IMG/VR virus record: IMGVR_UViG_3300020045_017587
Span: 1-24,400 of that record
Length of the DNA stretch: 24,400 nucleotides
Direction: 5' to 3' (one strand)
DNA from: a virus
Taxonomy: Duplodnaviria > Caudoviricetes
The notes beneath the pieces were generated by a model. It saw nothing but the letters and a program-made list of their open reading frames with translations, ran no database searches and had not been told where the DNA came from. The position numbers and the translations under genes were made by a program. Shown one piece after another: positions 1 to 24,400 of this stretch; the first letter of the stretch is position 1, and each line of letters opens with the position of its first letter.

Positions 1-2
1 AT

Positions 3-2009
3 CACAGTTTTGAGAATATCGCCGATGACGGTGGTGACGGCAGTGATACTTTTTTTAATGGCGTCCCAGTTTTCCCGTATAAAGGTCAGGATTGAATTCC
101 CGTGTTCAGCCCAAAATGCCTGGACAGCACTCAGGAAATTGCCGATCGTGGTTTTGATAGCCTCCGAAACGGTGGCGACGGTTTGTTGGATCAGTGGATA
201 ATTGTCATTCCACCAACCAACAATTTGCGAACCGATTTGGAGGGTAAAGTTGTAAATTTCCGTCAAGGCCGGCAACACAGCGGCTTTGATAGCCTCCCAA
301 ACCTGAAAAGTATAGTCGCGAATCCCCCCGAAATTATTGATCCAGGCCTGATAAGCCGCATAAGCCCACGCGGCCATAACGGCCAAAGGCACGGAAAGGG
401 CGGCCAACGCTCCGGCGACGACTCCGATAATGCCCGCCACGGCACTTAATCCGCCGAGGGTAACAATACTTGCCCCGAGGGAAGCAATTCCCGTGACGAC
501 TGCTCCGATGACGATCAAAAGCGGTCCCAAAGCGGCAGCTACACCCGCGAGGGCGATTACCACGGTTTGAATGGTCGGGGATAAGGAATTGAAATATTCC
601 CCGAACTGTCCGGCATATTTTGCGCCGAGCCGCAAAATATTGGTCAAGGGTTCCTTGATCCGGTCGTATATGTTGATTGCGATCGTTTCTAGCTGAGACT
701 TCAAGCCTTCCCAGGCTCCGGCCAACCCCTTGGTTTTCGAGGCGGCGAGATCGGCGGCGGCCCCCTGAGCCGTGACGGCTTCTTTGATCTGATTAAAACC
801 CTCTGCCCCGGTGGTAAATAAAATATTGGCGGCTCGCAGAGCGTCCGAACCGAAAATCTTATAAATGTCCGAAGCTTTTTGCTGATCGGTCATTCCGGCC
901 AGTGCTTTTTGGAAATCGCCGATGATCGTAACGAAATCCTTGAGGCGGCCCTGTGAGTCATAGACCTTAATACCTAATTTATCCATGGCCTCTGCTGCAT
1001 CATTAGTTGGCGCCTGAAGGCGGGAAAGAAAGGTTTTCAACGAAGTTCCCGCGTCGCTTCCCTTGATCCCGGCGTTCGCCATAATAGCAATCGCCGCGGT
1101 CAAATCTTCGATCGGAATTTTAGCCGAAGCAAAGCTGGCCGATGCCTGTTGCATTGCCAGAGCAATATCGGACACTTCGGCCGATGAGGCATTGCTTGCA
1201 GCTGAAAGCAAATTGGCGATCCGGATCGTTTCACTAGCCTCCAAGCCGAACGCATTGAGCGCATTAGCGGCGATCTCGGCCGCTTTGGCTCCGTCCAGTT
1301 GTCCGGCCGCCGCTAATTGCAGAACTCCCTTGGCTGCGTCCATCGCCTGGTTGGCCGTCAGCCCTGCTTTAGCAAGCTCCGTCATTGCGAGAGCGGCATC
1401 TTTTGCGCTGGTCGCCGGTAAGCTCAGGTCGGCTCCCAATTTCTTGGCGGTTTCGGCCGCCGATTTCATTTCACCGTCGGTGGCTTTTGTGACGGCCTGA
1501 AAAATATTGAGAGCCGTTTCATAACTTGAACCTGCGCTCAGAATCCCGTAACTGGCGGCGGCTAAAGGTGCCGTCACGGTGGCGGTTAACGCCTGTCCGA
1601 CTCTGGTGATCCCCGCTCCGATCGTTTCCATTGCTTGGGCGACGTTGACGGATTTATTGGCAAAATCCGTCAATCTGGCATTAGAATCGGCAACTTTGTT
1701 GTTTAATCCGGCAATAGCATTTTCGGCTGTTTTGACAGCCCTTGCCATTTGTTCGGCGCCGATCTCCCCTCTGGCGTAAGCTGCGGCATTTTCGGCCAAA
1801 TTGTTTTTGATTTGCCCGATCCGGTCATTCAGCTTTTCAACCCCACGAGCGGCGACAGCAGTTAGCTTACCGTAAGAATCGGTTCGATTTTCTAAAGTTG
1901 TCAGGTTTTTTTCGGTTGAAGCCAGACGTGAATCGGCTTCCCGTAAAGAACGGGTAAAATCCTTTGTATCGGCGCGGAGTTCGCCAAAAAGACTGAAAAC
2001 GGAGGGCAT
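3..2009 (-). CDS. Tail tape measure protein (TP901-type), 3' end outside the window
   Basis: Absent from the ORF track because it has no stop in the window. Hand translation from ATG 2009 (TAATG overlap with the upstream stop) gives MPSVFSLFGELRADTKDF, an Ala-rich helical sequence, the core motif ANAGIKGSDAGTSLKTFL...DKLGIKVYDSQG, a hydrophobic segment and periodic W/F repeats. Confidence 0.95.
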   Translation of the reverse strand, partial: MPSVFSLFGELRADTKDFTRSLREADSRLASTEKNLTTLENRTDSYGKLTAVAARGVEKLNDRIGQIKNNLAENAAAYARGEIGAEQMARAVKTAENAIAGLNNKVADSNARLTDFANKSVNVAQAMETIGAGITRVGQALTATVTAPLAAASYGILSAGSSYETALNIFQAVTKATDGEMKSAAETAKKLGADLSLPATSAKDAALAMTELAKAGLTANQAMDAAKGVLQLAAAGQLDGAKAAEIAANALNAFGLEASETIRIANLLSAASNASSAEVSDIALAMQQASASFASAKIPIEDLTAAIAIMANAGIKGSDAGTSLKTFLSRLQAPTNDAAEAMDKLGIKVYDSQGRLKDFVTIIGDFQKALAGMTDQQKASDIYKIFGSDALRAANILFTTGAEGFNQIKEAVTAQGAAADLAASKTKGLAGAWEGLKSQLETIAINIYDRIKEPLTNILRLGAKYAGQFGEYFNSLSPTIQTVVIALAGVAAALGPLLIVIGAVVTGIASLGASIVTLGGLSAVAGIIGVVAGALAALSVPLAVMAAWAYAAYQAWINNFGGIRDYTFQVWEAIKAAVLPALTEIYNFTLQIGSQIVGWWNDNYPLIQQTVATVSEAIKTTIGNFLSAVQAFWAEHGNSILTFIRENWDAIKKSITAVTTVIGDILKTV

Positions 2010-2332
2010 TAGAGAACCTCCTTGATGGCATTGATCAGATTTGCTCTAAATGTTTCTTCGGATTGATGGAACGCCGGGGTTAAGTGCGGCTGGGCTTCGG
2101 AATTCGAGGTTCCGAATTCCACATAGGGAGCATATTCCAATTCGGAACCGATCAAAACCAGATTATCCGTCACCGGTTCCGCTTGATACGAATCCCTTAA
2201 GGCACCCGTATCAACCGGGGTTAATTGGCTGGTCAGATTGGCAATATCCTCGCCCGTTTGAAGCAACGCTTTTTTGACGGCGGCGGGAGCCCTCTGACCG
2301 ATCCGGGTTAAATTGGATTTAAGTTTTGCCAC
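2009..2332 (-). CDS. HK97 gp10-like neck/tail-completion protein
   Basis: Motifs TPVDTGALRDS and YAPYVEFGT...AQPHLTPAF. The likely start is GTG 2332 with GAGGAGG upstream; the track's extension to 2425 overlaps the upstream gene. Confidence 0.88.
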   Translation of the reverse strand: MAKLKSNLTRIGQRAPAAVKKALLQTGEDIANLTSQLTPVDTGALRDSYQAEPVTDNLVLIGSELEYAPYVEFGTSNSEAQPHLTPAFHQSEETFRANLINAIKEVL

Positions 2333-2618
2333 CCTGGGCCGCCTCCTCTTTTTTCCACCGGTCTTTCTGGATTCGCCAATATTTCGGGTTGATGCCCTGA
2401 AGGCGTTCACCTTCCCTGATTCCAAAGCGGTAATCCTGAGCCCTCTGCATCCACATCGCTTTATCAGGACGGTTGTCGAGTTCCAGTGCCGAACAATTTA
2501 GCGTTTCCGCCGCCTGGATAACAAAAAACCAATGATCCGGGACGATCAAATGACCGTCCTTATCAGTCATTTCACCTAAGCCGCCGATCCATTTGGCGAT
2601 GCGCCTTGAGGCTTTCCC
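2319..2618 (-). CDS. Tail assembly chaperone, gpT-like part reached by -1 frameshift
   Basis: The -1 frame from the slippery site reads ASRRIAKWIGGLGE-MTDKDGH with no stop and runs into track ORF 2319..2570. Confidence 0.8.
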   Translation of the reverse strand, partial: GKASRRIAKWIGGLGEMTDKDGHLIVPDHWFFVIQAAETLNCSALELDNRPDKAMWMQRAQDYRFGIREGERLQGINPKYWRIQKDRWKKEEAAQGGKT

Positions 2619-2914
2619 CCCTGCCAGGTCTCCGCCATCGAGGTCAATATAAAATTGAGAAATTCAACCGGTAAAGTTGAAAGATTATCAACAGTCGGCG
2701 GAAAATCGCCTTCTTTTTCCTGATAGACGTTCCAACCGGTAATCACAGCGGCGAGCCCGTTGGCCAGTTCGATAGGGCGAGTTTGAACATCAATAAAGGA
2801 CTGGAGGATTTTTGGGGAAAGCGCGTTCTCTTTAGCCCCCCATTCCACTATTTCGCCATTAAATTCTTTGGAAAAACTGACCGTCCGGTTGGTCAGAATA
2901 TTGTTAAGTTTCAT
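2576..2914 (-). CDS. Tail assembly chaperone, gpG-like (112 aa)
   Basis: Lies directly after the tail tube gene, starts MKLNNIL at ATG 2914 and has an in-frame G GGA AAG near its 3' end. Confidence 0.82.
   Translation of the reverse strand: MKLNNILTNRTVSFSKEFNGEIVEWGAKENALSPKILQSFIDVQTRPIELANGLAAVITGWNVYQEKEGDFPPTVDNLSTLPVEFLNFILTSMAETWQGGKPQGASPNGSAA
2612..2618 (-). promoter_or_regulatory. Programmed -1 ribosomal frameshift site GGGAAAG
   Basis: X XXY YYZ heptamer in the correct frame (G GGA AAG). It is the same heptamer as in lambda gpG-T and joins the two chaperone ORFs. Confidence 0.88.
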
Positions 2915-2940
2915 AAAATTGTAAATTTCCAGGCTCTTGA

Positions 2941-3363
2941 TTACGCATAAGAACCGAGTGTTACCGCATCCGTGATCCGGAAAGTGGCTGTAAAGGGAAT
3001 TCCTTCGCCCACGTCGTCGCTGATTTCCCAATTTGTAACGAACATCGTTCCGGTATATTTCGGCGAACCGCTTTCACCGTCAATCGGCCCGTGTTCAAAA
3101 TTGACGACGTCCTGGTTATCGTAAATTGCATCCAAATGAGCTCCGATAGTCGCGTCATACCAGCCCGTCGCAGTAAAGGTGGCGTCCTTGAGTCCCGGCA
3201 AAAATGTTTTATTTCCATTGTTGCCGAAAGCGGTCACGTCCACCTCTTCGGCTGACCGCGGGAAATTGACACTGTTAAAATAGGTTGAACGATCAGTCGG
3301 CGTGCCCGGCGTCCCGGTTGTCCCGATTTTGAATTTCACATCTCTTGCGATTGAAGCTGCCAT
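2941..3363 (-). CDS. Major tail tube protein
   Basis: 140 aa with EEVDVTAFG...FLPGLKDATFTATG and KYTGTMFVTNWEIS...FTATFRIT, typical of siphovirus tube proteins. Strong AAGGAG SD; lies just before the chaperones. Confidence 0.88.
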   Translation of the reverse strand: MAASIARDVKFKIGTTGTPGTPTDRSTYFNSVNFPRSAEEVDVTAFGNNGNKTFLPGLKDATFTATGWYDATIGAHLDAIYDNQDVVNFEHGPIDGESGSPKYTGTMFVTNWEISDDVGEGIPFTATFRITDAVTLGSYA

Positions 3364-3385
3364 AAAATTATCTCCTTAAAAAAAA

Positions 3386-4120
3386 TTAAAATCTGTGTAA
3401 CGCGCCGACCGCATAAGCTTTGCCACCGACGGCTGTAAATGATGTCCGGGTATATCGTCGAATAGTTGTTTCGGCCGGAATCTCAACGATAATCGCTCCG
3501 TTCTCGGCTCCGATAGCCGTGGTCGGAATCAGATCGTCCCAATCAGTATTATTAGTGCTGTGCTCGACCAGAAATTCGCCGTCCGTGGCATCGGAATCGC
3601 TTTCGAGATACGTATGCCCGTGAAAGACTCCTCCGTTTGTGGTCGCCGCCCCGTTATCAACCGAATCGCCCTCATCAATATTATCATCAACCGAACCTTT
3701 ATAAACCCATTTACCGTGATAGATATTGCCTTTAGCTCTGATAACTCCTGAAGTCGCGACCGCCTCGCCTTCCGAGGCTTCAATGTTGTGTTCATTCTGC
3801 CCGCCCCGGACCATCACCGCGACGCCCCCGACGCTTACCGCCCCGCGTGATGCCGAAACGACGACATCCTCCTGATCATCAAAAGCGGCCTCCAGGACAT
3901 TTTCAATTTCGTTCAGGTCAACGGCGTCATAATCAAAAAAACCCGAAAAATTTAAGGTCCCTTCTTTTGATCCCGGCTTGAAAGACCTGTTCCCGGAAGT
4001 GCAGAGTGCGGTCACGTCCACCTCTCCCGTCTGTTTTTGCCAGGTCATATCTTTGAGGGCACAGGCCAGGTCGTAACCGTCAATATAAATCTCGTAATTT
4101 TTTGCAATTGATGGAGCCAT
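3386..4120 (-). CDS. Second tail-tube-like protein with an extra C-terminal beta domain
   Basis: The N-terminal half aligns by eye to 2941..3363 (MAPSIAK vs MAASIAR; EVDVTALCTSGNRSFKPGSKEG vs EVDVTAFGNNGNKTFLPGLKDA). Confidence 0.75.
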   Translation of the reverse strand: MAPSIAKNYEIYIDGYDLACALKDMTWQKQTGEVDVTALCTSGNRSFKPGSKEGTLNFSGFFDYDAVDLNEIENVLEAAFDDQEDVVVSASRGAVSVGGVAVMVRGGQNEHNIEASEGEAVATSGVIRAKGNIYHGKWVYKGSVDDNIDEGDSVDNGAATTNGGVFHGHTYLESDSDATDGEFLVEHSTNNTDWDDLIPTTAIGAENGAIIVEIPAETTIRRYTRTSFTAVGGKAYAVGALHRF

Positions 4121-4123
4121 AAA

Positions 4124-4306
4124 TTATGTCCTTTTTCTTGGAATCTTGCGTAAAGTAACTCTTACTTCCTCTTTAAGCTGAACCGGCGGGGGGAAATCCC
4201 GAGGTTGACCCGCCTCCGGTGTTTCAAAGTTTTTAATAACTCCAAAAGGTTCCCCGACTTTCTTTTCGGGCTTACTATCCGTTTCAGTTGATTTTTTTTT
4301 GCCCAT
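4124..4306 (-). CDS. Small hypothetical protein
   Basis: 60-aa Lys/Pro-rich ORF filling the gap before the tube genes; ATG 4306 or GTG 4312. Confidence 0.5.
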   Translation of the reverse strand: MGKKKSTETDSKPEKKVGEPFGVIKNFETPEAGQPRDFPPPVQLKEEVRVTLRKIPRKRT

Positions 4307-4308
4307 AA

Positions 4309-4410
4309 TCACACCACAAAAATTCTTAATCTAACGCCGGTCAATTAAACATTTCTATCCGATAACTGCTCCGTAAAATATACCTTAATTTGTTCAGATA
4401 AGTCACTCAT
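4309..4410 (-). pseudogene. Collapsed relic of a tail terminator gene
   Basis: Translates MSDLSEQIKV-YFTEQLSDRNV*LTGVRLRIFVV*. This matches both the start (MSVLSEKIRV) and the domain end (QPLSDRNIWMTGVMLRIWST) of 7258..7956. Confidence 0.8.
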
Positions 4411-4413
4411 TTT

Positions 4414-5961
4414 TTACCCAATAATCATTCCATAACTGCGCTGCTGATTCGCCGACTTACTAACTGTGATTCTTGGCGTGACGGTGTAAGTGTCAAGTGC
4501 AGAACCATTTCGATAGACCCTGAAATCCAACGTATCGCCATCCGCCAACTCCGAAGCGTCCAGAGTTATTGCATAAAGTAATTCAGTATAATTTGCGGCA
4601 GTCAATTGAAGGTCGTTGACTTCCCCATCCTCAGAGATTTTCCCTGCTACAAATGAACCACTTCCCCCGGTTAAACGATTTGTTGTGGCGTTGCCGTCTG
4701 TGAGATTTGATGAATTAAACCCCGTTATAATCGGGTCGGACAAAACTTCAAACACCAAATCATCCCCAGACTCAGCAATCCAATCTACGGTATCAAAATA
4801 CAATGTGTTGCCAGAATGTCCGGGGGATGTGCTGTCGGAGTAAATATCTATCAAATTAGACCCATCCCCATTTGTGTATTCAATAGCGAAGATGTAATAC
4901 GTTCCATTAGTTAAAGTTATTTGGTTGCCACCGGAAAAAGTAAAAGTAGTTTGCGCCGCGCTTCCTGTTAGTGTCGAAACGTCAAAATTATCCGAAGTGG
5001 CTAATGCCGCACCCGTTGGGATTGATGAAGTTCCGTAAGTTCCCGAATGTGCATAAATTTTAATGACGGCATTTCCTGTCGGGCTGCCGAATTTACTTAA
5101 TAAAACAACTATTCTTTTTAACTGCTTTCCATTTCCGGTAAAAGACTGTCCAACTGCTTGTCGAAACACAGAATCGTCAACCGAATAAGAAGAATCATTA
5201 TTACTGAAATCGTAAGAATCTATCGGACTATAACTGCCCAATAAACGATAACTGCCACTACCTTTTTTAACATACAACGGGTAATCGTCCGTTGATGGGC
5301 CTGCGGTATCCCCGTTTTGCTCCTGTATCATTGCGCGTAAAAGCAGAGAAGAATCGCCTCCGTCTAAATTGCGCGTAATATTCGTATCTTGGTTAGCAAT
5401 CGCAGTTGAACCTGCTTCCGTGCCGTCCTCGTAGAATCTGAAAACTTTTTGCTGACTTTTGAACGCTAAAGTGTAGGTAACTTCTACTTGACAGGATGCA
5501 AGGCGGATAGTCGGGTTAGCATCGGTTGAAACCCAACCGAACGCTTGTAATGCATTACTTCCACCACCGTTAATATCGGTAACAGTCCACGCGGCATTGC
5601 TTTTTGGGTTATTTGCCCAATTATCCGTTCTGGAAGTCCAAGTTCCATTTGCGGGATTATGAGTGGAGGCATTGTAATAGTTTCCGCCAACTTTCAATCT
5701 TCCGCCGATATTGCAGCTTTGAGACGCAGTTTTTTGGTCATAATATTTGACCGCAACATTTGAAATAATTGCATCGGACGGCAAAGAAAAAGCCGAAAAC
5801 CCAAAAGTTAGATTTCCTGCCGTCGCTGTTCCGTGAGTAAGAAAATCCGCACCGCTTGAATCCGGATAGTCGTCAACTAAAGTATAACGCGAACCAGCCG
5901 AGCCGTCCCAAGTTCCCGAAACGGCTTCGTCTGATGTCGGATTTTTAGTTGATGTTGCCAA
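4414..5961 (-). CDS. Multi-domain beta-rich virion accessory or adhesin-like protein (515 aa)
   Basis: TTG start with AGGAG SD. Rich in S/T/G/N/D, with several beta-sandwich-like segments and no signal peptide; lies within the structural operon. Confidence 0.7.
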   Translation of the reverse strand: MATSTKNPTSDEAVSGTWDGSAGSRYTLVDDYPDSSGADFLTHGTATAGNLTFGFSAFSLPSDAIISNVAVKYYDQKTASQSCNIGGRLKVGGNYYNASTHNPANGTWTSRTDNWANNPKSNAAWTVTDINGGGSNALQAFGWVSTDANPTIRLASCQVEVTYTLAFKSQQKVFRFYEDGTEAGSTAIANQDTNITRNLDGGDSSLLLRAMIQEQNGDTAGPSTDDYPLYVKKGSGSYRLLGSYSPIDSYDFSNNDSSYSVDDSVFRQAVGQSFTGNGKQLKRIVVLLSKFGSPTGNAVIKIYAHSGTYGTSSIPTGAALATSDNFDVSTLTGSAAQTTFTFSGGNQITLTNGTYYIFAIEYTNGDGSNLIDIYSDSTSPGHSGNTLYFDTVDWIAESGDDLVFEVLSDPIITGFNSSNLTDGNATTNRLTGGSGSFVAGKISEDGEVNDLQLTAANYTELLYAITLDASELADGDTLDFRVYRNGSALDTYTVTPRITVSKSANQQRSYGMIIG

Positions 5962-5994
5962 TACCTTTCTCCTACTCTGTCTAGGACTTTCTTC

Positions 5995-6393
5995 CTATGT
6001 TTTTGTTACTTTCAAACTCAATAAAATCCGTTGGCAGGTCGTTATTGAGTCCACGTTAAAGCGCAAAGTATCACCCGCCGCGATGGTTTTATTCCAACCT
6101 GTCAGCGTTGCGTCCTGCGATTTCGTGGCAGTTGAAAGCGTTGGCTTGGCTGATGCCGTGATGCTATCGCCAACCACAGGCGGAAAATTCGCATAAGTGT
6201 CTTTCCAAATATCAATTACAATCGAGCCGCTTTGATCAGCTAAAAGCGTCGCCTCATTGATGGTGCAAGCAAAAGGGATTGCCAAATCGCCTTTAACCCC
6301 GGTCGTAATTACCGCGCCGCCGCCATCTATGATGAAGGAGATAACCGCAAAATTATTCCTGATTTGTCGCGCCGCCGCTTGCGTTTCAGGCAT
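5995..6393 (-). CDS. Small fibre-associated beta-sandwich protein
   Basis: IDGGGAVITTGVKG..IPFACTI..LLADQSGSIVIDIWK..AGDTLRFNVDS pattern, which I recall from phage fibre proteins; GAGG SD. Confidence 0.7.
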   Translation of the reverse strand: MPETQAAARQIRNNFAVISFIIDGGGAVITTGVKGDLAIPFACTINEATLLADQSGSIVIDIWKDTYANFPPVVGDSITASAKPTLSTATKSQDATLTGWNKTIAAGDTLRFNVDSITTCQRILLSLKVTKT

Positions 6394-6417
6394 TCAAACC
6401 TCTATTTCCTGTTAGTA

Positions 6418-7254
6418 TCACTTACGATAACTTGCTAAAAGAATATCTCCGCTCACCGGCGCAGTTGTAAAAGTAATCGTATTAGTGGAAATTGTGTAAT
6501 CATTTCCGCTTCCTGACCGTTGCAAAATTCCGTTCAAATAAAGATGCTCAGTTCCCGCCGTTGGCGTATTTGCTAAAGTAAATGTCACATTTGACCCGTT
6601 AATTGTTCCCGATGGTGTTTCTTTATCTACGAAATTTGAGGCTGTCAGACCGCTTGAAGCATCCAGCGTAAAAGTGATGGCGGTCGTGTTGAGCGTTCCA
6701 CCGTCATCAACCGGACAAAAGAATTTAGCAATTCCATCAGCGGAGGCTTGTGCGCCTTCCGAAACCCAACACGCCATCCCCGGAAAATCTGCCCACGTGT
6801 CGGTGTTCGGATCGCGGGTCATCGCCGAACCCGAACCGTTAAACACATAAATGCCATTTTCAGCCGGAGCAGTTTGATTTTTGACAAGGATTTTTTCGCC
6901 GTTATTAAGCGTCACTCCATCGAACGAAGCAGTGCCGGGATTAGAAAGTGTAATATTTGCAGTTGAGGCAACCCGCGCATTGCGGAACTTATAGATTGAC
7001 GACAACCCGGCAACCGCGTTTTCCACGTCAACAATTCTCGCGGCATCATTTGAGGCTGGGGTTGGGGTTGCCAAATTTGTGATTTTATTATTGCCAAGTG
7101 ATTGATTGCCCGTAAAAGCCACCCCGCCGCCGCGTTGAATAAATTCCGCCCCGTCAGCAAGTTTGGAGGTTTCAATTCCCGCCCCCGCCGCAACTTTTAT
7201 CGCAGTAACCGCGCCGTCTCTGATTTGTTTTGTTGAAATTGTTGATTCTGGCAT
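6418..7254 (-). CDS. Fibre protein (probably trimeric)
   Basis: NNKITNLATP..NDAA stalk-like motif and RVASTANITLS..DGVTL..GEKILVKNQT..ENGIY fibre domain. Its C-terminal ~70-aa domain is shared with 7258..7956. Confidence 0.78.
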   Translation of the reverse strand: MPESTISTKQIRDGAVTAIKVAAGAGIETSKLADGAEFIQRGGGVAFTGNQSLGNNKITNLATPTPASNDAARIVDVENAVAGLSSIYKFRNARVASTANITLSNPGTASFDGVTLNNGEKILVKNQTAPAENGIYVFNGSGSAMTRDPNTDTWADFPGMACWVSEGAQASADGIAKFFCPVDDGGTLNTTAITFTLDASSGLTASNFVDKETPSGTINGSNVTFTLANTPTAGTEHLYLNGILQRSGSGNDYTISTNTITFTTAPVSGDILLASYRK

Positions 7255-7257
7255 AAT

Positions 7258-7956
7258 TTATTGCACCTCGTAATCTACTAAAATTGTATCTCCGACATCT
7301 GGACTGACTGTGAAAATAATTGTGTCGTTTCCGACTGTAATGTAATCAAAACCCGCACCTTTTCGTTGCGAAATTCCATTCAAAGTAACTTCTACCGATT
7401 CGGGCAGGAAATTGTTGGCGGTTGTAAAAGTGGCGTTTGCACCGTTGATTGCTCCGTTCGGAATTTCATCAATAACTCTTGCTCTGGCGTAAGACGGAAT
7501 GTCCGGCGGCGGCGTTAGCCCCACTTCATCGGTTGACCAAATCCGGAGCATTACCCCGGTCATCCAAATATTCCGGTCTGAAAGCGGTTGACGGATTTCC
7601 GGTAAATCACCCATTCGCATAACACCCAAGCAACTGCCGCTTGAGAGGCTCAAACTTTGTCCGATTTCCGTCACTGCGAAACTCAAAATATCTTCGCCTA
7701 AATCAATCGGACTTTTAGAGGTTGAAGCATCACGGTCAACAAAGGCTTTGAGCATCCAGAGCGACTCTTCGTGGCTCAAAGTAAAACCGAAGGTGTAGCT
7801 TGGAAGATTGGAAGCCTTTTCAAATATCAAAAGCGGATAATTGCTTGAAAGTTTGGCTTCGCCGTAAAACACGCCGCCTGTTGCCAGATTTGTCACGTTG
7901 GCAACATTTAATTTGCCGTAAAGCGCAACCCTTATTTTTTCTGACAACACGCTCAT
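7258..7956 (-). CDS. Tail terminator-like protein fused to a C-terminal beta domain
   Basis: Follows the head-closure gene. The N-terminal ~140 aa has the pattern IRVALYGKL..GGVFYGEA..YPLLIF (DUF3168 / SPP1 gp17-like), followed by a LTPPPDIP linker and a ~70-aa domain. Confidence 0.75.
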   Translation of the reverse strand: MSVLSEKIRVALYGKLNVANVTNLATGGVFYGEAKLSSNYPLLIFEKASNLPSYTFGFTLSHEESLWMLKAFVDRDASTSKSPIDLGEDILSFAVTEIGQSLSLSSGSCLGVMRMGDLPEIRQPLSDRNIWMTGVMLRIWSTDEVGLTPPPDIPSYARARVIDEIPNGAINGANATFTTANNFLPESVEVTLNGISQRKGAGFDYITVGNDTIIFTVSPDVGDTILVDYEVQ

Positions 7957-8364
7957 TTAATTTTCAAGACTACAAATGACTTTCAGATATACCCCATAAT
8001 AATTTTCAATTCCCAAAATCCGAAAAGTTTTGGCAGGTTCATCATCTTGGGCTAAGATATTGAGACGGTCATCAGCTCTAATTTCCAGTAAATTATTTTC
8101 AAAATATCTGGGCAAGATCACTTCGTATTGAACTATCGAAATAAATTTCCCTGAAAGTTCATCCTTAACGGATTTGGTTTTCGGTTGATACAAACAAGGA
8201 ATATTTTCAAACGGCGTTGTTGGCATTTCACTAATTACCGCACCACCTGAATCTTTTGTTTCGTCAACCGAACTGATGTCGCAGAGGAACATCAAGCCCT
8301 TCGCCTGAACTTTGGCAAAAACGGCCGGAACTTTTCCTGTTGCCAGACTTTGAAGGGTTGCCAT
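7957..8364 (-). CDS. Head closure (SPP1 gp16-like) protein
   Basis: KDSGGAVI...ENIPCLY...IRADDRLNI...TFRILGI pattern, size and position. Confidence 0.72.
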   Translation of the reverse strand: MATLQSLATGKVPAVFAKVQAKGLMFLCDISSVDETKDSGGAVISEMPTTPFENIPCLYQPKTKSVKDELSGKFISIVQYEVILPRYFENNLLEIRADDRLNILAQDDEPAKTFRILGIENYYGVYLKVICSLEN

Positions 8365-8367
8365 ATT

Positions 8368-8736
8368 TCACCACCCGAAACAAATTCTTTTACTCGTGGA
8401 CCTTGAAGACGAAGAACCCGGTGTCACGGTAGTCCCGGTTTCGTCCAGTAGAACTTCCCAGCCGTAACGCCGCCGGATATTATTCCGAAAATTCAAACGG
8501 GTATTCCCCGCTTTATCAAAGAACTCGATTTCTCCGACCTTTTTGACATCGCCGGCATCATCCCTGATGGTCGTCCAATTGCCGATGTCAGTCAGTGTCA
8601 ACGCCCATTTAGCATCAGAAATATCCTGGTCGTCCGGCGAAGAAACCATCTCTAAAGTCTCATCGTCGGAAAGCATGACAATTTCCGAAAGGGTGGCCAG
8701 CTGCGAAGCCGTTGGCGTTGGGTCGGGAATCGGCAT
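8368..8736 (-). CDS. Probable head-tail connector
   Basis: Position and size, plus a VKKVGEIEF motif; no firm family recognition. Confidence 0.5.
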   Translation of the reverse strand: MPIPDPTPTASQLATLSEIVMLSDDETLEMVSSPDDQDISDAKWALTLTDIGNWTTIRDDAGDVKKVGEIEFFDKAGNTRLNFRNNIRRRYGWEVLLDETGTTVTPGSSSSRSTSKRICFGW

Positions 8737-8737
8737 C

Positions 8738-9358
8738 TTAGATTGTCCTCTGGAAGATCAAAACGACGACCGGGACTGTGACCGTATTCGCCAAAGTTCC
8801 CGAAGCTGCCGCCCGGAAACGAAGCCGGTCATATTTTGTCACCGCCAGATTTCCGGCTGTCCCGTGAACGGTTAGATTTCGTTTGGTATTGGCGGCCAGA
8901 GCGGACCCGCCGGTGGCTTTGGTCGTATTCGGATCGGTTTCAGCCAGCATCGCGGTTGAACCGGCTCCGGCTTGCCCTAAATTAACCAAACCGAAGGTCA
9001 GATAGTTGGTGTCGTGCGCGGCCAGAGCGTCAATTCCGCTAAAAACGGCTTCCAAAAGCCTCCCGGTAAATGGAGCCATCGCGTAAATGTCGCCGTTGCC
9101 GGTCGTCGCGATCTCTGCCATATTGAGGACGACCGATTCCATTCCTTCGTAATTTTGCCAGTAGGAACCGTCCGAAACGAAGACCTGATTTTTTCCGGTG
9201 GCGTGCGAGGTGACGGCTAATGAACCTGCGTCAGCGGTGGTCGCGGTGGATCCCGCGGTCATAGCAGTTGTGAACTGGTAAAGTTTTTTACCGTTCTTTA
9301 ATGTTGAATAGCTTGGGTAAGCATTCAAAAAGATGTTTTTTAGATCACTGAATTTCAT
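8738..9358 (-). CDS. Putative capsid-associated structural protein with a C-terminal beta-sandwich
   Basis: Ala/Thr/Gly-rich, GAGG SD, lies between the capsid and neck genes. Confidence 0.55.
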   Translation of the reverse strand: MKFSDLKNIFLNAYPSYSTLKNGKKLYQFTTAMTAGSTATTADAGSLAVTSHATGKNQVFVSDGSYWQNYEGMESVVLNMAEIATTGNGDIYAMAPFTGRLLEAVFSGIDALAAHDTNYLTFGLVNLGQAGAGSTAMLAETDPNTTKATGGSALAANTKRNLTVHGTAGNLAVTKYDRLRFRAAASGTLANTVTVPVVVLIFQRTI

Positions 9359-9408
9359 ATTTACCTCAAGAACTTTTCTAAGAAACTACTTTGAAGCAGT
9401 TGTTTTTT

Positions 9409-9729
9409 TTATTTTGGTGCCAGGATCGCTTCGATGATCTGTTTATTGGTCATTGAATCAGGAGTCACACGGGCGCCCGCTTTATCAGCCACGACGACCA
9501 GATCCGCTTTCGACATTTTCCCGAGCTGGGCTTCGGTCGGAAGTTCAAAAGCATCGCCTTTTTTTTCCTGTTCCTCGTTTAACTCAAAACCTTCGATCTG
9601 ACCTTTGGCGGTCAGACGTCGAATACTCTTATTACTTAAGGCGGCCTGAAGTTCGTCTTCCATTCCCTCAAAATAAACAGTTCCGCCAATGCGAACCGCG
9701 TTAAAAATTTTTCGTGTTTCTTTTGCCAT
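9409..9729 (-). CDS. Capsid-adjacent protein with a C-terminal Rho-N/HeH-like domain
   Basis: LGKMSKADLVVVADKAG...MTNKQIIEAIL helix-extension-helix pattern; such genes commonly follow the capsid gene. Confidence 0.62.
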   Translation of the reverse strand: MAKETRKIFNAVRIGGTVYFEGMEDELQAALSNKSIRRLTAKGQIEGFELNEEQEKKGDAFELPTEAQLGKMSKADLVVVADKAGARVTPDSMTNKQIIEAILAPK

Positions 9730-9738
9730 AAATTTAAG

Positions 9739-9768
9739 TGAGGCGTGAGAATTAACCCACGCCTTTTG
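9739..9768. terminator. Hairpin after the capsid gene (weak terminator or mRNA stabiliser)
   Basis: Inverted repeat AGGCGTG (9741-9747) / CACGCCT (9758-9764). The U-tract on the coding strand is poor. Confidence 0.45.
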
Positions 9769-9782
9769 AATTAGTTACAGGC

Positions 9783-10838
9783 TTAAAATCCCACATCCAT
9801 CACAAACATTTTCTGTTCGTCAGGAACAGGCAGCGCATTGACTTGAACTTCGACGCTTAATTCGCGTCCGGCATTATGCTCTTCGTAAAAGGCAGTTTGT
9901 CCGTTGGTGTCGATTTTTGCCTGGGGAAGCTGGCGGGCAATATCCATCGCCCGGACAACCGGAGCAAAGGCCGCCTTGCCGACCACCGTCCCGGCCGGAA
10001 CAACCGCAATTTTTTCGGCTGTCCAAACTTTTGTAGCTGTGGTCGCCGTTCCGCCGTCGTCAAAGACTTCAACGGTATCTTCCATCGGATAGAATTTGAA
10101 TTCAGACCCCAGATCATCTTGAATTCTTGATTCCAATTGAGTCAGGGTCATCTGCGCCCCGCCGGCCAGATCGGGAGCATCGGCTAAAACTTCTTTAACA
10201 AAATTCCGGCGGCAGACCAAGCCTTTGATCCCGCCAACGGCGTTAATCGCGTCGTCAAGAAAGTCCAGTAATTCGTCATAAGCATTCAGTCCCGCATCAT
10301 TCCAGGCGGTCCCGGCGGTTTGATAACGTCCGGCATCGAAGCCGAACGATGCCTGATATGTTTCAGCCGCGTTCTGGGGGTTTCTTTGAGTAATAGTTCC
10401 CAAAGCCCAGGCTGTAAAGGCATCCACTTCCAACCGGCGGTAATTGGCCATCGCAATTGCTTTAACCTTGGCCGGAACCGACGACATCATAATCTCGGCG
10501 ATAACTGCGGCATTACCCAGCGCCCTCTCATTCAGTTTTTGGAGCTCTTTTTCGCCCCATAGGAAGTTGCCTTCAATGGGAACGATCGAAACATCTCTGA
10601 TGGTCGGTGTTTTGGTCGGGATCAGGCGGCCTCGTTGATTCCATTCACGCCGGTCTGAGGCGGGACGGTAATCCAGGGTCGTCACATCTTTCAGGTCTAC
10701 CGAATCTACCGGCTGACGCATAAAAAAGACATCCCATTTTAATTGTCCGTTGTCATTCGGACTGATAGCCTGCGCCATAACCGTCAACGCGGCTGGCGAT
10801 AATTCTTCAACTGTTTGTGTCCAAGAAAATGAACTCAT
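9783..10838 (-). CDS. Major capsid protein (lambda gpE-like)
   Basis: 351 aa with RRLEVDAFTAWALGTI..SFGFD...TAW and terminal ALPVP patterns; AGGAGG SD; follows scaffold and decoration genes. Confidence 0.88.
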   Translation of the reverse strand: MSSFSWTQTVEELSPAALTVMAQAISPNDNGQLKWDVFFMRQPVDSVDLKDVTTLDYRPASDRREWNQRGRLIPTKTPTIRDVSIVPIEGNFLWGEKELQKLNERALGNAAVIAEIMMSSVPAKVKAIAMANYRRLEVDAFTAWALGTITQRNPQNAAETYQASFGFDAGRYQTAGTAWNDAGLNAYDELLDFLDDAINAVGGIKGLVCRRNFVKEVLADAPDLAGGAQMTLTQLESRIQDDLGSEFKFYPMEDTVEVFDDGGTATTATKVWTAEKIAVVPAGTVVGKAAFAPVVRAMDIARQLPQAKIDTNGQTAFYEEHNAGRELSVEVQVNALPVPDEQKMFVMDVGF

Positions 10839-10863
10839 TTAATTTATCCTCCTTTCGCGTTTT

Positions 10864-11262
10864 TTATGTTCTGGTCAGACGGCAGTTCGATCCTGCCAGG
10901 TCAAATCCGGCAATCTCATCGGCGGTTAAAGCGCGGCCGAGATTGTCTTCAATGATGTCCCGATTGCAGAGACCAAAGCCGACAGTTACAAAACAATCGG
11001 TTTCGGCATCCAGAATGGTGTCGGTATTGCCGGTGGTGATCTTGATCGGCTCGATGGTGACGCCCCAGACGGGAACGGCCGAACCGACTAAATTTCCGTC
11101 CTTAGCGAACGGGACGCCGGGCTTCAGGTATCCGTCCGGATCAACTTCATCATCCGAAAGATCAGAAATATCAACCTTGACGACATCCGTTCCTTGAATC
11201 TCACCGACAAAAACGGGGCTATGCGCCAAGCCGCCTGCGGTGGTACTAATTTTTAATGGCAT
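10864..11262 (-). CDS. Head decoration protein
   Basis: 132 aa between scaffold and capsid; DGYLKPGVPF motif; AGGAG SD. Confidence 0.7.
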   Translation of the reverse strand: MPLKISTTAGGLAHSPVFVGEIQGTDVVKVDISDLSDDEVDPDGYLKPGVPFAKDGNLVGSAVPVWGVTIEPIKITTGNTDTILDAETDCFVTVGFGLCNRDIIEDNLGRALTADEIAGFDLAGSNCRLTRT

Positions 11263-11283
11263 AAAACTCTCCTTTTATTTTTC

Positions 11284-12033
11284 TCAGGCGGCTTTGCCAA
11301 ACCGCGAATCAATATCTGTTACCGGTTTTACTTCGGCTGCTTTGACGTCGGCGCGAATTTTATCGAAAATATTCTTATTTCCCGGTTCGCCGCCCTGTTC
11401 GCTGAAGGAAAATCCGGTTTCATTCTTCTTTTGCGTCAACGAATCAAAAGAGTTTTTGAACCCCTCGGCGCCCTTGAGATATTCGGCATCAAAGCCTTTT
11501 TTCTCGCGAACCCCGTTATTTTCGAGAATGACGAAAAACTTTTCCTTCCCGTCAACCGTTTCGGTTTCGATCTTCAGATTGTCGGAAGCTTTGAGTTCAA
11601 AGAATCCCTGCACATCCTCGATCCCGATGGCTTTTAAGGCCCGGGTTTTCAATTCCCGTTCGGCAGAGGAAGATTTCTCGGTTTTGAACTGGTCGTTCTC
11701 GGCCTTCAAAGTTTTGACCGAAGCAGTGCTCAATCCTTCGGCAACTGCGATCTCGCCCAGTTCGGCGACTTCCTTTTTAACGGCGCGGTAGCCGTGCGGA
11801 ACGGATTTGCCGGAAAGTTCGGTTTTTTCTCTTTCGAGATTACCGACCTGAGCGGTCAAGGAATCGTTTTGGGTTTTCAAAGTTGTTTGAGTCGATTCCA
11901 AACTTGCTTTGGTAATCATCACCGGATGATCCGTATCAAGCTTGGTCAACTCCCAACGTCCGTTTTTGTTCTCGTAGCAGCCCTTTTGGTCTGCCGGAAT
12001 CTCTGATTCGTTAGCGTAAAATGTTCTCGGCAT
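11284..12033 (-). CDS. Capsid scaffolding protein
   Basis: Likely start ATG 12033 (MPRTFYANESEIPADQKGCYENKNGRWEL), then a charged coiled coil and a Gly-rich tail. The track's extension to 12150 crosses a terminator. Confidence 0.78.
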   Translation of the reverse strand: MPRTFYANESEIPADQKGCYENKNGRWELTKLDTDHPVMITKASLESTQTTLKTQNDSLTAQVGNLEREKTELSGKSVPHGYRAVKKEVAELGEIAVAEGLSTASVKTLKAENDQFKTEKSSSAERELKTRALKAIGIEDVQGFFELKASDNLKIETETVDGKEKFFVILENNGVREKKGFDAEYLKGAEGFKNSFDSLTQKKNETGFSFSEQGGEPGNKNIFDKIRADVKAAEVKPVTDIDSRFGKAA

Positions 12034-12074
12034 ATTCTTTTGAATTGTCGTTCCGGCTTTTGCCGGGTTGGTTG

Positions 12075-12121
12075 AAATAAAAAAGCCGTGAAAATCTTCT
12101 CTTTTGAAAAGATTTTCACGG
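12075..12121 (-). terminator. Intrinsic terminator in late leader copy 1
   Basis: 16-bp stem CCGTGAAAATCTTTTC / GAGAAGATTTTCACGG with an AAAA loop, followed by CTTTTTTATTT. Confidence 0.85.
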
Positions 12122-12163
12122 TGATAACGTGCGTGTGCCAGGAAAGGCACTAATCCAAATTGT
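12075..12163 (-). ncRNA. Conserved structured late leader RNA, copy 1
   Basis: Near-identical in sequence and fold to 20665..20751, with a compensatory base-pair change in the small hairpin. Confidence 0.7.
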
Positions 12164-12170
12164 TATTTGC

Positions 12171-12200
12171 AATTTAGCTTATAAATAAAAGAATTGTCAA
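12171..12200 (-). promoter_or_regulatory. Sigma70-type promoter for the head/tail genes
   Basis: TTGACA-18-TAAATT, then 7 nt, then the conserved ACAATTT leader start. Confidence 0.65.
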
Positions 12201-12210
12201 TCTAAAAAAT

Positions 12211-12477
12211 TCAGCTTTTTTCGGGATAAACGATCCGGGGTTGCTGGGCATACATCATAACCGGCGTCACGGGCTTGCCGAAAGTCATCATATGTAGCCA
12301 AATATTTCCCGTTTCAAAGATTAGTTTTCTTTCTTCTTCAGTTAATTCCCAACGGGTCAAAATAGCATTTCCGTTGTCAAGATAAATGGACGGCAGATTT
12401 TGATATTCATCCTGATGTTCGGCGACAATTACTTCTTTGTGGTCTTCATTTGGAATGACGGGACTGACTGGTTTCAT
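12211..12477 (-). CDS. Hypothetical phage protein (88 aa)
   Basis: AEHQDEYQNLP...TRWELTEEER...GNIWL...FGKPVTP; GAGG SD; function unknown. Confidence 0.75.
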   Translation of the reverse strand: MKPVSPVIPNEDHKEVIVAEHQDEYQNLPSIYLDNGNAILTRWELTEEERKLIFETGNIWLHMMTFGKPVTPVMMYAQQPRIVYPEKS

Positions 12478-12487
12478 TATTTTTTAC

Positions 12488-12527
12488 CTCTTATTTTTTT
12501 CTCTTATAAACTCTTATTGACTCTTAT
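12488..12527. repeat. Four copies of CTCTTAT (ATAAGAG on the minus strand)
   Basis: Copies start at 12488, 12501, 12511 and 12521. Confidence 0.85.
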
Positions 12528-14161
12528 TAATTTATTAACTCCGGTTGCGGGTCAGGTTTTGGCGGAGGGTTGTTATTGGAACCAAGTGAATTGATGATCA
12601 GTTGCTTTTTATCATCCGAAATTGACATCAATTCAATGACGGTTTTGAGCGGGATCGAACCTGTTCCGAGAGCAAACACCTCGAGGGCGAATTTTAACTG
12701 GTTTAATTCATATTTGTCCTCACTTTTAACTTTACTGTCCTCTGCATCGGTATCCTCAGTTCCGTTTTTTGACCTTAAAGTTTCCAGCGAAATTTCCCCG
12801 GCTTCATAAGCTTTCCGGTTAGCTTCCATTTCTTCAGCGGAAGGCACACCGGCATTGACGATGCAGTTAAAGTCACAGCGGAAAATCTCAAACTCGGTAG
12901 TGCGGCCCGTCAGCGCGGCGGCGAACATCATGGCAAACTCGATAATGTACCGCCCTTCAGCATCGAGCAGGGCTTTATCCATGATTAGGGAGTTTCTAAA
13001 TTCCCCGCGGGCTTCAACTCTTGATCTTCCGGAGGCCGTCGCATCGTCCGACATCCCGACATGGCGCTGGTCAACTTCGGCAAGCATTTGCTGATCCAAA
13101 GATTCTTCGGATTTAATAAAGGAGGTCGGGTCAACCGGGTCTACGATGGTCACGGACGGGGTGGCTATCCCGATGACGTTTCCTTTGTTGTCGATCACCG
13201 GTGAGCCTTGATGGTAGGTGGCGGAACCCGCTCCCAGATTCAGATTATCGGGCTCGTCAGCATTGAGAAAATGACGCTCACGAAATCCGGCCGTGTAAGA
13301 ATTACGGCCTTTCATCGTCAGATTGAGGTTCAACTGCTTTTGTTTGGACTGAAACGATTTGGTGATCATCGCTTTTCCGAGGTCCATTTCATACAGCATC
13401 AATTTGCCGCCGAGGTCTATCGAATACTCACCGATCTCTTTGGAACCGGTTTGGGTGACGATATATTTAGCCAAAGATGTGGCAAAATTCTGATTGACGA
13501 AGCTCTCGAACTCCGATTCGGTAAAAGTTTTGAAATGGGTGATGCCGTCGCCGTCAACAAATGAAAAATCTATCTCGGTTTGATCGTTGCGGATGGTCTT
13601 AAAAATGGAAAATGGTTTTAATGAGTTTTCTTCCAGAAATACTCCGCCGTCTTCCGGCGAAACGGTTTCAAAATGCAGCAGTTCCAAGGCATCGCTTAAT
13701 TTACCGACCTGTTTGACCTTCCCGTCAACTTTGAAGGCTCTCGGGACGTAGGGGCGAAGCTCCGAACGCTGTTCGAGACAGGCGTTTATATGAGATGTCC
13801 GGATCGTTTGAAGCATATTGCGTTTATTCCACCACTCGACCAGCGCAGCTGTCATTTCATCAATACTCGCTTGTTCCCGATCGGTCGTCTCCTCCTGGGT
13901 TTTGGGGATCAGTTTCCACAAAGGCTCCCGGCCAAGGATGCCGCTTGTCTTTCGGTCAACCACTTCGGCGGTCTTATTCTGAGAGGCAAAGCCTTTCTCC
14001 ATTTCTTTGAGGATCTCCGGCTGATTGGTCGGTTTTTTAATGACGAGGCCATCGCCTTTTTGCCAGTGCTCGTCTTCATAATAGGCGCGAGCCGTGACCA
14101 TGACCGGGGTAATCCGATATTGCAAAAGCGCATTTACATCTTCAATTTTCATAATTTTCAC
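12527..14161 (-). CDS. Portal protein
   Basis: 544 aa directly after terL (GTGA overlap; alternative ATG 14152), with YYEDEH, ASGRSR and GEISLETL patterns like SPP1-type portals. Confidence 0.85.
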   Translation of the reverse strand: MKIMKIEDVNALLQYRITPVMVTARAYYEDEHWQKGDGLVIKKPTNQPEILKEMEKGFASQNKTAEVVDRKTSGILGREPLWKLIPKTQEETTDREQASIDEMTAALVEWWNKRNMLQTIRTSHINACLEQRSELRPYVPRAFKVDGKVKQVGKLSDALELLHFETVSPEDGGVFLEENSLKPFSIFKTIRNDQTEIDFSFVDGDGITHFKTFTESEFESFVNQNFATSLAKYIVTQTGSKEIGEYSIDLGGKLMLYEMDLGKAMITKSFQSKQKQLNLNLTMKGRNSYTAGFRERHFLNADEPDNLNLGAGSATYHQGSPVIDNKGNVIGIATPSVTIVDPVDPTSFIKSEESLDQQMLAEVDQRHVGMSDDATASGRSRVEARGEFRNSLIMDKALLDAEGRYIIEFAMMFAAALTGRTTEFEIFRCDFNCIVNAGVPSAEEMEANRKAYEAGEISLETLRSKNGTEDTDAEDSKVKSEDKYELNQLKFALEVFALGTGSIPLKTVIELMSISDDKKQLIINSLGSNNNPPPKPDPQPELIN

Positions 14162-15654
14162 CAGTAATTTTGGGTAGATTTAGATTTTTTTATTTCAGGT
14201 TCGTAAAAGGTGAGAACTGTCGCTTTCTGGCTTAAACAATAAGCGTCCGCCTCGTCATCCGGCAATCCATCCGGCGCCAGTAAAGTAGTTGATTCAATCG
14301 AAGCCAACTGCGAATAAGTTCTAAAGTCCACAATTTGACAGTCAGATGTTCTCAGCATTTCCGCAGTATGGTCATATAAAAGAACTTTACCTTTTGAATT
14401 ATTGAGCCAGCCCGTTTTTTTGTCGTAACCATTTAATAATTTAACCGAAAGATCCTGACATTTTTGGATAACCGCGTGACCGTGATTATTCCTTTCGATC
14501 AAAGCCGGGGCGTTGTTGTAGAATTTACAAAACTGAGCAATAAAACCGGCAAAAACTCGCGGCTCATATTTACCCGAAAGTTTAGCCACCTGTCGGCCTG
14601 ATATTTTTTCAGTAACGCATAAAGATGAATCGTCTGAATTTGGATTGCCTTCGGCCGGATCGCCACCGAGCCGATATTCAAATCCTTCTTTGGGCAGTTC
14701 GTAAATAACCGCGCCGTTCGGTAAGTCCAATTGCCTTAACATTTCTTTTGAAACCGGCTGACCTTCTTTGTAGCAGTCCAATAACCACTGGGACGGAAAT
14801 CTTTTATTCGCCTCCTTCGGTGAAAGTGCTTCTACGTCCGTAGCGGGATAAGATTCATAAACATTATCCAAAGTGCCGAGGGTGGCAACCGAATCTCGTT
14901 TTTCGCGCTCATACCATTCTTTGGTGCGGGCCGGAACGACTGACCATGCTAAAAAAACGTGTGCATATTCGTTTAATTTTTGTTTGGCTGACCGATAAAT
15001 CTTCTTAAACGTGCTTTCGGGGTTTTCTTTATATGACCGCGATAAAAGAATAAGTTTGCCGCCTGCATCAATGGTCGGTCTAACTCTTTGAAGTAGTTTA
15101 TTTAAATCTTTGGATGCGTCCGCTTCGTCAACTATTGCTAATGTGGCGGTGTAACTATCACCGGCAGAGGTTGGAAAGGCGCGGACATTTGAGCCGTTCG
15201 ACAATGAAAATAAATGTTTATCGTCGTCTATGACTTCCAACGGAATTAAAAAACCGTTTTCCTCTTTTACTTTCAAAAAATCAGGCAATCGTTGATACAC
15301 CCCGCGCAAACGATTGTCGGATAAAAGATAAATAGCTTCGGTGTCACGTGCTGAATAAACAAGGATAGTGGCTATCGGGCGAAAGAGCATCAACCATAAA
15401 GCGATGGCTAGAACTAGCCAGGTTAAGCCTACCTGACGTGCTTTGAGGATAATTACCTTTTGATTATTTTCGATAATTTCTATCACTTCTATTTGTTCCG
15501 GCCAAAGGTCAAATTTTATCCATTCGCCTGACTCGCCCTCCTCGGAAGTTGAATATATCTCGACAAAGTTTTTGATAAAATAGGTCTTATCACGCGAACA
15601 TTTTTCGCGCTTAATATCTTCAAGGGTCGGGATTTTTCGAGAGTCAAATGGCAT
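14158..15654 (-). CDS. terL: Terminase large subunit
   Basis: LWPEQ adenine-binding motif, Walker A ILKARQVGLT, Walker B AIVDEA, nuclease motifs GGDPAEG..SDDS, IERNNHG and DDEADA. Confidence 0.96.
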   Translation of the reverse strand: MPFDSRKIPTLEDIKREKCSRDKTYFIKNFVEIYSTSEEGESGEWIKFDLWPEQIEVIEIIENNQKVIILKARQVGLTWLVLAIALWLMLFRPIATILVYSARDTEAIYLLSDNRLRGVYQRLPDFLKVKEENGFLIPLEVIDDDKHLFSLSNGSNVRAFPTSAGDSYTATLAIVDEADASKDLNKLLQRVRPTIDAGGKLILLSRSYKENPESTFKKIYRSAKQKLNEYAHVFLAWSVVPARTKEWYEREKRDSVATLGTLDNVYESYPATDVEALSPKEANKRFPSQWLLDCYKEGQPVSKEMLRQLDLPNGAVIYELPKEGFEYRLGGDPAEGNPNSDDSSLCVTEKISGRQVAKLSGKYEPRVFAGFIAQFCKFYNNAPALIERNNHGHAVIQKCQDLSVKLLNGYDKKTGWLNNSKGKVLLYDHTAEMLRTSDCQIVDFRTYSQLASIESTTLLAPDGLPDDEADAYCLSQKATVLTFYEPEIKKSKSTQNYW

Positions 15655-16294
15655 TGGTCTTTTCTAACAATTTTTCAAAAGCATCGAGTTCATCCTTACT
15701 TAGTTTGGATAAGTCATGGGCTTCTTTCTGAACTAGTCCGACATCTCCGCTATGCTCGACTTTATCGGTGAACAATTTATGATGTTTACCTAAATCTCTG
15801 AGAGCTTCGTGGGCGGAATGAAGTTCAAATTCAACCTCTTCATAAATAATTTCAATTTTGTTGAAGGCTTCAATTTCGTCAGTTTCCAAAATGGACTGAA
15901 TGTCATCATTGACCTCCGCTTTAGTTTCTCTGACCGTTCTTTTGAATTTAACCTTTTTCAGTAGACCGTCTTTTTTTGCTTCCTTGGCTTTTTTCAGATC
16001 AAAGCGTTTATCGTCATCCAAAAAATCCGTGACCTTCCCTTCCGCAATTTCGGTGAGACGGGTTAAAACAACATTTGCGGGCATCGTCATCGCGGATAGC
16101 ACCATGTCAATTTCAGCTTTAATCTTAGGATTTCTTAGGAGGTTATAGGCCGTCACTCCAAGAACGTTTTTTGACCCTTTATAACCTGACAACTCCGCCG
16201 CTAAAGTTCCATTGAAATGAGCCTCACCCAAATAAAATTCAATAAACTTTTTCTGTTTTGGGTTTAAGTTATCTTTTTTCTTTTCTTCGCTCAT
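15644..16294 (-). CDS. terS: Terminase small subunit
   Basis: LNPKQKKFIEFYL..NGTLAAELSGY..LLRNPKI and ALRDLGKHHKLFTDKVEHSG; overlaps the terL start. Confidence 0.93.
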   Translation of the reverse strand: MSEEKKKDNLNPKQKKFIEFYLGEAHFNGTLAAELSGYKGSKNVLGVTAYNLLRNPKIKAEIDMVLSAMTMPANVVLTRLTEIAEGKVTDFLDDDKRFDLKKAKEAKKDGLLKKVKFKRTVRETKAEVNDDIQSILETDEIEAFNKIEIIYEEVEFELHSAHEALRDLGKHHKLFTDKVEHSGDVGLVQKEAHDLSKLSKDELDAFEKLLEKTNAI

Positions 16295-16343
16295 CTTTAC
16301 AGTGCCGGTTTTCGCTCCTCATTTGAGGGCGAATTTCAAGTAA

Positions 16344-16628
16344 TCAGGTGGGAACCCATTTTCCATCCCGGACATAACCGTGAAAACCGCAATCAGTGCA
16401 TTGAAAAGACGGGGATAAAGTCGGCTTTTCAAAGTCACCGTTGAATTCCCAAACCGGACGTTTGTCATCATCCTTAAACATCGAACGATCAAACCAAAAA
16501 GAAGCCCAGCATTCACCGGATTCATTCTTTGGGTTGGGATGGGTAATGATCCCGCCGATCCGTTTGCCTTCAGCTTGGGCCCAACCGATAAAAACCCCGT
16601 TTCCCAAATCTAAATGTTTTCTTGGCAT
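16344..16628 (-). CDS. DUF6527-like protein
   Basis: WEFNGDFEKPTLSPSFQCTDCGFHGYVRDGKW motif; AAGGA SD. Confidence 0.75.
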   Translation of the reverse strand: MPRKHLDLGNGVFIGWAQAEGKRIGGIITHPNPKNESGECWASFWFDRSMFKDDDKRPVWEFNGDFEKPTLSPSFQCTDCGFHGYVRDGKWVPT

Positions 16629-16639
16629 AAATATTTCCT

Positions 16640-16924
16640 TTATCTATTCAAAACTTCTTTCATTGAAGTCCAATCGGGTATTTCGACTGTTTGCCCTTTT
16701 AATTCATGACTGCAATCATCTAAAAACTGAATCATTCCGTCTTTGACAAAAGAATGACATCGGGGATGAGATTTAGAACCAAAGACCAAAATTGATGGCG
16801 AAACGGTTGGGTTTTCCAAATCACCGTTAAATGTCCAGGGAGGCGTCTGGATCGAATGAAGCGAACCGCAGCCCGGACAATCAAAAACCCAATAATCATC
16901 TTTAACCTTGTGAACTTTAGCCAT
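16640..16924 (-). CDS. DUF6527-like protein
   Basis: CPGCGSLH, WTFNGDLENPTVSPSIL and RCHSFVKDGMIQFLDDCSH motifs. Confidence 0.8.
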   Translation of the reverse strand: MAKVHKVKDDYWVFDCPGCGSLHSIQTPPWTFNGDLENPTVSPSILVFGSKSHPRCHSFVKDGMIQFLDDCSHELKGQTVEIPDWTSMKEVLNR

Positions 16925-17065
16925 AATTTTATCCCCGACAATTTCCGCAAAGCTTGTTTATATCCGCCTTTCAATGGAGGACGCTTGTTTCGCTGAAGGT
17001 TCAAATTTGCATTGTGCACCAAACCCTTCTCAAGCGTCCGTAACTATTTCAAACAATCCCCGATT

Positions 17066-17575
17066 TTAATCTCCACTTGAAAAATTATGCTTGGCTATCT
17101 CGGCAATCGCCATTTTGAGGAACTTTTCTGATTTTTTCTGCGCTTTGATCAATTCCAGAAAATCTGCCCGATGGTCGTGGCAATCGTTCTCCAAGGCCCT
17201 TTCGATAACCGCGGACATTTCGTTAATGGAGTTATGATTGCCTTCGGAGTCGAACAGTATTTCACGCACATCTATCAGGGTTCTCCGGTATTGGTGATTG
17301 GTTTCGTCCAACTGGAGAGCTTCGCGTGAAATCAACTGGCAGTTTTTTACCCAAAGCGCCATTTCGTTCTGGACCTCGATTAAGAGTGTTGTTTCCGAAC
17401 GGTGAATATCTGCCCCGGTTTTTTCAATGTCAATCGCGGTTTTTTGCCGGGCTTTCCGGTCAAAAACCCATTTCAAAAAAGCTCCAAAAAAAAGAAATCC
17501 GGCACTTAACAAAATTTTCAAATAAGTGTCCTGACTGATTAAATTTTCAACTTGAAATAAAAATCCTGGGAACAT
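17066..17575 (-). CDS. Single-TM coiled-coil protein of the lysis region
   Basis: Hydrophobic ILLSAGFLFFGAFLKWVF, then a basic patch and a helical domain. Confidence 0.6.
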   Translation of the reverse strand: MFPGFLFQVENLISQDTYLKILLSAGFLFFGAFLKWVFDRKARQKTAIDIEKTGADIHRSETTLLIEVQNEMALWVKNCQLISREALQLDETNHQYRRTLIDVREILFDSEGNHNSINEMSAVIERALENDCHDHRADFLELIKAQKKSEKFLKMAIAEIAKHNFSSGD

Positions 17576-17578
17576 TTT

Positions 17579-17992
17579 TTACCTCAGACTGTTTATCTGT
17601 TTCAATTTTTCCTGGGTGGCTAGAATGCTGCGCCACAAATTATCAATCCGCTCAGGCAATGCTGCTTCCGCCCCGGAAATCTCAATTGCCTGTAAATTGA
17701 TTTTTTCAATTCTTTTGCGGGTCCGACGAAACACTAAGAGCCACGAACCGCACCAAAAAAAGATTGCCGCGAACAAAGACAGATTAAACGTAAGTTTTAA
17801 TATTAACCCTAAAAAAACTGTTCCGATAATAATTACGCAGTAAAACCCTAGCGCGTTGCGTAATCGGTATAAAAGCCTGGTTGATTGCAGCTTGAGGCGA
17901 TCTGCCAGAAGGTTTATTTCAAATGAACATAAAAAAATAAACAATCCGAGTAGAATTTTAAGACTGGTATCAATAATTGTGACTAATTCCAT
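17579..17992 (-). CDS. Three-TM membrane protein, holin candidate
   Basis: Three hydrophobic segments followed by RRTRKR; lies in the lysis region. Confidence 0.55.
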   Translation of the reverse strand: MELVTIIDTSLKILLGLFIFLCSFEINLLADRLKLQSTRLLYRLRNALGFYCVIIIGTVFLGLILKLTFNLSLFAAIFFWCGSWLLVFRRTRKRIEKINLQAIEISGAEAALPERIDNLWRSILATQEKLKQINSLR

Positions 17993-18108
17993 AATGGATC
18001 ACTCTTTTTGGGAGAATGTTTTAATTTAGATTAATGTTTTGCCGGAGCCCCTTGAAGACCCCGGCTTTCTTTAAACAAAAAAAATAAAATTTCAGGCTCT
18101 TTAGAAAT

Positions 18109-18267
18109 TTATTCGAGTCTGACGATATCCGGTGCAGGGTGAGTAGCAGAATTGTTTGACACATTATCCTTTCGTATAATATCGTTTGGCGGGCTGGCTG
18201 CGGGAGCTGCGATCGTCGAGAGAATTCCGACGATGAACGCAAAGACTAAAATTGTTAAATTTTTCAT
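18109..18267 (-). CDS. Small secreted peptide (52 aa)
   Basis: ATG 18267 with AAGGCAGG SD; signal peptide MKNLTILVFAFIVGILSTIAAPA and a ~30-aa mature part. Confidence 0.65.
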   Translation of the reverse strand: MKNLTILVFAFIVGILSTIAAPAASPPNDIIRKDNVSNNSATHPAPDIVRLE

Positions 18268-18410
18268 ATTTAACCTGCCTTTCTCGAATTTCACCATTTG
18301 ACATGATGACGTTATAAAATTCTGAAATATCCGAGGATTCTGCCCAGAATGAAAATTTCCACCATCGACGGGCTCTCCGTCAATTAAAAATATGGGGATA
18401 ACGTAAATCA

Positions 18411-18743
18411 TTAAAATCTTATTGAAATAATCCCCCATAAAAATCTTATCTGCCGACCTTGTTTCTTTTCATAGATGCGAATCAACTTGTCCTGTTCGGC
18501 AATGGTCGCCTCCCGCTTTTTAATTAATTCCAGATTGACCGCATCCAGTTGTTTGCGGGCCTCGAGTTCGGCATTTTTCGTGGCAATTAGTTCATCTTTC
18601 GCTTTGTCAATATCCAAGAGTTTATTTATGATTTTGCTTGCTTCCGTGAGCTTAGAATTGCAATCGTCAATGGTCGAGCAGTTCTGAGCGGAAATGCCAA
18701 CTGACAAAAGAAAAATAAAAATGATGGTGATTAGAAATTTCAT
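18411..18743 (-). CDS. Secreted coiled-coil protein in the outer-spanin position
   Basis: ATGA overlap with the upstream gene, a Sec signal ending ISA, two Cys, a coiled coil and the C-terminus IRFLWGIISIRF. Confidence 0.6.
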   Translation of the reverse strand: MKFLITIIFIFLLSVGISAQNCSTIDDCNSKLTEASKIINKLLDIDKAKDELIATKNAELEARKQLDAVNLELIKKREATIAEQDKLIRIYEKKQGRQIRFLWGIISIRF

Positions 18744-19117
18744 AAACAACCTTCCGGGTATTTCTCACAGAATCTTTTTCTTTGCTCTGAATAATTCCCG
18801 TCAAATTCGTCTAAGTTCTGCTTTTTAACATTCTCTAAAGCCTGATTCACCTTGTTTGAATTGCCTTCTATTTTGTTGATATTCTGCCGAATTTGGTTAG
18901 CAGTATTTTTCAACATATTGCCTTCTATCTGGTCAATCGTGATATTGGTCTTAATATCGTCAATCTTTTTTTGCTGACGGGCAGACTGACAACTTTTAAT
19001 GCCGCCGAATATCAGCAAACCTAAAATTATCAAACCAAGTGAAATTGGAATTATCGGAAATGCTATACAAAAGCCGTATAGATTCGCTAACCAAAGTTTG
19101 ATGCGTGCCCAATTCAT
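18740..19117 (-). CDS. Inner-membrane spanin-like protein
   Basis: N-terminal TM, long coiled coil and C-terminal Cys pair (FCEKYPEGCL); downstream of the endolysin. Confidence 0.6.
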   Translation of the reverse strand: MNWARIKLWLANLYGFCIAFPIIPISLGLIILGLLIFGGIKSCQSARQQKKIDDIKTNITIDQIEGNMLKNTANQIRQNINKIEGNSNKVNQALENVKKQNLDEFDGNYSEQRKRFCEKYPEGCL

Positions 19118-19302
19118 TTTTCCTCAAATCTATTCTCAAAAAACGCGAATTTTGCGATAAATTCAATTTTACAATCTTTACAAAATATTTTTACTTTTAT
19201 CAAATTTCTGCTCATTTCGATCTGTTCTGTTTGCTCCGTGTTCCATTTATCGCACTTTGGGCACTCCTGAGCGTTTGAATTTGTGTAAATTAAAGTTGGC
19301 AT
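19114..19302 (-). CDS. Small zinc-ribbon protein
   Basis: CPKC...CKDC; start and stop codons overlap both neighbours. Confidence 0.65.
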   Translation of the reverse strand: MPTLIYTNSNAQECPKCDKWNTEQTEQIEMSRNLIKVKIFCKDCKIEFIAKFAFFENRFEEK

Positions 19303-19550
19303 TATTTCTCTAAAAGCTCCTTCAAATCCTCAAAATCCTTTCTCACAAATTCGCTCCTGAAAGCAACGGTTTCCTCAAGTGCAGGTATTAGTTTGGCAAT
19401 AACCTCTTTTAGTTTTGCCAGCTCCCGGCGTTCGGTGTTGACGGTAACTTCGGTCGAGCCTTCGGGATTCGCCATAGCATCTGCTTTAGGAACAACCCGC
19501 CCGTCTTTGACCGATAAATTCATAGTTCTTTTCTTTCTGTGAACTGCCAT
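19302..19550 (-). CDS. Hypothetical protein
   Basis: GAGG SD, fills the operon gap, C-terminal amphipathic helices. Confidence 0.65.
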   Translation of the reverse strand: MAVHRKKRTMNLSVKDGRVVPKADAMANPEGSTEVTVNTERRELAKLKEVIAKLIPALEETVAFRSEFVRKDFEDLKELLEK

Positions 19551-19573
19551 AATTACCTCAACTTCCGCCTTGT

Positions 19574-20626
19574 TTAGGAAGGCTTTATTTCGACGTTATT
19601 TTTATCCTTACTTCCCGCCATCCAGATTTGGAGCAGTAAAGTTAATTGTTTAAAGGCTTTTTTAATGCCTAAAAGGAAAATAATCACGGTCACGATCCAC
19701 AAAACATACTTTTGGTTTTCCCTGACCATATTGAACACAAACTCCCCGATTTGGGCCGCTGAAATAAAACCTTTCTCGACAAGATCTGTGACCATTTTTA
19801 CTATCACGGCCACAAAACCCGGCAGGACGATCCCGCCGATGGTCAATTGCGTGGCTGTGGCGGTGGAACCTTCTTTGGCGGGAGCTGTGACGGTTTCAGT
19901 TTTACCCGGTTCGGGCGGCGCGGTGGAAGTTTCCACTTTGACCTCTCCCGATTCCGACACTTCCACTTTGGTAGTTTCCTGAACCACAGGCTGCACAGCC
20001 TCAAGTTTTTGGGCGTCAATTACCAAACCCACATTTTCGGGTGTTACCTCATCACAATTAAAATTCTCTTTTCTGAACTTTTCGTAAAAATTTTTCATTT
20101 TTACGTCGTATTGATTTATCTTGTAGTTTTTGCCGTTGTAGCCACGGGCGAAACCCGCCCAATCGCCACGCCGGAGTTCATCATCAAGATTGTTTTGGAT
20201 GACAAAATTACAGAAAGCTTTGAGATGATTGCCTTCATTAACCTTCATCGCGTCCACAAAATCATTGACGGAAGTAAACCCGCAAATTCCGTGATTAAAT
20301 CCCATTATCTGGAATTTCCCCCAACTACATGACATCATGGCGGCTTTCGGATTTAGCGCAAAGGCTTCGGTAAAACGGATGTATTCTTTTTCGTTCCCGT
20401 AATAACCGCCCGCCTTCGGATTGGAAATTTGGGGATATTCGGCATCAAATTTATGGTTAGTGAGTCTTGCGAAATGATGTCTCTCGAACAAAATTTTGAC
20501 CTTTCCTGAAAGTAGGAATCCGCTTCCGGCCGATTCGACGGTTGCCACGGCGCGGATTTTTGCCACCTCACAATTGAGTGCTTTAGCGGCATCACAATAA
20601 TCTTTTAGGCTTAAAAATTTACTCAT
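19574..20626 (-). CDS. Endolysin: N-acetylmuramidase (DUF3380-type) with C-terminal membrane segments
   Basis: VESAGSGF, KILFERH, SWGKFQIMGFNH and DWAGFARGYNG..N.YD motifs. Likely start ATG 20626; hydrophobic C-terminal helices. Confidence 0.92.
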   Translation of the reverse strand: MSKFLSLKDYCDAAKALNCEVAKIRAVATVESAGSGFLLSGKVKILFERHHFARLTNHKFDAEYPQISNPKAGGYYGNEKEYIRFTEAFALNPKAAMMSCSWGKFQIMGFNHGICGFTSVNDFVDAMKVNEGNHLKAFCNFVIQNNLDDELRRGDWAGFARGYNGKNYKINQYDVKMKNFYEKFRKENFNCDEVTPENVGLVIDAQKLEAVQPVVQETTKVEVSESGEVKVETSTAPPEPGKTETVTAPAKEGSTATATQLTIGGIVLPGFVAVIVKMVTDLVEKGFISAAQIGEFVFNMVRENQKYVLWIVTVIIFLLGIKKAFKQLTLLLQIWMAGSKDKNNVEIKPS

Positions 20627-20664
20627 GAATTCACCGTTAATCTGAAACTCCCTGTTTTTACCCC

Positions 20665-20713
20665 AAAAATAAAAGCCGTGAAGACCTTCTTTTTTTAAAA
20701 AGATGTTCACGGC
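20665..20713 (-). terminator. Intrinsic terminator in late leader copy 2
   Basis: Stem GCCGTGAA-C-ATCTTTTT / AAGAAGGT-C-TTCACGGC followed by TTTTATTTTT. Confidence 0.85.
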
Positions 20714-20751
20714 GATAACGTGCGCGGCATAACGCCACTAATCTAAATTGT
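20665..20751 (-). ncRNA. Conserved structured late leader RNA, copy 2
   Basis: Homologous to 12075..12163. Confidence 0.7.
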
Positions 20752-20758
20752 CAGAACT

Positions 20759-20787
20759 AAAATAATCGAAATTAATGCGATTTGCAA
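20759..20787 (-). promoter_or_regulatory. Sigma70-type promoter for the lysis/packaging genes
   Basis: TTGCAA-17-TATTTT, then 7 nt, then ACAATTT; the -10 to start distance is the same as in copy 1. Confidence 0.65.
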
Positions 20788-20803
20788 TAAATTCCGTTTT
20801 ATA

Positions 20804-21031
20804 TCAGTACTTCCTCTGGTAAATGATAACATTCCGATCCGGAGGCGAATTATTCTGCCCGATAAATCTCCGTCGCCGGTGCCAAAGTAAAACTTTGTTG
20901 CAGTTCGGGCAATCAAACCTTTGCCCGTCCAGTTCGGGATTGATCACCCGTTGTTCCAGATAAACAAATTGACCGTCTGTTTCATAGACAAATTCGTCGC
21001 ACCGCGGACAGCAAACCCATTTTTTTTTCAT
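20804..21031 (-). CDS. Zinc-ribbon protein (Com/Ogr-like size), candidate late regulator
   Basis: CPRC...CPNC followed by WHRRRRF; lies immediately upstream of the late promoter. Confidence 0.7.
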   Translation of the reverse strand: MKKKWVCCPRCDEFVYETDGQFVYLEQRVINPELDGQRFDCPNCNKVLLWHRRRRFIGQNNSPPDRNVIIYQRKY

Positions 21032-21037
21032 TACAGG

Positions 21038-21068
21038 AGAAAGAATTCCGCTTTGAAAACAAACGGAA
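21038..21068 (-). terminator. Terminator-like hairpin just before the Zn-ribbon start codon
   Basis: TTCCGTTTG-TTTT-CAAAGCGGAA followed by TTCTTTCT. Confidence 0.5.
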
Positions 21069-21151
21069 AGATCAATAAATATTCAGTTGATTTTTATTGA
21101 TTGAGGGGTGTGATGATATTACCAAAATTTAGAGTTTTGGGAAAGTGGGAA

Positions 21152-21331
21152 TTATTTTGCTTTTAATTTTCTTTCAATTGTTTCCAACGCTAATTCCACA
21201 ATTCGGTTAATCGGCAGTTTGTCGGCTTCCCATCGATAGACGGTATTTTGTTTGACATCCAACAACTCAGCCAATTTTGTTTGGGTAAGTTCTAATCTTT
21301 CTCTTAACTTTCTTAATTCTGCACCTTTCAT
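21152..21331 (-). CDS. XRE/Cro-family HTH regulator (59 aa, not in the ORF track)
   Basis: Hand translation: MKGAELRKLRERLELTQTKLAELLDVKQNTVYRWEADKLPINRIVELALETIERKLKAK. No SD, so possibly leaderless. Confidence 0.92.
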   Translation of the reverse strand: MKGAELRKLRERLELTQTKLAELLDVKQNTVYRWEADKLPINRIVELALETIERKLKAK

Positions 21332-21364
21332 ACTTAAAGATAAATAACATAATTTTTTTAATAA

Positions 21365-21434
21365 ATCTACTAAAAGTAGTAAATAATCCTTGACTTACTA
21401 CTTAAAGTCGTATAATATACTACTTAAGGTAGTA
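21365..21434 (+). promoter_or_regulatory. Promoter with three palindromic operators (TACTAC-N5-GTAGTA)
   Basis: Operators at 21365-21381, 21396-21412 and 21418-21434 (the last is perfect). The promoter TTGACT-17-TAATAT has operator 2 as its spacer; a TATAAT overlaps the -10. Confidence 0.88.
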
Positions 21435-21455
21435 AAACAAAGGAGAAATAAACAA

Positions 21456-22004
21456 ATGATGAACAACCAACCAAAACAACTAACTAAATTAGAAATCGGT
21501 GATGAAATCGGTTTCGTGACCTTAGCCCAAAATGTTGACGAAAATGACCGCGTGGTTTTCTTTCCAGTGGTTGAAGTAACCAGCCGCGACGGCGAACGTG
21601 CTTATCGTTATCAATATCCAGACGGAAATATTTCGGGCGTGGCAATCAAAGAATCGAATCTTGATAACTACACAATCAAAATCCACCGGTGCGAGGTTAT
21701 CGCACCACAAGTCGAAAATGTTCCAAATTTAGCAATTTGCCTAAATGACCGCAAAGACGAATTTAAATCAGCCCTTAAACGCGGGGCCGAAGAAAATCTC
21801 GAAGTTTTTGCCGGTTGGGACAGAGACACTTTTCACGTTGTCAATAAAACCAACGGTTCGGACTATCGCGTCGAGTTTGAAACGGTTGACGGGAGGATTT
21901 ACGCCGAATGCGAATGCAAAGATTTCATTTTTCGGAAGCGCGTGTGTAAGCACATTTCGGCCACCCTTCAAGAACAATTTTTCGGCATCAGCTTGGCGGT
22001 TTAA
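21456..22004 (+). CDS. SWIM zinc-finger protein
   Basis: C-terminal YRVEF..CECKDF....VCKHI motif; AGGAGA SD before ATG 21456. Confidence 0.88.
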   Translation: MMNNQPKQLTKLEIGDEIGFVTLAQNVDENDRVVFFPVVEVTSRDGERAYRYQYPDGNISGVAIKESNLDNYTIKIHRCEVIAPQVENVPNLAICLNDRKDEFKSALKRGAEENLEVFAGWDRDTFHVVNKTNGSDYRVEFETVDGRIYAECECKDFIFRKRVCKHISATLQEQFFGISLAV

Positions 22005-22035
22005 TCACCGCCTTCAAAATCAGGAGGAAAATTTT

Positions 22036-22239
22036 ATGAGTATGACAAAACGAGAATTTCACGATGAAATTTGTGAAATGTATGGGAACACTGACGAAGC
22101 CGAATATTGGGTAATTCCTGAAATGGATGAAACCGAAATTGACTGGTTTTCAGATTTTCGCCTTGCTCACGACGGCTACGGCGAATTTGATAAAGTAACC
22201 TTTTCCACCGATACGACGACATTCCATTTTGATAGGTAG
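22036..22239 (+). CDS. Small highly acidic protein (67 aa)
   Basis: AGGAGG SD before ATG 22036; about 18 D/E versus 5 K/R by hand count. Confidence 0.78.
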   Translation: MSMTKREFHDEICEMYGNTDEAEYWVIPEMDETEIDWFSDFRLAHDGYGEFDKVTFSTDTTTFHFDR

Positions 22240-22273
22240 TTCTGACTCCTACTTAAAATAGGTAGTTCTGACT
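22232..22273 (+). repeat. 16-bp direct repeat ATAGGTAGTTCTGACT, two copies
   Basis: Copies at 22232-22247 and 22258-22273. Confidence 0.85.
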
Positions 22274-22368
22274 TCCTTTTTGGTAAGCATAAAAAGATCA
22301 GAAACACCACAAAATTTCCATTTTATATAATTTGCGTATTTTGGAATTTTTTCAGTTTTAAATCCCCA

Positions 22369-22400
22369 TTGTGCAAATATTGTGTAAATGAGGTGTAAAT
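22369..22400 (+). repeat. Probable integrase arm-type sites, left of the core
   Basis: TTGTGCAAAT, TTGTGTAAAT and AGGTGTAAAT at an 11-bp period. Confidence 0.75.
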
Positions 22401-22504
22401 GACCTTGAATTTTATCGATTGAGTGAAAGTGGGTTTTGAGGGTTTTGTAAGTAGATAAAGGTAAACGCATCTTGCGGGTGCCGGGTAAAAGTCACCTCCG
22501 AACA

Positions 22505-22546
<42 letters not shown>

Positions 22547-22552
22547 TAATCA

Positions 22553-22565
22553 AATCAACAACTTA
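22553..22565 (+). promoter_or_regulatory. IHF consensus site
   Basis: AATCAACAACTTA matches WATCAANNNNTTR and lies between the core and the right arm sites. Confidence 0.7.
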
Positions 22566-22595
22566 CAGCCACAAAAACCACCTGCTAAAACCCGG

Positions 22596-22616
22596 TTGTG
22601 CAAAAATTGTGCAAAT
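22596..22616 (+). repeat. Probable integrase arm-type sites, right of the core
   Basis: TTGTGCAAAA and TTGTGCAAAT at an 11-bp period; same motif as on the left. Confidence 0.75.
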
Positions 22617-22642
22617 TCCTGAATTTTAAGCAGATTTTAAGC

Positions 22643-23824
22643 TTAATTCGACTTTTTCTGAAGGTTGCTCCGCATCGCCTCGGCAAAGGCATTGACGACG
22701 AATTGTTTCCTTTCCTCGGAAACGTGGGCGTAAACGTCTGCGGTCACGCGAATTGAACTATGGCCGAGAAGCTCTGAAATGTCTTTGAGGTTTCCGCCGG
22801 CTTCGAGCGCGTAGGTCGCAAAAGCATGGCGGAGTGAATAGGGCGTGATCGGGCTCGGGTTTTCTTCGGTCGAGAGCCCGGCTTCCTCCAACAGAGTTTT
22901 AAAATGCCGGTAAAGATTCGACCCGCGCATCGGGGTTCCAAAACGTGAGGGAAAGACCAGATCGTTTTTCGACCACCGGCGGATCTTTAGTTGGTATTCG
23001 AGTTGCGTCCGGCGATGGGCTTTGAGAAGCTCGACGATTTCCGGATAAAGCGGAAGAGTGCGTTTTGATTTTTCGGTTTTTGGGGTCTCGTAACGAATGA
23101 CCCCTTTTTTTAATTCGACCTGGACGCGGGTGATCTTCCAGACGCCTTGATTTAAATCCAGATCAGACCAGCGCATTGCCAGGTATTCCTCGGGACGAGC
23201 TCCCGTGTAGGCCACTAATTTCCAAAGGGCTTGTTCTTTCGGGTTTCGACACGCCGCGAAAATGGTGTTCAATTCTTCCCTGGTCGGGATGACGGGCTTT
23301 TTCGGGCTGCCGGTCGGGGGGCGGACGGAATTGGCCGGATTGCGGCTGATCACTTCCAAGCCGAAATAATAATCGAGACACGCTTTCATTATTATATGGG
23401 GCTTGCGGATGGTCACCGGTGAGAAACCGTCCAGGTTCATCTTATTATAAAGGTTCTGCAAATCCGCGGGCTTGACGTTAACCACCAGTTTGGTTCCAAA
23501 AGCGGGGCGGACATAACGCCTCAGAACATCCTTGTACCCCTCAAAGGTTCTCTCCTTAACATTGAATTTGACGTAACCTTCGAGCCACTCGTCGAGCGCC
23601 TGATTAACGGTGAGAAATTTTTCGGGATTTTTTTCGATCTCGCCAATTTGCTTGAGTAGTTGATCACGGTAAATTTGAGCATCTTCAAGTGTGCCATCGA
23701 AGGTTTCAAAATGCGAACTTCTCCGACCATCCAAACCCGTTTGGATCCTGATCTGAAAACGGTTCTCCTCAACCTGAGTGATTTGACCCTTTCTTTTGCG
23801 TCCCATTGCACACATTTTTATCAC
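22643..23824 (-). CDS. int: Tyrosine integrase
   Basis: N-terminal arm-binding region, SAM-like domain, TGARPEE, PKT, YSLRH, LLGHS and VYAH motifs. The start could be 23815 or 23806. Confidence 0.96.
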   Translation of the reverse strand: MIKMCAMGRKRKGQITQVEENRFQIRIQTGLDGRRSSHFETFDGTLEDAQIYRDQLLKQIGEIEKNPEKFLTVNQALDEWLEGYVKFNVKERTFEGYKDVLRRYVRPAFGTKLVVNVKPADLQNLYNKMNLDGFSPVTIRKPHIIMKACLDYYFGLEVISRNPANSVRPPTGSPKKPVIPTREELNTIFAACRNPKEQALWKLVAYTGARPEEYLAMRWSDLDLNQGVWKITRVQVELKKGVIRYETPKTEKSKRTLPLYPEIVELLKAHRRTQLEYQLKIRRWSKNDLVFPSRFGTPMRGSNLYRHFKTLLEEAGLSTEENPSPITPYSLRHAFATYALEAGGNLKDISELLGHSSIRVTADVYAHVSEERKQFVVNAFAEAMRSNLQKKSN

Positions 23825-24225
23825 TATCTCCAGGTTCGGGCAAGTTTTTCTTTTGTTTTGTCATTAATCGAAACAACGGATTGTTTAGCCGATTTATCTT
23901 CCTTAGGCTGTTTAACATCCGCCGGCTCTTTATTTCCGGTGCATTTGCCGCAGGGGAACTCCTGGCCGGTCAGGACCCACTCAATGAGCAAGGGCTTGAA
24001 AAACCTGTATTCCCTGCCCAAATGCGAATGAGGCATCCCGGTTTGGGCCATCCGGTAAATTTTGGAAAGCTCGACCCGAAACGCACCGGCTAATTCCTCG
24101 GGCAAAATCGAATCCTCGGGCAAACCGGACAAAAGTTGGGTTGGCGAATATAATTCCTTAAAAACTTCGCGAGCGCAAGATTTAATTTCTTCGTGTATGA
24201 TCATCGGTAAATCATTTAATCCCAT
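23824..24225 (-). CDS. xis: Excisionase-like HTH protein
   Basis: ILPEELAGAFRVELSKIYRMAQTGMPHSHLGREYRF..LIEW winged-HTH pattern, directly upstream of int. Confidence 0.72.
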   Translation of the reverse strand: MGLNDLPMIIHEEIKSCAREVFKELYSPTQLLSGLPEDSILPEELAGAFRVELSKIYRMAQTGMPHSHLGREYRFFKPLLIEWVLTGQEFPCGKCTGNKEPADVKQPKEDKSAKQSVVSINDKTKEKLARTWR

Positions 24226-24230
24226 AATAA

Positions 24231-24400
24231 TTACTTCCCTTTTTTAGTAAATTCCCTGGCATACGAACAATTTACGTAATGACTGATGTAAAGATTCTTA
24301 TTTTCCTGCCGGGCAAATTCAATTTCCGTTTTTGTGGCAAAACGATAAATGCCTTTGTTCCGATCAATAACCAGATTCCCTTTTTCGTGAGGTTTGACTT
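24231..24400 (-). CDS. Partial hypothetical phage protein, 5' end outside the window
   Basis: Hand translation: ...VKPHEKGNLVIDRNKGIYRFATKTEIEFARQENKNLYISHYVNCSYAREFTKKGK*. Confidence 0.65.
   Translation of the reverse strand, partial: VKPHEKGNLVIDRNKGIYRFATKTEIEFARQENKNLYISHYVNCSYAREFTKKGK

Follow-up and report, generated by a model that had tools for sequence, protein, structure and literature searches.

The window considered here, a 24.4-kb virus record taken over its whole length, contains one unit of about 85 nt twice, in each case between a predicted sigma70-type promoter and a strong terminator, once ahead of the lysis genes and once ahead of the capsid genes. This arrangement raises the question of why a phage would place the same short leader in front of both late gene blocks, and the pairing possibilities of that leader suggest an answer, as it is likely to be an on/off RNA switch for late genes of a kind not described before.

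Gene order and host

The late genes of the window are read on the minus strand, on which the order is integrase, an attP-like half tRNA-Cys, an HTH gene, a 75-aa cysteine-rich gene, copy 2 of the unit and the endolysin, followed by small genes, the terminases (matches to terminase PHROGs), a predicted portal gene, an 88-aa gene, copy 1, the predicted scaffold gene, and the capsid and tail genes. The landmarks are:

22505-22545: half of a tRNA-Cys beside the integrase gene, the likely attP core
20804-21031, minus strand: gene for a 75-aa four-cysteine zinc ribbon, the candidate activator, with its stop codon 17 nt 5' of the copy-2 promoter
19574-20626, minus strand: endolysin (N-acetylmuramidase), the first gene after copy 2 (PF11860, E 3e-59; phrog_1224)
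11284-12033, minus strand: predicted scaffold gene, the first after copy 1, labelled from its position before the capsid gene
10864-11262, minus strand: decoration gene, labelled from its position
9783-10838, minus strand: major capsid gene, matching phrog_29

The half tRNA-Cys matches tRNA-Cys genes in all five of the Pyrinomonadaceae-family genomes tried. The named relatives of the window are Pyrinomonadaceae and Chloracidobacterium assemblies, and the record is therefore most likely a temperate phage of Blastocatellia (Acidobacteriota); its capsid is absent from the annotated phage records searched. Two DUF6527 genes also stand in tandem at 16344-16924, ahead of the small terminase gene.

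Extent of the units and their promoters

A sequence-only reading had proposed a duplicated unit in this DNA, and both copies are found where it placed them, on the minus strand at 12163-12075 (copy 1) and 20751-20665 (copy 2), with no third copy in the window. Their claimed likeness is well above chance, with a local alignment score of 104 against a best of 48 in 100 Markov-shuffled windows, and when the terminator is left off, the remaining 44 nt still reach 46, where the null does not exceed 39. The likeness starts 7 nt past the -10 box, after TAAATT (12176-12171) and TATTTT (20764-20759), and ends at the U-tract, just as had been described, the DNA 5' of the start and past the U-tract being unrelated between the copies. 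A coding role of the leader was rejected, as the copies differ by non-triplet indels. The predicted promoter elements are:

12171-12200, minus strand: TTGACA-18-TAAATT, the sigma70-type promoter predicted for copy 1 (head block), 10/12 in the consensus scan
12159-12164, minus strand: AACAAT, a -10-like hexamer at the start predicted for copy 1, offset by 6 nt from TAAATT and possibly a sigma-dependent pause element
20759-20787, minus strand: TTGCAA-17-TATTTT, the promoter predicted for copy 2 (lysis-packaging block) from the sequence, the spacing being the same in all 16 copies compared
20747-20752, minus strand: GACAAT, a -10-like hexamer of presumed function at the start predicted for copy 2

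The consensus scan lists a promoter and a terminator for copy 1 only, and the copy-2 promoter (8/12) and its interrupted terminator were located by script; for both units, the start sites and the termination are predictions. The 16 copies of the anatomy table, which comprise the window pair, six further pairs and the single copies of L034 and G270, all present a TTG-type -35, 17-18 nt, a TAnnnT -10 and then the leader. The rRNA promoters of the host are TTGACA/TATAAT, with which the sigma70 reading of the unit promoters fits.

This layout also brings to mind lambda pR' (TTGACT-17-TAAATT-6-AACGAT), where the hexamer offset is 6 nt, as in the window and in L004, and where the -10-like AACGAT causes a pause at +16/+17 (PMC5001585). 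The units could thus be read as sites of Q-type processive antitermination, in which a phage protein loads on the polymerase paused at the +1 hexamer and enables it to pass terminators, with the RNA helices being secondary. Both window copies have a pyrimidine-G step at +16/+17, the pause position of lambda, and an A..T hexamer lies 5-9 nt past the -10 in 15 of the 16 copies, 13 of them with 4/6 consensus matches, although the word is AT-rich and the count has no null. By this analogy, the conserved ACAAT may not belong to the RNA motif but be a sigma pause element that is read in the DNA, and the zinc-ribbon gene occupies the position of lambda Q.

On the other hand, a box for such a protein is not shared by the -35/-10 spacers, which have a single invariant T, and whose identity between paired copies averages 8.4 of 17 within genomes versus 7.2 +/- 2.5 between genomes (5/17 in the window pair). 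The lack of a clear shared protein-binding box agrees with the earlier view that the gate is specified by the RNA and not by the promoter. In addition, L034 has no hexamer and yet keeps P2, a covarying helix of the leader for which a Q-type mechanism has no role, and the candidate protein is modelled as all-beta, unlike the helix-turn-helix fold of AlpA and Q21 (PMC9371919). Processive antitermination of this type is accordingly regarded as unlikely here.

Helices of the leader and the terminator

The small hairpins (GTGCC/GGCAC and GTGGC/GCCGC) and the two terminators fold as the sequence-only reading had described, and two further predicted pairings, P0 and P2, join them:

12153-12155, minus strand: P0 5' strand GAT of copy 1, whose predicted partner is the ATC (12125-12123) of the P2 loop
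12135-12150, minus strand: P1 hairpin GTGCC-TTTCCT-GGCAC of copy 1, predicted fold
12117-12131, minus strand: P2 antiterminator hairpin CACG-TTATCAC-CGTG of copy 1, in the MFE fold of the transcript without the terminator 3' arm, mean pair probability 0.96
12079-12121, minus strand: predicted intrinsic terminator of copy 1, a 16-bp stem (12121-12086) and U-tract, -22 kcal/mol
20724-20743, minus strand: P0 5' strand GAT (20743-20741) and P1 hairpin GTGGC-GTTAT-GCCGC of copy 2, predicted fold
20708-20722, minus strand: CACG-TTATCGC-CGTG, the P2 antiterminator hairpin of copy 2, which forms with a mean pair probability of 0.87 when the transcript is truncated
20665-20712, minus strand: predicted intrinsic terminator of copy 2, a stem (20712-20676) and U-tract, -15 kcal/mol

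On its late strand, the window has no other hairpin followed by a U-tract that is more stable than -13 kcal/mol. Over the 16 copies, 12 columns of the terminator stem are 95% paired, 10 of the 12 with double changes, and this covariation exceeds all 500 shuffles and all slid controls.

The helix on which a switch would turn is P2, which the earlier reading did not contain. By its predicted pairing, the conserved CGCACG supplies the 5' side of P2, an antiterminator helix overlapping with the terminator: in the window, the linker CACG pairs with CGTG, and the 3' strand of P2 is the base of the terminator 5' arm. Across the copies, P2 is a simple hairpin of 15-21 nt with a loop of 7-10 nt, in which AWCRC is near-constant, and its stem covaries, with TCGAG/CTCGA in G196, GCAAAG/CTTTGC in L034, GCAAG or GCGAG/CTTGC in G380, GTAAG/CTTGC in G270, ACAAG/CTTGT in G517 and GAAAG/CTTTC in both copies of G383.

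P2 reaches 4-6 bp in all 16 copies, whereas 3 of 68 other terminators of the fetched DNA have at least 4 bp, and it reaches at least 5 bp in 12 of the 16 copies (0/68 in the same comparison); for the first 13 copies, the summed Watson-Crick length is 58, against a mean of 38 and a maximum of 50 in 5000 shuffles. These counts overstate independence, because the copies are related, and the helix counts in general come from motif-anchored scripts rather than a curated alignment, with rules fixed after the family was seen. Two copies with altered terminator bases form 5-6 bp with their own linker, whereas their linkers form just 2-3 bp with the arms of other copies.

When transcripts are cut ahead of the terminator 3' arm, as was done to fold P2, they fold to P1 and P2, and the mean P2 pair probability is at least 0.7 in 13/16. 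The helix is partial in G001_head (0.40) and G343_lys (0.49), and its register is a different one in G270 (probability 0.03). G390 has a weak P2 of 3 bp, and in the window the helix has only 4 bp, which alone are not significant (p 0.21).

The place of P1 is taken by a hairpin of 4-9 bp in 16/16 copies, with stems and loops (4-12 nt) that vary freely, and with additional outer pairing in L034. P0 forms 3 Watson-Crick pairs in 14 of the 16 copies (shuffle mean 3.8, maximum 10) in the covarying variants GAT/ATC, GTT/AAC and GTC/GAC; it is broken in G001_lys, shifted in L034 and longer, by eye, in G517 and G390 (GTTGA/TCAAC) and in G538 (GGTT/AACC). As P0 crosses P2, it would be either a short pseudoknot of the ON fold or a competing fold, and in L004, whose P0 is extendable to 6-7 bp, the two helices at full length would be mutually exclusive.

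The two copies of one genome may differ in the P1 loop, as in the window, or in the P2 stem, as in G196, with P0 and the P2 loop being kept, so that a single factor would most likely read the core formed by P0 and the P2 loop. These differences also bear on two other accounts of the pair, in which the main product is a small RNA acting in trans, or the duplication is neutral and the copies are kept alike by gene conversion. Terminated late leaders can indeed act as sRNAs (PMC7547250), and the most similar copies are often those of one genome (84% in G380, 80% in L004). However, the window contains no antisense partner, and compensatory changes couple each linker with the terminator of the same copy, also in G196, where the two copies differ, which makes both accounts hardly credible as the main explanation; a role as sRNA on top of the switch may exist.

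The motif, which had not been recognised from the sequence, has no match in an Rfam scan at either copy (E up to 1), and none of the Rfam 15 covariance models matches in nine loci with relatives of the element (E up to 5). A short likeness to Cas9 tracrRNA and T-box RNA was dropped, as Rfam gives it no support.

Distribution among relatives

In six further records the pair stands before lysis and head genes, and three helices covary, in line with the earlier reading of an RNA-specified gate that is used twice. The copies precede a lysis gene and a scaffold gene in L004, G343, G001:C15, G617 and G380, and a lysis gene and a portal gene (of the Mu type) instead of a scaffold gene in G196. This placement is kept though the lysins differ (muramidase versus M15 peptidase) and the head modules differ, and the hosts of these six phages or prophages are Pyrinomonadaceae where named. 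G618 and G619, with the same terminators and spacing as G343, were left uncounted, and L034 and G270 have single copies.

A strict pattern of the element was found in 3 of 401 host-family genomes, with all five matches in late regions and none in the controls, and the element is therefore not a dispersed host repeat; a plain dispersed repeat would have spoken against the earlier reading. Later searches added two copies in G538, one of them ahead of a scaffold-like gene, two in G383, single elements in G517 and G390, and near-identical G270-type elements in three relatives of G270 (G396, G442 and G457), and in a phylum-wide sample of 151 genomes the element is present in G001 only. No public runs with RNA data are listed for the element, and one public DNA run contains a relative similar to L004.

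Within the capsid family of the window, a second copy of a locus' own scaffold leader is convincing in 1 of 29 loci, counted after nine duplicate and four short loci had been dropped, and in 2 of 13 larger records, so that duplication of the leader is not general in this family. L002 and L058 are slightly above the null, with unconvincing alignments, and L001 has a capsid 85% identical to that of the window and a different leader.

Several other matches were rejected. An exact scan of viral contigs with the motif of the sequence-only reading gave 0 matches, and a 19-nt core gave one, inside a coding region and attributed to chance. The covariance-model matches in G021, G036, G041, G169, G338, G348 and G343:C25 lack the promoter layout and are plain terminators, and in G196 a weak third match (L126:6131) belongs to an unrelated inverted repeat, of which it makes up one half.

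Some elements and leaders depart from the arrangement of the window. The elements at G517:C2 46251-46359 (L201) and in G383:C75 (L200) lie 5' of genes for an IPT/TIG-domain protein and an unnamed protein, respectively, and thus ahead of neither lysis nor head genes. In the distant capsid relatives L048 (6355-6470) and G285 (L102, ~4225), a remote zinc-ribbon gene stands directly ahead of the scaffold promoter, and the leader of L048 folds into P1 and a 5-bp helix between linker and terminator with a 12-nt loop, so that the element family may be wider than the model detects. By eye, a short direct repeat flanks a small hairpin in the scaffold leaders of L003, L024 and L043, with the second repeat as the terminator base. 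In G196 (L125, 4291-4413), the portal start codon lies within the 3' side of the terminator, and the switch could therefore also control translation there.

A separate motif, CCAACC with a hairpin of 4-6 bp, lies between the terminator and the scaffold start at 12053-12073 of the window (minus strand); it occurs in 9 of the 34 scaffold leaders checked, including those of phages without the switch, is also present in L004, L013, L015, L044, L050, L053 and L055, and possibly serves translational control of the scaffold gene. Finally, G001:C15 (L105, 1-1541) has genes resembling queC, queD and queE, by eye, between its lysis and packaging genes, which suggests 7-deazaguanine chemistry.

The zinc-ribbon gene and other candidate factors

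A homologue of the zinc ribbon lies 5' of a copy, within ~2 kb, in all seven records in which that DNA is present (the window, L004, G343, G617, G196, G380 and G270), the contig of G001:C15 ending too soon. A profile of the family gave 68 matches, and 54 aligned matches with five seeds make up 59 rows with four invariant cysteines. The structure model is an all-beta zinc ribbon (pLDDT 84). Fold searches with it stayed short of significance (best Foldseek E 0.3; best Z 2.4), as did a search of PDB sequences (best E 0.011), negatives that carry little weight. A homologue search with the single protein found nothing, an Atlas search returned unnamed clusters only, and viral contigs gave two known loci and three weak matches, of which the one viewed is unrelated.

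A protein-only search of 351 host-family genomes found 20 zinc-ribbon matches in 15 genomes, with an element at most 1.5 kb downstream in 10, at ~1.9 kb in an eleventh and absent nearby in nine. Four of the ten linked matches (G270, G396, G442 and G457) are near-identical, and the nine without an element include partial or broken genes and two with less than 1 kb of downstream DNA.

Among 107 ORFs from the early regions of four prophages with different replication modules, genes common to all are those for CI-like, Cro-like, SWIM and zinc-ribbon proteins. No Q-like family, and no ANTAR, CAT or NusG family, was found among the 52 (Pfam) and 50 (PHROGs) early proteins of these prophages, a scan that left out proteins >330 aa and some opposite-strand ORFs and could miss a distant Q fold; the window itself has few early genes. 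On the phage side, the searches hit no ANTAR domain in either the window or the scanned prophage proteins. A 74-aa protein of G380, sigma-r4-like by eye, was discarded, as it has no family match and is not common to relatives.

As SWIM is common to the four prophages, in which it follows the Cro-like gene, and is present in the window (21390-22004), it is the second candidate factor. In the window, the SWIM-domain gene is divergent from a 59-aa HTH gene, and the two occupy 21152-22004, on the stretch that separates the att site from the zinc-ribbon gene.

It is thus conceivable that the same RNA switch is held by something else, which could be the SWIM protein, a factor of the host or, as in a riboswitch, a small molecule. 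Crossing helices, with a terminator that invades one of them, are a riboswitch design, and the topology of P0, P1 and P2 resembles it, in addition to the SWIM gene being shared. Against a riboswitch stands the lack of an Rfam match even at the permissive E values used above (1-5), and against the other holders stands G270:C83 6682-10022 (L161), where a cassette pairs the zinc-ribbon gene with the element ahead of a 982-aa gene without a Pfam family, with no match to the window SWIM protein or the other phage proteins tested within 20 kb. A holder of this kind is considered improbable, and the neighbouring zinc ribbon is probably the factor of the switch, with a presumed ability to bind RNA. 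The G270 cassette, which is flanked by opposite-strand genes for a glycosyltransferase and an FkbM methyltransferase, is possibly domesticated.

Comparison with known systems

The phage late-gene switches found in the literature (Q, AlpA, GafZ and BrrG) act on DNA and polymerase. The closest is lambda pR'-tR' with Q, along with Q21, AlpA, BrrG and GafZ, which shares a promoter predicted to be always on, a short terminated leader before lysis or virion genes, the -10-like hexamer 6 nt past the -10 and a regulator candidate directly upstream. Unlike it, the element is conserved in the transcript and not in the -35/-10 spacer, has a covarying antiterminator helix over the terminator, provides two gates per genome, and is accompanied by an all-beta zinc ribbon, with no Q-like protein found.

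In the ANTAR dual-hairpin and the BglG/SacY RAT systems, one or more hairpins precede a terminator, one of them being mutually exclusive with it, and a protein is needed (PMC3369931 and PMC12591593). The element resembles the ANTAR target in its two hairpins, P1 and P2, of which the second overlaps the terminator in truncated folds, but the loops of P2 (7-10 nt) and P1 (4-12 nt) are not A1/G4 hexaloops. It also has the additional P0 pairing, no ANTAR or CAT domain was hit in the scanned proteins, and it would control phage late genes rather than metabolism. The RAT, in turn, is a stem-loop of ~30 nt, larger than the P2 of the element, with no Rfam match of the latter to it.

Phage Mu offers a precedent in Com, a small zinc finger with four cysteines whose target is an RNA hairpin (PMC6483171), and Com/mom thus shares with the present case such a protein and an RNA hairpin beside an inhibitory structure. 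Com activates translation, however, whereas the target of the element would be a transcription terminator, and the GAGNNCC site of Com is not conserved in the element. Likeness of the zinc ribbon to Com (PF10122) is weak, in 2 of the 59 members, with a best E of 0.0041, below the family cut-off, and with none for the window protein.

Another comparison is offered by HK022 putL and putR, which are ~70-nt RNAs with two stems, two per phage, just past the promoter, with no phage protein needed and a weak -10-like sequence at putL (PMC9378689). By analogy, the units could work without a factor, either as a put-like RNA that binds polymerase, put itself working through the beta' zinc-binding domain, or as a fixed attenuator with a leak set by P2 and timing at initiation. 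However, put serves early genes, and is processive and suppresses distant terminators, whereas the element contains and overlaps its own terminator, a structure stable by 15-23 kcal/mol, and constitutive read-through into lysis genes would presumably harm the lysogen. A factor-free mode is therefore held to be very unlikely.

GP20-a and GP20-b (Rfam; PMC10690425) are likewise predicted cis-acting structured RNAs 5' of phage structural genes; five motif strings of the element are absent from the six supplement files of that paper that were searched, with a bare listing possible in three others. The rRNA leaders of the host share the word GAT[ACG]TTTGAAAACTAGATA, which the element lacks. We take this word to be the boxA of rRNA/nut antitermination. 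A profile of the element has no match in four rRNA loci (best E 0.78).

The literature searched, which included few subscription papers, contains no description of this leader RNA or of an RNA-level phage late switch of such a type, and the word "phage" is absent from the main text of a 2025 review of RNA-binding antiterminators (PMC12591593). The element is real and conserved, and constitutes a new RNA family whose antiterminator covaries and to which a protein family, itself unnamed, is linked; a regulatory function can be provisionally assigned to the element.

Proposed mechanism and its meaning

The reading that we favour, with moderate confidence, is that each unit is a local terminator/antiterminator RNA switch, in which P2 is held by a phage protein, probably the neighbouring zinc ribbon. 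The sigma70-type promoter would be always on and would make the leader from its predicted start, with P2 pairing with the base of the terminator 5' arm. Without the protein, the terminator 3' arm (CACGG) would displace the weak 4-6 bp P2, transcription would stop and an RNA of ~85 nt would be released, so that the lysis and capsid genes would be off in the lysogen and early in infection.

Once the zinc ribbon is made, late in the early/replication operon, it would hold P2, perhaps with P0, by direct contact with the RNA, and the terminator could not close, which would allow the polymerase to proceed to the lysis-packaging genes and, when started at the second promoter, to the head genes. That second promoter would boost the head genes. 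A sigma pause like that of lambda pR' may be contributed by the -10-like hexamer at +1. A switch that acts locally has to be present at each terminator, and the duplication fits this mechanism.

A broader proposal is put forward only tentatively, as a possibility short of an expectation. In it, the unnamed zinc-ribbon family binds a pseudoknotted leader and blocks the intrinsic terminator locally, so that each late block has a gate of its own in place of a processive Q; acidobacterial hosts would also have adopted the cassette of gene and leader to gate non-phage genes, and the variants may form orthogonal protein-RNA pairs.

The natural variants of the element are ready tests of cross-specificity, as well as small regulatory parts. 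Protein-held terminator/antiterminator RNAs have so far been described for host metabolism, and, if the favoured reading is right, it would join this type of control to phage late genes through a new RNA family and a protein family of ~70 aa that time the lysis and capsid genes in phages of Acidobacteriota, and would explain the delay of late genes in phages in which no Q is found.
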